Shown: piece by piece, positions 1 through 46,773 of the stretch | How positions within the stretch are numbered: position 1 is the first letter of the stretch | Layout of the letters: each line of letters opens with the position of its first letter | Assembly: GCA_002686315.1 (NCBI GenBank) | Contig: NZBO01000003.1 | Span: 1 to 46,773 of the forward strand | Direction: 5' to 3' | Length of the DNA: 46,773 nucleotides | DNA from: an archaeon | GTDB taxonomy: Archaea; Nanobdellota; Nanobdellia; Woesearchaeales; GW2011-AR9 | The notes under the pieces: generated by a model | The model's input: the letters and a program-made list of their open reading frames with translations, nothing else | What the model was told of the DNA's origin: nothing | Databases searched by the model: none | Translations under genes and position numbers: made by a program

Positions 1-38
1 AAGGATATCAACGAGGACCTGTTCACATTGGAAAAATT

Positions 39-497
39 ATGATCAATTATCGTGTTTATGGGTGGACAGATGAACAGGTTGCGAAGTATAAAAAGATGAA
101 AGAGAAGGAAACCTTAATGTTATTTGGTAATGTTTCTGCATCTGTCCAGGAAGCAATGAGTGCACTTGGTGATGATTTAACAATTTATCTTGAGCAAGCA
201 CGCTCGCAGCGAACACGAAATCCTGTTATTGATGAGAAAAAAGAAGTCAAAGCGAAACCAAAAAAGAGTATTACGGAAAAATTGCTTGGCGATTTTTATA
301 CGCCCTCTCACAAAAAGTCCAAGGAACCGAAGGTAGATAAAAAGATGGTACAGAAAGAGATGGCAGACGCGATAAAAGCGAAAGGAATGTTGTTTAATTC
401 GAAAGGTGAACCGCAAGGATTAACAAAATATGCGATGAGTATGTGCTGGCCAGCGTATCACAATTTTAAGAAGTCCCAACGATTAATTACGTGGTAA
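39..497 (+). CDS. Hypothetical protein (152 aa), Lys-rich, no recognisable domain
   Basis: Intact ORF from the track. It is the first of three closely spaced same-strand ORFs (39-497, 549-1241, 1286-3418). No motif recognised. Confidence 0.5.
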   Translation: MINYRVYGWTDEQVAKYKKMKEKETLMLFGNVSASVQEAMSALGDDLTIYLEQARSQRTRNPVIDEKKEVKAKPKKSITEKLLGDFYTPSHKKSKEPKVDKKMVQKEMADAIKAKGMLFNSKGEPQGLTKYAMSMCWPAYHNFKKSQRLITW

Positions 498-548
498 CCT
501 ATACTGTATAGACAATTCTTTTATATGGTGTCTATTTTTCTAGAATGT

Positions 549-1241
549 ATGACGAAGAATGACGTGAAAAAGCTCCATCCCGCGGATCGAATTAAGAAGT
601 TAAAGCAGCTTGAGCAAGAGAAGAAAAAAGAAATTGAAGAGATGGAGAAGTTAATTGAAGAAAGTCAGCAAGAATTAACGTCCAAGAAAGAATTTAAAGA
701 GAAAGTTCCCATTCCGCAAGTAGCGAGTCGTGATATCAGCGCGTTAAGTGCTGAAGGTCGTGAAATTCTGAAGATGCATCGTGGTATCTCTGAAGTGGGG
801 GATGAAGATGACGTTGAAGAGAAGATTGAGCAAGAGGAGTCGTTAGAGGAGACAGTGTTCAAGGAAGCGCCGGTTGTTTCTCATGACGCTGATGTACGCT
901 ATGCGATTCCACCAGATGAATTACAACGTCCCTTAAATCAAGAATATGTGCTTAGTTTAAGTTATGCACCAATTGGTGAATTACGGAACAGATTAACTGA
1001 TATTTATAATCAAGGACAGACGCAAGGCTATTTCACACAAGATCAGCAGCAGCAAACTCGGGAAGTACTTGCTGGTTTGGAGAAAAAAATGCATTCTAGC
1101 GCGTATACAAGTGTGCAGGAAGCAGGCATTCAAGCATCCGAAATTCAAAAAATAGGCGCAAGCATGTTATCGAAGACAGGGTATGACGCGAATGCGGGAA
1201 GAACAGAAGTTCGTGGGCAAGATTGGTATAAGGGAGGGTAA
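549..1241 (+). CDS. Hypothetical coiled-coil, acidic and Gln-rich protein (230 aa from ATG 549)
   Basis: The ORF track starts at 525, but that ATG lies inside the TATA box TTTTATAT (519-526). ATG 549 lies 22 nt after the TATA box, as for other leaderless genes in this window. No known domain. Confidence 0.5.
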   Translation: MTKNDVKKLHPADRIKKLKQLEQEKKKEIEEMEKLIEESQQELTSKKEFKEKVPIPQVASRDISALSAEGREILKMHRGISEVGDEDDVEEKIEQEESLEETVFKEAPVVSHDADVRYAIPPDELQRPLNQEYVLSLSYAPIGELRNRLTDIYNQGQTQGYFTQDQQQQTREVLAGLEKKMHSSAYTSVQEAGIQASEIQKIGASMLSKTGYDANAGRTEVRGQDWYKGG

Positions 1242-1285
1242 ACTATAAATACCTCTCCCCATTCATATTTCCAAAGAGGTAACAT

Positions 1286-3418
1286 ATGGTACAATTTGGA
1301 TCAGGATATTTTAACCCGATGGATAGAGGATATGAAGTTCCTACACATCACGGTCATTCCCACGATCACGATAACGGTGCAGCGGGAAGTAACGATGTTG
1401 GTGTGTCGATAGGTGAGCTAGGTATGAGTATGGGGCTTGGTCCGATACCAAATGTTAATGCTATTTCTGCCAAATTACGACCGGGAACGAAGAAGTTAGA
1501 ATTTGTGTTTCTTGGACGGCAGAAAGGATCTGGGCAAGGGCAAACACCTGGTATGTATGGTCTTAAACAACGGCAAGCGTTACGTGAGATGGGAACCGCG
1601 AATAGAATTGATTTCACGACACATTCAACCGTAGGCGTGATGGGACTTGCAGGAATGGATCAGCAAGGTAATTTCTCGAAGGCAAGTAAGGATCAATCAT
1701 TACATGAAGTCCAAAGGGCTATCGAGTTCGCGGCAGATGTCGCGAAGGGTGGGCCTGTCGTTGTGCATACAGGTGAATTTAATAGATCGATAGCCGATTC
1801 AAAGTGGAATAAAGATACAAAATGGGCTGGCCAGTTTGAGATGCATCCTGAAGAAGAGGAACGGGCAACGTATCGTGTTGTTGACACGAGAACAGGCAGG
1901 TTAATTCAGGAAGCCATGAAAAATAAAAATGTTTCACGGCCGATTTGGAATTTTGCGAAGGAAGGCGAAGAGTATGAAGATTTTGATGGGAACATGAAAA
2001 AAGCAGCAGGTCATCGAGATGAGAAAGGAAATTTAATCTATATGGATTATTTTGGGAAACGTATTGAAGCAAGACTGAGAGTCCCGTTATATAATGAAGA
2101 TGAAGGGAAATTTGAAACGGAGCAATTGAAATGGGCGGATCTACAACGTGAAGCACAAGACATGACACGAGATGCACGTAATATATGGAAGAAATGGAAA
2201 CGTGGTGAACTATCAGATTCAAAATTTCAAGATTCATATTGGAAACGGTTTAAAGATGTAACATCAGCAGATGAAATAGAAGTTAAACCGGAAGAAGCGT
2301 ATGTTGTCTCAACATTGGAGACAAGCGCGGCGAATGCACGTGGTTGGGCGCATCATTACGGTGCAGGGTTTAAGGAATCGGTTGAGACGTTAAAGAAGTT
2401 ACGGAAAGCGTTTACGTTTTATGAGAAATTAGAAGGTATAACATCTGAAGAAGAAAAATGGAAATTAATGAAAGAAGATGGAAGACGATTTACTGATTTG
2501 ATCCCTGCTGATACAAAACTTCCAACTGTCTTACTCAAAAAATTGATTCAAGAACAGGAAGGACGGATGAAACAGGCGCAGGAGTCAGGTGCGTCCCAGT
2601 GGGCGCAGACGGAGGAACAAATTGAAACGATTCGTCACATTCAAAGTGCGGAAACGTACGCATACTCGGAAGCAACCGATGCGTATGCACGTCTTGGTAT
2701 GAATGCAATGCGGCATACGGATAAGTTAAAAGCGCAAGGTGATTCAAAGAAACCGTTAGCAGTAGCGTTAGAAAACCTCTTCCCTGAATCCTATGGCAGT
2801 CATCCGGATGAAATTGTAGATTTAGTGAAAGGATCTCGGAAACGAATGCAGGAAATGCTTGTGCAAAATGGGATGAATAAAGAGAAAGCAATGAAACGTG
2901 CGACAGAACATCTTACCATCACATTTGATACAGGACATATTAACATGTGGCGTAAGTATTGGAAAGGTGATCCAAATAAAACGTTGAAAGAGAATGATGA
3001 TAAGTTTGATGAATGGGTTATTGATAAAGTGAAAGATATGGCACCCTACATTGGTCACGTCCATATCGATGATAATTATGGCTATCACGACGATCATCTT
3101 GCGCCGGGAGAAGGGAACACACCAATTAAAGCAATGATTAAAACCTTGAAAGAAAATGGATATAAGGGAGAGATGATTATCGAACCTGGCGCTGATTATA
3201 CAACGGACACATCAGGATTTAGTTCGGTTACGAAAACATGGCGACATTTTGGCATTCCATTATATGGAACTGGCTCAGGTAGAGCAGGCGGTGGCGGAAG
3301 AACATGGAACCAGGTAGGCTATGGATTCTTTGGCCAGAATCAGCCAGCATATTTCACATTTGGTGGGTATTCACCATCGGAAGATTGGACGCTTTGGAGT
3401 GGCGTGCCGTTAGAGTAA
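1286..3418 (+). CDS. Xylose-isomerase-like / AP-endonuclease-2 family TIM-barrel protein with a long internal helical insertion (710 aa)
   Basis: Barrel-strand motifs read by eye: LEFVF, FTTHS, VVVHTGE, then after about 300 aa ALENL, TFDTGH, HVHIDDN, IIEPG. SD-like GAGGT (1276-1280) lies 5 nt upstream of the ATG. Confidence 0.55.
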   Translation: MVQFGSGYFNPMDRGYEVPTHHGHSHDHDNGAAGSNDVGVSIGELGMSMGLGPIPNVNAISAKLRPGTKKLEFVFLGRQKGSGQGQTPGMYGLKQRQALREMGTANRIDFTTHSTVGVMGLAGMDQQGNFSKASKDQSLHEVQRAIEFAADVAKGGPVVVHTGEFNRSIADSKWNKDTKWAGQFEMHPEEEERATYRVVDTRTGRLIQEAMKNKNVSRPIWNFAKEGEEYEDFDGNMKKAAGHRDEKGNLIYMDYFGKRIEARLRVPLYNEDEGKFETEQLKWADLQREAQDMTRDARNIWKKWKRGELSDSKFQDSYWKRFKDVTSADEIEVKPEEAYVVSTLETSAANARGWAHHYGAGFKESVETLKKLRKAFTFYEKLEGITSEEEKWKLMKEDGRRFTDLIPADTKLPTVLLKKLIQEQEGRMKQAQESGASQWAQTEEQIETIRHIQSAETYAYSEATDAYARLGMNAMRHTDKLKAQGDSKKPLAVALENLFPESYGSHPDEIVDLVKGSRKRMQEMLVQNGMNKEKAMKRATEHLTITFDTGHINMWRKYWKGDPNKTLKENDDKFDEWVIDKVKDMAPYIGHVHIDDNYGYHDDHLAPGEGNTPIKAMIKTLKENGYKGEMIIEPGADYTTDTSGFSSVTKTWRHFGIPLYGTGSGRAGGGGRTWNQVGYGFFGQNQPAYFTFGGYSPSEDWTLWSGVPLE

Positions 3419-4069
3419 TTAGGTACTTACGGGAAGCGAATACGTTCGTCGTAACGCTAACTCTTTTAATCGAGATAAATTTTTTGCTTTTTGTTTGCTA
3501 AATAACTTGTGTGCACTTGGTGTGCACCACGAATGTTGTTGCTCCAAAAAGTACACTTCAAACCCTAACCAAACATCCCAACTTTTCGCATATTCAAATA
3601 AATGACATTCCGGGTAATGTAACGTTTCCTTGCGTAAATCTTGCATCCACTCCCAGAATCCTTTCTTGCCTAATGCTGCTAAATCCGCATCACGTAACAC
3701 CTTTTCAAATTTGGTCACAGGTGTATATTTGAGATTTGTGGAAAGAATGGCGTTCCGTACTGTAATAATTTGTTCCTTACTAAAACCATGTTTCTCCATA
3801 AATTCTTCCGCTAAATCTGCACCAATTATTTCGTTCTCTAAATATTGTTTCGTAAACCCGGTATCGTGAAATAATGCGGCGATCGCAACTAAATATGTTT
3901 CCTGTTTGGTGAATTTTTCTTTTTTTGCAAGCATCATTGCAGTTGGCACAACACCTTTTATGGTATGTCCTTTTCGATGGTAATAGAACGTTTCATCTAA
4001 ATTAGCTAAATGTAAGCTTGCTACCTTCTTCGCTTCTTCTACATCTTTTTGCGTAATTATTTTCCCCAT
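3419..4069 (-). CDS. HD-domain metal-dependent phosphohydrolase
   Basis: H...HDTGF motif (AALFHDTGF) within a helical protein of about 200 aa. TTAAATATT TATA-like element about 18 nt upstream of the ATG. Confidence 0.7.
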   Translation of the reverse strand: MGKIITQKDVEEAKKVASLHLANLDETFYYHRKGHTIKGVVPTAMMLAKKEKFTKQETYLVAIAALFHDTGFTKQYLENEIIGADLAEEFMEKHGFSKEQIITVRNAILSTNLKYTPVTKFEKVLRDADLAALGKKGFWEWMQDLRKETLHYPECHLFEYAKSWDVWLGFEVYFLEQQHSWCTPSAHKLFSKQKAKNLSRLKELALRRTYSLPVST

Positions 4070-4417
4070 TGAGAAGTGAGGGGAAGAAATATTTAACTTA
4101 CTCTATTCCCCCTTGTATGGGTAGAAAAATAAAGAAAAAAAGGAAGCATTACGCTTCATAGAGGTGGTTTTTGTATAATAAATAGACTAATTCGTCCGTT
4201 GTTAAGCCTCGGACATGGCTGTGGAGGTCGTGTTTCATTCATATCACCCTTTATACACATACAAAACATTCCCTTTATTAATCACTTATGTATGACGATT
4301 ATAGAAGTATGAATTAGACCCATTTACCATAAACTTTTTAAACCCCTCTCTTGATTTGTTACTCATAAGTAAATTACGTGGAGGCGGGTTACAATATTTA
4401 GCTTATTTACGACACCA

Positions 4418-5101
4418 ATGTGGTTCCAAGGATGGGACCTTGTATTTGATTTTGTAGGACTTATAGTCGCGTTACTTATTGCAGGCTATAGTTGGCGTCT
4501 CTATAAAGTTAATGGGCAGAATAAGTTTGCCTACTTCGCGTTTGCATTTGTGTTAATCGCGATTGGATTGTTATCAAAAGTCTTTACTGATAGTGTTATC
4601 TATTTTAAACCGATTCGTGACGTGACAGCTGTTGTTCTTGCTCCAGTTGCAGGGAAAGGATTATCGTTATCACAGTTATATTACCGTTCTGGGTTCTTTA
4701 TTCAGATGGTGTCAATGCTTGGTGCGTGGTTATTGATCTTTTTCATATCACAGAAAAGCAGACAACGATTGCGAAGATTCCATGAAATAAGTCAGATTGG
4801 CTTATTTGTCTATCTTGTATTGTTGGTGAGTGTTGTCAGTAACTTTAACGCAGCCGTGTTTTACTTAACATCGTCCGTGTTACTTGGAATTATTGTCTTA
4901 AATTATTATAAAAATTATCTTAACACAAATAGAAACAAAAATGCGTTCAATGTGATGGTCGCATTCATGTTTATCCTTGTTGGAAACCTCTTTTTAGTCT
5001 TTGTGTTTTTACAGGAAGCACTCTATGTTGTGGGAGAGTTTTTTATGTTAGTAGGGTTTTTACTCATATTACAAACGTATCATAAGGTGACTCATACATA
5101 A
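4418..5101 (+). CDS. Polytopic membrane protein, unknown function (227 aa)
   Basis: Multiple hydrophobic segments across the whole length. Its stop overlaps the start of the next gene (TAATG at 5099-5103). Confidence 0.6.
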   Translation: MWFQGWDLVFDFVGLIVALLIAGYSWRLYKVNGQNKFAYFAFAFVLIAIGLLSKVFTDSVIYFKPIRDVTAVVLAPVAGKGLSLSQLYYRSGFFIQMVSMLGAWLLIFFISQKSRQRLRRFHEISQIGLFVYLVLLVSVVSNFNAAVFYLTSSVLLGIIVLNYYKNYLNTNRNKNAFNVMVAFMFILVGNLFLVFVFLQEALYVVGEFFMLVGFLLILQTYHKVTHT

Positions 5102-5394
5102 TGGCAGGCAGACGAAGTAGATTAGAATTGATTTTTGACATTCTTCTTGCTATTCAAAATAAAGGTGGTGTCATTAAACCAACACATTTAATGTATAAAT
5201 CGAACTTATCACACAAATTGTTAAATAATTATCTTGAGGAGTTGTTAGAGAAAGAGTTAGTTGTTATCCGTGAAGAAGAAGCGAAAAAGAAAAAGCAGAA
5301 AAGTTCCAAGAAAGTGCACATTACCGATAAAGGATTAAGTTTTCTGGCAGAATTTCGTAGGATGCGAGAGTTTACGGACGCGTTTGGGTTGTAA
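5101..5394 (+). CDS. Small winged-helix DNA-binding protein (HTH_45-like)
   Basis: 97 aa. The N-terminal ELIFDILLAIQNKG...KPTHLMYKSNLS pattern is typical of small archaeal wHTH proteins. Translationally coupled to the upstream membrane protein. Confidence 0.5.
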   Translation: MAGRRSRLELIFDILLAIQNKGGVIKPTHLMYKSNLSHKLLNNYLEELLEKELVVIREEEAKKKKQKSSKKVHITDKGLSFLAEFRRMREFTDAFGL

Positions 5395-5399
5395 GGGGC

Positions 5400-6206
5400 T
5401 TAATTTCCACTTTTTCGCAATCTAAAATAGCGTTTAGATCTTCCACCACCAATTGCTTTCCAACTGTAATCAATTATCGTTTCTGAAGCTCCTTTCATCA
5501 TTTCACCGAATTGTTGTTTTGTAGGCCTTCTTCCTTCTGCATTTGTGGACATGCGTAAGCGTAATCCATCCCATTTAACTTGGACTACCATGCTAAAATC
5601 ATCTCGTTTATATCTGTACGTACCTTCAGGAAGATCTATTTTCCTTTTTGCAATCTTAATAAGTTGTAGGCAACGATTCATTATATGTAATCGAGGGACA
5701 TCATTATCAAGTTCTTTTATTGTTTCTAGAAGTGCTTTATATCGCTGATAAATTGGTTTAATATCCTCAAATCTATTTTCTAGGACAGCAGCCTCAATTG
5801 AGTTAACGTACTCCTTAACTCGTTTTACTGCTAGTCTGGCAACTTCTTCTGTTGCTGCTGTAATTTTCGCTGACCGACCATACAAAGCTCTTGCCAACTT
5901 TCTAAATAATTTGAGTTCTCTCGTATATTCGATTATTTCTTTCTCTGCTTCCTCAAATTTGCCACTTTCAATACTCACTTCAATATCTCGTGCTAAGGAT
6001 AGAAGATATGCTTGAAGATGCATCACAATTGGAGGAAGATCATCTTTTGTGGCCGTATCAATTTTTGCTCTAACTGTTTTTAATGAAGTGAGATATGCTT
6101 TCTTTGCATGAAGTGTCGCAGTCGATTCAACGGCTCCGGCAGGGGAAGAAAATGCAATATTACCTGCTAGAAGAAGAAGTGTTATTGCTCTTCTGAGTCT
6201 GCTCAT
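5400..6206 (-). CDS. Secreted helical protein, unknown function
   Basis: N-terminal signal-peptide-like segment (RRAITLLLLAGNIAFSSPAGA) followed by a helical, charged sequence. Confidence 0.55.
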   Translation of the reverse strand: MSRLRRAITLLLLAGNIAFSSPAGAVESTATLHAKKAYLTSLKTVRAKIDTATKDDLPPIVMHLQAYLLSLARDIEVSIESGKFEEAEKEIIEYTRELKLFRKLARALYGRSAKITAATEEVARLAVKRVKEYVNSIEAAVLENRFEDIKPIYQRYKALLETIKELDNDVPRLHIMNRCLQLIKIAKRKIDLPEGTYRYKRDDFSMVVQVKWDGLRLRMSTNAEGRRPTKQQFGEMMKGASETIIDYSWKAIGGGRSKRYFRLRKSGN

Positions 6207-6270
6207 GATCTACATGAATTAATTAGTTCTTATATTTGTTTCTATTTTTGACCTTTCTCTTTAACAACAC

Positions 6271-6278
6271 TTTTATAC
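6271..6278 (+). promoter_or_regulatory. TATA box (TTTTATAC) of rnhB, 22 nt upstream of ATG 6301
   Basis: Same TATA-to-start spacing as about 20 other genes in the window. It places the rnhB start at 6301, upstream of the 30-nt interruption. Confidence 0.5.
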
Positions 6279-6300
6279 TTAATTCCTTCTAAAATAGACA

Positions 6301-6996
6301 ATGAACAAAAAGATTACTGTTGGGGTTGATGAAGCCGGTAGATCTAGCAACGCTTAGTTGTTAGAGCCGTGAGGTCCCGTCCTTGGCCCGTTAGTCATGG
6401 CAGCGATAGCGGTAGATGACAAAGCAGCGCAAAAACTGAAGTGGATGGGTGTGAAAGATTCTAAATTATTAACTGCAAGTGTGAGGGAAGATTTGTTTGA
6501 ACGTATCAAAGATGTTGTTGTTGATTTTCGTGTTGAAGTTATTGAACCAGATGCGATTGATCTTTCGTTAGCAGAATCAAATTTAAATTGGTTGGAAGCA
6601 GATACCTCTGCGCGAATGGTGTCAGAAATGAATCCAGATGTCATTGTGCTTGATTGTCCTTCTGTGAATATTCTCGCGTATAAGAATTATGTTGCGTCAA
6701 AATTGCCCCCTTCCGTGAAAAAGAAGGCACAATTAATTGTGGAACATAAAGCGGACGTGAATTATATCTCTGCTGCAGCTGCATCAATTGTTGCAAAAGT
6801 TATTCGTGATAAGTATATTGAGAACATTAAACGTGAGACGGGGATCGATTGTGGTTCTGGGTATCCATCGGATCCGAAGACGCAAAAGTTCTTACGTGAC
6901 TACCACGATCAGTATCCTGAGTATTTCAGACGAAAATGGAAATCGTATACCAACATGATTGAAAGTAAGAAGCAAATGAGTTTAGGTCAGTTCTAG
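6301..6996 (+). CDS. rnhB: Ribonuclease HII (type 2 RNase H), reading frame interrupted by a 30-nt insert (6342-6371); 221 aa if the insert is removed
   Basis: MNKKITVGVDEAGR (6301-6342), then 30 nt with in-frame TAG (6355) and TGA (6370), then GPVLGPLVMAAIAV in the same frame. Also DSKLL, HKAD..ISAAAASIVAK, GSGYPSD and a C-terminal PIP-like QMSLGQF. Confidence 0.85.
6342..6371 (+). other. Candidate bulge-helix-bulge (BHB) intron within the rnhB coding sequence
   Basis: Central 4-bp helix 6336-6339/6366-6369. 3-nt bulges AGA (6340-6342) and UGA (6370-6372). Inner 9-bp helix 6343-6351/6357-6365 with loop GCUUA. Excision restores DEAGRGPVLGPLV in frame. Confidence 0.6.
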
Positions 6997-7032
6997 TGTA
7001 ATCTTTTTATACCAGTTGGTATTACTTATTCT

Positions 7033-7845
7033 ATGACAGTATTTACCAACGTTAACAAAAATGATCTTGACACCTTACGCGAGTTAGGATTTCATGATGA
7101 AGATCCTAAAACGATCTATGAAGTGGCGAGGTTACGAAAGAATAATATTTCTGTTGTCTACTATGAATCTCGTAAATTACTTATTCAAGGAAAGGAAGAT
7201 GCTATTAAGAAATTCTCGACAAAATTGCGTTCTCTTGGTATCGGTAAAGAAATGAAGAAAGAAGTGTTTCGAAAAGAGGAAGGATGGGTCATTGGGAGTG
7301 ACGAAACGTTGAAAGGAGATACGTTTGGCGGGCTTGTTGTTGCGAGTGTGAAAGCAGATGGAAAACTGCGAATTGAACTTATGGCCCTTGGCGTTGCGGA
7401 TAGTAAACGGTTGAAAGATGAAGAGATTATGGAAATGGCGTATAAGATTAAACGTCTTGTCCCTTGTGAAATACGTTCTGTCTTACCTGAAGAGTATAAC
7501 AAATATGATGGCGTGACACCGTTGTTAAATCGATTGCATAAAGAGTGTGGCGATTATCTTAAACCTGGAACGCATGTTGTTGACAAGTATCCTGGATGTA
7601 AAGTAGGTGATGTGCAAGAAACGAAAGCGGAATCCAAATATCTCGAAGTGGCGGCAGCGTCTGTTCTTGCTCGAGCGGCCGGGTTAGCGCAGATGCGTTT
7701 TTTATCAAAAGAAGCAGGATTTGATTTGCCGCTTGGAAGTACACATGTTTCTGATGCTTTAGAACGGTTGAAAGAAAGTGGGAAGGATTTCAGAAAGTTT
7801 ACCAAGATGCATTTTAGGAATGTTCGAGCCTTTCTTGAAAGGTGA
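7033..7845 (+). CDS. rnhC: Ribonuclease HIII-like protein (type 2 RNase H with an N-terminal substrate-binding domain)
   Basis: The N-terminal ~85 aa include VVYYESRKLLIQGKED, resembling the RNase HIII N-domain. Catalytic-type motifs GSDETLKGDTFGG, ADSKRL and TKAESKYLEVAAASVLAR (Glu in the KAE position, as in HIII). TATA 7005-7011 lies 21 nt upstream. Confidence 0.7.
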   Translation: MTVFTNVNKNDLDTLRELGFHDEDPKTIYEVARLRKNNISVVYYESRKLLIQGKEDAIKKFSTKLRSLGIGKEMKKEVFRKEEGWVIGSDETLKGDTFGGLVVASVKADGKLRIELMALGVADSKRLKDEEIMEMAYKIKRLVPCEIRSVLPEEYNKYDGVTPLLNRLHKECGDYLKPGTHVVDKYPGCKVGDVQETKAESKYLEVAAASVLARAAGLAQMRFLSKEAGFDLPLGSTHVSDALERLKESGKDFRKFTKMHFRNVRAFLER

Positions 7846-7852
7846 GAACGTC

Positions 7853-7870
7853 CAGAAAAGACCTTTTCTG
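7853..7870. terminator. Hairpin between the convergent rnhC and MFS genes (CAGAAAAG-AC-CTTTTCTG)
   Basis: Perfect 8-nt inverted repeat in the 56-nt gap between two convergent stop codons, with a T-run (GCGTTTTT) shortly downstream. Confidence 0.3.
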
Positions 7871-7901
7871 AGAATGTGAAGGCGTTTTTAGAAAAGTGAT
7901 G

Positions 7902-9080
7902 CTACTTAATTCTTTTTAATGCTGGAACAAACGCGAGCAGAACTACAAACAGTGAGCCAGCTGTTACCATAAAACCTAACCTATACGAAACATTCATCAC
8001 ATAACCAATTGAAAACGCAACCACAAATTGGAATATTGTTTGAATTTGATTTGCAACAGATACCATTGTTGCCTTATAGCGAGCATCTGTTATGCATGAT
8101 GCGAAAAAATGATTTATTATTATTTGTCGTCGTCCCCAAAAATATCCGGTAATCAGTGCGAAAATTGTTCCTACAATGTATGGATTTGTGAAAAGAGTTG
8201 TCAATAAAAATAAACTAGGGAATATAATCACATCCCATTGTAAAAGTCGCTTGACACCAATTTTCTCTTCTAAGACATGTGCGTTGTGCCCAATCAAAAA
8301 CCAGAATACTCGTGATAATGACATGACGAGACCTACATAAATTATGGGTAAACCTAATACTTCTAAATATGGGACACGGAACGGACCAACACCAAACATG
8401 TATCCACCAAGAATACCAATAAAGATTGCAATCATGTAAAAACCAGGTTTTGCAGCGCGATGTATCGTTTTGATAAGATTTGAGAACTTTTCAGGTGCTG
8501 CCGCAAATTGCTGTGGCGGCGGTGTTAATGACAAAACAACAAATAAGCCCATAATATCAAACACTATGTTGATTATAAGTGGTATTTTTATTGATATGGT
8601 TGTTGTGAATGGAAGGAGGGCAACAAGAATTGCACTTACAATGGAAACATTCGCTAATAGTTTACTCATAACTTTGGTATATTCTTTCTCTCTTCGTAAT
8701 GCTGTTAACGTGTTGTGCATAAAGGCAGATCCCGTCCCTGAATGGAAGGAAAATCCAACACTCATCAAGACTGAACCCACGATAAACAAAGGTAATGAAT
8801 TTGCGAGTACAAAAGCGACTAAACCTAATGTCATCAATATTTTTTCAATCACAAGCGTTTTTTTGTGACCTATGCGGTCTGCGATATATCCACTTGGAAT
8901 TTCAAAGAGGAATGATGCGAGGTATCCAAGGCCAGCGTAGATCCCAATTTGATGTGCTGTCGTATTTGGAAGTGTCAAAAAATAAATCGCAAGAATAGGG
9001 ATGAAATGACGCCGATGACTTATTTCGTAGAGAAGATACTTCCAAATGTTAGATTCAAGTTGCTTTCTTGTTGCGTCCAT
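7902..9080 (-). CDS. MFS transporter
   Basis: About 12 hydrophobic segments and GYIADRIGHKKT (MFS motif A-like). The ORF track starts at 9137. I prefer ATG 9080 (MDATRKQ...), 26 nt from the shared TATA box at 9107-9115, but the 9137 start remains possible. Confidence 0.8.
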   Translation of the reverse strand: MDATRKQLESNIWKYLLYEISHRRHFIPILAIYFLTLPNTTAHQIGIYAGLGYLASFLFEIPSGYIADRIGHKKTLVIEKILMTLGLVAFVLANSLPLFIVGSVLMSVGFSFHSGTGSAFMHNTLTALRREKEYTKVMSKLLANVSIVSAILVALLPFTTTISIKIPLIINIVFDIMGLFVVLSLTPPPQQFAAAPEKFSNLIKTIHRAAKPGFYMIAIFIGILGGYMFGVGPFRVPYLEVLGLPIIYVGLVMSLSRVFWFLIGHNAHVLEEKIGVKRLLQWDVIIFPSLFLLTTLFTNPYIVGTIFALITGYFWGRRQIIINHFFASCITDARYKATMVSVANQIQTIFQFVVAFSIGYVMNVSYRLGFMVTAGSLFVVLLAFVPALKRIK

Positions 9081-9106
9081 CGTTACTAGCATACCATACT
9101 CGATAA

Positions 9107-9115
9107 TTTTATAAA
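9107..9115. promoter_or_regulatory. Shared near-palindromic TATA box (TTTTATAAA) for divergent leaderless genes
   Basis: 22 nt upstream of ATG 9138 (HIT, + strand) and 26 nt upstream of ATG 9080 (MFS, - strand). Confidence 0.45.
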
Positions 9116-9137
9116 CATTCCTTTGCTTGTTATTCAT

Positions 9138-9989
9138 ATGCCAGACATGCCAGAGATGAGTGAAGAACAGCGAAAAGAGTTAGAGGAGAAACTCAAAAAC
9201 ATGTCGCCTGAAGAAATTGCGGAACTTCAAAAACAGCAATGTATCTTCTGTCAAATTGTGTCTGGGAAAATTCCGTCTAAAACAATTTATGATGATGATA
9301 AAGTTCTCGTAGTACTAGATATCAATCCTGCCACGAAAGGACATCTTCTTGTTATTCCTAAAACACATTATGCTATCATGCCGCAAATACCTGATGAAGA
9401 GTTAGGTCATTATTTTGTGGTGAGTAAATTTTTATCGCAACTACTTTTGAAGAATATGAAAGCGACTGGTACTAATTTGTTCATCGCGAATGGACAAGCG
9501 GCAGGTCAGCGAGCGCAACATTTCATGCTGCATATCATCCCGAGGAAAGATGGTGATGGTATTCTAGATGCAGAAAGTAAATTGATTGAAGCAGATATGG
9601 TCGCGAAAGTGATGGAAGGTGTCAAGCCAAAATTGTTTGAATTACTTGGTGTGAAGGAAGAAGTGCAGACGACATTAGAGAAAGATGAAGATGATGACAT
9701 TGAAGAGGAAACAGATGATTTAAGTGAGGAAGATGATAATTCAGAACCTGGAGAGGAAGATAATGATGAAAAGTCTGAAGATGAAGACCAAGAAACTCAA
9801 GAAAATGATGATTCTGAGGACGGTGTAGAAGATGATGAACAAGACGACTCCGAGGAATCAGAAAAAAATGATGAATCTGACGAAGATGAAGGTACGGAAG
9901 AAGAAGATTCAAACAAGAAACCTACTAAAGACAAACGGAAAGGAGGAGATGACGTGTCATTAGATGACATTGCGAATCTATTTCAATAA
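9138..9989 (+). CDS. HIT-superfamily protein with a degenerate histidine triad and a ~100-aa poly-acidic C-terminal tail
   Basis: CIFCQIVSGK, HLLVIPKTHY and GQRAQHFMLHIIPR (H-x-M-x-H where H-x-H-x-H is expected). The tail is rich in D/E/S. The ORF-track start 9123 overlaps the divergent gene; ATG 9138 fits the TATA spacing. Confidence 0.75.
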   Translation: MPDMPEMSEEQRKELEEKLKNMSPEEIAELQKQQCIFCQIVSGKIPSKTIYDDDKVLVVLDINPATKGHLLVIPKTHYAIMPQIPDEELGHYFVVSKFLSQLLLKNMKATGTNLFIANGQAAGQRAQHFMLHIIPRKDGDGILDAESKLIEADMVAKVMEGVKPKLFELLGVKEEVQTTLEKDEDDDIEEETDDLSEEDDNSEPGEEDNDEKSEDEDQETQENDDSEDGVEDDEQDDSEESEKNDESDEDEGTEEEDSNKKPTKDKRKGGDDVSLDDIANLFQ

Positions 9990-10525
9990 TGAAATGCGAC
10001 TATTGTGACATTGTGGAAGGTATCGGGAAATCACAGATTTTGCATCAAGATAGTGAAATCGTCATCGCCATACGTGATCATGTCATAACACCAGGTCAAA
10101 TTACTGTCTTCCCCAAAAAGCATTACACGATCATGGAACTTGTTCCAAAGAAATTACTTGCAAAATGTGCGGCCATCGCAAATAAGGTGAGTGTTGCCGT
10201 CTTTGATGGTCTCGGAAGTCAAGGAACAAACATTCTTGTGCAAAATGGACTTGGTGCAGGACAGAAAGTACCGCATTTCGGGATTGATATTGTACCAAGA
10301 ATCGAAAATGATGGTGTTAATTTGCAATGGGAACCAACACAGTTAGAAGAAGTGACCATGGATCTGGTATTTAAGGAGTTGAAGAAAGAAGCATCAGAAT
10401 TTGTGAAAAAAGGTCTCGCGGGAAAGGAAGAGAAGGAGATTATCGTGGATGAAGGTGACACGGAAATAGAAGTGGAAGAAGGAAAAGATAATTATTTGTT
10501 AAAGAGTTTGAAACGGATCCCATAA
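9989..10525 (+). CDS. HIT-like protein, histidine triad largely lost
   Basis: CDYCDIVEG, ITVFPKKHY and GQKVPHFGIDIVPR (H-x-G-x-D). The start overlaps the upstream stop by 1 nt (TAATG). Confidence 0.7.
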   Translation: MKCDYCDIVEGIGKSQILHQDSEIVIAIRDHVITPGQITVFPKKHYTIMELVPKKLLAKCAAIANKVSVAVFDGLGSQGTNILVQNGLGAGQKVPHFGIDIVPRIENDGVNLQWEPTQLEEVTMDLVFKELKKEASEFVKKGLAGKEEKEIIVDEGDTEIEVEEGKDNYLLKSLKRIP

Positions 10526-10556
10526 CTTTATAAAACCACATTTCTCTGAAATAAGC

Positions 10557-13016
10557 ATGGATATTAGGTTCTACCCTTACGATTTTACGTACAAAGTTCG
10601 CAATGATACAACCTACATGTACCTCTTTGCGCGAGGTGAGAATGGAGAGAAAATAATTGTGAGACATGAACATCTTCCTGCGTTCTTTGCAACATCTGTG
10701 AATATTAACAAAGTGGAATTTGAAAAGCGACTTGCGACATTACAAATAGATGCAAAAGGCAAGGTTGCGAACGTTCTCAAATATGAAATCGTGAAAAAAG
10801 ACTTGTTAGGGGAAACGAAAGAGTTTTACAAAATAACGGTGAATTATCCAAAAGCTGTTCCACTTCTTGCGAAACAAATTCAAGAATGGGGTATCACGTG
10901 TTACGAGCGTGATATCTTGTTTACACATCGCTACATTCGTGATATGGGTATCGTTCCCATGACGTTAGTGGAAGCAGAAGGAGATTTTATTGACGATACG
11001 TATTGTCGCGTTCCTGTTTTTGCGGCAACATCCGTAAAACAGCTGGAAAAGAAAGCGAGGGAAAAATGGAACGTGCTCGCGATTGATATTGAAACATACG
11101 CTCACTCTAAAGAGATTGACATGATCAAAAATCCAATTTTAATGATTGCATTCTATGGTAACGATTCGAAAGGGACCATCTATAAAAACATTATTACGTG
11201 GAAAGATTGTGGTCATCCTGACGCGGAAGTGCTGAATGATGAGAAAGCGATGTTGGAACGGTTTGTGGATATTCTAAAACAACAGCAACCAGATATTGTC
11301 ACTGGCTATTTCACGGATGGGTTTGATTTTCCCTACATCCAGGAACGTTGTGAGAAATGGGGTGTGAAACTCAACATCGGAATTGATGGATCATCGTTAT
11401 ATGTTCGAAAACGGCAAGGATTCCGTGATTCCGAAGCAAAAATTGCCGGTATGCTGCATTTAGACGTGCTTAAATTTGTGAAAAACATTTTTGGAAAAAA
11501 TATGAAAACTGATTCCTATTCACTGAACTCAGTTGCGAATGAATTGCTTGGCAGCACGAAGCATGACGTCAATTTAGATGAATTGTCTACCGCATGGGAT
11601 AAGGAAGATCAGACAAAATTGAAGACGTTTTGTAATTATAATCTGCAAGATACTAAATTGACATATGAATTATGTGACATGTTACTCTTTGACATGATTG
11701 AATTTGGGAAAATTGTGGGTGTACCTGTCTATGACGTTATTCGTATGAAATTTTCTCGGTTAGTGGAAAGTTATATTTTGAAACGAGCGATGGAATTTAC
11801 CGTTCTTGCACCAAACAAACCAGGTGATGATGAACTTGCACAACGTATGAATGAGTCTATTAAAGGTGGATTTGTCTACCAACCGCAGCCAGGATTATAT
11901 GATGATGTGGTGGTGTTTGATTTCAGATCATTGTATCCTACAATCATTACATCGCATAACATCTCGCCAGAATCATTCAAGAAAGATGGTGCCGCAAAAA
12001 TTGAGGTTCCCGGAATGGAAGGCTATTGGTTTAGTACAACGAAAGCGTTCCTTCCACGCGTTCTGGAAAATCTAATTACCATGCGAATGGAACTTAAAGA
12101 GAAGATTGCAACTGCAACGAAAGCAGGGAAAGATGTCTCGTTCCTTGAAGCTCGTTCATACGCGTACAAAATTCTTGCGAATTCATTCTATGGCTACCTT
12201 GCATTCTACGGTGCGAGGTGGTATAGTATTGAATCGGCAGCATCAACAACAGCGCTTGCACGCCATTACATTCAAGATACGATCGGTAAAGCAGAGACGA
12301 AAGGATTCAAGGTCGTGTATGGAGATACCGATTCCTGCTTCTTTACACTTGACGGGAAAACAGTGGATGACTCTTTACAATTTATGGAATCAATCAATAA
12401 AGATCTTCCCGGGTTAATGGAACTTGAGTTTGAAGGGTATTTCCCTCATGGTATCTTTGTTGCAATGAAAGGAGTGGACAAAGGTGCGAAGAAAAAATAT
12501 GCCCTTATTCGCAAAGATGGTAGTTTGAAAATTACCGGATTTGAAACAGTGCGGCGTAACTGGTCCAAACTTGCGAAAGATGTGCAAGCAGAAGTCTTAC
12601 AATTAGTCTTATCCGGGAAAAAAGATGACGCGATTGTGTACGTGAAAAAAGTTATCCGTGATTTGGAAGAAGGAATAATTGAGAATGAAGTGCTTCTTAT
12701 GCGAACGCAACTTACTCGCGAATTGTCAAAATATAAGGCATTGTCACCGCATGTCATGATCGCGAGAAAATTGGTTGAGAAAGGTGAACCAGTTCATGTT
12801 GGGATGATTATTGAATATGTGGTGGCGAAAGGAAGCGGGTTGGTTCGTGATCGTGCTACGTTATTGCAAGATGTTCCACAAGGCGGGTATGATGCAAATT
12901 ATTATATCACACACCAAATCATCCCTGCTGTCTCCCAAATTTTGGCTGTATTTGGTGTGAGTGAGGATTCACTTCTTGGAAAAGCGGAACAGAAAGGGTT
13001 GGGTTCATTTTTCTGA
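10557..13016 (+). CDS. polB: Family B DNA polymerase
   Basis: Exonuclease motif DIETY. Polymerase motifs DFRSLYPTII, KILANSFYGY and YGDTDS. C-terminal PIP box QKGLGSFF. TATA 10527-10535 lies 21 nt upstream. Confidence 0.95.
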   Translation: MDIRFYPYDFTYKVRNDTTYMYLFARGENGEKIIVRHEHLPAFFATSVNINKVEFEKRLATLQIDAKGKVANVLKYEIVKKDLLGETKEFYKITVNYPKAVPLLAKQIQEWGITCYERDILFTHRYIRDMGIVPMTLVEAEGDFIDDTYCRVPVFAATSVKQLEKKAREKWNVLAIDIETYAHSKEIDMIKNPILMIAFYGNDSKGTIYKNIITWKDCGHPDAEVLNDEKAMLERFVDILKQQQPDIVTGYFTDGFDFPYIQERCEKWGVKLNIGIDGSSLYVRKRQGFRDSEAKIAGMLHLDVLKFVKNIFGKNMKTDSYSLNSVANELLGSTKHDVNLDELSTAWDKEDQTKLKTFCNYNLQDTKLTYELCDMLLFDMIEFGKIVGVPVYDVIRMKFSRLVESYILKRAMEFTVLAPNKPGDDELAQRMNESIKGGFVYQPQPGLYDDVVVFDFRSLYPTIITSHNISPESFKKDGAAKIEVPGMEGYWFSTTKAFLPRVLENLITMRMELKEKIATATKAGKDVSFLEARSYAYKILANSFYGYLAFYGARWYSIESAASTTALARHYIQDTIGKAETKGFKVVYGDTDSCFFTLDGKTVDDSLQFMESINKDLPGLMELEFEGYFPHGIFVAMKGVDKGAKKKYALIRKDGSLKITGFETVRRNWSKLAKDVQAEVLQLVLSGKKDDAIVYVKKVIRDLEEGIIENEVLLMRTQLTRELSKYKALSPHVMIARKLVEKGEPVHVGMIIEYVVAKGSGLVRDRATLLQDVPQGGYDANYYITHQIIPAVSQILAVFGVSEDSLLGKAEQKGLGSFF

Positions 13017-13055
13017 TTCATAAGGCTTATAAACTAGTTCCTTCTAAGTAGTAGT

Positions 13056-13940
13056 ATGGGAATATTTACAACAGCACCATTTATATTTGAGCTTTTACTA
13101 CTATTTTTTATCGTCATCTTTTTTCTTGGAATTAGAATAATTCGGCCGACGCAGCGAGGTGTTAAAGAACGACTTGGAAAATATAACAAATTCTGTCGTC
13201 CCGGATTTAATTGGATCATTCCTATCGTCGATAAGATGTATAAAATCAACATTACGGAGCAGATGATTGATGCAGAACCACAGGAAATTATTACGAACGA
13301 TAATTTGAATGCACGTGTTGATGCACAGGTCTATTTTCGAGTTAAACCTGATGAAGCGAATGTCAAAGGATCACTTTATAATGTGAATGATTACGAGTTT
13401 CAGATAGTTAATTTAGCACGAACCACGCTACGTAATATTATTGGAACCTTAACCTTAAAATCAGCGAACAGTGAACGGGATAAAATTAACGGTGAGTTAA
13501 TGGTAACCTTGAAGAAGGAAACACACAACTGGGGTCTTGAGGTTGTTCGGACAGAGTTGAAAGAAATCGACCCGCCAAAAGATGTGCAGGATACCATGAA
13601 TAAAGTTGTGAAGGCTGAGAATGAGAAAATTGCCGCAACAGATTATGCAACCGCTACCGAGATTGAGGCAGATGGTGTCAGACGAGCAAAGATCAAAGAA
13701 GCGGAAGGGTTCAAGCAAGCTGAGATCTTAAAAGCGCAAGGTCAAGCGCAAGCAATTAAACTTGTGAATGAAGCAGCAGATAAATATTTTAAAGGTAATG
13801 CAAAAGAGCTTAAAAAACTTGAAACGGTGGAAGCGTCACTTATGCATAACGCGAAAATAGTCTTACCATCAGACTCAGAGTTAGTAAACGTTATCGGCGA
13901 TTTGGCTGGTGTTCTTCCTTTGAAGAAAGGGAAGAGGTAA
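13056..13940 (+). CDS. SPFH/band 7 (stomatin/prohibitin-like) membrane protein
   Basis: N-terminal TM segment, then a typical PHB-domain sequence (RPTQRGVKERLGKY..., NLARTTLRNIIG, GLEVVRTELKEIDPP) and an Ala/Gln/Lys-rich helical tail. Confidence 0.85.
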   Translation: MGIFTTAPFIFELLLLFFIVIFFLGIRIIRPTQRGVKERLGKYNKFCRPGFNWIIPIVDKMYKINITEQMIDAEPQEIITNDNLNARVDAQVYFRVKPDEANVKGSLYNVNDYEFQIVNLARTTLRNIIGTLTLKSANSERDKINGELMVTLKKETHNWGLEVVRTELKEIDPPKDVQDTMNKVVKAENEKIAATDYATATEIEADGVRRAKIKEAEGFKQAEILKAQGQAQAIKLVNEAADKYFKGNAKELKKLETVEASLMHNAKIVLPSDSELVNVIGDLAGVLPLKKGKR

Positions 13941-13960
13941 TTTCTTCTTTTTTTCTTTTT
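13941..13960 (+). terminator. Oligo-T tract immediately after the SPFH stop codon
   Basis: TTTCTTCTTTTTTTCTTTTT. Archaeal terminators are typically T-runs. A similar tract follows the stop at 26051 (26052-26067). Confidence 0.35.
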
Positions 13961-13999
13961 AAAGATAGATTTATATAGATTCGCCATGCATTGAGTATT

Positions 14000-14824
14000 A
14001 TGGATATAGGCGGACAAGCGGTAATTGAAGGCGTCATGATGCGGAATAAAGAAAAATTCGCTGTTGCAGTTCGGTTACCTGACGGCAAAATTAAAATCAA
14101 GAAAGAGAAAAGCACCATTTTCCCCAAATTCTTAAACATTCCATTTCTACGTGGTTTTATCGGCTTAGGATATATGATGTATGATGGTATTCGAGCACTT
14201 GTATGGAGTTCCAACCAGAATTTGGGTGAGGAAGAGAAATTAAGTAAGAAAGAAATCGTGTTTACTGTAACATTATCATTGCTTGCTTCTGTCATATTTT
14301 TTGTGGTGATACCCTTCTTTTCTGCACGCTGGATTCAATCTGAAGGAGTTTTGTTTGATGTTCTTGACGGAGTTTTCCGTGTGGTATTACTCTTAGTGTA
14401 TCTTGTTGGTATCTCGTTCATGAGTGATGTAAAGAAATTATTTCAGTACCATGGTGCGGAGCACAAAGCAATTTATTGCTATGAATCAGGTAAGAAGTTA
14501 ACAGTGGACAATGTCGCGACATTCTCACGGTTCCATCCACGATGCGGAACAACATTCCTTTTCTTACTTGTGTTCCTCTCAATCGTTATTTTCACCTTCA
14601 TTCAAGGGCCGTTATGGATTAAGTTAGGTGGTCGCATCTTGTTATTACCAGTGATTTCAGGCATCGGCTATGAGATCATTAAGTTGGGTGGGAAGTTCCA
14701 CCATACGCTTTTTTTTAGGGTATTACTCGCACCTGGTCTTTGGTTGCAACGTATCACAACCAGGGAACCAACCAAAAAGCAACTGGAAGTTGGTATTGCG
14801 TCACTCAAAGCTGTTGTTGACTAA
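14000..14824 (+). CDS. DUF1385-family membrane protein
   Basis: GGQAVIEGVMMR near the N-terminus and YHGAEHKAI, both hallmarks of DUF1385. The ORF track uses TTG 13991; ATG 14000 lies 22 nt after TATA 13970-13977. Confidence 0.75.
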   Translation: MDIGGQAVIEGVMMRNKEKFAVAVRLPDGKIKIKKEKSTIFPKFLNIPFLRGFIGLGYMMYDGIRALVWSSNQNLGEEEKLSKKEIVFTVTLSLLASVIFFVVIPFFSARWIQSEGVLFDVLDGVFRVVLLLVYLVGISFMSDVKKLFQYHGAEHKAIYCYESGKKLTVDNVATFSRFHPRCGTTFLFLLVFLSIVIFTFIQGPLWIKLGGRILLLPVISGIGYEIIKLGGKFHHTLFFRVLLAPGLWLQRITTREPTKKQLEVGIASLKAVVD

Positions 14825-14901
14825 TAGCGAAATGTGTCAACGCTCGTTACTACTTTCTGTGACAAGGCATGTTTATATAATTCGTTCTTTTCATTTTATG
14901 G

Positions 14902-15552
14902 GTGGTTGATCTAAATTTATCTGAGGAGATTTCTCACGCAGCGAGGGAGTATAGATTTTGTGCTGTTGTAGGTGCAACATATCGTGAAGGAATGCTAGGT
15001 ACAACTAAATCAGTTATTGGATTGCGAGAAAGATGTCGGTTTTTAGGGAGACGTGTAACTGTTGATACGGGTGCTGTTTGCTTAGACGTTTATAGTTCTC
15101 CAAAGGAAGAATTAAGGTTTCTGGTTAGGACTGGGTTGCACGATGCGACATTATTACACGATGCCGTAACAAATATTCGACGAGAAGGAAATTTAGATGA
15201 ATCAACACTTCAAATCCTCCTTTTAGCGTATCAACAAGGGACAAAACCGTGGAATGGACAGCGACTTCGTCGCATAATCGCAAGAACATCGAATGGAAGA
15301 AGTTCTATGGAATCGAAATTAAGTGAAGAATACCTTCGAAATACCAGACGAATTAAATCAGCTGTTGGATTTGCCTACGTTCACGCATTGCTGGAAGCTG
15401 AGCTTGGCGATGAAGGATTTGTTATAGAGCATGCTGATCATGGAAATTTTTTCTCACCCTTTGTGGTAGCGGGAAGAGAACACCGTTTTAATGCGTTTCT
15501 TAATAGATATAAACCTCCTAAAAGACAACAACGTCTTACGAACGCTACATAA
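14902..15552 (+). CDS. Hypothetical Arg-rich protein (216 aa), GTG start
   Basis: TATA TTTATATAA (14872-14880) lies 21 nt upstream of GTG 14902. No recognisable domain. The 3' end overlaps the rad50 3' end by 8 nt. Confidence 0.45.
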   Translation: MVDLNLSEEISHAAREYRFCAVVGATYREGMLGTTKSVIGLRERCRFLGRRVTVDTGAVCLDVYSSPKEELRFLVRTGLHDATLLHDAVTNIRREGNLDESTLQILLLAYQQGTKPWNGQRLRRIIARTSNGRSSMESKLSEEYLRNTRRIKSAVGFAYVHALLEAELGDEGFVIEHADHGNFFSPFVVAGREHRFNAFLNRYKPPKRQQRLTNAT

Positions 15553-17944
15553 TCTCGCTCACATGTTCGTTTTTCCGAACACGTAACACATTTTCAACGA
15601 AACTCTCTATCTTATTTTCATGACTGACGATAATTGTTTGACGTAACTGTAATGCGTCAAGCACGTCCCGTACTTTATCAAGTTGCTGTGCTGAAAACCC
15701 GTCTGTTGGTTCATCTAAAATGAGCAGATCTTTTGTTGTGATGTGATGAATAACGTCATTGATGACTCTGTTTAACGCTAACCTGTATGCCAAACTTGCA
15801 GATGTTTTTTCTCCACCACTTAAATTAGTAAATGAGACTTCATACCCATTTTGTTCTATTATTGGTGAGAACGCATCATCAATTCGCGCGTGAATTGTAT
15901 CATCATCAATTAAGATACTAAACCACTCTTGGAAAAGGTCGTTAAATAATGAATGGATACGTATCATAACATGTTTTTCGATGATTGTGGTAGTTGGAAT
16001 AAAACATGTATCAAGCCAGTGATACGTTTCTTTCATACGAACCCGTGTTTCATAGATCGTCGTGAGATTCAAAACCTTCTTCGCAATTTCTCCTTCATTT
16101 TTTGTGGTATGTGCCTGCTCACTTTGTAATGCCGCCATGTGTACTATCAGTTCTTTCTCCTGTTCACGTATCGACGTTAGTTCTTTTCGCCAATACGCAA
16201 TTGCATCACCAAACTCTTCAGACTCTTCAATGATTTTTCGTGCCTCGTCACTTTGTTTTTGTATTTTAGTGGTTGCATCTAGAACTTCCTTCTGCTGTTT
16301 TTGGAGGGATCCTAATTGAGATTGACGTACCGTGAATGCTCGTAGTTCATCCATTTTTGTTCGAAGTGTGGCAATTTCTTGTGAGTATATTTCGTGTTTA
16401 TTGGTCTCTTGCAATACGGTGAGCTGTCCCATTGCCCGATTATTTTGTTGGACTATTTCAATAAGTTGTCTTTTCTTCTTTCCATGCTGCTGCTCTAATT
16501 GATTCAAATGATCTATTTCAACGCTCAGTTTTGTGATCATTGATTCTTTTTCGTGAAGATCTGCACGTTTGGTTATATATGTTCCATATTCTTCCTGCAC
16601 CTTTCTTAACTCTTCTTGTAATCGTGTTTTCATCTGCGTTGATTTTGAAATGTCGTTCATTGCCTCATTATGAATTGTCTTTTTATGTTCCTCCCCAACA
16701 TGTTGCAAGCAGGTTGGACATTGCTCTAACGATTGAAGTTGTGTTTGTCTTTCTGTTGCCTGTGCGATCAACGTACCGTGTTGTGTGAGTGTTATGGTAA
16801 AATCTTCTTTTTTCTTGTCAAGCTTGGTGATGTGTGTTTCGACCATCTCTTTTTGTCTCAACTCTTCTTGATACTGCATTTGTTTCGTCTTTTTTTCAGG
16901 TAGAACGGTTATTCTTGCTGCGAGTTGCGCAAGTTCATGTTGTGATTCCCTTATTGATTTTTGACATTGAGAAATAGTTTGCTGTAATTGTGCTTCTTGT
17001 TTCATACCGTCTTCTCGTGCATGTTCTTTTTCTTTTATGTGCCGTTCTAATTCTAGTACGTTCCCGGTAGGTTTTGTTCCTAATTGCGATTGTAGCGTTT
17101 CTATTTGTTTTTGAAGACGTTCTTGTTGTCCTCTCTTTTCTTGCAACGTTGCCATGCTCGTTTTGTACAATTCCTGCGTTTTGTGAAGGTGACGTTGCTT
17201 TTCCTCCATCTTGTTACTCTCTTGTTCTGCGTGAAGACGTTTCGTTGTTACCAAATCTATCTTTGGTTGCAATGTTGTTATTTGTGTTGTAAGCATTTTC
17301 AAACGCTGCCTAATTTCTTCCAACCGTTGTTTTTCTGGTTCAAACGGTTCAAGCATTCCCGTCATTCTGGTAAGTTCGGCTCGCGTCGATTTGAGATAGA
17401 GTTGCATGTTTTCCCGAATTATTTTATACTTATCAATATTGAATATTTTACGAAGAACGTCTAACCGTGTTTCGGCATTGTCTTGTAAAATGAGTTTCAT
17501 CGTTTCTTGCGGTGTGTAGACTGTATACCGGAAAATGAAATTTTTGTTTTTACTTACCAGCTCAGTCGGATACCCAAGAACATTAATGATAGCAGATTTA
17601 AGCTCTACTGCAGTAAGATCTTTCTTCACACCATTTTGAATGATGTGACCAGGAAGTTGTTTAATGCCTGCTTTCTCTTTTTTTAAGTTACGTTGAATGG
17701 TAATATCCTGATTCTGGATTTGGAATCTTAACGTCACAGAACTTGAGATAGTTCCCTTACGCATTAAAAGTTCGCCAGGGAGATCTGGCCTTGACGTGCC
17801 AAACAGGGCGAATTCGATTGCTAACAGAAGGGACGATTTCCCACTTCCAATATCGCCAGAGAGAAGTGTGGAACCTTCCGTGAAGTTTACAGTTTGATTT
17901 TCATAGGAACGAATGTTACGTAATGTGAGTTCTTTGAGAAGCAT
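15545..17944 (-). CDS. rad50: Rad50-type SMC-like ATPase with a zinc hook
   Basis: N-terminal LTLRNIRSY...GDIGSGKSS (Walker A), a long coiled coil with central CPTC (encoded at 16709-16720), and C-terminal LSGGE and LLILDEPT. The start moves from GTG 17995 to ATG 17944 (MLLKEL...), 21 nt after CATATAAA (17966-17973). Confidence 0.8.
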   Translation of the reverse strand: MLLKELTLRNIRSYENQTVNFTEGSTLLSGDIGSGKSSLLLAIEFALFGTSRPDLPGELLMRKGTISSSVTLRFQIQNQDITIQRNLKKEKAGIKQLPGHIIQNGVKKDLTAVELKSAIINVLGYPTELVSKNKNFIFRYTVYTPQETMKLILQDNAETRLDVLRKIFNIDKYKIIRENMQLYLKSTRAELTRMTGMLEPFEPEKQRLEEIRQRLKMLTTQITTLQPKIDLVTTKRLHAEQESNKMEEKQRHLHKTQELYKTSMATLQEKRGQQERLQKQIETLQSQLGTKPTGNVLELERHIKEKEHAREDGMKQEAQLQQTISQCQKSIRESQHELAQLAARITVLPEKKTKQMQYQEELRQKEMVETHITKLDKKKEDFTITLTQHGTLIAQATERQTQLQSLEQCPTCLQHVGEEHKKTIHNEAMNDISKSTQMKTRLQEELRKVQEEYGTYITKRADLHEKESMITKLSVEIDHLNQLEQQHGKKKRQLIEIVQQNNRAMGQLTVLQETNKHEIYSQEIATLRTKMDELRAFTVRQSQLGSLQKQQKEVLDATTKIQKQSDEARKIIEESEEFGDAIAYWRKELTSIREQEKELIVHMAALQSEQAHTTKNEGEIAKKVLNLTTIYETRVRMKETYHWLDTCFIPTTTIIEKHVMIRIHSLFNDLFQEWFSILIDDDTIHARIDDAFSPIIEQNGYEVSFTNLSGGEKTSASLAYRLALNRVINDVIHHITTKDLLILDEPTDGFSAQQLDKVRDVLDALQLRQTIIVSHENKIESFVENVLRVRKNEHVSEIM

Positions 17945-18041
17945 GTTTCTTTCGTGTTGTGGTAGTTTATATGAATTATTGTGGTGGAAATGCACAAACC
18001 TTTAAATAGCACTCTTTCTTCTTTATATATGGTGATTATAT

Positions 18042-18377
18042 ATGGCAGATACTGACAATACACAAGCAATGTTACCGCATCTTTTAGGTTTATTTACATC
18101 ATTCATTGGACCGCTCGTTCTTTATTTTGTAAATAAAGAGAAAAATGATCCAATTGTGATGGCGAACACCAAACATGCACTCAATTTCCATTTAAGTTTG
18201 ATGATTTATGCTATAGGAGCGTTTATTTTGACTGTAACAATCATTCTAGCAATAATTGGAATACCGCTGTTGTTTGCGATTGAAATATTAGGTCTTGTGA
18301 CGGGCATTATTGGATCTATTCGAGGATACAAAGGCGAAGTATACAAATACCCACTCGAAATTCAATTTTTTAAATAA
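18042..18377 (+). CDS. Small membrane protein, DUF4870-like
   Basis: LGLFTSFIGPLVLYFVNKEKNDPIVMANTKHALNFHLS pattern plus two further TM segments. SD GGTGAT (18031-18036) lies 5 nt upstream of the ATG. Confidence 0.55.
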   Translation: MADTDNTQAMLPHLLGLFTSFIGPLVLYFVNKEKNDPIVMANTKHALNFHLSLMIYAIGAFILTVTIILAIIGIPLLFAIEILGLVTGIIGSIRGYKGEVYKYPLEIQFFK

Positions 18378-18427
18378 TTTTTTTTCTTTCCATAACATTT
18401 TTAACCTTGTAGCCTATCTACAGTTAT

Positions 18428-20323
18428 ATGAATACAACCGCCTTTCTTGCGTTATGTACAAGCAGAGGGTATTCCAGCGAGCAGAAAGGTATTTTTGGAC
18501 GAGCTATAACTGTCGCGAACTCCGTTTTACACGATAAAGAAAGGTTGGCGGGTGACACGTTCTTTGATCATAACCTCCGTGTTGCTGCCATATTAGCAGA
18601 AAATAAATCGGATCCTGACATTGTAACAACAGGGATTTTGAATGGTGTTTTAAAATATACAGGTAGCGCGTCGATTGTTGACCAGTTTGGGAAACCTATC
18701 GTCGAATTGCTTCATGGTGTGGAAGATATTAGCGCGATTAAAAGTAAAAATCCGCAACTTGAAGCTGATTCGTTACGTAAAATTTTGCTTACAACATTGA
18801 AAGATGTTCGTGTCATCATTGTCAAACTTGCATCCAAAGTTGAGAATTTACGTACCATCTCATCCCTTCCGGGAAGGCAGCAAAAAAAGATTGCGCAAGA
18901 TGTCCTTGACATATATGCACCTCTCGCAATGCGGCTTGGGTTAGATAAAATAAGAGTGCAATTGGAGGATTTAGCCTTTAGTGTACTTCATCCTAAGAAA
19001 TATGGCGAGATACGTAATTATATTGAAGAATCGAGGGAACAACGTGAACGAAATGTCGAGGAAGCATGTACACTTATTTCTTCTCTCGCGAAAGGAAAAG
19101 CGACAATTTTGAAGATCAAAGGACGGCCAAAACATATCTATAGTATTTTTAAAAAGATGAAAATACGTGGTGTAAAACTTGATCAACAATACGATTTACT
19201 GGGTATTCGAATCATTGTTAAATCGGTGAAAGATTGTTATACGTTACTTGGGTTACTTCATCAACACTTTCAGCCGATCCAAGGTAGGTTAAAAGATTAC
19301 ATTGCGAATCCAAAATCAAATTTCTATCAATCGTTGCATACCGGTGTGTTACTTCCAGGTACAAAACGACTCGAAATTCAAATTCGAACACCTGAAATGG
19401 ATGAGTTAGCGGAGGAAGGAATTGCTGCACATTGGCGATATAAGGGATTGAAGTCTGATGTTCTCTTCGAACGGAAAATGGCATGGCTAAAAGGTGTGCT
19501 TGATTTGCAAAAATCGGGGGAAAGTAAAGAGTTTCTTGAAACAGTGAAGGTAGACTTGTTTGGCGATAAAATTCATTGTTACACACCTAAAGGAGATGTC
19601 AAAGAGTTACCGAAAGATGCAACGCTTCTTGATTTTGCGTTTAGCATTCATGAAGATATTGGGAGTCATGCAGTTGGTGGGCGTGTAAATGGAAAATTCG
19701 TACCAATCAAGAAGAAGTTGGAAGCAGGAGATATCGTTGAAATCATCACAAACAAAAATCAACGTCCAAGGAGAAGCTGGATTAAGATTGTGACATCATC
19801 TAAGAGCAGGCAACGAATCAGGAAAGCGTTGAAACAATATGAATCACTTCCTGCATTTTATTACCGGCGGTTAAAACCTGTCGTGAAAGAAGAACTTGGT
19901 TTATTAGTTGAATCTGAAGAATTTCCGAACGCGATGTGTATCTTAGCGAAATGTTGCAAACCATTACCTGGTTCTGAGATAGTTGGCATATTAACGAAGA
20001 AAAGAATAATATCATCACATTCTCAGACATGCAGACATGTTGAGAAAGAGCAAAATAGATGGGTGCCTGTCCAGTGGAAAAATTCGTTCAACCAGCAAAT
20101 TCAGTTTTGTGTGGAAGCAGGGGAGCGAAGCGGGTTATTGGCAGATTTATTGCACACAATTGCACAAGCTGGTTTTGAGATTAAAGAAGCGAAAGCGAAA
20201 TTACTTGATTCTTATAATGCCCAGTGTTCTTTCACGGTTATTCCTCGAGATCTGGAACAATTACAAGAAATGGTTGGTCGTGTTAAGAAAGTGAAGGGCG
20301 TTAAGAAGATGTATTTTGAGTGA
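18428..20323 (+). CDS. Long RelA/SpoT homologue: pseudo-hydrolase, (p)ppGpp synthetase, TGS and ACT domains
   Basis: Synthetase motifs GRPKHIYSIFKKM, YDLLGIRIIV, DYIANPKSNFYQSLHT and EIQIRTPEMDELAEEGIAAHWRYK. TGS IHCYTPKGDVKELPKDATLLDFAFSIH. C-terminal ACT-like GLLADLLHTIAQAGFEI. The hydrolase HD motif is replaced (ILNGVLKYT). Confidence 0.85.
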   Translation: MNTTAFLALCTSRGYSSEQKGIFGRAITVANSVLHDKERLAGDTFFDHNLRVAAILAENKSDPDIVTTGILNGVLKYTGSASIVDQFGKPIVELLHGVEDISAIKSKNPQLEADSLRKILLTTLKDVRVIIVKLASKVENLRTISSLPGRQQKKIAQDVLDIYAPLAMRLGLDKIRVQLEDLAFSVLHPKKYGEIRNYIEESREQRERNVEEACTLISSLAKGKATILKIKGRPKHIYSIFKKMKIRGVKLDQQYDLLGIRIIVKSVKDCYTLLGLLHQHFQPIQGRLKDYIANPKSNFYQSLHTGVLLPGTKRLEIQIRTPEMDELAEEGIAAHWRYKGLKSDVLFERKMAWLKGVLDLQKSGESKEFLETVKVDLFGDKIHCYTPKGDVKELPKDATLLDFAFSIHEDIGSHAVGGRVNGKFVPIKKKLEAGDIVEIITNKNQRPRRSWIKIVTSSKSRQRIRKALKQYESLPAFYYRRLKPVVKEELGLLVESEEFPNAMCILAKCCKPLPGSEIVGILTKKRIISSHSQTCRHVEKEQNRWVPVQWKNSFNQQIQFCVEAGERSGLLADLLHTIAQAGFEIKEAKAKLLDSYNAQCSFTVIPRDLEQLQEMVGRVKKVKGVKKMYFE

Positions 20324-20325
20324 AG

Positions 20326-21321
20326 TCATCCCATCTTCCGCACTACATCAATAATCCTATTACTATATCCCCATTCGTTATCATACCACGCTACTACTTT
20401 GACTAAATCACCATCAACGATTGTTCTGAGAGAATCGAAAACGCAAGAAGACGGGTTATCAATAACATCACTAGAGACGATTTCTTCATTTGTATATTCT
20501 AAAATATTTTGCATTTTCTTTGTTTTAGAAGCCTTTTTGAAGAGGGAGTTAACATGTTCTACTGATGTTTTTTTCTTCACTTCGCACACGAAATAAATGA
20601 CACTGCCATCTGCAACTGGAACTCGCATGGCAGATGAGTGTAATTTTGCGCCAACTTGCGGAAGAACTTCCATAACAGCCTTTGCAGCACCTGAAGTTGT
20701 AGGGATGATATTAGTAGCAGCTGCTCTCGCACGTCGTAAATCCTTATGTGATCCGTCAATAATCCGTTGTGTGGAGGTATAGGCATGTGAGGTGACCATA
20801 AATCCAACTCGGATGCCTAATTTGTCGTGGAAAATCTTTACTAATGGCGCGAAGCAGTTCGTTGTACACGAGGCGTTCGAGACGATTGTATCTTTTTTGT
20901 TAAGACTATGATCATTCACTCCCATCACGATTGTTTTGATTCCTTTCTCTTTCGCGGGAGCGGAGAGAATAACCTTTTTTGCACCTGCTGCAAGATGTTT
21001 GCTTGCTAACTCTTTGGTTAAGAAATGGCCAGTACAATCAATAACGATATCGATTTTTAATTTCTTCCACGGTAATTTTTCAGGATCTGATTCTCGAAAT
21101 GCTTTTATCTTTGTTTTGTTAAGGTAAATGTGATCGTCGTCATGATTGATCTCTGCGTTAATTTTGCCATGAACAGAATCATATTTAAGAAGATGTGCCA
21201 ACGTTTTTGTGGGAGTAGAACGACTGTTAATGGCAACAAATTTGATGCCTTTCTGCTTATACCCTGCACGAAGAATCATTCTCCCAATTCTCCCAAAGCC
21301 GTTAATTGCAACTCTAATCAT
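20326..21321 (-). CDS. gap: Glyceraldehyde-3-phosphate dehydrogenase, class I (bacterial/eukaryotic type)
   Basis: MIRVAINGFGRIGR, SNASCTTNC and WYDNEWGYS. The ORF-track start 21504 adds 61 non-homologous aa and overlaps the GNAT gene. ATG 21321 lies 21 nt after TATATAAA (21343-21350). Confidence 0.9.
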   Translation of the reverse strand: MIRVAINGFGRIGRMILRAGYKQKGIKFVAINSRSTPTKTLAHLLKYDSVHGKINAEINHDDDHIYLNKTKIKAFRESDPEKLPWKKLKIDIVIDCTGHFLTKELASKHLAAGAKKVILSAPAKEKGIKTIVMGVNDHSLNKKDTIVSNASCTTNCFAPLVKIFHDKLGIRVGFMVTSHAYTSTQRIIDGSHKDLRRARAAATNIIPTTSGAAKAVMEVLPQVGAKLHSSAMRVPVADGSVIYFVCEVKKKTSVEHVNSLFKKASKTKKMQNILEYTNEEIVSSDVIDNPSSCVFDSLRTIVDGDLVKVVAWYDNEWGYSNRIIDVVRKMG

Positions 21322-21418
21322 AGTTGGAAGAGTTTTTTGAGATTTATATAGGTTTGGATTTGATCCATATACTCCATATACAGAATCTATATCAATATCA
21401 ACAATTTTCTTTTTTATA

Positions 21419-21871
21419 ATGAGTGTACGTAGGGGAAAAGAGGAAGATGTACAACAGTTAGTGAGTTTATATACGGCATTCTTTGAGGAGCATAACCATT
21501 TCAATAAGAGCCATGACCAGATCGTTATGTACCTGAAAGAGAAAATGCAAGAACATGATCTTTATGTTTCTGAGAAGGATGGTGTTCTGAAAGGTGCATT
21601 ATTTCTTATTTTAAAATCACGTGGTGAGCATGCACATTGGAAACTGCGTCATTTTGCGTTTGATTCATTGGAAGCAGCTGAAGAATTGCTTGTTGAAGTT
21701 GAGAAACGTGTGCAAGAAGAATCAGCCACTGCAAAAATTGAGTTAACAATTGCAGAGAATGAGGAAGGCATGCCATTCTATGAAGAGCATGGGTACAAAC
21801 GGGAAGCGGTACTTGCTAACCATTACCGGTGGGGAGAAGCGTGTTATGTCTATGGGAAGAGTTTTGGCTAA
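21419..21871 (+). CDS. GNAT-family N-acetyltransferase
   Basis: 150 aa with a GNAT-like layout (VRRGKEEDVQQLVSLY..., C-terminal FYEEHGYKRE). Confidence 0.7.
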   Translation: MSVRRGKEEDVQQLVSLYTAFFEEHNHFNKSHDQIVMYLKEKMQEHDLYVSEKDGVLKGALFLILKSRGEHAHWKLRHFAFDSLEAAEELLVEVEKRVQEESATAKIELTIAENEEGMPFYEEHGYKREAVLANHYRWGEACYVYGKSFG

Positions 21872-21916
21872 TTGAGTTTAACAATCTATTTATACTTGTC
21901 TTTCTTGTTGGTTTTT

Positions 21917-22576
21917 ATGGATCGAAATCACCCTTTATTTCCTGCATTATCGACGTTAGTGCAAACAGGATTTAAGACTCCTATGTTACAACAAATTTTG
22001 ATGGCCGCGCAAGGTGATGATAGGTTAGTGCTGACGGTGGAGCGATTTCAACCTGGACTTGAAATTCCTGGAAGCAATAGCGATGTAGGGATACGAGTTT
22101 TTGCTGATAAAAGCGGTGCTTTTTATCATGGTTTGATTCAAGATCGGTCAGGTATGCGTTCTGTGTATGATGCGCAGTTTCATCCAGTAGCAGACAGGAT
22201 GCCAGATATTACGTATGAAGTATTTCAACAAAATAGTGGAAATACGACTAACCCAATCTATCTGCTTGAAAAAAGTTCTTTTGATTCTCCTGACCCAATT
22301 CGCGTTGGAACACAAGGAAGAGAATCAGAATTAATTGTAGGTCCATCAGGTGGAACAACCGCCTTTTCATTCCAACATGAAGGAAGAGATCAATTTGAAG
22401 ACCCTTCATTGCGTGCAACGTTCTATGACCGACGAGTGAGATTACAGATAGATCATGTTCCTCCTCAAGAAGGTACTTTGGTGGTTGATTTTTATCCTAT
22501 CTGTAATAGTGCACCAGATTTACCATATCTCTCGGGGAAAGAAGTTTTTTCTATATTGGATCGAGGCGAGCGATAA
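21917..22576 (+). CDS. Hypothetical protein (219 aa)
   Basis: The ORF track starts at TTG 21872. ATG 21917 (MDRNHPLF...) lies 22 nt after TATTTATA (21887-21894). No recognised domain. Confidence 0.5.
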   Translation: MDRNHPLFPALSTLVQTGFKTPMLQQILMAAQGDDRLVLTVERFQPGLEIPGSNSDVGIRVFADKSGAFYHGLIQDRSGMRSVYDAQFHPVADRMPDITYEVFQQNSGNTTNPIYLLEKSSFDSPDPIRVGTQGRESELIVGPSGGTTAFSFQHEGRDQFEDPSLRATFYDRRVRLQIDHVPPQEGTLVVDFYPICNSAPDLPYLSGKEVFSILDRGER

Positions 22577-22607
22577 GTATTTTAAAGGAACTCTCTTTTT
22601 ACTATAC

Positions 22608-23558
22608 ATGTCAAAATTAACTCCAATACCATCATCACAGTACCCTCCGTTTAAACCTAAATTTATCGAGAGATATTCACAACTAACTGATTGGGAAGCA
22701 TTCAAAAAGTATTCTCTCTGCTTTCTACGAAGGTCTATCAGATTAAATCCACTGACTGCAGATCCAAGCAAAACAAAGAGTTCAATCGAAGCAAAAGGAT
22801 GGAAACTTGATCCAATTCCATGGAATCCATTAGGCTTTTGGATATCGCACCCTGATAGAAAAGATGTGGGTAATTTGTTAGAACATCATTTAGGTAAAAT
22901 ATATGTGCAAGAAGCAGCTTCAATGATCCCGCCGTTGGTATTACAACCACAACCAAATGATATCGTGCTAGACATGTGCGCGTCTCCCGGTTCAAAAACA
23001 ACGCAAATGGCAGCTATGATGGAGAATACGGGTTTGTTAATTGCGAATGATTACAAGGGGATGAGGTTACAATCACTTGGAATTAATTTACAACGAAGCG
23101 GGTTAACAAACACAGTCTTAACGTTATTGGATGGTACCAAATTTCGTGATTTTCAATTTGATAAAATTCTTGTAGATGCACCGTGTTCAGGAACCGGAAC
23201 CATTCGAAAAAGTTTGAAAACCATCACGATGTGGAATGCAGGGATGATTACAAAACTTGCAAAACAGCAAAAAAAGTTACTCGAAAATGCCTTTAAAAAT
23301 TTGAAAGAAGGTGGTGAATTAGTGTATTCTACTTGTTCCGTTGAACCTGAGGAAGATGAAGGGGTCGTTGATTTTCTTATCAAAAAATATGATAATGCGG
23401 AAATTGTACCTGTGAAACTACCTGGTTTGAAAACATCACCACCAATCATGTCGTTTAATGGCGTGGAGTATCACGAATCACTAAAACATTCGTTGAGAAT
23501 CTGGCCGCAAGATAATGATACGGAAGGTTTTTTTGTGTGTAAAGTGAGGAAAAAGTGA
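22608..23558 (+). CDS. NOL1/NOP2/Sun-family RNA (cytosine-C5)-methyltransferase
   Basis: DMCASPGSKT (SAM motif I), DAPCSGTG (motif IV Pro-Cys) and YSTCSVEPEE (motif VI Thr-Cys). The start moves to ATG 22608, 21 nt after TATTTTAAA (22578-22586). Confidence 0.85.
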   Translation: MSKLTPIPSSQYPPFKPKFIERYSQLTDWEAFKKYSLCFLRRSIRLNPLTADPSKTKSSIEAKGWKLDPIPWNPLGFWISHPDRKDVGNLLEHHLGKIYVQEAASMIPPLVLQPQPNDIVLDMCASPGSKTTQMAAMMENTGLLIANDYKGMRLQSLGINLQRSGLTNTVLTLLDGTKFRDFQFDKILVDAPCSGTGTIRKSLKTITMWNAGMITKLAKQQKKLLENAFKNLKEGGELVYSTCSVEPEEDEGVVDFLIKKYDNAEIVPVKLPGLKTSPPIMSFNGVEYHESLKHSLRIWPQDNDTEGFFVCKVRKK

Positions 23559-23559
23559 T

Positions 23560-24441
23560 TTACCTTCGTTTTGGAACAAACGCACTTTTTAACTCTTCTG
23601 CAGAGAAAAATGTGGAAACTGTTCCTGTGTCTGCATACATAAATAACGCTGTATCATAAATGGTACTCATTGCGCTAAAAATAATGGTGATAAGCACCAG
23701 AAGGAGGACGAATATACCAAGTAACACGCCTCCTGCGATAATCATCCCTTGAAGTATCAGGAGAATTCCTGGAACTGCGATCATAAAAAATCCAATAATA
23801 ACAATGATTCCCTTTGCAAATCCAAAACCATAATACTTGATCAAACTTTCTCCCCATGTTTTTTTAACAGTGATTGCAGAACTTTTAAGCGCCTGTATTG
23901 GCCCTTGATTTTTGATTACCATTGCGGGAACAACAAATAAACTCACTATCGCCCATGCGAAACCTATCAAACTTGCAAGAATTCTTCCAATAATACCTAT
24001 TACGCCTCCCTCTTCTCGTGATCGGCTTTCAAGAATATTGAGTAAAAGACCAATAGTTGCCGACAATAAAGACCACCAAATTATCTTACCAAGACGGGAA
24101 AAACTCATTCTAATTCCATCCATGAATGTTGCATTTCCTCCTTCCAACCTTGTTTTTGCGATGTGAACAACTCCGACATTGAAAAATGTAGCTGAGAAAA
24201 CGGCAATGAAATAAAATATGAACACAGCGAAATAGGTACCAACCGTTTCGCTTCCTGTAACGGAATTGATACCCATCAAACTTAATCCTATCGGCAACAA
24301 AAATATAAGGAACATGACCGTTGAAAATAGTGCACTTAATATTGGAAATGCAAGAATTTCTTTATCATGTTTCATTACTTGAAATGCACTTTTCGTGATA
24401 GTCCAACTTCTGCCAAATTTTTCGGATATGGAACGAAACAT
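23560..24441 (-). CDS. Polytopic membrane protein, unknown function (293 aa)
   Basis: About 6 TM segments. ATTATAAA (24463-24470) lies 21 nt upstream of the ATG. Confidence 0.65.
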   Translation of the reverse strand: MFRSISEKFGRSWTITKSAFQVMKHDKEILAFPILSALFSTVMFLIFLLPIGLSLMGINSVTGSETVGTYFAVFIFYFIAVFSATFFNVGVVHIAKTRLEGGNATFMDGIRMSFSRLGKIIWWSLLSATIGLLLNILESRSREEGGVIGIIGRILASLIGFAWAIVSLFVVPAMVIKNQGPIQALKSSAITVKKTWGESLIKYYGFGFAKGIIVIIGFFMIAVPGILLILQGMIIAGGVLLGIFVLLLVLITIIFSAMSTIYDTALFMYADTGTVSTFFSAEELKSAFVPKRR

Positions 24442-24495
24442 AATATGTAGAGATTATTTCTGTTTATAATACTTTTGTTATGGTAGAGAATTCCT

Positions 24496-24517
24496 GGAAA
24501 ACAACTTCTTGTTTTCC
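24496..24517. promoter_or_regulatory. Perfect 9-bp inverted repeat (GGAAAACAA-cttc-TTGTTTTCC) in a divergent promoter region
   Basis: Lies between the two TATA boxes (24463-24470 for the - gene, 24523-24530 for the + gene), immediately upstream of the + gene TATA box. Confidence 0.3.
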
Positions 24518-24552
24518 GATATCTTTTTAAGAGCACCCTCTCTAAATATGCC

Positions 24553-25611
24553 ATGTTTGGTCTTTCTGACGATATCACCAAAAAGGTAGAAAAGAACACT
24601 TCCAAATTCGCGAAAGTACTGAAAGGTGCATTAAAATTAAAAAATGAAGAAGTGTTAATCATTTCTGATTATGGGGAAGAAGGGCGAAACGTTGCAAGTA
24701 TGCTTGCATACGGCTACTACATGGCTGCTAAGAAAAAGAAATTGCACGTCACACTTTTGTTCCAGGAAGTGAAGAAGGGATTCATGTTTGCGGATGATCA
24801 TGTTGTGCAGGCAATTGAGAAATTACATAAAGGTAGTATTGTCATTTTGTGTGTCTCCAATAAACTGGGTAGATTTAGTAAAGATGATGAAGTCAAAAAG
24901 AGTTTTCGAACATTTTGTCGAGAACAGCAACATCGTTTTCTTTCTGCTACTGGTCTGGGAGATGTGAAAGAAGGCCATTTCGATCTCTTTGTGGAAGCAA
25001 TGAACGTGAATTATAAACGGATGAAAAAGAAAGGATTGATGATTAAAAAAGCATGGGATAAAGCAAAAACGATACGTGTTACAGCAGAGGGAGGAACGGA
25101 CGTCACATTTGATGTGGAAGGGATGACATCTATCACTAACATTGGCGAGTATCATGAACCTGGTTCAGGAGGAAACATGCCTGCGGGTGAAGTCTACATC
25201 CCCCCAAAAGGATATCATGGTGTTTCCGGAAAAATTGTCATTGATGGCAGTATGAAAACGGATTCAGGTGCAGTCTTAGTTGATTCTCCCGTGACGGTTC
25301 TTGTTGAGAAAGGAAGAGTAACATCATTAGAAGGAGCGCAAGCGAATTTACTTGAATCAACATTCCAAAAATTTGAAGATCGTGCCAAATATCCTCATCG
25401 AGTAAGGCATGTCTGTGAACTTGGATTTGGCATCAATCCGGGTGCCGTCCTAATTGGAAGTATGATCATGGATGAGAAAGTGCAAGGAACAGCCCACATA
25501 GCCTTTGGGAGTAATTATTGGTTTGGTGGTGAGATAAAAACGATCTTCCATGGCGATCAAGTGTTCAAAAATCCAACAGTCTATGTTGATGGGAAGAAGA
25601 TGGAGTGGTAA
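24553..25611 (+). CDS. M29-family (AmpS/aminopeptidase T-like) aminopeptidase
   Basis: GGNMPAGEVYIPP, GTAHIAFGSNY and an overall length of about 350 aa. Read by eye and not verified by search. Confidence 0.6.
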   Translation: MFGLSDDITKKVEKNTSKFAKVLKGALKLKNEEVLIISDYGEEGRNVASMLAYGYYMAAKKKKLHVTLLFQEVKKGFMFADDHVVQAIEKLHKGSIVILCVSNKLGRFSKDDEVKKSFRTFCREQQHRFLSATGLGDVKEGHFDLFVEAMNVNYKRMKKKGLMIKKAWDKAKTIRVTAEGGTDVTFDVEGMTSITNIGEYHEPGSGGNMPAGEVYIPPKGYHGVSGKIVIDGSMKTDSGAVLVDSPVTVLVEKGRVTSLEGAQANLLESTFQKFEDRAKYPHRVRHVCELGFGINPGAVLIGSMIMDEKVQGTAHIAFGSNYWFGGEIKTIFHGDQVFKNPTVYVDGKKMEW

Positions 25612-25664
25612 CCTTTATATTCTTCTTTTGTCTTACATACTAAAATTATCGAGGTATACTAAAA

Positions 25665-26051
25665 ATGGTTAATTATGGAGCAGTATTGGTCGCAGCCGTT
25701 GCCTACTTCATTCTAGGATGGGTATGGTACGGGCCGTTATTTGGAAAACAATGGATGAAATTGCAAGGAATGGATCCTAAGAAAGTTGATAAATCTGGTA
25801 TGGGTGGCAAATTAGCAGCAGCATTCGTTGCAAATCTCGTGTTGGCGTACGTGTTAGCGCAATATGTTCTTGTAGGTAACATAGGAAATGGGTTAATAAC
25901 CGGGTTCTGGTTATGGCTTGGATTCGTGGCAACGTTTAGTTTAAGTAGTGTATTATGGGAGAAGAAACCGTTCACACTCTACTTGTTAAACAATGCACAT
26001 AACTTGCTTGGCATTTTGATAATGGCAGCTATCTTGGTCAGTTGGCCATAA
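25665..26051 (+). CDS. DUF1761-like small membrane protein
   Basis: AVAYFILGWVWYGPLFGKQWMKL N-terminal pattern and four hydrophobic segments. Confidence 0.6.
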   Translation: MVNYGAVLVAAVAYFILGWVWYGPLFGKQWMKLQGMDPKKVDKSGMGGKLAAAFVANLVLAYVLAQYVLVGNIGNGLITGFWLWLGFVATFSLSSVLWEKKPFTLYLLNNAHNLLGILIMAAILVSWP

Positions 26052-26067
26052 TTTTTTCTTTTTTCTT

Positions 26068-26310
26068 ATGTTAGAAGAATTTGTTGGTGGGGCTGTATCT
26101 GTTGAGTATGTCGCACGTAGACCATCGCGAAAACATTGTTCAGGTACACTTCTTTTTTCATACGATGGTGATTTTTCTCGTATTGCCGTTCGTGCAGTAG
26201 ATAATGGTATTTACATCATACCATATAATTCAATATTGAAAATGATGCTTAACGCTCCAACACTTCTTCCCGATCAACATGCACAATCTTTGACGGACGT
26301 GCTTCCTTAG
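26068..26310 (+). CDS. Possible small protein (80 aa), weakly supported
   Basis: It fills an otherwise unexplained 197-nt gap between convergent stops in a genome where such genes usually abut. There is no properly spaced TATA box or SD, and its last 62 nt run antisense to the YrdC gene. Confidence 0.25.
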   Translation: MLEEFVGGAVSVEYVARRPSRKHCSGTLLFSYDGDFSRIAVRAVDNGIYIIPYNSILKMMLNAPTLLPDQHAQSLTDVLP

Positions 26311-26812
26311 GACCTTCATAAATCATCAATTCAACGTGTTTCTCAACATCTGAGTCAAGGTTTTCAAGAGATGTCATAAATTGGTGACCTGTGATGTTTG
26401 CAGATGTAGTAATAAGTGGGATGCCAAGTTCTTGCACAAATTCATGGAACCAGTGTGCTGGTAGCCGTATACCAATTGAGTTTTTATTGGTAACATTTGG
26501 TGCAAGTGCATTTTCTGTGTCTAATGGAAGAATCAACGTATATGGTCCAGGTAATTTACCAAGCCATTCAGCCGCGCTAGGTGTGATGACACAATTTGTT
26601 GAGATCCATTTCATGTTTGGTACCCAGATAGATAATGGGGAAGAAGGACGCTGTTTAATGTCACGTACTTTTTTCACTGCCTCTTCATTCGTTGCGACAC
26701 ATCCAATACCATAGATGGTATCTGTCGGATAGATGAATATTGTACCCTGTCTCATCTTCGTGAGAATTTCTTCTTTCCGCATTTCTAATTCTGCTCGTGT
26801 TAATACTTCCAT
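26249..26812 (-). CDS. L-threonylcarbamoyladenylate synthase, YrdC/Sua5 family (YrdC domain only)
   Basis: IFIYPTDTIYGIGCVATNEEAVKKVRDIKQRPSSPLSI and LITTSANITG. The start moves from 26944 to ATG 26812, 24 nt after TTATTTAAA (26837-26845). Confidence 0.85.
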   Translation of the reverse strand: MEVLTRAELEMRKEEILTKMRQGTIFIYPTDTIYGIGCVATNEEAVKKVRDIKQRPSSPLSIWVPNMKWISTNCVITPSAAEWLGKLPGPYTLILPLDTENALAPNVTNKNSIGIRLPAHWFHEFVQELGIPLITTSANITGHQFMTSLENLDSDVEKHVELMIYEGPKEARPSKIVHVDREEVLER

Positions 26813-26918
26813 AGAAAGAGAGGAGTTCGGGGCGGGTTTAAATAAGTTATGTAGGTAGATGGCAAAGAAATCGTTGCCGCCCCGATCCTCCAGAGGTGTG
26901 GTGTAAGAACGTGAGTTC

Positions 26919-27026
26919 TCACGCAAACGCGGGATGGTGATCATCCAAAAACGTTTGTCGTTCTGTATACTGGGAATACCCTTGGTATTTGCTAAGTAAA
27001 TTTGTTATATGTTGTTTCATATTCAT
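26919..27026 (-). CDS. Micro-ORF 2 (35 aa: MNMKQHITNLLSKYQGYSQYTERQTFLDDHHPAFA)
   Basis: Its ATG overlaps the TGA of micro-ORF 1 (ATGA). GGAGGA lies about 9 nt upstream. It is below the ORF-track size cutoff. Confidence 0.3.
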   Translation of the reverse strand: MNMKQHITNLLSKYQGYSQYTERQTFLDDHHPAFA

Positions 27027-27151
27027 CGTATCCATCCTCCACTAAATTGGTAATCAAAGGAATCTTCTCTCCTCATTAATGTTCGTTGGGTAAGCTCTCT
27101 GACTTGTTTCTCAAACAATTTCCGAATGGTTTTGGTTGTTAAATCAATCAT
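27023..27151 (-). CDS. Micro-ORF 1 (42 aa: MIDLTTKTIRKLFEKQVRELTQRTLMRREDSFDYQFSGGWIR)
   Basis: Strong SD GAGGTGAT (27156-27163 on the - strand) lies 4 nt upstream of the ATG, and TATATATA (27194-27201) lies 42 nt upstream. It sits in the longest non-annotated stretch of the window. Confidence 0.4.
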   Translation of the reverse strand: MIDLTTKTIRKLFEKQVRELTQRTLMRREDSFDYQFSGGWIR

Positions 27152-27193
27152 GGATATCACCTCTTTTTTGTATATTGTATCTGTGGCTGGAGG

Positions 27194-27294
27194 TATATAT
27201 AGCTTAGCCGAGGTTGACCAGTGTGACCAGTGGTATATAAATGGAGTTCTGAAACGTTAAAATTTATCACAGAGAAAGAGTGTAGCACTGGTCA
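27194..27294 (-). promoter_or_regulatory. Promoter/operator region: two TATA boxes and three copies of the 9-mer TGACCAGTG
   Basis: Perfect tandem copies at 27215-27223 and 27224-27232, and an inverted copy at 27286-27294. On the - strand, TTTATATA (27234-27241) lies between the inverted copy and the tandem pair. Confidence 0.4.
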
Positions 27295-27343
27295 GAATTA
27301 TTGTAGAAGTGTGTCTTGTGGTATTGGATAATAAAGAATTAAT

Positions 27344-27721
27344 TTATACTAACATAGCGTTCACGGATCCTTCTTGACCTGGTCGTGATGTTACTCGTGC
27401 TTTGCCTAACTTCGTTTCAATAATCGCGCCTTTTGTAAGAACATTACGTCGAACTAAGTTTGGATTTGCTGCATTTTCAAGAACATTCACAATTGCTGTT
27501 TTCGTTGTTTTACCCTTTTTATCCGTAACATTTGCACTATTCCCTTGTAATAGCGCTCGTTTACTATTCCCACCTAAGGTTCTGGTTGTTCGAACTCGTT
27601 TCTCATCTGCAACTTTCGTCATAGCAGGGAATCGTGATAATTCAGACTTACGTTTAGATCGTGATGCGTGGTATCGTCCACCGGACGCTTTTCGATTGGA
27701 TCTATCTTGTGATCGTGCCAT
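27344..27721 (-). CDS. rps8e: 30S ribosomal protein S8e
   Basis: MARSQDRSNRKASGGRYHASRSKRK... is a typical S8e N-terminus, and the protein is 125 aa. TTTATAAA (27745-27752) lies 23 nt upstream. Confidence 0.95.
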   Translation of the reverse strand: MARSQDRSNRKASGGRYHASRSKRKSELSRFPAMTKVADEKRVRTTRTLGGNSKRALLQGNSANVTDKKGKTTKTAIVNVLENAANPNLVRRNVLTKGAIIETKLGKARVTSRPGQEGSVNAMLV

Positions 27722-27760
27722 ATAATGGTTTGGGAGAAGGTTTGTTTATAAAGCTTACGG

Positions 27761-28444
27761 CTAGTTCGTTGAATATGAGGCTGGCTCAAATAAAGGTGAA
27801 CTTTCTACACGCTCAAGAAGTTCATCTGTTCTAGCGTGAATTTTTTCATTGGCACATCCCCGCCACACTTCACCAAAAATCTCATCCCCTTCTTGCCATG
27901 AAGTCCTAACATTAGCTCTACCTTTTATGCTATCAAGGCTCCAACTTCCTTCTGAAGTACCATTTCTTTGAAGTTTGTATTCAAGCCTAGCCCTTGGACC
28001 AGATGCGTCTTCCACACGAATTGCAGGCCAAGATCCTGTAAGAGCGTTCCCGTGTCCTCCTAAGAATTGACCACCAAAACAGGCATAACTTACACCCTCT
28101 GGTTCTTCTTTTTTAGCGCATTGAAATACGAGTCCGCGGTGATGATCAGCAACCACGGGGAATAAACGATATCCTGGAAGTCTCCCCAAAGTTTCAGCAA
28201 GAGGCCTATCTTCATAGAAGCCAAAAATGAATCTGGTGTCCGGATCAAGAATTTCATATCCTTCTTCTGACTCACTTGCAAGAACTTCTTCCATCTCTTC
28301 AATACGATCTCCAAAACGTGTCTCAAACTCAGCTACCGCTTGTGCTTGATTCATATCGTCACTCTTGCAAAGAGCTTTTTCATCAGGAGAACCACACGCA
28401 AATGTCACAGCCATCATTGCCGGGAGTAAAATTTTTTGGATCAT
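27761..28444 (-). CDS. Putative lipoprotein or secreted protein, unknown function
   Basis: Signal peptide with a lipobox-like MAVTFAC|G. TTTATAAA (28466-28473) lies 21 nt upstream. Confidence 0.55.
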   Translation of the reverse strand: MIQKILLPAMMAVTFACGSPDEKALCKSDDMNQAQAVAEFETRFGDRIEEMEEVLASESEEGYEILDPDTRFIFGFYEDRPLAETLGRLPGYRLFPVVADHHRGLVFQCAKKEEPEGVSYACFGGQFLGGHGNALTGSWPAIRVEDASGPRARLEYKLQRNGTSEGSWSLDSIKGRANVRTSWQEGDEIFGEVWRGCANEKIHARTDELLERVESSPLFEPASYSTN

Positions 28445-28512
28445 GCATTTATACGCATAACTCCATTTATAAATCTTTCTTTTTTGGTCACTCGAGAGGG
28501 ACGATTCCTCCT

Positions 28513-30405
28513 CTAACTCGCCCTTTTCTTTCCTTTACTGTTAAATATCTTCTCTTTTAACTTCTTCTTCCCGTTCCAATCTAATGCAACTTCAAGAACT
28601 TCTTCAATCGACGTGACAGGAACAATCTCTACTTTTGCCAACTTCGCTCGCTCCACCACGATATCTTGCATGTTTGATTTGGGCACAATGATTGTCTTGA
28701 TACCAGTATCGATTGCCGCTTCCACTTTCGAGGACACACCACCAACAGGAAGCACTTCCCCACGTACCGATAACGAACCTGTCATTGCCACTTCTTGCTT
28801 GATAGGGATATGCTTTAATGCAGAAATGATTGCGGTTGCAACAGCGATACTAGCACTATCTCCTTCAACACCTTCATACGTCTGTAAGAACTGAACATAA
28901 ATATCTCGCGTTTCCTTGATATCTTCGCCGAAATAATGCATGATGATTGCCGACACATTTTTCACCGCTTCCTTTGCAATCTCCCCTAACTTTCCTGTTG
29001 CCACGATATCAGCTGTCTTCCCTCCAGGGACAACTTCCGCTTCGATGGGTAAGAGAATGCCAGAATGTGCACTACCACCACCAATAACCGCTAACCCATT
29101 CACTCGTCCAATTCGTTTCCCTTCCGTCAAAATAACTTCATACTCTTTTTTTCGATCGATATATTTGTCGGCAATTTGTTGTTCTAATGGCCGTGCCAAT
29201 TTCTTTGCATCTTTCACATGTTTTTTACTAACGTACTCAGCACCTTCTTCTTTTGCTAAATCGCCAGCAGCGCGAACAAGTCCACCTAATCCACGCAGAT
29301 GTAACGTTAAACTGCCTTTCCTGTTTGCTCTCCGTCGTGCTTCTTCAATGATTGCGTTGATTGCTGTTAAATCGAAATGAGGTATTTTTCCTTTCTCTTT
29401 CTTCACTTCCTGTGCAACGAACCGTGCAAGTTTCATTCTATTTGCCTTTGTATCTTCCATGGTTTCGTTCATGTACACTTCATATCCATACCCTCTAATA
29501 CGGGAACGTAATGCAGGATGCATGTTTTTGATCGTTTCCAAATTCCCTGCTGCCACCATGACAAAATCACAGGGGCACGCTTCCGTTCGTACCATCGCGC
29601 CTGCGCTACGTTCTGACTGCCCGGTAATTGGAAACTTTTTCTCCTGTAATGCGGAAAGTAATTCTTGCTGTGTTCGTGGATGGAGTGTTGCAATTTCATC
29701 TATAAACAACACGCCTAGATGCGCTTTATGCATCATCCCTGCCACAACTCGCTGATTTGGAGGTGTGCCTAGTCCGCCGGATTGAAACGGATCGTGAAGT
29801 ACATCGCCAAGCAAGGCACCAGCATGTGCACCTGTCGCGTCAAAGAACGGTGCCTGCTTTTTCTCAAAATTATCAACAATTACTTTTGGTGTGACTATCT
29901 TATTTCCTCGCATTAATCGTGGTCCCATACTCATCGCCATTGTAAATCCCACTAAAATAAGCATCCCAACGATTAAACTGGCTGCCGTCATAATTGCGGC
30001 TTCCACGGTCCCAAACTGGCTGTAATACTTCCATGTCCACCACGAACCGCCAACCATTAACACGATAATAATGAAAAATAGAAAATTGTTGTTTCTCAGC
30101 ACCTCTTTCCCATCTCCTTGGGTACGTTTTGCTTCCTCTCTCCCTTTCCCTGCGGGAAGCTCTTTGATTAGTGGATTATTTTCATCATTCACGTTAGGAA
30201 GTGCGACAATATCTTTCAATTCTGATTTAGGAAGAAGTTCCGCTAAGCCTACCCCTAAAAGTGATTTCCCGGTTCCTGGTTCGCCAATAAGGAGGACATG
30301 CCGCCGCTGCTGCGCCGCTTTTTTGATAATGGTAACTGCTTCGTCTTGACCTATAATCTGGTCGACAATGGTCTCTGGTACACGAATATTTTTGGTAGAT
30401 TTCAT
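28513..30405 (-). CDS. lonB: Archaeal membrane-bound ATP-dependent Lon protease (LonB)
   Basis: Walker A GEPGTGKS, two TM helices inserted in the AAA+ module ([16 protein letters not shown]..., [13 protein letters not shown]), Walker B LFIDE, and a protease domain with [12 protein letters not shown] and [11 protein letters not shown]. Confidence 0.9.
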
Positions 30406-30473
30406 TTGGTGAATTATAGAGTAATTTTACCTAGGCGTATTTAAAAAGGTTATGGATGAAATGAAGAGAAGTG

Positions 30474-31205
30474 TTATTTGGCCAATTTCCACAAGATTTC
30501 AAATATTCTTCGTTTATCTTCTGCTAAGGTTCTATCCTTAATCACTACCCCTATTAGTTCGTTCTTTCGCAATTTAATTATTGCCACTTTATCTCCATAA
30601 ATGAAGGTTACAGAATTCACATCAAAGTTTGTAAGTCCTCTTGTTTCTCTATTTTCAAACTTATCTCTTTTTTTCAATTCAGTTGTTTCCTTGCATGTCT
30701 CTTGGATAACGCGTGAATGAACACCAGACGGCTTTTTCCGTACTATATAATGGGGGAAATAGTATCCAAATATTTTAAAAATCTTGGATGTTGAGATGAT
30801 ATCATTTCGTCCAGAATTGGCGAGTGTATCTTCTAATATTGTTTTAATACCAGCGTGACCTTCAAACACCTGTACAGTTGGTTTTTCTACCGTTTTTTCT
30901 TTAATTAATTCGAGTTGATTCATCACGGCACGTAATTTGACTTTTTTGTCGTCCAATATTGCAATTAATTTATGTGGTCCAACTACTTCAAAATGTGCTG
31001 TTCCATCCTTCACTACTTTAGAACCTATTCCTTTTTCTAAGAATAATTTGAGAATATCATACGTCGTTGAACGGTTAATATCTGCCTTATTGGCAATATC
31101 ATTGGCTGTTGTCGTGCCAAGTTCGAGAGAAGCAAGATAAATTCTACTCTCTTTTGATGATAATCCAAAAGAGTGGAGTGCTTCTTCTACAGTGATTTTG
31201 ACCAT
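30474..31205 (-). CDS. TrmB-family transcriptional regulator
   Basis: N-terminal wHTH LHSFGLSSKESRIYLASLELGTTTANDIANKADINRSTTYDILKLFLEKG plus a C-terminal effector-type domain. Confidence 0.8.
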   Translation of the reverse strand: MVKITVEEALHSFGLSSKESRIYLASLELGTTTANDIANKADINRSTTYDILKLFLEKGIGSKVVKDGTAHFEVVGPHKLIAILDDKKVKLRAVMNQLELIKEKTVEKPTVQVFEGHAGIKTILEDTLANSGRNDIISTSKIFKIFGYYFPHYIVRKKPSGVHSRVIQETCKETTELKKRDKFENRETRGLTNFDVNSVTFIYGDKVAIIKLRKNELIGVVIKDRTLAEDKRRIFEILWKLAK

Positions 31206-31292
31206 GATTCTGTTACTCGTTTACTCTTATTTAAGTCTGTCGGTTATTTTAACCAACAAGGTTTTAAGAAGTCTTTTTTCGCTTAGTTTACT

Positions 31293-31892
31293 ATGAAAAT
31301 ACCTGATAAAGTAAAAGAAAGCGAATTGTACAAACTACTCACCTATGACATCACAATGCAAGATCGTGTTAGTCCTGCACGGTATGCAAGAATGCAAACA
31401 CAAAGGGCATACAAATTTGTGAGTGATTGGGCAGGACTCGCATCAAATAAGATTATTTTTGGGATGTATATGGATTCCCAAGTTGGCATGCTTCCAGGAA
31501 CATCATTATTAGCTCGAGGGTTTAGTCTTGGAGCACATACTGCAACCTCCCCTCTCTACACATGGGCTCGTGAATTTATTTACAAAAAAGGTAACATAAC
31601 ACCAGATAGAAATATCGTGATGCGTCAAGGAGCAGAATTACTTGCATTTAATGCTGTGCAAACACCACTGTATGTTGCACAAATTTCGGCCGCAATGGCA
31701 ATTAGAGCGTATCTGGACCCTGCCGTTGAGTTTGAACCAATGAAAGTTGCGACAGGTGCATTCAAATTCTTTCAAAACAGTTGGTGGCTTGCACCCGCTG
31801 GAAAATATTCCATGGATATATTTCGGCGTTTTTTTGGTGCGAAAACACCTGAAGAGTTAGCGCAAGATTTAGAAACAATTGTTGATGAGTAA
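31293..31892 (+). CDS. Hypothetical protein, possibly AlaE-like (L-alanine exporter family)
   Basis: Weak by-eye resemblance to AlaE (LLAFNAVQTPLYVAQI, YSMDIFRRFFGAK). Needs an HMM check. Confidence 0.4.
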   Translation: MKIPDKVKESELYKLLTYDITMQDRVSPARYARMQTQRAYKFVSDWAGLASNKIIFGMYMDSQVGMLPGTSLLARGFSLGAHTATSPLYTWAREFIYKKGNITPDRNIVMRQGAELLAFNAVQTPLYVAQISAAMAIRAYLDPAVEFEPMKVATGAFKFFQNSWWLAPAGKYSMDIFRRFFGAKTPEELAQDLETIVDE

Positions 31893-32621
31893 CTACTTCG
31901 CCTTGGCCTTCACTAACTTCACATTAATCTCAGAAAACGCTTCCTCTTGATCCATACATACTTTCTCCTGATTCTCAAGATGTAAAAGAGGTAAGAATGT
32001 GTACACTTTCGTTTCTCTATTCGCTTTTGGCGGTAGTAATCGTGAGAATGTGACGTCATCAGTGTTATCCTTCTCGCTATAATACTGAATTTTGTGATAC
32101 ACATCTTTGATAACTTCCATGATATCTATCTTACGAGATGGCATGTTAAATTTGGTTGGCCGAATTTTATCAAGAACTCTCTTTTTACTTGCCATCGCAC
32201 GTTGTAATGCATTCACTAAATCTTGGACGGATACTTTCCTGTTTCGCGGTTGCGGATTTCGTGGGATTAAGGTATACTGTTCCTTCACACGTGTTTGTCC
32301 TTCAATTTGTTCGAACAACTCATCTTCTAGATCTTCCAATGTTTCTTCAGAATTCATCATGGCATCTAATCTGCCAACATCTTTATCAAGTAAATGAGAA
32401 CATTTGATTTTAAGCAAAATCGCTGCGGCCAGAATTATTTTTCCAGACACTTTCAAGTCGTGTTCTTGCATCTCCTTGACAACGGTGATATATTTTTTGG
32501 TCAGTAAACTTACATTGACATCCCACGGATCCATCTGTTCCGTCTTGATAAGATCTTCAATGATCGTCTTCCAACTAATTTCTTCCTGATTAAGGAGTAA
32601 GTCGAATATTTGCTGCTGCAT
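31893..32621 (-). CDS. scpA: Segregation and condensation protein A (kleisin ScpA)
   Basis: The N-terminal WKTIIEDLIKTEQMDPWDVNVSLLTKKYITVVKEMQEHDLKVSGKIILAAAILLKIK pattern is typical of ScpA. Confidence 0.85.
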   Translation of the reverse strand: MQQQIFDLLLNQEEISWKTIIEDLIKTEQMDPWDVNVSLLTKKYITVVKEMQEHDLKVSGKIILAAAILLKIKCSHLLDKDVGRLDAMMNSEETLEDLEDELFEQIEGQTRVKEQYTLIPRNPQPRNRKVSVQDLVNALQRAMASKKRVLDKIRPTKFNMPSRKIDIMEVIKDVYHKIQYYSEKDNTDDVTFSRLLPPKANRETKVYTFLPLLHLENQEKVCMDQEEAFSEINVKLVKAKAK

Positions 32622-32721
32622 GAACTTAAGAAAGTGTTTTTATTTTTAAAGGATGTGGTTTTTCCATCTTTAGCTACTTTCAAAGAGTAAATTTATAAAC
32701 CGAGCTAGCTTTTTGTGTCGT

Positions 32722-33660
32722 ATGGGAAGACATCTTAGAAATCTGGGACTTGTTGCGGCACTTTTATCACCAATAGCAGTCGCTCCAAATGATTCGCAAG
32801 CACAAGAAATGTGTGTTACTTCTGAATCTCCTTTAGTTTGTTCAACAGAATTAGAACAAAAATTATATGAAAAAACAAGAGAAGAATTGAGAAAAACAGA
32901 TATGGTTGATGGACTTTGGAGAAATATAACTAATTTTCAAGGAAGTTATGATACTCTTGTCTTTATGAAGAAAGATGAAGGTGAATTAACAATTAGATAT
33001 TGGGTAGAAAGAGATTTTAAGGATAAGGTTGATGAAGAAGTTGTTGATTTTGTGACATATCATTTTCAAAAAAGTTTTGAGATTCTAGGAGAATCAATGG
33101 TCATTAATTTTGATGCGATAGATATTGTTATCAACCCAAAAGGAAGGCATACTATATCGTCAAATGCAAGTGAATCAAATCTCGTTAAGATATCTTATAA
33201 CAGATGGCGAAAATTAAGTCTGCAACGATATTTGGTTGATACAATCCATCCTGTATTAAGTTCATCACATGAACTTGCTCACATTGAAAAAAATATCCAT
33301 ATAGAAGGATATAGGAATAAAGATAAGGCGAGAAATAAAGAATTTAGGGAAGTTATTGCTGTTATGGCTGAAGCTCAAACTATACGAAATGCTCTTGGGA
33401 GAAAAGCGTTTGGATTTTATTTACATAGATCAATTGATAACAGTCTGTACAGACAAATAGGTGTTCATATTTTTAATGATGTAAAGAGAACTTACGGGAC
33501 GGATACCGCTCGTGTTTTGATTGAGGATTTAACAAAAAATTTAGTCAATAATGAAAATGATTTTGATGCTATTTTAGACCGAAACGGAGTGAGAGAAGGC
33601 TACAGTGGTTATATTGAGAGTTTGAATACATTTATTGGAAAAAGACGGAAGTGTGGGTAA
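32722..33660 (+). CDS. Secreted protein with an HExxH zinc-metalloprotease motif
   Basis: Signal peptide (LGLVAALLSPIAVAP) and HELAH encoded at 33268-33282. ATG 32722 lies 22 nt after TTTATAAA (32692-32699); the ORF track uses TTG 32713. Confidence 0.5.
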   Translation: MGRHLRNLGLVAALLSPIAVAPNDSQAQEMCVTSESPLVCSTELEQKLYEKTREELRKTDMVDGLWRNITNFQGSYDTLVFMKKDEGELTIRYWVERDFKDKVDEEVVDFVTYHFQKSFEILGESMVINFDAIDIVINPKGRHTISSNASESNLVKISYNRWRKLSLQRYLVDTIHPVLSSSHELAHIEKNIHIEGYRNKDKARNKEFREVIAVMAEAQTIRNALGRKAFGFYLHRSIDNSLYRQIGVHIFNDVKRTYGTDTARVLIEDLTKNLVNNENDFDAILDRNGVREGYSGYIESLNTFIGKRRKCG

Positions 33661-33719
33661 TTCTTTTTTAGAAATTTCAAAAGGTATGGTTCTCAGAATA
33701 ATGAGTGGGCCCAGCCGGA

Positions 33720-33737
33720 CTTTCGCTTGATTAAAGT
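33720..33737 (-). other. tRNA-Val intron 2 (18 nt, T-loop position 59/60)
   Basis: ACTTTAATCAAGCGAAAG. T54-G57 (TTCG) pairs with intron CGAA. Bulges AG|A and AG|U. Inner helix CUU/AAG. The mature T-loop is TTCGAGT. Confidence 0.8.
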
Positions 33738-33759
33738 CTCGAACCGGCGATCAATGCCT

Positions 33760-33776
33760 CACTTATCCTTACGGAA
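33760..33776 (-). other. tRNA-Val intron 1 (17 nt, canonical position 37/38)
   Basis: TTCCGTAAGGATAAGTG. Central helix C32-A35 pairs with intron TAAG. Bulges CA|U and UG|A. Inner 3-bp helix capped by GUAA. Confidence 0.85.
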
Positions 33777-33913
33777 TGTAAGGGCACTGTCATAGCCACT
33801 AGACCATGGGCCCACATGAACCTGTTTCTGAAGGTTATTTATTAAGGTTTTGGTGGTACGTTCCTTTTTTTAAGTCACAACGTTTTTAAATCAATTTTAT
33901 CTTCTTTGATGAG

Positions 33914-34369
33914 ATGCATAACGCACATTTAAATGGATATCAACAACGTGTTCGTGCCGTTGTTCTTGAAGGGAAAACAACACTTCTCTATGGTCTTGAT
34001 AGAGCAACGATGGAAGGATGTGCAAGAGAAACAGCACGAGGGAAACCTATCACTGATTTCGCGTCTCTTGTAGGAATGAACCCTCACAATCTTACATCTC
34101 GTTTATCATGTTTAGAACGTGATACACGTGGTAGAATTGTGATCACAGATGTGTTTGGTGAAAGGGGACGATTCACACGTAATGATGTACGACGTACGTA
34201 TGAAGCAATGCGAGCACATAATTTTGAAGATGGTTCGTTGCGTCCACGTATACGTTTTTTACTATTTGCGTACACACCCGAATCAGATCTTCTTCAAACA
34301 CAATCAACACCGTACCATCCTTTAAATCCGAAACGAAAATGGTGTCAATGGGTTAACCTACAAACATAA
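33914..34369 (+). CDS. Hypothetical Arg-rich protein (151 aa), possible HTH
   Basis: TTTTTAAA (33883-33890) lies 23 nt upstream of the ATG. The segment ITDFASLVGMNPHNLTSRLSCLE looks like a helix-turn-helix. Confidence 0.5.
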   Translation: MHNAHLNGYQQRVRAVVLEGKTTLLYGLDRATMEGCARETARGKPITDFASLVGMNPHNLTSRLSCLERDTRGRIVITDVFGERGRFTRNDVRRTYEAMRAHNFEDGSLRPRIRFLLFAYTPESDLLQTQSTPYHPLNPKRKWCQWVNLQT

Positions 34370-34415
34370 CACATATAAACCAAAAAACAATCATTCTTCT
34401 TACAAAGAGGGTATT

Positions 34416-35945
34416 ATGGTTATTAAACAGAACGGATTGTTATGTATCACATCCACCAATGGAAGAGGGACAGGGTTTGCATTTAAAGTGAAAGATCTTG
34501 ACATGCAATCAGGCGGTCCAAACGTTGCGGTGCTGAACATTGACGATGCCAAGAAGTTAGATCTTCATTCTTCCGATCGTATCCTTGTACGAAATGGTGG
34601 TGGGGAAGTACCTTGTATTTTGAATGTTGCGGAAAGCAGTACAGCAGTTCCTCCTGGTAAAATAGGGTTATATGAAGAAGTTCTTGATGCACTTCATGTT
34701 AAAAAGAATCACAGGGTAACTGTCCATTTAACAGGGAAACCGGAATCTGTGAAACATATCCGTGCAAAATTACTTGGAAAAGAATTAACGTATAAAGAAA
34801 TTCTCCACATCATTCGTGATATAACGTGTGATCGGTTAACAAGTGTTGAAAAAACGTATTTTGTTGCGGCGGGGTTTGCGAAAGGATGGACGCCAAATGA
34901 AGTCGTGAACATGACGAAAGCGATGGTGAATACTGGTCAGAAAATCAAATTTGGTGGCGTGACGTTAGATAAACATTGCATTGGCGGTGTTCCAGGAAAC
35001 AGAACCACGATGATCGTCATTCCTATCATTGCTGCTGCTGGCTTTACTATTCCTAAAACGTCATCGAGAGCAATTACATCTCCAGCAGGAACAGCAGATA
35101 CCATGGAATGCCTTGCGAAAGTGGAGATGTCAGAGAAAAAGATACGTTCTGTCGTGAAAAAAACGAAAGCATGTATCGTGCACGGAGGGAGTATGCATCT
35201 CGCACCTGCGGATGATAAAATTATCGAAGTGGAACATCCTCTTTCAATCGATGCTGAGGGCCAATTATTAGCGTCTGTGATGGCAAAAAAATTCTCCGTT
35301 TCTGCGAATCATGTTCTTATTGATATTCCAATGGGACCTGAGGTGAAAGCGAAAACGAAGAAAGAGGCGAAACATTTGAAAAAAATGTTTGAACTTATTG
35401 GAAGAAAGTTAGGTATGGATGTGCGTGTGATACTTTCAGATGGCACGCAACCAATTGGCAATGGTATCGGCCCTTTGTTGGAAGCGGAAGACGTGATGTC
35501 TGTCCTACGGAACGATCCGCTTGCGCCACAAGACTTACGTGACAAGTCAGTCGTGATGGCAGGGATTTTACTTGAGATGGCAGGGAAACGAAATGGGCGT
35601 AAAGTTGCTATTGAAATTCTTAATTCTGGAAAAGCGTTACAGAAAATGAATGAGATTATCAAAGCGCAAGGGAAACAGAAACAGGTGCTTCTTGGCCAAC
35701 AGAGGTATAAAGTACGTGCGTCAAAACGAGGAACAATAACGAGTATCAGCAATAACATTATCGCGAAAGTTGCGCGAATTGCTGGTGCACCTACTGATAA
35801 AGGAGCAGGACTATTTCTTACAAAAAGGAGACTAGAAAAAGTGAGGAAAGGAGATGTACTCTACACAATTTATGCTCATTCAGAATTCAAGTTACAGTTG
35901 GCAAAAGAATTTGTACGAAAAAATAAAGGGTTTACAATTATCTAA
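34416..35945 (+). CDS. deoA: AMP phosphorylase (archaeal thymidine-phosphorylase family with an N-terminal extension)
   Basis: N-terminal ~85-aa extra domain (VKDLDMQSGGPNVAVLNIDDAKKLDLHSSDRILV), then a glycosyl-transferase family 3 core (DKHCIGGVPGNRTT, SSRAITSPAGTADT). Confidence 0.85.
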   Translation: MVIKQNGLLCITSTNGRGTGFAFKVKDLDMQSGGPNVAVLNIDDAKKLDLHSSDRILVRNGGGEVPCILNVAESSTAVPPGKIGLYEEVLDALHVKKNHRVTVHLTGKPESVKHIRAKLLGKELTYKEILHIIRDITCDRLTSVEKTYFVAAGFAKGWTPNEVVNMTKAMVNTGQKIKFGGVTLDKHCIGGVPGNRTTMIVIPIIAAAGFTIPKTSSRAITSPAGTADTMECLAKVEMSEKKIRSVVKKTKACIVHGGSMHLAPADDKIIEVEHPLSIDAEGQLLASVMAKKFSVSANHVLIDIPMGPEVKAKTKKEAKHLKKMFELIGRKLGMDVRVILSDGTQPIGNGIGPLLEAEDVMSVLRNDPLAPQDLRDKSVVMAGILLEMAGKRNGRKVAIEILNSGKALQKMNEIIKAQGKQKQVLLGQQRYKVRASKRGTITSISNNIIAKVARIAGAPTDKGAGLFLTKRRLEKVRKGDVLYTIYAHSEFKLQLAKEFVRKNKGFTII

Positions 35946-37899
35946 CCATTTTAAACTGAATTTTATATTTACTTGCGTCCTTTGTTGGATCTTCTAAATG
36001 ACTTTCAAGTACTCTAATTAACGAATCTTGGCTTTTCGCTTTACGTGCACGTTTCGCTAACTTTTTTTCTTTGAATGCATCATTTATCCATAACGCGAAT
36101 TCGTGGTTTTTCTTGTTTACATATTTGCTGAACACATTATCATCCATCTTTTTAAGTGCATGTAATAAATCTTGTTTACTCTTAAGCAATGTTCCGTCAG
36201 GTAATGTCATCATGTTATTTTCAAGTATATGTGGTCTTTTGAGAACTTTTCGATTGGAGAACCCGCTAAATAATCTGTTAAACGAGATTTTTTGGAAGAT
36301 AACTACCAAAACACCAGTCGCAATCACGTAGAACGCAAGCACCACTAAATCTGTTCTAAGAGAGCTAAACGATGCGCTAAATAACATTGATTTTTTAAAC
36401 ATTTCAGCACAGAGCATGAATGGATTAAATCGTAGTATTTCTCGTATTACGAGGGGAAAACTTTCAATAGGTAGAATTAAATTTGAGAGGAATAAGAACA
36501 AACTACCAATACTTATCGAGGCAATCGTTGTTCCTTCTTGCGTCTTAAAGACGTATCCAAGTAACGTTCCAAGAAGGATAAAAAAAGAGATACCAAAGAA
36601 CAGAATTGTTAGTGTTACTGCAGGATTGTTCATGACAGGAATTTCAAGGAAATACGATGCTGGAATAAAGACGACAATGAGCTGGAAAATGATCACGCTA
36701 ATGTTAGTGATATATCCTGCAAGAATATGTGAAAGTTCACTTGTTGGCGTTGTAAATGTTCTAAAAAAGGCCCGTGATTTCTTCTCCATAACAACAAGAG
36801 TTGAGGATAACATGATTCCGACAAATAAAATGATTAATGTTACAAAATACGGGAACATTAACGTTGATTGTTCTGAGATGGATGAAACTGGGTTGACGTT
36901 GATTTTAAATGGATTAATGATACTATCTGCGTTTGTAATTTCAAGTTGATTGATTTTCGCTTCAACTCGTGCAATACTGGCTTGCACTTCACTAACTCGT
37001 GTCGTAATTGTGTCAAGACCTTCCTTAACGGTCTTTGCAGAGGCAATGATACCTCCATCTCCCGATCCAACCTGTTCCGTAATCTGTGAAATTTTATCTT
37101 TAATTTCTTCTGCCGCATCTTTAATTTTGGTGGTCTCGGCAGCGGATGAATTTTTGAGTTTCTCGTGACTTGACTTAATATCAGTTGCATCAACACCTGC
37201 TGCTTCCGCACTACCAATGAATCCGTCTAAATCTGCAACAACTTTATCCACGTCTACTTGTAGTAGATCAATGGACGCACTGATTGTTTGCGCGTTACCT
37301 GTATTGGTATCAAGTCCATCCGCGATTTGTTCACTTCCTTGCTGGATTTGAGTTGCATGTTCACCGCTTGACGTCAATTTAGTGTTAATTTCATTAATTG
37401 CGGTTTTTTGAGAACCTACCTCTTCCTCTGTAATCTTAATTGTTTCAATAAGATTATTTGTTAATCCTAGTGTGATTTCATCTGATTTTACGGTGATGGA
37501 AGATCGTACAGACGAGACAATCGATTCTACTATGTTAATTCGTGATTGATCTACATGAAATGCAAGATCAAAGGTTTTATCATTACCAAGCACAAAATTG
37601 GGTGGAAAATGAATGCATAAATTCATTGTTTGAAGTCGAACGTGTTCAATACACTCATCGACACTGTCATAATATGTTATCGTGTAATCTCCTTTTTCTA
37701 ATTGAGTGATAAACTGTTCTGTTAACCCTTCTCGGTCGGGTGCAACAACGCCTACGCTGATTGAATAATCCTGCGTGTTTGAAAAAGCAACTGAAATGAG
37801 TGCAATGATAAGTAATGGACCTATAAGTACGACGAATGCTGACGATTTTGATCGTAGCAATACCTTGAAATTCTTCTTAATTATTTTCCACTGTTTCAT
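35938..37899 (-). CDS. ABC-2-type transporter permease with a large extracytoplasmic helical domain (YhgE/Pip-like) and a C-terminal soluble extension
   Basis: N-terminal TM segment, about 300 aa of Ser/Thr/Ala/Glu-rich helical region, five C-terminal TM segments, then about 110 aa of charged tail. Overlaps the upstream ATPase gene by 23 nt. Confidence 0.75.
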   Translation of the reverse strand: MKQWKIIKKNFKVLLRSKSSAFVVLIGPLLIIALISVAFSNTQDYSISVGVVAPDREGLTEQFITQLEKGDYTITYYDSVDECIEHVRLQTMNLCIHFPPNFVLGNDKTFDLAFHVDQSRINIVESIVSSVRSSITVKSDEITLGLTNNLIETIKITEEEVGSQKTAINEINTKLTSSGEHATQIQQGSEQIADGLDTNTGNAQTISASIDLLQVDVDKVVADLDGFIGSAEAAGVDATDIKSSHEKLKNSSAAETTKIKDAAEEIKDKISQITEQVGSGDGGIIASAKTVKEGLDTITTRVSEVQASIARVEAKINQLEITNADSIINPFKINVNPVSSISEQSTLMFPYFVTLIILFVGIMLSSTLVVMEKKSRAFFRTFTTPTSELSHILAGYITNISVIIFQLIVVFIPASYFLEIPVMNNPAVTLTILFFGISFFILLGTLLGYVFKTQEGTTIASISIGSLFLFLSNLILPIESFPLVIREILRFNPFMLCAEMFKKSMLFSASFSSLRTDLVVLAFYVIATGVLVVIFQKISFNRLFSGFSNRKVLKRPHILENNMMTLPDGTLLKSKQDLLHALKKMDDNVFSKYVNKKNHEFALWINDAFKEKKLAKRARKAKSQDSLIRVLESHLEDPTKDASKYKIQFKMVR

Positions 37900-39037
37900 T
37901 TTGTTGAGATTCCTTCATTCTTTTATCAATTTCATCCATTTGTGAGGATGTGAGTGCGGCTTTTTTCTTTCGTCGTAATTTCCGTTTTTGCGCTTTCTTT
38001 TTGACAGCAGCACGTTTTTCTTTCCGCTCTCGTTTTGCTGTTCTTCGTGTTGATTCAGTACTAATCATGATAAATGCTTGATCTAATTTAGGCTTGACAG
38101 ATTCAATGTTAAGAACATTTTCATTCATATCTTTCGCGATTGAAAGGAGAGCCGGTACAATGCAACCTTCCGTATTTGCACTAATTTCAAGTCGTTTATT
38201 TTTCATCTCGGCTTTCGTGATTGTTCCAGGACATGCTCGTTTAATTCTTGTTATGATCTTTTTATACATTCCAGGCGATGATTTCATGTAAATCATTTCT
38301 TTTGGTAAATTTTTACTCTTAATTTGTTCCGGATCGCCGAGAGCTCTTATTTTCCCGTCTTTGATAATGGCGACTCTATCACATAGTTGCTCAATTTCAA
38401 CGATGTGATGACTTGCAAGAATAATGGTGGTACCGCGCTGATTAATGATACGCAATAAATTCCATATCTTGTTTCCCATGACTGGGTCAAGATCAGCAGT
38501 CGGCTCGTCAAGGAATAAGATTTTAGGGTCATGAATTAAGGCACAGGCAATGTCTAACCGACGCGCCATACCGCCAGATAACTTTTTTGCGATAACATGC
38601 TGTGATTGTGTTAACCCAACAAGGTTCAGAAGATAGGTAATGTTTGAGGCAATTGATTCCTTTGGTAAATTGTAGAGTGCACCAAAATATTTCAAATTTT
38701 CGCCTACACTTAAATTAGGATAAAAACTGGGGTTCTGTGATGCGAATCCATAAATACGTTTCAATTCTTTTTGATGTTTATAGATAGACCTATATGATGC
38801 CGCATCATCAGCATTCAATAGATTAGAATTTCGAAATAAAATGTCGCCTTTATCAACTTTTAAGAATCCAACAAGTGAGTTAAGCATGGTTGATTTACCA
38901 CTTCCAGACGTTCCAATGATCCCAAAAATTTCACCTGCAAGAATTTCATAACTAATATCGTTAAGGACATATCTATCTCCAAAGACTTTTGATATGTTTT
39001 GTATCTTGTAAATTGTACTCTTTTTTTTAGGGGCCAC
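37877..39037 (-). CDS. ABC transporter ATP-binding protein with a strongly basic C-terminal tail
   Basis: Walker A GTSGSGKST, signature LSGGMARR and Walker B ILFLDEPT. C-terminal RRTAKRERKEKRAAVKKKAQKRKLRRKKKA. Confidence 0.9.
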   Translation of the reverse strand: MAPKKKSTIYKIQNISKVFGDRYVLNDISYEILAGEIFGIIGTSGSGKSTMLNSLVGFLKVDKGDILFRNSNLLNADDAASYRSIYKHQKELKRIYGFASQNPSFYPNLSVGENLKYFGALYNLPKESIASNITYLLNLVGLTQSQHVIAKKLSGGMARRLDIACALIHDPKILFLDEPTADLDPVMGNKIWNLLRIINQRGTTIILASHHIVEIEQLCDRVAIIKDGKIRALGDPEQIKSKNLPKEMIYMKSSPGMYKKIITRIKRACPGTITKAEMKNKRLEISANTEGCIVPALLSIAKDMNENVLNIESVKPKLDQAFIMISTESTRRTAKRERKEKRAAVKKKAQKRKLRRKKKAALTSSQMDEIDKRMKESQQNETVENN

Positions 39038-39094
39038 TACCTATTTGTACTTTTTTTCTGTTTATAAATATGTTTTACTTCTTAAGAATGGTTA

Positions 39095-39520
39095 CTAGTG
39101 TGTTCCCGTACTGCCAAACCCACCAGCTCCACGATTCGTATCATCTAATGATTCAACTTCAGTAACAGTAAATGATTCCACTTTTTTAATGAGCATTTGC
39201 GCGATTTTCATCCCTTTCTCGATCTTGAACGGTTCCTGTGTTGTATTATATAATGCAATCTTCACTTCGCCTCGATATCCCGCGTCAATCACACCTGCTA
39301 ACGTGGTAATACCAAACTTAACAGCCATACTACTTCGATCCCAGAACAATCCTGCATATCCTTGCGGAATGGCCATTGCGATACCAGTTGAAACACAGAC
39401 TCGCTCTTGTGGTGGAATGAACAGATCTTCGTCTGCGAACCAATCGTAGCCGGCATCTGTATTATGTGCCCTAATTGGGAGTTTTGCGGTTGGTGTAAGT
39501 CGTTTAATTTGCAAAATCAT
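39095..39520 (-). CDS. dut: dUTP diphosphatase (trimeric dUTPase)
   Basis: AGYDWFA, RSSMAVKFGI, AGVIDAGYRGE and a C-terminal RGAGGFGSTG. Confidence 0.9.
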   Translation of the reverse strand: MILQIKRLTPTAKLPIRAHNTDAGYDWFADEDLFIPPQERVCVSTGIAMAIPQGYAGLFWDRSSMAVKFGITTLAGVIDAGYRGEVKIALYNTTQEPFKIEKGMKIAQMLIKKVESFTVTEVESLDDTNRGAGGFGSTGTH

Positions 39521-39562
39521 AGAATCTCTTTTTGGTGATGAGTATTTAAGAATTATTATGCT

Positions 39563-40312
39563 CTAGAACTTCCGACAAAACACTAAAAATCCTGTATGTC
39601 CAAGCATATTAAATTCAGGTCTCATTATCCTACCGTCAATTTTCCATTTCCGCTCGATTAATTCGAGTGTTTCGATAACTTGTAACCCATCCCTACACGA
39701 ATCAATAAACATTTTTACTTGCGGTAAATTAGGTAAATACACAACTACATGCCCACCTTGCTTTAATGCACCACCTAGATGTTCAATAACTTGCCACGGC
39801 TCAGGTAAATCTAATGTAATTAGGTCGACATTCTTCTCTGCAATACCCTTATACACATTTTCTTGTTTCAAATCTAGGTTCGAAATACCAAACATTTTCA
39901 CATTTCGTTGTATGACATCATAATGTTCCGGGTTAATTTCGTAGACATGCACCTTTTTACATACGTTCGCTAAGGAAAGACATAACGATCCAGATCCACC
40001 GCCTGCATCCACGCAAATTGAATCCTTATTCACACCTGTCTTGGCAAGAATCATCCCAATATCTTTCTGAATCATCACCTGCGGTCCTCTCTTTAATCCG
40101 TCCCATAAATCGGGAAAGGTCGGCGTGACAACGGTAAATGCTTTTCCTTTATTCGATTTTACGACACCATCTTTCTTCATATCTTTTGAAGCAATACTAC
40201 CAGAAGCTGTATGAAATTCATCACTTAGATCTTTGACGTAATATTTCGTACCTGTTTTATGTTCAATGAGTACTTTCTTGATGGTGTGTCTCATAGTAAG
40301 TAAAGAATGCAA
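39563..40312 (-). CDS. trmI: tRNA (adenine-N1)-methyltransferase TrmI (GCD14 family)
   Basis: PQVMIQKDIGMILAKTGV, SAM motif VDAGGGSGSL and VDLITLDLPEPW. Confidence 0.85.
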   Translation of the reverse strand: MHSLLTMRHTIKKVLIEHKTGTKYYVKDLSDEFHTASGSIASKDMKKDGVVKSNKGKAFTVVTPTFPDLWDGLKRGPQVMIQKDIGMILAKTGVNKDSICVDAGGGSGSLCLSLANVCKKVHVYEINPEHYDVIQRNVKMFGISNLDLKQENVYKGIAEKNVDLITLDLPEPWQVIEHLGGALKQGGHVVVYLPNLPQVKMFIDSCRDGLQVIETLELIERKWKIDGRIMRPEFNMLGHTGFLVFCRKF

Positions 40313-40360
40313 TTTCTTTAAAAAACTATAGCAAAGAAAAAAAATATAAAAAATAAAAAT

Positions 40361-43300
40361 TTACTTACGTCGTAGCAATACTGCCATTGCAAGTAACATT
40401 GCAATGAAGGTTAACACAACTAATCCGCCAAGTAAGCCAACATACATGTTACTGTCACGGAAGGATGTAACAACTTTCTTGTTACTTGGTTGCTCCACTG
40501 CTTGTGCCTGCGCCGTTGATGCTTGCAACATTCTATTCAACTCTGCTTGCAGCTGTGCCACACGATCTTGTCCCGTGAACGAGTTTTGACCCTGCGATGC
40601 TGTTTGCGATGCTACTGGAGCACTTCCACCACATTCTGCAATGGTAAGTGTGACGGTTTCTGTTTCTTCATGGTCACCATCATTGTACAACTCAACATTG
40701 ATTGGGTAACTACCTGCTGGTTTTCCTGTAAAGTCAAGACGGAATGTTTCACGTTCGTCGTTGTTGTTATCTGTGTATTCTTCGATATCAATCTCATCTC
40801 GGACAAGATTTAACCCAAGTTCACTGTTTGTAACGCGAACTTCCACTTCATCTTCGCTACTTTCACCTTCATTCTTGATGATCACTTCAACATTTGTTTG
40901 TCGTGAACACTGCAATGAGGTTGCAGATAACGAGACTCGTGAGAACACAACTTTATGTCGTTCTAAGTCAAGTTTTCCTGTAAATGTTTCCACAGTTCTA
41001 TACTCAACATTGTTCTCGTCTTCACCAACAACTTCCACGATGACCTCAAACGTTTCTGAATCCATGTCTTCGCCGCTTAAATCAAATTCAATTTTGAAAT
41101 CTTGATCATCGCCAGCATCAACATCTTCCTCGTCGCTTGATTCGTCTTTATCATCACCATCAACGTCGATGGTAACAGTTACTTCAACATCTTCCAAATC
41201 AACTGCAAGATTGTTGGTAATCTCAACTTCAATGTCGGATGATTCACTAATAGAGAAATCATCGCCATCGTTTACTTCGAACTTCGTAATTTCAAGTAAA
41301 CTTTGCGTGTCGAGGAAAATCTCTGAACTGTCTTCAAGCGCTTCACCAGCATTCTCGCCCGTTACTTTAAGCGTACCAATGCTATGTCGTCCGCCATCTT
41401 CGTTCTCTGGAACGTCAATTTGTAATTGCACGGTTGTTGATGCGCCAGGTCCTAACGGATCTGCAAGGTTACCAACAATTGTTGCACCGTATTTCGCGTC
41501 AACATTTTCAAGCGCAATTGCAAGATTTGTAATTGCATCACTTGAACCTGTGTTTGTAACGGTTACGTCAACTGTTTGATCTTCTGCACCTAAGTTTACA
41601 TTATCGAACTCAATCGCACTTACTGATAATGCTGCTTCCTGTGCTTCGCCAACAACGTATTCACTAAACCCTGTTACGGTAAAGACAAATGTGCCTTCTG
41701 CAGGATCTGCAACAATTTCACAGACATTCGCTGCACACAATTCACCATCACGTGTAATGACTGGATTTTCAAACGTGTTTTGTAACGTGATTCGCGCTCT
41801 CTCGTTTAAACCAGGAGCTGTTTCTGAATCTACATTAACACTTGTGCTTGTAATTGTGACAACTGCGCTAAGATCCACAATTTCGGAAATGTCAACAGCA
41901 TTAAGCCATTCAATCTTTCCATTGTTGGTTTCAAGCGTAAATCCGTTCACGCTTGTTGGATCTGCCACAGCTGCAATCTCAGTTGTCTCATCGCCTGCAA
42001 AGGAATCTTCACCAAGTGGTCGATCGATGATGGTAACTTCCCACGTTCGTGAAATCTCTTCATCTTCTCCTTCGTTAACAAGAACTTTCAGTTCGTATGT
42101 TCCGACTTCTAATGGATCATCACCAGCTGCGCTTAGTGTGATATCTTCATTATTGTTATTCAAATCAACAGGATCATTGTTGCCATCAAGGTCACGTAAT
42201 GTCCATGTGTACTCTACTGCAATGTCATCGGGATTCTGTACTTCAACAGTAAACGTTTGTTCTTGCTGATCTTCGAAATGTGCGTGAAGTGTCACGTCAC
42301 CTGCTGGTGATACATCGCCAAACGCAAGTCCTTCATCTGCAAGTTGATTCACAACAATGTTAAATTGAACTGGTGTTTCGTCAATGCCATCGCTAACAAG
42401 AAGTGTGACACGTTCCGTCTCACCATCTGCACTGAAAAAGTTTGCGTCAGGTACGATTCGAAGTGTTGTACCATCTAATGAAGTACCTGATACATCTTCA
42501 TCAACTTCACCAAGTGCAAACAAGAGGTCATGACCTTCTACATCAGTAAACTGACCATCTAACTCAATTTCTAACGTTTCATCTTCATCAACATCATACT
42601 CTTCTAAAGGAAATCCAACAACTGCTTCCGGTGCACAATTTGCAACAGTAATGTCGATTGTTTCTGTTCCATAGACTCGAGGAGGTAAATGTGTATTAAA
42701 TGCACGGACAGTAAGCTGTTGATCTCCCGTCATGTTTTCAAGATTAAGCATCTGTGCAACTTGTAGTTCATCAACTCCATCGTCAAGCGTGACGTCACTT
42801 GTTACAAGAAGATCATCTCCATGTAACACTTGTACTGTCACATCTTGCGCTCCTGCAACTCCTGCATTTGCAAGATCTGTTCGAACTTGAATCTGCGCTT
42901 GTTTACGATCACACGTGATTGGCTGCTCAACATCAAGTGCTGTTGCAACTAACCGTATATCGTTTGGCCGAAGGTCGACATCTAAATCAATACTAATGGA
43001 TGATGTGTACTCGTGTCTGTCTAAATCAGCTCCACTTACACTAAAGGTAACACGATGTTGACCATCTTCTGTATCGAGAGGAATCTGGTATTGTAAATTG
43101 AATGTTTCTCTCTCGCCAGCGTTGAGGAATATTGGTCCATTGGGACCGTCAACGACTTCTGGAAAAGCCTCCCCTAATGCTTCGTCAGCTTGTGGCTCAA
43201 CTCCTACAGCGACAATAATAGGCTCTTCACCATTATCAATTAATTCGTGATGTTCTGCTGTATACTTATTTTGTACCGTAACTTGGAAGACTACTGTATC

Positions 43301-43756
43301 GCCTGGAACAAACTCTTCAGTTGTATTTCCGTCTTGGTATGCTACAAGATTTCCTCCTTGCTTCCCAACACGCAAGTCTACAACGTCAAGTACAGGGAGT
43401 ACGTTGATGGTAAAACTTGCATCGCTATTTTCATCGTCATCATTTACATCGATAACTCGTACCGTAACGTCTGCATTTTCTTCTCCTGCATCTGCCACTA
43501 TCCTGATTTCATCTCCGTTAACATTGACGTTTTCAAATCCTTCATCATCGGCTATTGTGAACCTAAATTCATCACCATCAGCGTCACTTCCAGTAACGGC
43601 GATAATTGTTTCTATTCCTTCAATTACATCAACTATAATTTCGTCTGCTACATCTTGGCCATCAATAGTTTCAATCACTGGTACATCTGCAAGTGCAGAC
43701 GTCATGCTTAAAACCATTACCATGATAAGCAATAATCCTTTGATTTTTTGTATCAT
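40361..43756 (-). CDS. Giant acidic cell-surface protein (1131 aa): signal peptide, multiple Ig/CARDB-like modules, C-terminal TM anchor
   Basis: N-terminal LLLIMVMVLSMTSALA, repetitive beta-rich D/E/T/V-rich modules, and C-terminal VGLLGGLVVLTFIAMLLAMAVLLRRK. Confidence 0.75.
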   Translation of the reverse strand: MIQKIKGLLLIMVMVLSMTSALADVPVIETIDGQDVADEIIVDVIEGIETIIAVTGSDADGDEFRFTIADDEGFENVNVNGDEIRIVADAGEENADVTVRVIDVNDDDENSDASFTINVLPVLDVVDLRVGKQGGNLVAYQDGNTTEEFVPGDTVVFQVTVQNKYTAEHHELIDNGEEPIIVAVGVEPQADEALGEAFPEVVDGPNGPIFLNAGERETFNLQYQIPLDTEDGQHRVTFSVSGADLDRHEYTSSISIDLDVDLRPNDIRLVATALDVEQPITCDRKQAQIQVRTDLANAGVAGAQDVTVQVLHGDDLLVTSDVTLDDGVDELQVAQMLNLENMTGDQQLTVRAFNTHLPPRVYGTETIDITVANCAPEAVVGFPLEEYDVDEDETLEIELDGQFTDVEGHDLLFALGEVDEDVSGTSLDGTTLRIVPDANFFSADGETERVTLLVSDGIDETPVQFNIVVNQLADEGLAFGDVSPAGDVTLHAHFEDQQEQTFTVEVQNPDDIAVEYTWTLRDLDGNNDPVDLNNNNEDITLSAAGDDPLEVGTYELKVLVNEGEDEEISRTWEVTIIDRPLGEDSFAGDETTEIAAVADPTSVNGFTLETNNGKIEWLNAVDISEIVDLSAVVTITSTSVNVDSETAPGLNERARITLQNTFENPVITRDGELCAANVCEIVADPAEGTFVFTVTGFSEYVVGEAQEAALSVSAIEFDNVNLGAEDQTVDVTVTNTGSSDAITNLAIALENVDAKYGATIVGNLADPLGPGASTTVQLQIDVPENEDGGRHSIGTLKVTGENAGEALEDSSEIFLDTQSLLEITKFEVNDGDDFSISESSDIEVEITNNLAVDLEDVEVTVTIDVDGDDKDESSDEEDVDAGDDQDFKIEFDLSGEDMDSETFEVIVEVVGEDENNVEYRTVETFTGKLDLERHKVVFSRVSLSATSLQCSRQTNVEVIIKNEGESSEDEVEVRVTNSELGLNLVRDEIDIEEYTDNNNDERETFRLDFTGKPAGSYPINVELYNDGDHEETETVTLTIAECGGSAPVASQTASQGQNSFTGQDRVAQLQAELNRMLQASTAQAQAVEQPSNKKVVTSFRDSNMYVGLLGGLVVLTFIAMLLAMAVLLRRK

Positions 43757-43778
43757 TTTGTTAGTCTCCCTATCTCTC

Positions 43779-45227
43779 TTATTTTTTTATTAATATCATG
43801 AAAAACAATCCAATCATGGCAACAACTAAGACAACTGCTACAATGATCCCACCAATAAAGAGATCTTCAATGGTGTATGGATCTTCAATTGATTGTGGTA
43901 CAACTGCACTTCCTGTTACGGAATTTGTCTCGGTGCTTGCTTCCGGCTCTTCATTTGAATCAGTTCCTGCTGCTGGTTCTGTTGTTTCTGCAGATTGTGT
44001 TGGCTGTGTTGGCGTTCTGTTTGGTCGCACAACCGGTGTTGGTGCTGCTGAAGGACATGCTTCTACTACAAGTTCAATTCTTTTGAAATCCTGCGTTTCA
44101 TCACGATCAATGAACACATTTGCATCGACATTGTACGTTTTCGCTGTCAGGCCTGCCGGGACTGTATAGGTAATACTTCGTCGCCAGGTATCATCTTCAT
44201 CAAATTCTTCTAATGCGAAATCAGGGAAATTTTCACTAATGTCAAGATCTGCGTTTTCAACGGTAACTACTGTGTGGTCTTGATCATCTGTTCCAAAATT
44301 TTGAATTTCAAGATCGAGTGTGTAGGTGTTTCCTTCACATGCCTGAACTGTTGCTGGTGAGAATCGTGTTTGTGTAAATCGAACGTCATCTTTTTCTCGT
44401 TTCAATTCAAGTTTAACTTTCCGTTCAATTTCATAGTCAACATCTTTCCCATCTTCGCCTGTAAGCTTGAACTCAAGATTGTAATCTCCTGAATTTGCAT
44501 CTTCTGGAATGGTGAACCGTACGGTGATTTCGTCCTTTTTATCGGCTTTGATATCGCTAAAATCATAGGTGTCTGTGAAATCACTTGGGAAAATGTCGTC
44601 ATCATCTGCATCGATTTCAATCTCGATTTTTTCAAGTTCAGATTCGTCATAATCATCGTTATCAAACAAATTTTCAACCTCAAATGTTAAGATTAATTCT
44701 GTTCCAGGTTTCACATCATTATCAAGCGTGAAACTTGTTTCGGTTTGTGCATCAAAATCATCATCACGGTTTTTTCCATCTTCATCAACATAATCTACGG
44801 TGATTTCTTTAAATGAAAGCATGTTCAATGTATTTTGAACGAGGGGAGCGGTTACTGTATTGCTTGCTTCCAATTTAATGGTACCAATAGAAGATCTACC
44901 TGGATTCTTGTCATGCGGTGCCTCAATGTTGAATTCAACTTGCGTACTTGCACCAGCTGCTACTGTCACTTCTTGGTTTGCAGATCGATAATCACCTGGT
45001 AATCCTTCCGCGCTAATTGTGATAATTTCTTCTGCATCGCCGTTATTTGTTATGGTAAATGCATTTGTTGTTTCTATGATACGTTCTTCATCTTCTTCAT
45101 CAAATTTAGAATAGTCAACTTCTACAAGAAGATCGCCGTTGTCTAATCCGTCTGTAATTTCAATATTTGCTGATACCGTAACTGCTAATAGAACGAGTAC
45201 AAGCAAAGGTGTTAATAGTTGCTTCAT
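43779..45227 (-). CDS. Acidic cell-surface protein (482 aa), paralogue of the downstream giant protein; Pro/Thr-rich stalk and C-terminal TM anchor
   Basis: Signal peptide LLTPLLVLVLLAVTVSA, modules alignable to the 1131-aa protein, stalk PSAAPTPVVRPNRTPTQPTQSAETTEP, and anchor FIGGIIVAVVLVVAMIGLFFMILIKK. Confidence 0.75.
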   Translation of the reverse strand: MKQLLTPLLVLVLLAVTVSANIEITDGLDNGDLLVEVDYSKFDEEDEERIIETTNAFTITNNGDAEEIITISAEGLPGDYRSANQEVTVAAGASTQVEFNIEAPHDKNPGRSSIGTIKLEASNTVTAPLVQNTLNMLSFKEITVDYVDEDGKNRDDDFDAQTETSFTLDNDVKPGTELILTFEVENLFDNDDYDESELEKIEIEIDADDDDIFPSDFTDTYDFSDIKADKKDEITVRFTIPEDANSGDYNLEFKLTGEDGKDVDYEIERKVKLELKREKDDVRFTQTRFSPATVQACEGNTYTLDLEIQNFGTDDQDHTVVTVENADLDISENFPDFALEEFDEDDTWRRSITYTVPAGLTAKTYNVDANVFIDRDETQDFKRIELVVEACPSAAPTPVVRPNRTPTQPTQSAETTEPAAGTDSNEEPEASTETNSVTGSAVVPQSIEDPYTIEDLFIGGIIVAVVLVVAMIGLFFMILIKK

Positions 45228-45430
45228 TGTAATTTTAATCGCCCCCGATTATGTTTTTATTCCTCAGTAGTTACTTTATTTAAAAAGGTATCGGTGATAA
45301 CCAGTTATTTGGCATTTTTCCTTTCCCTTTCATACTGTTCTAGAAGGCGGAACGATATATAGTATTGTGGTGGAACGATGGTGTTTAGGTAGATTTTGCA
45401 TGAACGTTATAATACAAGAAAAAATAAAAT

Positions 45431-45946
45431 TCACTTATTCCCAAAGTAAAACATTTTCTCCACCGCGACATCTTCCACGTTATAATCACCGCCTTTCGGG
45501 TGTGCTTCTTTCTCTGGTGCAGGTGCTGCTTCCGGTGATTCCTGCGATGGAACTGGTTCAGGTACTTTGTCCGCAACAATTTCTTTGACTGTCGGGATAC
45601 TTGCTAACCGTACTTTATTCTTAAGCGTACTTACTTCTCGTTCTAAATTTGCCACTTTTTCATGGAATCCTTTCAGTTGGCTTACGATATATTCCGTATT
45701 TTGTTTCAAAATATCTTTGATTTGATCTTGTGATAACGCTACCTGACTTGTTTCTTCCACTGGTTCGGGAGATTTTTGTTCTTGAACTTTGTGCAATGTA
45801 TCCTTCATCTCGTTATATTCTTGCGCATTCCCTTTGTAAATTTGTTCCGCTTGCGCGATTGCATTCTCTCGATCAGATGCGAGACCTTGTTTCATAAGTT
45901 CAAGCGCTAAAGAATTAATTTTTTGAATTTGTTCTACGTTCATCAT
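45431..45946 (-). CDS. Hypothetical coiled-coil protein (171 aa)
   Basis: SD-like AGAGGTAGGT immediately upstream of the ATG. Helical N-terminal and central segments and a Pro/Glu-rich linker. No recognised domain. Confidence 0.55.
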   Translation of the reverse strand: MMNVEQIQKINSLALELMKQGLASDRENAIAQAEQIYKGNAQEYNEMKDTLHKVQEQKSPEPVEETSQVALSQDQIKDILKQNTEYIVSQLKGFHEKVANLEREVSTLKNKVRLASIPTVKEIVADKVPEPVPSQESPEAAPAPEKEAHPKGGDYNVEDVAVEKMFYFGNK

Positions 45947-46036
45947 ACCTACCTCTTTTGTTGTAGAATAACTATTTTCCCTTCTTTATTAATGATTTCT
46001 ATTCTAGGGAGTATACAATTAAAGAAAAATCTGTAC

Positions 46037-46183
46037 CTACGCTCCACAAACAAGCGGAATTTTGAACGGAATGACTTCTGTTGTTCCCAGATAGACAAGA
46101 ACGAGCCCGACAACAATTCCAATAAACAACCCGGTCATGAAATACTTAAACTCAATAATACCTAGTTGGCCTCTTTTTTTCAT
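46037..46183 (-). CDS. Unannotated small membrane protein (48 aa: MKKRGQLGIIEFKYFMTGLFIGIVVGLVLVYLGTTEVIPFKIPLVCGA)
   Basis: TTTATAAG (46205-46212 on the - strand) lies 21 nt upstream of the ATG, matching the leaderless spacing. One clear TM helix. Below the ORF-track size cutoff. Confidence 0.45.
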   Translation of the reverse strand: MKKRGQLGIIEFKYFMTGLFIGIVVGLVLVYLGTTEVIPFKIPLVCGA

Positions 46184-46296
46184 AGATGAAGTAAATATTT
46201 GTCGCTTATAAATGTTTCGTTTAGCTCTCCAAAAACAAAAGCTTTATATACGATGGGCAAAAATGATATTTAAAACTATCTATATGAGGTTCTCCA

Positions 46297-46773
46297 ATGC
46301 GACGAAAAATACTCAAAGAATGTACTGAATGCGCGAGTAAAAACATTTATCGGAATGTGGAGCGTGGCGAGACAACATGCAGAGATTGTGGTTTAGTTAT
46401 TGAAGATCGTATGGTTGATTTCTCACAAGAATGGCGAGATTTCGCGGATGATGGATCATCTGGACAAAAACGACGAACGGGAGCGCCAACCTCACACACA
46501 AGTTTCGATCAAGGTCTTGGGACCGAAGTTGGATCAACCTCCGATTTCTATAAATTAGGATCAGATAGAGAACGAGACAGGTTCTTCCGATTACGAAAAT
46601 GGAACATTCGAATTAGCACGGCAATCGAGCGAAATTTGAAAGTGGCACTTGCTGAACTTAAGAGAGTAAGTTCATTTTTACGATTACCTCGTTCAGTAGA
46701 AGAAGAAGCGGCACGAATTTATCGGAGAGCTGTGCAGAAAGGTCTTGTGAGAGGAAGATCAATGGAATCTGTT
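46297..46773 (+). CDS. tfb: Transcription initiation factor TFB (TFIIB homologue), 5' partial at the window end
   Basis: Zn-ribbon CTEC...CRDCG, B-reader/linker RTGAPTSHTSFDQGLGTEVG, and the start of the cyclin fold (ERNLKVALAELKRV, EEAARIYRRAVQKGLVRGRS). SD GAGGT (46286-46290). The ORF runs off the window. Confidence 0.9.
   Translation, partial: MRRKILKECTECASKNIYRNVERGETTCRDCGLVIEDRMVDFSQEWRDFADDGSSGQKRRTGAPTSHTSFDQGLGTEVGSTSDFYKLGSDRERDRFFRLRKWNIRISTAIERNLKVALAELKRVSSFLRLPRSVEEEAARIYRRAVQKGLVRGRSMESV

What the first reader, a model, noticed from the sequence alone, without database searches (positions are those of the whole stretch)
6301..6996. RNase HII gene split inside its catalytic DEAGRGP motif by a 30-nt in-frame insert that folds as a bulge-helix-bulge intron
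A correctly spaced TATA box (6271-6278) puts the start at ATG 6301, which opens MNKKITVGVDEAGR. The next 30 nt contain in-frame TAG (6355) and TGA (6370). The same frame then continues GPVLGPLVMAAIAV... without further disruption to 6996, including a C-terminal PIP-like QMSLGQF.

Removing 6342-6371 recreates DEAGRGPVLGPLV, the first catalytic motif of type 2 RNase H. The insert and its flanks fold as follows.
- Central 4-bp helix: C6336-G6369, G6337-C6368, G6338-C6367, U6339-G6366.
- 3-nt bulge A6340 G6341 A6342 on the 5' strand.
- 3-nt bulge U6370 G6371 A6372 on the 3' strand.
- Inner 9-bp helix 6343-6351/6357-6365 (one G-U pair) with loop GCUUA.

This is the same geometry as the two tRNA-Val introns in this window. 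Cleavage after the second nucleotide of each bulge, as in those introns, gives the in-frame junction. The outer exon-exon helix is weak (C6335-G6373 and A6333-U6375 only), so this is a relaxed HBh'-type motif.

BHB introns in archaeal protein-coding genes are known but very rare; cbf5 in Crenarchaeota is the classic case. I am not aware of one described in rnhB. The downstream Met 6397 ORF alone would lack the first catalytic Asp.
Basis: partly seen in the sequence, partly recalled or inferred. Interest (0 to 1): 0.9.

Follow-up and report, generated by a model that had tools for sequence, protein, structure and literature searches.

The report
Spliced intron inside archaeal RNase HII gene
The RNase HII gene of this marine DPANN archaeon is interrupted, in the middle of its catalytic motif, by a 30-base tRNA-type (bulge-helix-bulge) intron; over 100 relatives carry an intron at the same site, which would make it only the second archaeal protein gene family with such an intron.

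Summary
Frame 1 of 6301-6996 reads MNKKITVGVDEAGR|SSNA*LLEP*|GPVLGPLV…, and deleting 6342-6371 gives a full-length archaeal RNase HII (TIGR00729, 184 bits).

The insert is not an artefact. It is identical in five other assemblies of the same population.

It is not gene decay. Eleven of about 80 GTDB rnhB loci and 94 metagenome contigs carry a 24-47 nt insert at exactly this site. All 96 distinct inserts break the frame or carry a stop. Removal always restores DE(A/S)GRGP. Eighty-one of 82 downstream ORFs are intact.

All inserts share one fold: a 4-bp helix between exon bases N-GGN and the intron 3' end, two 3-nt bulges, and an abutting inner hairpin.
- 93% of cells pair, against 64% in shuffles.
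- Covariation is 0.785 against 0.20.
- RNAalifold recovers the same structure on its own.

Window 33705-33813(-) is a tRNA-Val(UAC) with two BHB introns that ARAGORN and Rfam miss.

Best explanation (about 0.88): a pre-mRNA BHB intron cut by the splicing endonuclease EndA and joined by the RNA ligase RtcB. Splicing itself is inferred; no RNA data were available. I found no prior report, and cbf5 is the only established precedent.

The parts
6271..6278 (+). TATA-like box (TTTTATAC), 30 nt upstream of the start codon. It implies a leaderless or very short-leader transcript.
   Evidence: Sequence. TATA-like hexamers peak at -31 to -27 from the ATG in 57 intron-bearing rnhB loci. Promoter function is inferred.
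6301..6341 (+). rnhB exon 1: MNKKITVGVDEAG plus the first two bases (AG) of the Arg codon. It carries the catalytic Asp10-Glu11.
   Evidence: Exon-1 residues that were not part of the search pattern are conserved in 83-84 of 84 relatives.
6342..6371 (+). 30-nt BHB intron with in-frame TAG 6355 and TGA 6370.
   Evidence: Identical in five other assemblies. Homologous introns lie at the same site in 105 loci.
6372..6996 (+). rnhB exon 2: the third base of the Arg codon, then GPVLGPLV… to QMSLGQF and stop TAG 6994-6996.
6336..6339 (+). 5' strand of the central 4-bp helix H (CGGU, exonic: third base of the Ala codon plus the Gly codon). It pairs with 6366-6369.
   Evidence: Columns 9-12 with 28-31 are 97.6% paired. 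The two variable pairs show 6 and 5 standard pair types.
6340..6342 (+). 5' bulge AGA. The predicted cut is after G6341.
   Evidence: Geometry. 5' bulges in 96 introns: AGA 68, AGU 24, AGC 4. The cut site is inferred from the canonical BHB rule.
6343..6365 (+). Inner hairpin h': 9-bp helix 6343-6351/6357-6365 (one G-U) with loop GCUUA 6352-6356.
   Evidence: All six inner pairs tested show changes on both sides. RNAalifold predicts the same helix.
6366..6369 (+). 3' strand of helix H (GCCG, intronic).
6370..6372 (+). 3' bulge UGA. The predicted cut is after G6371. A6372 becomes the third base of the Arg codon.
   Evidence: The cut site is inferred.
33705..33813 (-). tRNA-Val(UAC) gene with two strict BHB introns. 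Intron 1 is 17 nt (33776 to 33760) at position 37/38. Intron 2 is 18 nt (33737 to 33720) at 59/60 in the T-loop. This shows that the genome depends on BHB splicing, including at a non-canonical position.
   Evidence: ARAGORN calls a 74-nt tRNA-Val(tac) only after the introns are removed.

Best explanation
rnhB of this marine Woesearchaeota-type (DPANN) archaeon is a split gene whose pre-mRNA carries a 30-nt bulge-helix-bulge intron (6342-6371) inside the codons for the catalytic DEAGRGP motif.

The fold is as follows.
- Exon bases C6336-U6339 pair with intron bases G6366-G6369 to form the 4-bp central helix.
- Two 3-nt bulges flank it, AGA on the 5' strand and UGA on the 3' strand.
- A 9-bp intron hairpin closes it on the inside.

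The proposed pathway is this. The archaeal splicing endonuclease (EndA) cuts after the second base of each bulge, after 6341 and after 6371. RtcB-type ligase joins the exons. This recreates GGU-AGA-GGU (Gly-Arg-Gly) and an mRNA for a full 221-aa RNase HII. The unspliced RNA can give only an 18-residue peptide. An N-terminally truncated protein started at Met 6397 would lack catalytic Asp10/Glu11.

The intron family is old or mobile within DPANN. It sits at the identical site and phase in many divergent lineages and has been lost precisely, or was never gained, in others.

Shown: the insert, the restored ORF, the conserved covarying BHB core, intact exons, and independent assemblies. Inferred: the cleavage positions, the enzymes, the leaderless transcript, and any biological role.
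For: 1. Exact anatomy and restored family match.

2. Real DNA. The stretch is identical in NCBI DUHL01000009.1, ENA ERZ909131, Logan ERR594346, ENA ERZ840571 and CEPZ01075935.1.

3. Recurrence. Of about 80 GTDB rnhB loci, 11 carry a 29-45 nt insert at the same site, all splitting the Arg codon as AG|A. Of these, 94 are rnhB and 26 are chance matches.

4. Structure. Helix H has 4/4 pairs in 86 of 94 rnhB introns against 1 of 26 chance matches. On 94 sequences, 93.2% of cells pair against 63.9% in shuffles. Covariation is 0.785 against 0.203, with 0 of 500 shuffles reaching it, and slid registers reach at most 0.18. RNAalifold on the 18 introns of 30 nt returns H(4)-bulge(3)-h'(9), with 11 of 13 pairs compensatory.

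5. The insert must be removed. All 96 distinct introns shift the frame (55 of 96) or carry an in-frame stop.

6. Selection. Eighty-one of 82 downstream ORFs run 202-282 aa. Unconstrained exon-1 residues keep the RNase HII beta-1 pattern in 83-84 of 84 loci, against 3-10 of 24 in controls. The proteins are only 35-70% identical to the window's.

7. The same contig carries a tRNA-Val with two BHB introns, one at 59/60.

8. Chance. 1e-5 of insert shuffles match the observed pairing.
Against: - There is no RNA-level evidence: no junction read, no circular intron, no cleavage assay. The spliced protein is not in the protein collection.
- EndA and RtcB are not on this 46.8-kb contig, and I could not inspect the rest of the MAG.
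- The outer exon-exon helix is weak. C6335-G6373 is coding-fixed, and the possible GAUG/YRUY pairing shows no covariation beyond composition. The substrate is therefore a relaxed HBh' motif that strict EndAs cleave poorly (PMC5829648).
- The thermodynamic MFE reproduces the exact BHB in only 28 of 96 introns, and at least 3 H pairs in 65 of 96.
- The metagenome set was selected with a pattern that fixes exon letters, and it contains related sequences, so the counts are not independent events.
- An RNase HIII-like gene lies immediately downstream. In principle this could relax the need for RNase HII.
Confidence: 0.88

Rival explanations
1. Decaying pseudogene: rnhB was inactivated by a 30-bp insertion and is dispensable because the adjacent RNase HIII-like gene (7033-7845) covers the function.
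For: Two in-frame stops. A type-2 RNase H paralogue lies next door. Database annotation keeps only the 199-aa remnant.
Against: - There is no other lesion in 696 nt.
- The same site is interrupted in more than 100 divergent genes.
- 81 of 82 of their downstream ORFs are full length.
- Exon 1 is under protein-level constraint.
- Intron helices are kept by compensatory changes.
Random decay predicts none of these.
Confidence: 0.03
2. Translational recoding: ribosomes bypass or read through the insert, as in T4 gene 60 or mitochondrial 'byp' elements, without RNA splicing.
For: A short insert with a stop soon after the take-off region and a stable hairpin resembles bypass elements (own knowledge of gene 60). 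In this window the insert is a multiple of 3.
Against: - Bypassing needs matching take-off and landing codons. Here the flanking Gly codons differ in relatives, for example GGA…GGC in L029 and L030. Landing there would also drop Arg-Gly from the invariant DEAGRGP.
- The stops are of two kinds, TAG and TGA.
- 55 of 96 introns are not multiples of 3.
- The conserved feature is a 3-4-3 BHB that pairs exon with intron. Bypassing does not predict this.
Confidence: 0.02
3. The insert is kept in the mRNA and the functional product is the 199-aa protein initiated at Met 6397 (the database annotation). The upstream 41 nt and the hairpin would be a 5' leader or regulatory structure.
For: Gene callers and NCBI annotate exactly this ORF (HIJ10459.1, MAG72722.1).
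Against: - The 199-aa product lacks Asp10-Glu11, which align with the first two catalytic residues of solved archaeal RNase HII.
- It would not explain an in-frame ATG 11-13 codons upstream, or the conserved hydrophobic-x-G-x-DE(A/S)G coding in the upstream segment in every lineage.
- It would not explain why excision always restores DE(A/S)GRGP.
- No Shine-Dalgarno-like sequence precedes 6397.
Confidence: 0.04
4. Assembly or sequencing artefact, or a small palindromic DNA element inserted at the DNA level with no RNA processing.
For: The insert is a near-perfect hairpin, and MAG contigs can carry errors.
Against: - It is identical in five other assemblies made by different pipelines.
- There is only one copy of the hairpin in the window.
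- Homologous inserts occur at one codon position across phylum-level diversity.
- Exon synonymous positions covary with the intron. This points to an RNA-level constraint rather than a DNA element.
Confidence: 0.02

Closest known systems
cbf5 (aCBF5 pseudouridine synthase) pre-mRNA BHB intron of Crenarchaeota (Watanabe et al. 2002; Yokobori et al. 2009, PMC2738675)
   Same: - A short BHB-type intron inside an archaeal protein-coding ORF, often with a relaxed cleavage motif.
- Patchy phylogenetic distribution that implies gain and loss.
- Genes mis-annotated as truncated or frameshifted.
- Presumed EndA cleavage plus ligation.
   Different: - A different gene (rnhB) and a different superphylum (DPANN, against Desulfurococcales/Sulfolobales).
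- The intron sits 41 nt from the start codon, inside a catalytic motif.
- cbf5 splicing has been shown experimentally. Here it is inferred from covariation only.
- The host EndA type is unknown here, whereas it is heterotetrameric in Crenarchaeota.
Archaeal pre-tRNA BHB introns, including the two in tRNA-Val(UAC) at window 33705-33813(-)
   Same: - The 3-nt bulge / 4-bp helix / 3-nt bulge geometry.
- The cut after the second bulge base.
- Similar size (17 and 18 nt against 30 nt).
- Bulge sequences even coincide: AGA in the T-loop intron and UGA in the anticodon intron.
   Different: - In the tRNA, the anticodon stem or T-stem supplies a solid outer helix (strict hBHBh').
- In rnhB the outer helix is at best 1 bp plus a coding-fixed weak pairing (HBh').
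- The rnhB substrate is an mRNA, and the join must keep a reading frame.
BHB site in the 5' UTR of Haloferax volcanii HVO_1309 mRNA (PMC7714728)
   Same: An mRNA that is a substrate of the archaeal splicing endonuclease.
   Different: That site lies in a 5' UTR, not in the coding sequence. It does not interrupt a protein motif and is known from a single species.
HAC1/XBP1 unconventional mRNA splicing (Ire1 endonuclease plus tRNA ligase/RtcB; own knowledge)
   Same: A small, spliceosome-independent mRNA intron (26 nt in XBP1) is removed by a protein endonuclease and the exons are joined by the tRNA ligase. Removal changes what the ORF encodes.
   Different: The endonuclease is Ire1, which recognises twin stem-loops rather than a BHB. 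That splicing is stress-regulated, and no regulation is known here.

Membership tests
Archaeal bulge-helix-bulge (BHB) intron / EndA substrate | Two 3-nt bulges on opposite strands separated by a 4-bp helix at the exon-intron boundaries. | tested here: met
   Window: H 6336-6339/6366-6369 with bulges 6340-6342 and 6370-6372. Across 94 homologues H is 97.6% paired, with 6 and 5 pair types at the two variable pairs. RNAalifold gives the same structure.
Archaeal bulge-helix-bulge (BHB) intron / EndA substrate | Flanking helices h (exon-exon) and h' (intron) of at least 2 bp each for the strict hBHBh' form. | tested here: inconclusive
   h' is met: 9 bp here, and 91% paired with all six tested pairs compensatory. 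h is weak: C6335-G6373 only. The alternative GAUG/YRUY and GC/GN pairings are 87% paired, but that equals the shuffled value. The motif is therefore best classed as relaxed HBh'.
Archaeal bulge-helix-bulge (BHB) intron / EndA substrate | Excision at the bulges restores the mature functional sequence. | tested here: met
   Joining 6341 to 6372 gives DEAGRGP and a full-length TIGR00729 match. The same holds for all 96 distinct introns, each of which otherwise breaks the frame or carries a stop.
Archaeal bulge-helix-bulge (BHB) intron / EndA substrate | Cleavage by the splicing endonuclease (2',3'-cyclic phosphate and 5'-OH ends) and ligation by RtcB; a spliced RNA and often a circular intron are detectable. 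| not testable with these tools
   No transcript data were available.
Archaeal bulge-helix-bulge (BHB) intron / EndA substrate | The host encodes EndA and an RNA ligase. | not tested
   Neither is on this contig (Pfam scans). Indirect support comes from the same contig's tRNA-Val, which needs removal of two BHB introns.
Type 2 RNase H / archaeal RNase HII (PF01351, TIGR00729) | Full-length match above the curated cut-off, including the N-terminal DEAGRGP catalytic motif. | tested here: met
   This holds only after the 30 nt are removed. PF01351 matches 1-197/199 at E 1e-44. TIGR00729 scores 184 bits against a cut-off of 123.3. The alignment to PDB entries 1UAX and 1IO2 covers residues 7-218.
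Translational bypass element (T4 gene 60 / mitochondrial byp) | Matching take-off and landing codons flanking the untranslated gap. | tested here: not met
   The flanking Gly codons differ in relatives (GGA…GGC in L029, L030, L055 and L058). Landing on them would delete Arg-Gly from the conserved motif.
Self-splicing group I / group II intron, or intein | A ribozyme core of hundreds of nt (introns), or an in-frame translatable insert with splicing residues (intein). | tested here: not met
   The insert is 30 nt (24-47 nt in relatives). Rfam gives no match at gathering score or at E<=1. The insert contains stops or shifts the frame.
Pseudogene | Accumulation of further disabling changes and loss of protein-level constraint in relatives. 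| tested here: not met
   81 of 82 downstream ORFs are intact. Exon 1 residues are conserved in 83-84 of 84 loci.

The most novel reading that the evidence does not exclude
The rnhB intron may be an ancient DPANN-wide feature that is kept, or that homes, in the invariant DEAGRGP-coding site, and that makes synthesis of active RNase HII depend on EndA/RtcB activity. This would be an archaeal counterpart of HAC1/XBP1-type gated mRNA splicing, coupling the removal of ribonucleotides and RNA primers from DNA to the state of the RNA-processing machinery. A corollary is that EndA-dependent mRNA splicing would be a regular part of DPANN gene expression, with other 'truncated' conserved genes hiding similar introns.
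Probability: 0.15. Interest if true: 0.9.

Novelty: new member of a known kind. Interest (0 to 1): 0.8.

Why it matters
- Archaeal mRNA splicing has rested for two decades on essentially one gene, cbf5 in some Crenarchaeota. PMC7714728 still writes 'one mRNA', and reviews up to 2025 cite only the cbf5 papers.
- A second gene family, carried by more than 100 divergent DPANN lineages and backed by strong covariation, would show that EndA/RtcB splicing of protein-coding transcripts is neither a crenarchaeal oddity nor tied to heterotetrameric EndA.
- It offers a natural, short, testable mRNA substrate for DPANN endonucleases.
- It raises the question of why an intron persists in a catalytic motif 41 nt into a probably leaderless mRNA in organisms with minimal genomes.
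- It exposes a systematic annotation error. Public records list the gene as a 199-aa RNase HII that lacks its catalytic Asp-Glu.
- The same contig shows that standard tRNA finders miss tRNAs with T-loop introns. This bears on 'missing tRNA' counts in DPANN genomes.

Tried and rejected
1. ARAGORN (default, -i, and lowered thresholds), Rfam (gathering and E<=1) and a strict T-arm regex all failed to find any tRNA. Lowered ARAGORN thresholds gave 73-139 noise calls. A GC scan of intergenic regions followed by manual parsing then found the doubly interrupted gene.

2. A generic BHB scan of the whole window (H 4 bp plus at least 5 inner pairs plus an ORF-rescue filter) gave about 1,000 raw hits per strand and hundreds of 'rescues'. 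It was too unspecific to reveal other split genes.

3. The unconstrained MFE does not reproduce the exact BHB for the window or for most homologues. Thermodynamics alone would not have settled the fold.

4. I tested two registers for a conserved outer exon-exon helix. Pairing is high but equals the shuffled value, so it is coding-driven and untestable.

5. I looked for direct evidence of a spliced product.

Only spurious hits came back.

7. The hairpin is single-copy in the window, so it is not a dispersed repeat.

8. Eight literature searches found no rnhB intron report. This is absence in an open-access library, not proof of absence.
Full report
**Observation**

The window is a complete 46,773-nt contig of a marine Woesearchaeota-type DPANN archaeon. 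The closest RNase HII proteins are labelled Candidatus Woesearchaeota or Nanoarchaeota, and a TFB gene and ribosomal protein S8e are present.

Frame 1 of 6301-6996 reads MNKKITVGVDEAGR SSNA* LLEP* GPVLGPLVMAAIAV… to a TAG at 6994-6996. The only two stops are TAG 6355 and TGA 6370. Deleting 6342-6371 gives a 221-aa protein.
- It matches Pfam RNase_HII end to end (E 1e-44).
- It matches the archaeal RNase HII equivalog TIGR00729 at 184 bits, against a cut-off of 123.3.
- It aligns over residues 7-218 with the solved P. horikoshii and T. kodakarensis enzymes, including the stretch GVDEAGRGPV(I/L)GPLV.

With the register fixed by the frame-restoring junction, only 1e-5 of a million shuffles of the insert reach the observed 4 + 9 pairs. 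The ORF that gene callers and NCBI keep (Met 6397, 199 aa; HIJ10459.1, MAG72722.1) lacks the Asp-Glu of the catalytic motif.

**Not an artefact**

The 160 nt around the insert are identical in a GenBank MAG contig (DUHL01000009.1), two ENA assemblies, a Logan assembly and a Tara assembly contig. These contigs are 99.95-100% identical to the window over 1.8-5.6 kb. The hairpin is single-copy in the window.

**Comparative evidence**

A scan of one genome per GTDB species returned 80 rnhB loci. My own tblastn and translation of these showed that most have an intact DE(A/S)GRGP. Eleven do not: L029, L030, L048, L055, L057 (identical to L059), L058, L061, L064, L079 and L084, plus the window itself.

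In each of these, a 29-45 nt insert sits at exactly the same place and codon phase: …GGN AG | insert | A GGN CCN…. Of these, 94 lie in an rnhB context (downstream GP(V/I)xGP…KDSK) and 26 are chance matches. The chance matches serve as an internal control.

Together these give 96 distinct introns of 24-47 nt.
- 55 are not multiples of three.
- All 96 either shift the frame or carry an in-frame stop.
- All restore Gly-Arg-Gly-Pro when excised.

**Structure**

In the register defined by the splice junctions, exon bases -6 to -3 (third base of the Ala/Ser codon plus the Gly codon) pair with intron bases L-5 to L-2. All four pairs form in 86 of 94 rnhB introns, against 1 of 26 chance matches. The inner helix starts directly after the 5' bulge.

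I built a gap-free 43-column alignment of 94 distinct boundary sequences (A2).
- The BHB core is 93.2% paired, against 63.9% after shuffling partners.
- The covariation score is 0.785 against 0.203, and 0 of 500 shuffles reach it.
- Sliding the 3' partners by 1-3 columns drops pairing to 28-51% and the score to at most 0.18.
- The two variable pairs of the central helix show six and five different standard pair types.
- All six inner pairs have double changes.

RNAalifold was given only the 18 introns of 30 nt with their flanks. It independently predicts ........((((...(((((((((.....)))))))))))))............ with 11 of 13 pairs carrying compensatory changes. That is a 4-bp helix, a 3-nt 5' bulge, a 9-bp inner helix and an unpaired 3' side.

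An outer exon-exon helix is not supported. C(-7):G(+2) and a possible GAUG/YRUY pairing form in about 87% of sequences, but that equals the shuffled expectation because these letters are fixed by coding.

Thermodynamic MFEs contain at least 3 of the 4 H pairs in 65 of 96 cases and the exact motif in 28 of 96. The window's own MFE prefers a shifted 3-bp variant. The comparative signal decides the register, not the energy model.

**Selection on the exons**

In 82 intron-bearing loci whose sequence reaches a stop, 81 have 202-282 codons after the Arg codon. Exon 1 is typically 11-13 codons from an in-frame start. The four residues before the Asp were not part of the search pattern. They keep the RNase HII beta-1 pattern (hydrophobic, hydrophobic, Gly/Ala, aliphatic) in 83-84 of 84 loci, against 3-10 of 24 in the chance controls.

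These proteins are only 35-70% identical to the window's, with a median of 44%. This is purifying selection on both exons across deep divergence. It makes sense only if the exons are joined.

**Distribution**

On a neighbour-joining tree of the GTDB loci, the intron-bearing genes are scattered among intronless ones. Examples are L029 beside L013 and L018, L057 beside L046, and L084 beside Aenigmatarchaeota L081-L083. They span records labelled Woesearchaeota/Nanoarchaeota and Aenigmatarchaeota.

Intron-bearing alleles in the unbiased GTDB set always split Arg as AG|A. Intronless alleles use AGA (22), AGG (12), CGN (30) or Lys codons (4). This fits either an old intron with repeated precise loss or repeated insertion at one site. 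I cannot tell which.

**The splicing system in the same genome**

ARAGORN (with and without introns) and Rfam find no tRNA on the contig. The GC-richest intergenic stretch is a tRNA-Val(UAC) on the minus strand, 33705-33813.
- A 17-nt intron lies at 37/38: H CUUA:UAAG, with bulges CAU and UGA.
- An 18-nt intron lies at 59/60 in the T-loop: H UUCG:CGAA, with bulges AGA and AGU, and the T-stem as outer helix.
- ARAGORN calls a canonical 74-nt tRNA-Val once the introns are removed.

The organism must possess an endonuclease that acts outside the anticodon loop.

EndA and RtcB themselves are not on this contig, and I could not reach the rest of the genome. PMC5829648 reports that diverse DPANN lineages carry alpha4-type EndAs with an extra 'L3' loop that is associated with many disrupted tRNA genes.

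**Mechanism proposed**

The transcript probably starts at or just before ATG 6301. A TATA-like box lies at -30, and the same spacing is enriched in 57 relatives.

Its first 72 nt or so fold into the HBh' motif. EndA cuts after G6341 and G6371, and RtcB joins the exons. The 30-nt intron is released, probably as a circle.

Unspliced RNA yields an 18-residue peptide. The steps from 'folds' onward are inferred from the established biochemistry of archaeal BHB splicing.

**Rivals**

- Pseudogene: contradicted by intact exons and covariation.
- Translational bypass or readthrough: no matching take-off and landing codons, two kinds of stop, and most introns shift the frame.
- Functional 199-aa product from Met 6397: lacks catalytic residues and leaves exon 1 conservation unexplained.
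- Artefact or DNA-level palindromic element: contradicted by independent assemblies and by covariation between exon and intron.
- Intein or self-splicing intron: excluded by size, by the stops and by Rfam.

**Comparison with what is known**

The closest precedent is the cbf5 pre-mRNA intron of some Crenarchaeota (PMC2738675). That paper notes that splicing had been confirmed for no gene other than cbf5.

PMC7714728 (2020) still lists 'one mRNA' with a BHB and adds a 5'-UTR site in Haloferax HVO_1309. A 2025 structural paper and a 2018 EndA paper cite only the cbf5 work for pre-mRNA.

Eight full-text searches combining BHB, DPANN, Woesearchaeota, RNase HII and pre-mRNA terms found no description of an rnhB intron. 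The library covers open-access papers only, so prior description elsewhere cannot be excluded.

**Verdict**

[quoted passage not shown] Confidence that it is a spliced BHB intron is about 0.88. The missing piece is RNA-level or enzymatic proof.

Noticed in passing
window 33705-33813 (-): A tRNA-Val(UAC) with two BHB introns: 17 nt at 37/38 and 18 nt at 59/60 in the T-loop. ARAGORN (with and without -i) and Rfam (gathering and E<=1) do not detect it. It is called only after the T-loop intron is removed by hand.
   Followed up: yes
window 7033-7845 (+): An RNase HIII-like gene lies immediately downstream of rnhB. It has an RNase_HII domain plus a weak DUF3378 N-terminal domain. TIGR00716 rnhC scores 127 bits, below its cut-off of 161. 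Two type-2 RNase H paralogues in tandem are unusual for a reduced DPANN genome.
   Followed up: partly
window 6397-6996 (+); NCBI proteins HIJ10459.1 and MAG72722.1: Public annotation records rnhB as a 199-aa 'ribonuclease HII' starting after the intron, so it lacks the catalytic Asp-Glu. The same truncation is likely in the 100+ intron-bearing homologues.
   Followed up: partly
window 18428-20323 (+): A long RelA/SpoT-type protein (HD_4, RelA_SpoT, TGS and ACT domains; 631 aa) in an archaeal contig. Long RSH enzymes are mainly bacterial, which suggests horizontal acquisition.
   Followed up: no
window 21872-22576 and 22455-23558 (+): Two ORFs overlap by about 120 nt in different frames. The second is an RsmB/F-type RNA methyltransferase whose domains start at residue 69, and the first has no Pfam hit. 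This could be a real overlap, a frameshift or another hidden interruption.
   Followed up: no
window 40361-45227 (-): Two large adjacent proteins (1131 and 482 aa) with only weak Ig-like/NPCBM_assoc hits and a weak Nup98-type autopeptidase (S59) hit. They are probably surface proteins.
   Followed up: no
window 9750-9810 (+): A weak C/D-box sRNA-like match (Rfam sR52, 24.9 bits against a gathering score of 50, E 0.39) inside the HIT/DcpS-like ORF. It is probably chance.
   Followed up: no
window 4193-4252 and 26086-26145: Intergenic 60-nt stretches reach 50% G+C in a 39% G+C genome, and no RNA family or tRNA was assigned to them. They could be small RNAs or further disrupted RNA genes.
   Followed up: no
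L029, L016-L020, L022, L032-L034 and others (GTDB records titled 'uncultured Methanosarcinales archaeon'); L057 and L059: Several MAG records titled Methanosarcinales carry Woesearchaeota-type rnhB genes 57-68% identical to the window's, so the titles look unreliable. L057 and L059, which come from two different MAG records, are identical over the roughly 390 nt of the rnhB region that I compared.
   Followed up: no

Follow-up and report, generated by a model that had tools for sequence, protein, structure and literature searches.

The window analysed here, a stretch of 46,773 nucleotides of DNA from a DPANN archaeon of the Woesearchaeota type, carries on its forward strand an open reading frame that starts with ATG and encodes a protein of 631 amino acids (Table 1). 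Against the NCBIfam model TIGR00691 (spoT_relA) the protein scored 565.3 bits, above the cut-off of 499.2, as expected for a long RelA/SpoT homologue (RSH). Its best PDB match by phmmer was the B. subtilis Rel (6YXA; E = 1e-115, 38% identity). The coordinates and length in the initial annotation were exact, and all the motifs listed there (GRPKHIYSIFKKM, YDLLGIRI, DYIANPKSNFYQSLHT, EIQIRT, AAHWRYK, ILNGVLKYT, and KLASKVENLRT) were found in the protein.

Pfam called the HD_4, RelA_SpoT, TGS, and ACT_4 domains, in this order. The zinc-finger Cys/His residues could be aligned, and C504, C509, C510, H531, and C535 are invariant among the relatives in the same GTDB family, hereafter the clade. The TGS residue H408, also invariant in the relatives, is the equivalent of H432 in E. 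coli RelA, with which that enzyme reads the 3' end of the tRNA. The helical domain between the TGS domain and the zinc finger comprises only about 30 residues, where enzymes of bacterial length have a median of 102, and the gaps corresponding to the roughly 70 missing residues were seen in the alignments to both M. smegmatis Rel and E. coli RelA. A linker in the remnant had an AlphaFold2 pLDDT below 50. The full long-RSH architecture proposed previously is thus present in its HD_4, RelA_SpoT, TGS, zinc-finger, and ACT parts, but the helical domain is largely absent.

An oligo-T run follows the DUF4870 gene that precedes the RSH gene, and an A/T box (ATTTTTAA) is located about 27 nt ahead of the ATG. 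This arrangement resembles an archaeal promoter for a leaderless mRNA. A sigma-70 scan upstream of the gene gave scores no better than those of shuffled sequences.

Table 1. Positions of the RSH gene, its domains, and its upstream elements in the window.
Feature	Position	Strand	Evidence
Long RelA/SpoT homologue gene, 631 aa, [hS] type	18428..20323, stop codon included	+	ORF list, Pfam, NCBIfam, PDB phmmer
Oligo-T run (18378-18389) and A/T box ATTTTTAA (18397-18404)	18378..18404	+	sequence reading
Pseudo-hydrolase (HD_4) domain, aa 26-172	18503..18943	+	HD_4 113 bits, 1.1e-32; model superposes on Rel N-terminal fragments
N72-G73-V-L-K76-Y77 replacing Rel H77-D78-x-x-E81-D82	18641..18658	+	alignment to 6YXA
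S136 replacing Mn ligand D144 (KLASKVENLRT vs KLADRLHNMRT)	18833..18835	+	alignment to 6YXA
Synthetase (RelA_SpoT) domain, aa 232-340	19121..19447	+	Pfam 132 bits, 1.6e-38
TGS domain, aa 382-441, with H408	19571..19750	+	Pfam TGS 5.5e-20; alignment to RelA 5IQR
Helical-domain remnant, aa 442-499 (helix 458-471 and low-confidence linker)	19751..19924	+	alignment gaps; AlphaFold2
Zinc-finger (ZFD/RIS-like) domain, aa ~500-550	19925..20077	+	aligned to RelA/Rel C-terminal domains
ACT/RRM domain, aa 558-627	20099..20308	+	Pfam ACT_4 33.9 bits, 5.2e-8; clade identity 0.67

Hydrolase and synthetase domains

The ungapped alignment of the N-terminal domain with 6YXA showed that R39, H48, and N140 (R44, H53, and N148 in Rel) are retained, while N72, G73, K76, Y77, S136, and E139 stand in place of H77, D78, E81, D82, D144, and H147, respectively. 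The replacement of the five residues H77, D78, E81, D82, and D144 by N, G, K, Y, and S removes three of the four Mn ligands and both catalytic acids, as the initial annotation had recognized; the N72-G73 pair lies at 18641-18646, where it had been placed. Neither the HD..ED nor the KLADRxHN motif of bifunctional Rel/SpoT enzymes is intact, and the score against the SpoT equivalog NF008303 was 425, far below the cut-off of 947. The loss is clade-wide. Among 122 clade members, the columns of N72 to Y77 are hypervariable, and the D144 column holds N, T, S, or A.

We considered whether the lost residues could lie elsewhere in a shifted register. The AlphaFold2 model (pLDDT of about 85-93 across residues 1-330) superposed on Rel catalytic fragments with TM scores of 0.84-0.90 overall, including S. 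aureus Rel (7OIW; TM = 0.90, rmsd = 2.6 Å) and RelSeq (1VJ7; TM = 0.85-0.88). The superposition showed no shift, which argues against a register shift hiding the hydrolase residues. The HD_4 fold is kept, while its catalytic residues are lost.

An enzyme that remains bifunctional, hydrolyzing its product with substitute residues, appears highly improbable. Several orthologues are annotated as 'bifunctional (p)ppGpp synthetase/guanosine-3',5'-bis(diphosphate) 3'-pyrophosphohydrolase' in NCBI and JGI, and three residues of the former pocket (R39, H48, and N140) are conserved throughout the clade. However, the five diagnostic residues are all replaced in an ungapped alignment on a fold that superposes without shift, and the 122 sequences contain 106 different 10-mers at the replaced columns, so that no alternative catalytic set is conserved. 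Judged from these motifs, the public name is wrong for this clade.

The synthetase domain presents a different picture. R233, K235, D256, R261, R287-L-K289-D290, K296, N298, Y300, H304, E316, and Q318 are all present, and are invariant both in 47 clade members and in a 16-sequence archaeal alignment. Six of them (K296, N298, Y300, H304, E316, and Q318) are the guanine-site residues shared with Rel. The synthetase motif, G-R-L-K-D, is of the RxKD type, which in B. subtilis Rel reads RFKD. The good conservation of the synthetase core noted previously was thus verified residue by residue.

The mean pairwise identities in the clade were 0.72 for the synthetase, 0.71 for the TGS, 0.67 for the ACT, and 0.64 for the zinc-finger domains, versus 0.54 for the pseudo-HD domain and 0.41 for its former catalytic helix. 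Conservation across more than 100 genomes covers the catalytic and guanine-nucleotide-binding residues of the synthetase, the histidine of the TGS domain, the Cys and His residues of the zinc finger, and the ACT/RRM domain. A relic or scaffold that makes no alarmone, as the already dead hydrolase half could suggest, is very unlikely, since the reading frame is intact in all these genomes and constraint is highest precisely at the catalytic residues of the synthetase. The combination of a dead hydrolase and an intact synthetase corresponds to the RelA-like pattern proposed in the initial annotation, and would place the protein in the monofunctional class, labelled [hS] in the Atkinson nomenclature.

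Genomic context, distribution, and origin

The contig also carries genes for a family-B DNA polymerase (PolB), Rad50, an archaeal LonB, and an AMP-phosphorylase-like protein, and its G+C content is even along the 46.8 kb. The orthologues in related genomes of the same family are located on contigs of 0.3-1.5 Mb, such as a 753-kb contig (G027:C1) in a two-contig genome of 1.5 Mb. The host assembly is 82% complete, with a bin contamination of 4.3%. A second RSH, on contig C65 of the bin, was evaluated as a partner enzyme and rejected. The gene order of C65 follows that of the window (C-terminus of PolB, DUF1385, Rad50, and RSH, at 40-70% identity), indicating that it belongs to a co-binned archaeal relative and represents contamination of the bin. 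The hydrolase motifs of its RSH are degenerate too. The contamination and the foreign C65 lend some plausibility to a bacterial contaminant or a chimeric contig as the source of our gene, but C65 is itself archaeal, and in view of the archaeal genes on our contig, its even composition, and the large contigs of the orthologues, we give this explanation almost no credence.

Archaeal long RSHs had been described as rare in the initial annotation. This does not apply to the present lineage: one long RSH each was found in 135 of 300 high-quality genomes, covering 107 of the 225 genera of the phylum. The presence of RelA/SpoT in these archaea is already known, as a survey had reported it in 41.7% of Woesearchaeota (mSystems 2021, PMC8407392). 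The DPANN genes treated in that part of the survey, for which an acquisition from Bacteria was predicted, are the same genes as here; its treatment is a presence/absence count that neither separates hydrolase-dead from bifunctional forms nor mentions the compact C-terminal region (PMC8407392). Of the 114 genomes of the family, 105 gave an HD_4 match, which in nearly all of them was the long RSH, and 31 of the 36 other genera have it as an intact single-copy gene.

The implied recent import was likewise not borne out. Other families of the order retain LLHDVVEDT and KLADRLHNMRT, and in our trees the family clade (support 100) is nested among such archaeal forms, with the bacteria in a separate, starred clade (support 99/97). 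The whole GTDB family shares the degenerate hydrolase; the loss is ancestral to the family, whose form descends from archaeal long RSHs in which the hydrolase motifs were intact. According to an AU test, decay of this kind took place at least twice. Two archaeal sequences, L045 and L046, appeared as the sister of the degenerate clade in a quick tree (support 99), and this placement was dropped when a fuller, more careful tree gave only 54/82. The bacterial sample contained SpoT-like, but no RelA-like, proteobacterial sequences. As these sampled sequences have intact hydrolase motifs, we withdrew an earlier likening of the clade's long stem to 'RelA'. A specific bacterial donor is not identifiable, since the archaeal forms lie outside the single bacterial clade of this sample in a tree with no known root.

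Proposed alarmone synthesis and removal

The protein is probably a resident archaeal long RSH that functions as a monofunctional (p)ppGpp synthetase, representing an independently arisen archaeal analogue of RelA. It would transfer pyrophosphate from ATP to GDP or GTP, and by analogy with Rel/RelA it would be switched on, through its C-terminal region, when a stalled archaeal ribosome carries an uncharged tRNA. With so little of the helical domain left, the geometry of activation would have to differ, and both the roughly 70 absent residues and the archaeal nature of the ribosome make RelA-style activation by the ribosome uncertain. The pseudo-hydrolase domain, with R39, H48, and N140 kept, may serve as a structural or allosteric module.

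The initial annotation had also asked how a synthetase without a cognate hydrolase could have its product removed. No further HD_4 match was found in this genome at E ≤ 1, and hence no stand-alone SAH/Mesh1; a search for Ppx/GppA in the same genome was also negative. The absence of an RSH-type hydrolase thus holds for the assembled genome, but with 82% completeness a small hydrolase could sit in the missing part. An RSH-type hydrolase is absent from about 60% of the family, including most near-complete genomes, while about 40% of the members have small HD_4 proteins with intact catalytic motifs. Five Nudix and three generic HD proteins are encoded here, and none reached any NCBIfam equivalog cut-off; they are possible, unspecific candidates for a non-RSH degrader. 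With these candidates and the small HD_4 proteins elsewhere in the family, alarmone removal is not the paradox it had seemed. Any clearance of the alarmone in this genome would depend on an enzyme outside the RSH family, for example one of the five Nudix hydrolases, or on dilution; about 40% of the sister genomes have the extra small HD_4 hydrolase for this role. In E. coli, a synthetase that is not accompanied by a hydrolase is toxic, which argues for very tight control, an unrecognized degrader, or a different role. A 303-aa ORF on contig C41, considered as a small alarmone synthetase, scored 19.6-21 bits against a cut-off of 27 and had no PDB or NCBIfam match.

A different role could take the form of an active synthetase with another product (pGpp or (p)ppApp) or another trigger (a small molecule or a partner protein acting via the ACT/TGS domains, in place of uncharged tRNA bound to the ribosome), or even a role in host interaction. 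The near absence of the helical domain, the archaeal ribosome, and the lack of an RSH hydrolase in most of the family would fit such a function, as would the view of DPANN archaea as symbionts (PMC8407392). Nevertheless, we regard it as unlikely, because the guanine-site residues are invariant, as are the TGS histidine and the zinc finger, which contact the tRNA and ribosome in RelA, and because the protein showed neither a signal peptide nor a context suggesting secretion.

Beyond the monofunctional synthetase itself, we tentatively raise the less probable possibility of a family-wide (p)ppGpp-type stringent response on archaeal ribosomes, served by a self-evolved RelA analogue and mostly devoid of an RSH hydrolase, in which clearance might be achieved by non-RSH/Nudix enzymes or the alarmone might act on the host outside the cell. 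If true, archaea would here have their first alarmone system, and one at odds with the rule in bacteria by which a synthetase must be partnered by an RSH hydrolase. One long RSH, clearly under purifying selection, is present in almost half of the genomes of the phylum, and this family would have reached independently, and usually without a partner hydrolase, the Rel-to-RelA type of specialization seen in beta- and gamma-proteobacteria. The 631-aa protein offers a defined, clonable object for asking whether archaeal alarmone synthesis exists, a model for the reading of tRNA charge on the archaeal ribosome by a compact C-terminal region with no helical domain, and an entry to the question of what removes the alarmone when an RSH hydrolase is absent.

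Comparison with known enzymes

One of the closest known counterparts is E. coli RelA (5IQR, 5KPV), a monofunctional long RSH of the [hS] class. RelA is the best full-length structural match of the model, and shares with the archaeal protein the domain order, a pseudo-hydrolase that has kept the fold but not the catalytic residues, an intact synthetase, the TGS histidine (H432 = H408), the zinc finger, and the ACT/RRM domain. The origin is separate, with the archaeal protein outside the bacterial clade of a sample that lacks RelA-like proteobacterial sequences. The score against the RelA equivalog NF008124 was 378, versus a cut-off of 728. The synthetase motif of RelA is the acidic ExDD, whereas the archaeal protein has RLKD of the RxKD type. 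Furthermore, the archaeal protein differs from RelA in the roughly 70 missing helical-domain residues, the absence of a SpoT partner, and the archaeal host.

By sequence (38%) and N-terminal fold, the closest enzymes are the bifunctional Rel proteins of Firmicutes and Actinobacteria (6YXA, 1VJ7, 7OIW), which have the same RxKD-type motif. These enzymes possess H53, H77, D78, E81, D82, and D144 and hydrolyze (p)ppGpp, while the archaeal protein keeps only the H53 equivalent; they also contain the full helical domain, in contrast to the archaeal protein. The compact long RSHs of other Woesearchaeales and related families (L045-L054, L148-L150, and L154-L158) share with the 631-aa protein its phylum, its side of the tree, and the truncated helical domain; they are 620-660 aa long and 34-41% identical to it. 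Their LLHD..EDT and KLADRLHNMRT motifs are preserved, and bifunctionality is therefore predicted for them, unlike for the protein described here.

Catalytic sites of the long RelA/SpoT homologue

The ORF list contains the ATG-initiated reading frame described in the initial annotation, and Pfam places four domains along it (see table). With 565 bits against the NCBIfam RelA/SpoT subfamily model TIGR00691 (cut-off 499), the protein is a long RelA/SpoT homologue (long RSH) by HMM score; it falls below the NCBIfam equivalog cut-offs for SpoT (425 vs 947) and RelA (378 vs 728). An oligo-T run and an A/T box, the latter ~27 nt before the ATG, precede the gene, a layout that would fit an archaeal promoter for a leaderless mRNA.

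The top match of known structure was B. subtilis Rel (6YXA, E 1e-115), and the alignment runs without gaps across the hydrolase motifs, allowing direct residue numbering. Because of the residue equivalences to 6YXA, the query is without three of the four hydrolase Mn ligands and both catalytic acids. The synthetase residue set is complete, in agreement with the initial annotation of degenerate hydrolase and intact synthetase motifs. An AlphaFold2 model built from 47 relatives is confident in its N-terminal half and superposes on the Rel catalytic fragments 7OIW (TM 0.90, rmsd 2.6 A) and 1VJ7 (TM 0.85-0.88). In this model the hydrolase domain retains its fold, and a register shift that hides the HD and ED residues is unlikely in view of the superposition. 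We conclude with high confidence that the query is a hydrolase-dead, synthetase-competent long RSH.

Features of the window and its genome, and residues of the query aligned with B. subtilis Rel (6YXA)
Feature	Location or query residue	B. subtilis Rel
Long RSH ORF, 631 aa	18428-20323 (+)	
DUF4870 membrane protein, 111 aa (Pfam 4.6e-24)	18042-18377 (+)	
GAPDH (Gp_dh_N, Gp_dh_C)	20326-21504 (-)	
Generic HD-domain protein, 216 aa (PF01966, 25 bits; no NCBIfam assignment)	3419-4069 (-)	
Arg/His/Asp-rich ORF, 303 aa	C41:12055-12966 (+)	
HD_4 (Pfam)	aa 26-172	
RelA_SpoT (Pfam)	aa 232-340	
TGS (Pfam)	aa 382-441	
ACT_4 (Pfam)	aa 558-627	
Hydrolase	R39	R44
Hydrolase	H48	H53
Hydrolase	N72	H77
Hydrolase	G73	D78
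Hydrolase	K76	E81
Hydrolase	Y77	D82
Hydrolase	S136	D144
Hydrolase	N140	N148
Synthetase	R233/K235	R241/K243
Synthetase	D256	D264
Synthetase	R261	R269
Synthetase	RLKD	RFKD
Synthetase	K296/N298/Y300/H304	K304/N306/Y308/H312
Synthetase	E316/Q318	E324/Q326

Judged from aligned sequences, the hydrolase degeneration is a clade-wide property. Among 122 aligned clade members (~60% identity), the position of D78 is G in nearly all, the ED-pair position is hypervariable (106 distinct 10-mers) and the D144 position is N, T, S or A. The synthetase residues of the query, TGS H408 (= RelA H432) and the zinc-finger Cys/His are invariant among 47 clade members. Mean pairwise identity is 0.72 in the synthetase, 0.71 in TGS, 0.67 in ACT, 0.64 in the zinc finger, 0.54 in the pseudo-hydrolase and 0.41 in the former catalytic helix, as one would predict if the synthetase and the regulatory tail both work and the hydrolase domain remains as a mere scaffold.

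The archaeal forms are all 620-660 aa long, and their TGS-to-zinc-finger stretch measures ~30 residues, as against ~100 in bacterial enzymes. In the AlphaFold2 model of the query it comprises one helix and a disordered linker.

Genomic context and distribution

The 46.8-kb contig is even in composition and carries genes for a family-B DNA polymerase, a Rad50-type ATPase, an archaeal LonB and an AMP-phosphorylase-like protein. The closest homologues of the query are named Woesearchaeota or Nanoarchaeota, several of them on 0.6-1.5 Mb contigs. A DUF4870 gene lies immediately upstream of the RSH gene and a GAPDH gene is its convergent downstream neighbour; GAPDH, DUF1385 and RSH together suggest that a sizeable share of the contig genes is bacterial-derived.

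The genome assembly (1.15 Mb, 81 contigs, 82% complete, 4.3% contamination) contains a second RSH on contig C65 (7,692 bases), cut by the contig end and likewise degenerate in its hydrolase motifs. C65 is colinear with window positions 12582-19705 (PolB C-terminus, DUF1385, Rad50, enolase, RSH) at 40-70% protein identity; we therefore rejected a paralogue and assign it to the same locus of a co-binned related archaeon. Single-copy counts for this bin are thus slightly too high. The DUF4870 gene is not in the corresponding position in C65, where enolase precedes RSH.

One orthologue at 50-66% identity was found in 31 of the 36 other genera of the window's GTDB family. A fuller family scan, counted by hand, gave an HD_4 match in 105/114 genomes, nearly all with a long RSH, and across the phylum one long RSH occurs in 135 of 300 high-quality genomes (107/225 genera). 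Because of these counts, the enzyme is not rare in this lineage, contrary to the initial description of archaeal occurrences. A 2021 comparative study reports RelA/SpoT in 41.7% of Woesearchaeota, with a predicted bacterial origin (PMC8407392), and our phylum counts agree with that figure. The long RSHs of the lineage are missing from the classical survey (PMC3153485), and recent reviews still call the enzymes rare in archaea and the alarmone undetected there (PMC8646023, PMC10249747).

Origin of the hydrolase-degenerate form

Copies from the order's remaining families, at 34-41% identity, retain R..H, LLHDVVEDT and KLADRLHNMRT, and hydrolase motifs are likewise intact in families f83, f86, f96, f95, f93, f27 and f33. 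Degeneration is also seen in families f37 and f34, in part in f50, and, within other orders, in f81 and f99. After clustering at 50% identity, the full motif set is present in 10/27 short-form representatives vs 112/121 of bacterial length.

In an IQ-TREE phylogeny (72 rows, 640 columns), bacteria form a single starred clade (99/97), and the archaeal compact forms therefore lie together on the opposite side. The clade of the window's family (100/99) sits inside a larger all-degenerate clade (99/97), and two more all-degenerate clades are starred, so that the starred branches require no fewer than three state changes. Constraining the three degenerate clades, picked after the tree was seen, to one group was rejected (p-AU 0.003). 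No intact form is placed firmly as sister of the family clade (54/82). No bacterial donor could be named from the bacterial tree sample, which comprised the 80 best tblastn loci and representatives and is without RelA proper. We read these data as a single ancient entry into these archaea, or an even earlier presence, probably followed by repeated hydrolase decay; the window's family is the largest such case among those seen.

Three loci of f83, in another order of the class (L148-L150), combine fully intact hydrolase motifs with an acidic ExDD-type synthetase motif (KEFDD, REFDD), a type usually linked to RelA. Within the window's family, genome G021 encodes a hydrolase-dead copy (C49:5212-7089, 61% identity) and an intact-motif copy (C13:2787-4268, locus L050, 39%), a pattern resembling a RelA/SpoT pair, assuming that both contigs come from one organism.

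Alarmone removal and relation to known enzymes

The initial annotation had also proposed a synthetase without a cognate hydrolase. This holds in part: neither a further HD_4 protein nor Ppx/GppA was found in the 82% complete genome, but it encodes five Nudix proteins and three generic HD proteins, none of which could be identified as a known (p)ppGpp hydrolase. The three HD phosphohydrolases, one of them encoded in the window, could be candidate alarmone hydrolases.

Counted by hand from the family HD_4 table, the long RSH is the sole HD_4 match in ~60 of the 105 positive genomes, including 17 of the 29 genomes at least 95% complete, among them the closest relative (G010; 98% complete, 6 contigs). 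An additional HD_4 match occurs in ~40 family genomes, for ~24 of them a protein of 160-290 aa; a 385-430-aa type is found in at least 17 family genomes and is absent from the window's genome. Both types have intact RxxG..H, LHDxxEDT and ADxxHN motifs, and a minority of the family would therefore possess a trans-acting small alarmone hydrolase (SAH). By these counts, the lone synthetase is the commoner state. The larger type (L146, G085:C26; L147, G012:C3) shows a weak HD_4 match, intact HD, E(D/E) and KLADRMHN, and a long C-terminal extension; it seems to represent a larger, uncharacterised relative of SAHs.

The 303-aa ORF on contig C41 matches RelA_SpoT below threshold (19.6-21 bits), contains SAS-like strings (GGVKGAASSLEK, YKALHTT, FEIHIVT) and has no PDB or NCBIfam match; it may encode a highly divergent small nucleotidyltransferase.

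The query combines a dead hydrolase site with a synthetase site and sensing modules that are conserved. It would use ATP and GDP or GTP to make (p)ppGpp, and uncharged tRNA on stalled ribosomes would presumably switch it on via TGS, zinc finger and ACT; we hold such RelA-like ribosome control with moderate confidence. The pseudo-hydrolase domain, which keeps R39, H48 and N140, may act as a structural or allosteric module, and removal of the alarmone would fall to a non-RSH enzyme or, in genomes that have one, to an SAH.

RelA/SpoT in DPANN is already reported in PMC8407392. In the literature searched, we did not find the family-wide hydrolase-dead, synthetase-intact state (Atkinson class [hS]), its origin from intact-motif archaeal forms, the recurrence of hydrolase loss, the missing helical domain or the patchy SAH complement. 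The main value of the query is that archaeal alarmone synthesis becomes directly testable.

Bacterial synthetases are described as having an RSH hydrolase alongside them (PMC3153485), whereas a lone long RSH is common in the window's family. By sequence, the query is nearest to bifunctional Rel, with which it shares the RxKD motif, but it has lost the hydrolase site. It lies outside the RelA subgroup, yet is predicted to work like RelA.

What the first reader, a model, noticed from the sequence alone, without database searches (positions are those of the whole stretch)
33706..33813. tRNA-Val(UAC) carrying two canonical BHB introns, one at 37/38 and one in the T-loop at 59/60
The 108-nt gene folds to a standard 73-nt cloverleaf only if two segments are removed. 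These are 17 nt after position 37 (33760-33776) and 18 nt between T-loop positions 59 and 60 (33720-33737). Each forms a textbook hBHBh' motif.
- Intron 1: helix C32-A35 pairs with intron UAAG, bulges are CA|U and UG|A, and the inner helix UCC/GGA is capped by GUAA.
- Intron 2: helix U54-G57 (UUCG) pairs with intron CGAA, bulges are AG|A and AG|U, and the inner helix is CUU/AAG.

Multiple and non-canonical tRNA introns are characteristic of a limited set of archaeal lineages. They imply a splicing endonuclease with broad positional tolerance. That is independent support for reading the rnhB insert as an intron.
Basis: seen in the sequence. Interest (0 to 1): 0.65.

Follow-up and report, generated by a model that had tools for sequence, protein, structure and literature searches.

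The report
Two-intron valine tRNA gene, archaeal
This is a real valine tRNA gene from a tiny DPANN archaeon, broken by two short protein-spliced introns (one next to the anticodon, one in the T-loop); this gene layout is already known in archaea, and standard tRNA finders miss it.

Summary
On the minus strand, 33813..33706 holds a 108-nt gene. Removing 33776-33760 (17 nt, after position 37) and 33737-33720 (18 nt, between 59 and 60) leaves a 73-nt tRNA-Val(UAC). ARAGORN calls this spliced form. It is 72/73 identical to an uninterrupted orthologue that scores 66.6 bits against Rfam tRNA.

Both inserts form strict bulge-helix-bulge motifs: a 4/4 central helix, two 3-nt bulges and 3-bp inner helices.

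The motif alone is common by chance in the window. The weight comes from 45 distinct orthologues, including the window's own gene, found in metagenomes and MAGs:
- Exons are nearly invariant, while introns vary widely in sequence and length.
- Intron-less genes join exactly at the predicted splice junctions.
- The inner helices covary.
- 14 of the 45 genes, counting the window's own, share the 37/38 + 59/60 layout.
- Some relatives carry introns at 15/16 or 20/21 instead, with 0 to 3 introns per gene.

The host is most likely a Woesearchaeota/Nanoarchaeota (DPANN) archaeon.

Multi-intron tRNAs with a 59/60 intron are already documented, so this is a new member of a known kind. Its practical value is that ARAGORN and Rfam miss it. 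Such genes may explain tRNAs reported as missing in DPANN genome surveys.

The parts
33835..33845 (-). TATA-box-like element TTAATAAATAA at -32..-22, preceded by the A-rich run CCAAAACC. This is the presumed archaeal promoter of the tRNA gene.
   Evidence: Read directly. 27 of 45 distinct orthologue upstream regions have their best TATA-like 8-mer starting at -37..-31. L010, L051 and L061 share the same AAAACCTTAATAAATAAC box. Promoter function is inferred.
33777..33813 (-). Exon 1, tRNA positions 1-37: acceptor 5' strand, D-arm, anticodon-stem 5' strand and anticodon U34 A35 C36.
   Evidence: Identical in L001 and 0-7 differences across the 17 distinct mature sequences.
33760..33776 (-). Intron 1, 17 nt, at the canonical position 37/38. 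Strict hBHBh' motif.
   Evidence: Central helix 4/4, outer 7 bp, inner 3 bp. ARAGORN -i finds exactly this intron once intron 2 is removed. The inner helix covaries in 28 orthologous introns. In L062 the homologous intron carries about 55 extra nt in the loop.
33738..33759 (-). Exon 2, positions 38-59: anticodon-stem 3' strand, variable loop, T-stem 5' strand and T-loop U54-G59.
   Evidence: This exact 22-mer (with N at position 49) retrieved 52 metagenome loci.
33720..33737 (-). Intron 2, 18 nt, at the non-canonical position 59/60 in the T-loop. Strict hBHBh' motif.
   Evidence: Central helix 4/4 (UUCG/CGAA), outer 5 bp (the T-stem), inner 3 bp. It is the shortest of 16 distinct 59/60 introns (18-98 nt), all ending CGA(A/U/G)NN|U60. 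Covariation is shown. Shifted boundaries that give the same mature RNA (57/58, 58/59) score worse.
33706..33719 (-). Exon 3, positions 60-73: U60, T-stem 3' strand, acceptor 3' strand and discriminator A73. No CCA is encoded.
   Evidence: G49-C65 and C49-G65 each occur 8 times among the 16 orthologues of alignment A1.
33692..33705 (-). 3' trailer CTCATTATTCTGAG, pyrimidine/T-rich. This is the likely region of transcription termination and 3' processing.
   Evidence: Most orthologues have (C)CATTTTTC(T) right after A73. The tract in the window is weaker. Its role is inferred.

Best explanation
This is a functional gene for tRNA-Val(UAC) in a DPANN archaeon, most likely of the Woesearchaeota/Nanoarchaeota group. 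Its coding sequence is interrupted by two short bulge-helix-bulge introns.

Proposed mechanism:
1. Transcription starts about 25 nt downstream of a TATA-like box and yields a precursor containing the 108-nt unit.
2. In the precursor, the anticodon arm and the T-arm are each extended by pairing between exon and intron. CUUA (32-35) pairs with UAAG, and UUCG (54-57) pairs with CGAA. Each arm then shows two 3-nt bulges separated by 4 bp.
3. The archaeal splicing endonuclease (EndA) cuts after the second nucleotide of each bulge. This releases the 17-nt and 18-nt introns.
4. An RtcB-type ligase joins the three exons into a 73-nt tRNA.
5. The tRNA then receives CCA and its T-loop and other modifications.

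Shown here: the sequence anatomy, the exact junctions (matched by intron-less orthologues), exon conservation against intron hypervariability, and helix covariation.

Inferred from established knowledge of archaeal tRNA splicing: promoter use, EndA cleavage, RtcB ligation and the order of events.
For: - The spliced product is called tRNA-Val(TAC). It carries the canonical tertiary-pair residues: U8-A14, G15-C48, G18/G19 with U55/C56, U54-A58 and G53-C61 (read from the sequence).
- The uninterrupted orthologue L013 differs by 1 of 73 nt and scores 66.6 bits against RF00005, whose gathering score is 29.
- Both BHB motifs are strict. Shuffled introns meet the motif in 0.25% and 0.10% of trials.
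- There are 45 distinct orthologous genes: 44 parsed plus L062. Seven have no intron, 15 have 37/38 only, 2 have 59/60 only, 14 including the window's own have 37/38 + 59/60, and the rest have introns at 15/16 or 20/21. Exon joins in the intron-less genes fall exactly at the predicted sites.
- For the 59/60 set, covariation is 0.282 against 0.098 in shuffles (0/500 reach it), and 93% of cells pair against 18-63% when the partners are slid.
- For the 37/38 set, covariation is 0.286 against 0.063 (0/500), and 90.5% pair against 29-43%.
- Gene order LonB-ScpA-tRNAVal-AMP phosphorylase is conserved.
- The closest LonB relative (80% aa, L062) has both introns plus a compensatory C28-G42 change in the anticodon stem.
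- A TATA-like box sits at a conserved distance.
- The 59/60 position and multi-intron tRNAs are documented, including tRNA gene disruption in DPANN (PMC4090602, PMC4033280, PMC5829648).
Against: - There are no RNA data, so splicing is not observed.
- The exact cloverleaf-plus-two-BHB structure evaluates to -36.3 kcal/mol against an MFE of -47.1. The MFE keeps the T-arm central helix and 3' bulge but uses a shifted register (UUAC/GUGA) in the anticodon arm. The mature tRNA's MFE is not a cloverleaf either, so this weighs little.
- No EndA or RtcB gene lies in the window.
- The T-rich trailer is weaker than in orthologues.
- Whether the genome holds another tRNA-Val(UAC) copy is unknown.
Confidence: 0.93

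Rival explanations
1. The locus is a decaying tRNA pseudogene. The two segments are insertions that are never removed, and the BHB-like pairing is incidental.
For: Standard finders do not call the gene. BHB-like motifs are common by chance in the window. No expression data exist.
Against: Exons are under strong constraint, with 0-7 differences in 73 nt across relatives whose proteins are only 68-80% identical. Introns are free to vary except where they pair. Fourteen distinct genes have the same layout in the same gene neighbourhood. The promoter box is conserved. Shuffled introns rarely form the motif at the fixed junctions.
Confidence: 0.04
2. Only the 37/38 insert is a true intron. The T-loop insert is retained, or removed by a different route, giving an atypical tRNA with an expanded T-loop.
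For: Position 59/60 is non-canonical. The inner helix of intron 2 is only 3 bp, and the MFE prefers a different small helix there.
Against: The T-arm motif is as strict as the canonical one: central helix 4/4, two 3-nt bulges, and the T-stem as a 5-bp outer helix. Sixteen distinct 59/60 introns of 18-98 nt keep CGAN plus 2 nt before U60 and covary in the inner helix. Orthologues lacking the insert join G59 to U60 directly. An 18-98-nt T-loop insert would break the U54-A58 and G18/G19-U55/C56 contacts (established tRNA structure).
Confidence: 0.02
3. The match is a chance resemblance in AT-rich intergenic DNA and there is no gene.
For: None beyond the absence of Rfam and ARAGORN hits on the raw sequence.
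Against: The fold z-score is -4.5, with 0 of 200 shuffles folding as well. The 22-nt exon 2 recurs exactly in 52 metagenome loci, each inside a recognisable tRNA-Val gene. Local GC is 54% in the gene against about 39% in the window.
Confidence: 0.01

Closest known systems
Multiple-intron tRNA genes of Thermoproteales (Crenarchaeota), reported by Sugahara et al. 2007/2008 as summarised in PMC4090602 and PMC4033280
   Same: Up to three BHB introns per tRNA gene, one usually at 37/38 and others at non-canonical sites that include 20/21 and 59/60. They are removed by EndA. Intron content differs between related genomes.
   Different: The host here is a mesophilic, AT-rich DPANN archaeon rather than a hyperthermophilic crenarchaeon. 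Both motifs here are strict hBHBh', whereas many crenarchaeal non-canonical introns use relaxed HBh'/hBH forms. No sign was seen that the same intron has moved into other tRNA genes, although the sample was only 538 kb.
Disrupted tRNA genes of DPANN archaea: ARMAN-2/Micrarchaeum with epsilon2 EndA (PMC3239211, PMC3488258), and Pacearchaeota/Woesearchaeota with L3-loop alpha4 EndA (PMC5829648)
   Same: Same superphylum. Non-canonical and multiple tRNA introns are reported to be increased there. tRNA sets predicted by tRNAscan-SE are incomplete, which the authors attribute to unidentified disrupted genes.
   Different: Those papers give genome-level counts. This specific tRNA-Val(UAC) layout and its variation among orthologues (0-3 introns at four sites) were not found described in the papers I could read. 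The EndA type of this organism was not determined here.
[quoted passage not shown] 2012, PLoS ONE 7:e32504, cited in PMC4033280)
   Same: Presence or absence of an intron in the same tRNA gene among related genomes, read as ongoing gain or loss.
   Different: I know that work only from the citation and did not read the paper. Here the variation is among family- or order-level relatives (65-75% nt identity in flanking genes), not within one population.
Split and tri-split tRNA genes of Nanoarchaeum equitans and Caldivirga maquilingensis
   Same: A BHB-type junction is processed by EndA. They occur in small archaeal genomes and are invisible to standard tRNA finders.
   Different: Here all three exons are contiguous and collinear on one strand within 108 nt. 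Splicing is in cis, not in trans.

Membership tests
Archaeal BHB (hBHBh') tRNA intron | Two 3-nt bulges on opposite strands separated by a 4-bp helix | tested here: met
   Both introns have a 4/4 central helix with 3-nt bulges: CA|U and UG|A for intron 1, AG|A and AG|U for intron 2.
Archaeal BHB (hBHBh') tRNA intron | Flanking outer (h) and inner (h') helices | tested here: met
   Outer helices are 7 and 5 bp and inner helices are 3 and 3 bp. h' covaries across orthologues, with 0/500 shuffles reaching the observed score.
Archaeal BHB (hBHBh') tRNA intron | Removal at the bulge cleavage sites yields a canonical cloverleaf tRNA | tested here: met
   ARAGORN calls the 73-mer tRNA-Val(TAC). Intron-less orthologue L013 is 72/73 identical to it and scores 66.6 bits against RF00005.
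Archaeal BHB (hBHBh') tRNA intron | Cleavage by EndA (leaving 2',3'-cyclic phosphate and 5'-OH ends) and ligation by RtcB | not testable with these tools
   No RNA or enzyme data are available. No EndA or RtcB gene was found in the 46.8-kb window.
Multiple-intron tRNA gene with a non-canonical intron | At least two introns in one collinear tRNA gene, with at least one away from 37/38 | tested here: met
   Introns lie at 37/38 and 59/60. The same layout occurs in 13 other distinct orthologues, counting L062.
tRNA-Val | Anticodon UAC with A35, C36 and discriminator A73 (valine identity elements as established for bacterial ValRS and assumed to hold for archaea) | tested here: met
   U34 A35 C36 and A73 are read in the spliced sequence. 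Aminoacylation was not tested.
Split or permuted tRNA gene | Exons encoded at separate loci or in rearranged order and joined in trans | tested here: not met
   Exons 1-3 are contiguous and collinear within 108 nt on one strand.
Group I or group II self-splicing intron | Catalytic RNA core of hundreds of nucleotides, detectable with Rfam models | tested here: not met
   The inserts are 17 and 18 nt. Rfam finds no match at E<=10 in 33500-34000.

The most novel reading that the evidence does not exclude
In this Woesearchaeota-like DPANN clade, BHB introns may be an actively turning-over element class. Three observations point that way:
- One orthologous tRNA-Val gene carries 0-3 introns at four different sites.
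- The same endonuclease/ligase system appears also to splice a protein-coding mRNA (rnhB, 30-nt insert at 6342-6371).
- Multi-intron genes such as this one could be the unrecognised cause of the tRNAs reported as missing (Val, Trp) in recent Nanobdellota complete-genome surveys (10.64898/2026.05.13.725050).
Probability: 0.35. Interest if true: 0.55.

Novelty: new member of a known kind. Interest (0 to 1): 0.35.

Why it matters
- **Annotation.** ARAGORN and the Rfam tRNA model both miss this gene. They also miss every orthologue with a 59/60 intron (0 of 16 called, even with ARAGORN's intron option). Genome surveys of DPANN archaea would therefore score tRNA-Val(UAC) as absent. A 2026 preprint on 208 complete Nanobdellota genomes reports unexplained missing tRNA-Val and tRNA-Trp. 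Hidden multi-intron genes are a simple, testable explanation.
- **Evolution.** The orthologue series has nearly identical exons with 0-3 introns at 15/16, 20/21, 37/38 and 59/60. It is a clean natural data set on gain, loss and length change of BHB introns outside the Crenarchaeota.
- **Link to rnhB.** It makes the neighbouring candidate mRNA intron in rnhB more believable.
- **Limits.** None of this changes current understanding of the mechanism.

Tried and rejected
- **Standard finders on the raw window.** ARAGORN found 0 genes. Rfam found nothing at gathering score or at E<=10 around the locus. The whole window at E<=1 gave only a sub-threshold sR52 C/D-box hit at 9750-9810. This shows the finders fail here, not that the gene is absent.
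- **ARAGORN without the intron option** on the construct keeping only intron 1 gave a spurious tRNA-Cys(ACA) with a long extra arm. I rejected it because the -i run and the orthologues give Val(UAC).
- **Window-wide BHB scan as a significance test.** My first version had an index error, corrected. The corrected scan shows the motif is too common (605 against about 450 in shuffles) to serve as evidence alone.
- **MFE folding as proof of the BHB.** The MFE reproduces the extended arms but not the exact anticodon-arm register. I relied on covariation instead.
- **Search for intron mobility.** I looked for copies of the two window introns and of the conserved 42-nt 59/60 intron family elsewhere in 538 kb of loci plus the window. 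Apart from one 3-mismatch match to intron 2 in L004, which I take as chance, all hits lie in tRNA-Val genes.
- **Taxonomy from genome record titles.** The titles conflict: 'Methanosarcinales' against 'Nanoarchaeota'. LonB homologue names favour Woesearchaeota/Nanoarchaeota.
- **EndA or RtcB in the window.** Neither was found.
- **Sugahara 2007 (PMC1852824)** is not held in the library.

Full report
**Observation**

The minus strand from 33813 to 33706 reads GGGCCCAUGGUCUAGUGGCUAUGACAGUGCCCUUACA | UUCCGUAAGGAUAAGUG | AGGCAUUGAUCGCCGGUUCGAG | ACUUUAAUCAAGCGAAAG | UCCGGCUGGGCCCA.
- Intron 1 (33776-33760, 17 nt) follows A37. C32-A35 pairs with intron UAAG. The bulges are CA|U and UG|A. The inner helix UCC/GGA closes a GUAA loop.
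- Intron 2 (33737-33720, 18 nt) lies between G59 and U60. U54-G57 pairs with intron CGAA. The bulges are AG|A and AG|U. The inner helix CUU/AAG closes a UAAUC loop.
- A scorer written for the hBHBh' geometry gives a 4/4 central helix for both, outer helices of 7 and 5 bp, and inner helices of 3 bp each.
- Boundaries shifted to 57/58 or 58/59 would give the same mature RNA for intron 2, but they score worse.

**Is the spliced product a tRNA?**

- ARAGORN finds nothing in the window or in the 108-mer.
- ARAGORN calls the 73-nt spliced sequence tRNA-Val(TAC). With its intron option it also recovers exactly intron 1 once intron 2 is removed.
- Rfam finds no match on the raw DNA, even at E<=10.
- An uninterrupted orthologue (L013) differs from the window's spliced product at 1 of 73 positions and scores 66.6 bits against RF00005, whose gathering score is 29. 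Other intron-less orthologues score 64-67 bits. Orthologues with only the canonical intron score 53-55 bits. A two-intron orthologue (L023) is missed, like the window gene.
- The spliced sequence carries the usual tertiary-pair residues: U8-A14, G15-C48, G18 G19 with U55 C56, U54-A58 and G53-C61. It also has A35, C36 and A73. No CCA is encoded.

**Chance**

The 108-mer folds at -47.1 kcal/mol, with z = -4.5 and 0 of 200 shuffles folding as well. With the junctions held fixed, shuffled introns satisfy "central helix 4/4 and inner helix >=3" in 494 and 201 of 200,000 trials.

A window-wide scan shows that the strict motif alone is common: 605 hits against 420-469 in shuffles (one search had an indexing error and is superseded). 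The motif by itself therefore proves nothing.

The thermodynamic MFE also does not reproduce the exact anticodon-arm register. The textbook structure evaluates to -36.3 kcal/mol. The mature tRNA's MFE is not a cloverleaf either.

**Comparative evidence (decisive)**

Relatives were collected in three ways:
- Searching genomes with the neighbouring AMP phosphorylase gave 9 MAG loci.
- Scanning metagenomes with the exon-2 pattern AGGCATTGATCNCCGGTTCGAG gave 52 loci.
- Looking up the closest LonB homologues added four more loci.

The window's own gene was parsed with them. This gave 55 parsed tRNA-Val(UAC) genes, 44 of them distinct, plus L062.

| Intron positions | Distinct genes |
|---|---|
| none | 7 |
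| 20/21 only | 2 |
| 37/38 only | 15 |
| 59/60 only | 2 |
| 20/21 + 37/38 | 3 |
| 37/38 + 59/60 | 14 (13, incl. window, plus L062) |
| 15/16 + 20/21 + 37/38 | 1 |
| 15/16 + 37/38 + 59/60 | 1 |

- Mature sequences differ from the window's by only 0-7 nt.
- Intron lengths are 17-50 nt at 37/38 in the parsed set, 72 nt in L062, and 18-98 nt at 59/60. Intron sequences differ widely.
- Genes that lack an intron join exactly at the predicted splice junctions, reading CUUACA-AGGCAU and UUCGAG-UCCGG.
- The pattern required an unbroken exon 2, so introns inside positions 38-59 could not be sampled.

**Covariation**

Each intron was anchored at both splice sites to give gap-free alignments (A1 with 16 sequences at 59/60; A2 with 28 at 37/38).

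| Measure | 59/60 | 37/38 |
|---|---|---|
| Cells forming a standard pair | 93.2% | 90.5% |
| Same, partners slid by 1-3 columns | 18-63% | 29-43% |
| Covariation score (shuffle mean) | 0.282 (0.098) | 0.286 (0.063) |
| Shuffles reaching the observed score | 0/500 | 0/500 |

- All three inner-helix pairs change on both sides in both sets. At 59/60 the inner helices include CUU/AAG, UGGA/UCCA, CAUUA/UAAUG, UAAAUCA/UGAUUUA and GCGCA/UGCGU.
- The T-stem pair 49-65 is G-C in 8 sequences and C-G in 8.
- The closest relative by LonB (80% aa, L062) has the same gene order and both introns. Its anticodon stem carries a compensatory C28-G42. Its 37/38 intron is the window's intron with about 55 nt inserted in the GUAA loop.

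**Context and host**

- The window encodes LonB, TrmB, ScpA, AMP phosphorylase, family-B DNA polymerase, ribosomal protein S8e, Sua5 and a GCD14/TrmI-type tRNA m1A58 methyltransferase, among others. GC is about 39%.
- The order LonB-ScpA-tRNA-Val-AMP phosphorylase recurs in relatives at 65-75% nucleotide identity.
- Genome record titles conflict between 'Methanosarcinales' and 'Nanoarchaeota'. The best LonB homologues (75-80% identity) that carry a name are called Woesearchaeota, Nanoarchaeota or Nanoarchaeia.
- I infer a DPANN archaeon of the Woesearchaeota/Nanobdellota group. The order-level placement is not shown.
- TTAATAAATAA lies at -32..-22. 27 of 45 distinct orthologue upstream regions have their best TATA-like box starting at -37..-31.

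**Mechanism**

- Shown: the anatomy, the junctions, the conservation pattern and the covariation.
- Inferred from the established archaeal pathway: transcription from the TATA box; formation of two BHB motifs in the precursor; EndA cleavage after the second nucleotide of each bulge; RtcB ligation of three exons; then CCA addition and T-loop modification, which needs an intact T-loop and so presumably follows removal of intron 2.
- Both motifs are strict hBHBh', so this gene alone does not demand a broad-specificity EndA. The relaxed motifs in relatives do hint at one: central helix 2-3/4, or no helix directly abutting the bulge, as in the conserved 42-nt 59/60 intron family AAAGUCACUGCG...GGCUUACGAA. 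That would fit the report that DPANN alpha4 EndAs with an L3 loop go along with increased tRNA gene disruption (PMC5829648).

**Comparison with what is known**

- Non-canonical positions, including 20/21 and 59/60, and tRNA genes with up to three introns are documented, above all in Thermoproteales (PMC4090602 and PMC4033280).
- DPANN lineages, including one Woesearchaeota and one Pacearchaeota genome, were noted to have disrupted tRNA genes and incomplete predicted tRNA sets (PMC5829648).
- The gene meets every sequence-level criterion of a BHB multi-intron tRNA. It is not a split or permuted gene and not a group I/II intron.
- It is therefore a new member of a known kind.

**What is of some interest**

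- Standard finders miss this gene and all 16 orthologues with a 59/60 intron.
- A 2026 preprint on 208 complete Nanobdellota genomes reports tRNA-Val as missing in 15 of 54 Pacearchaeales and tRNA-Trp as missing in 30 of 123 Woesearchaeales. It leaves this unexplained (10.64898/2026.05.13.725050). Multi-intron genes like this one are a candidate cause, but I could not test those genomes.
- The orthologue series documents intron turnover at four sites in one gene.

**Side check on rnhB**

- The ORF starting at 6301 reads MNKKITVGVDEAGR and then meets in-frame stops.
- Removing 30 nt (6342-6371) joins it in frame to GPVLGPLVMAAIAV.
- The insert is bounded by bulges AG|A and UG|A, a central helix CGGU/GCCG and a 9-bp inner helix. 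The outer helix is only 1 bp.
- The joined protein matches Pfam RNase_HII over profile positions 1-197 at 153 bits. The unspliced ORF matches only 18-197 at 112 bits.

**Verdict**

The gene is real and probably functional (confidence about 0.93). Its kind is already known, so interest is modest.

Noticed in passing
window 6301-6996 (+), insert 6342-6371: The rnhB (RNase HII) gene is interrupted by a 30-nt insert containing two in-frame stop codons. The insert folds as a BHB-like motif: bulges AG|A and UG|A, central helix CGGU/GCCG, a 9-bp inner helix, and an outer helix of only 1 bp. Removing it restores GVDEAGR|GPVLGP and a full-length RNase_HII match (153 bits, profile 1-197, against 112 bits and profile 18-197 for the unspliced ORF). 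This is a candidate BHB intron in a protein-coding mRNA.
   Followed up: partly
L014 ~1784-1881, L015, L028 ~7205-7302, L029 ~3546-3685, L033 ~617-723 (and duplicate loci L037, L056, L059): In these relatives the TATA-like box lies upstream of a 12-13-nt copy of tRNA-Val positions 1-13 (GGGCCCATGGTCT). A conserved, structured 85-130-nt element follows (TGCGCAAGTGTAAACACACTTGATAAGTTATGCGAC...TTAGTCCC), and then the complete tRNA-Val gene. No Rfam family matches it. It could be a leader-borne small RNA or the remnant of an element integrated at the tRNA 5' end. It remains unexplained.
   Followed up: partly
L010 (gene at ~590-745) and L061: Two orthologues carry three introns each, including one at 15/16 in the D-loop (18-21 nt, central helix 4/4, no outer helix). 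I did not see this position in the lists of known sites I could read.
   Followed up: no
L015, L024, L032, L040, L061, L062 (59/60 introns): A conserved 59/60 intron family of about 37-43 nt (AAAGUCACUGCGUUCGUUCAUUCGUGCGCAGGCUUACGAA..) is shared by diverged hosts. Its inner helix is offset by one unpaired A, which makes the BHB relaxed. The window's 18-nt intron may be a shortened derivative.
   Followed up: partly
window 39563-40312 (-), 26249-26944 (-), 22455-23558 (+): Several RNA-modification genes lie in the same window: a GCD14/TrmI-type tRNA m1A58 methyltransferase, whose target A58 sits next to the 59/60 intron; Sua5/YrdC (t6A); and an RsmB/F-NSUN-type m5C methyltransferase.
   Followed up: no
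window 18428-20323 (+); also L065 9308-10044: A long RelA/SpoT homologue (HD, RelA_SpoT, TGS and ACT domains) is encoded in an archaeal genome and conserved in a relative. It sits next to a GAPDH gene with Gp_dh_N/Gp_dh_C domains. This is unusual for archaea and may reflect transfer from bacteria.
   Followed up: no
window 7033-7845 (+): A second RNase HII-domain ORF (270 aa, with about 86 extra N-terminal residues) lies directly downstream of rnhB, so two RNase HII paralogues sit in tandem.
   Followed up: no
window 9750-9810 (+): A weak, sub-threshold Rfam hit to the C/D-box sRNA sR52 (24.9 bits against a gathering score of 50, E=0.39) falls inside the HIT-domain ORF. It is probably chance.
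   Followed up: no
loci L001, L002, L005, L006, L008: MAG records titled 'uncultured Methanosarcinales archaeon' share gene order and 68-74% AMP phosphorylase identity with records titled 'Nanoarchaeota archaeon'. The Methanosarcinales label looks like a taxonomy-assignment artefact.
   Followed up: partly
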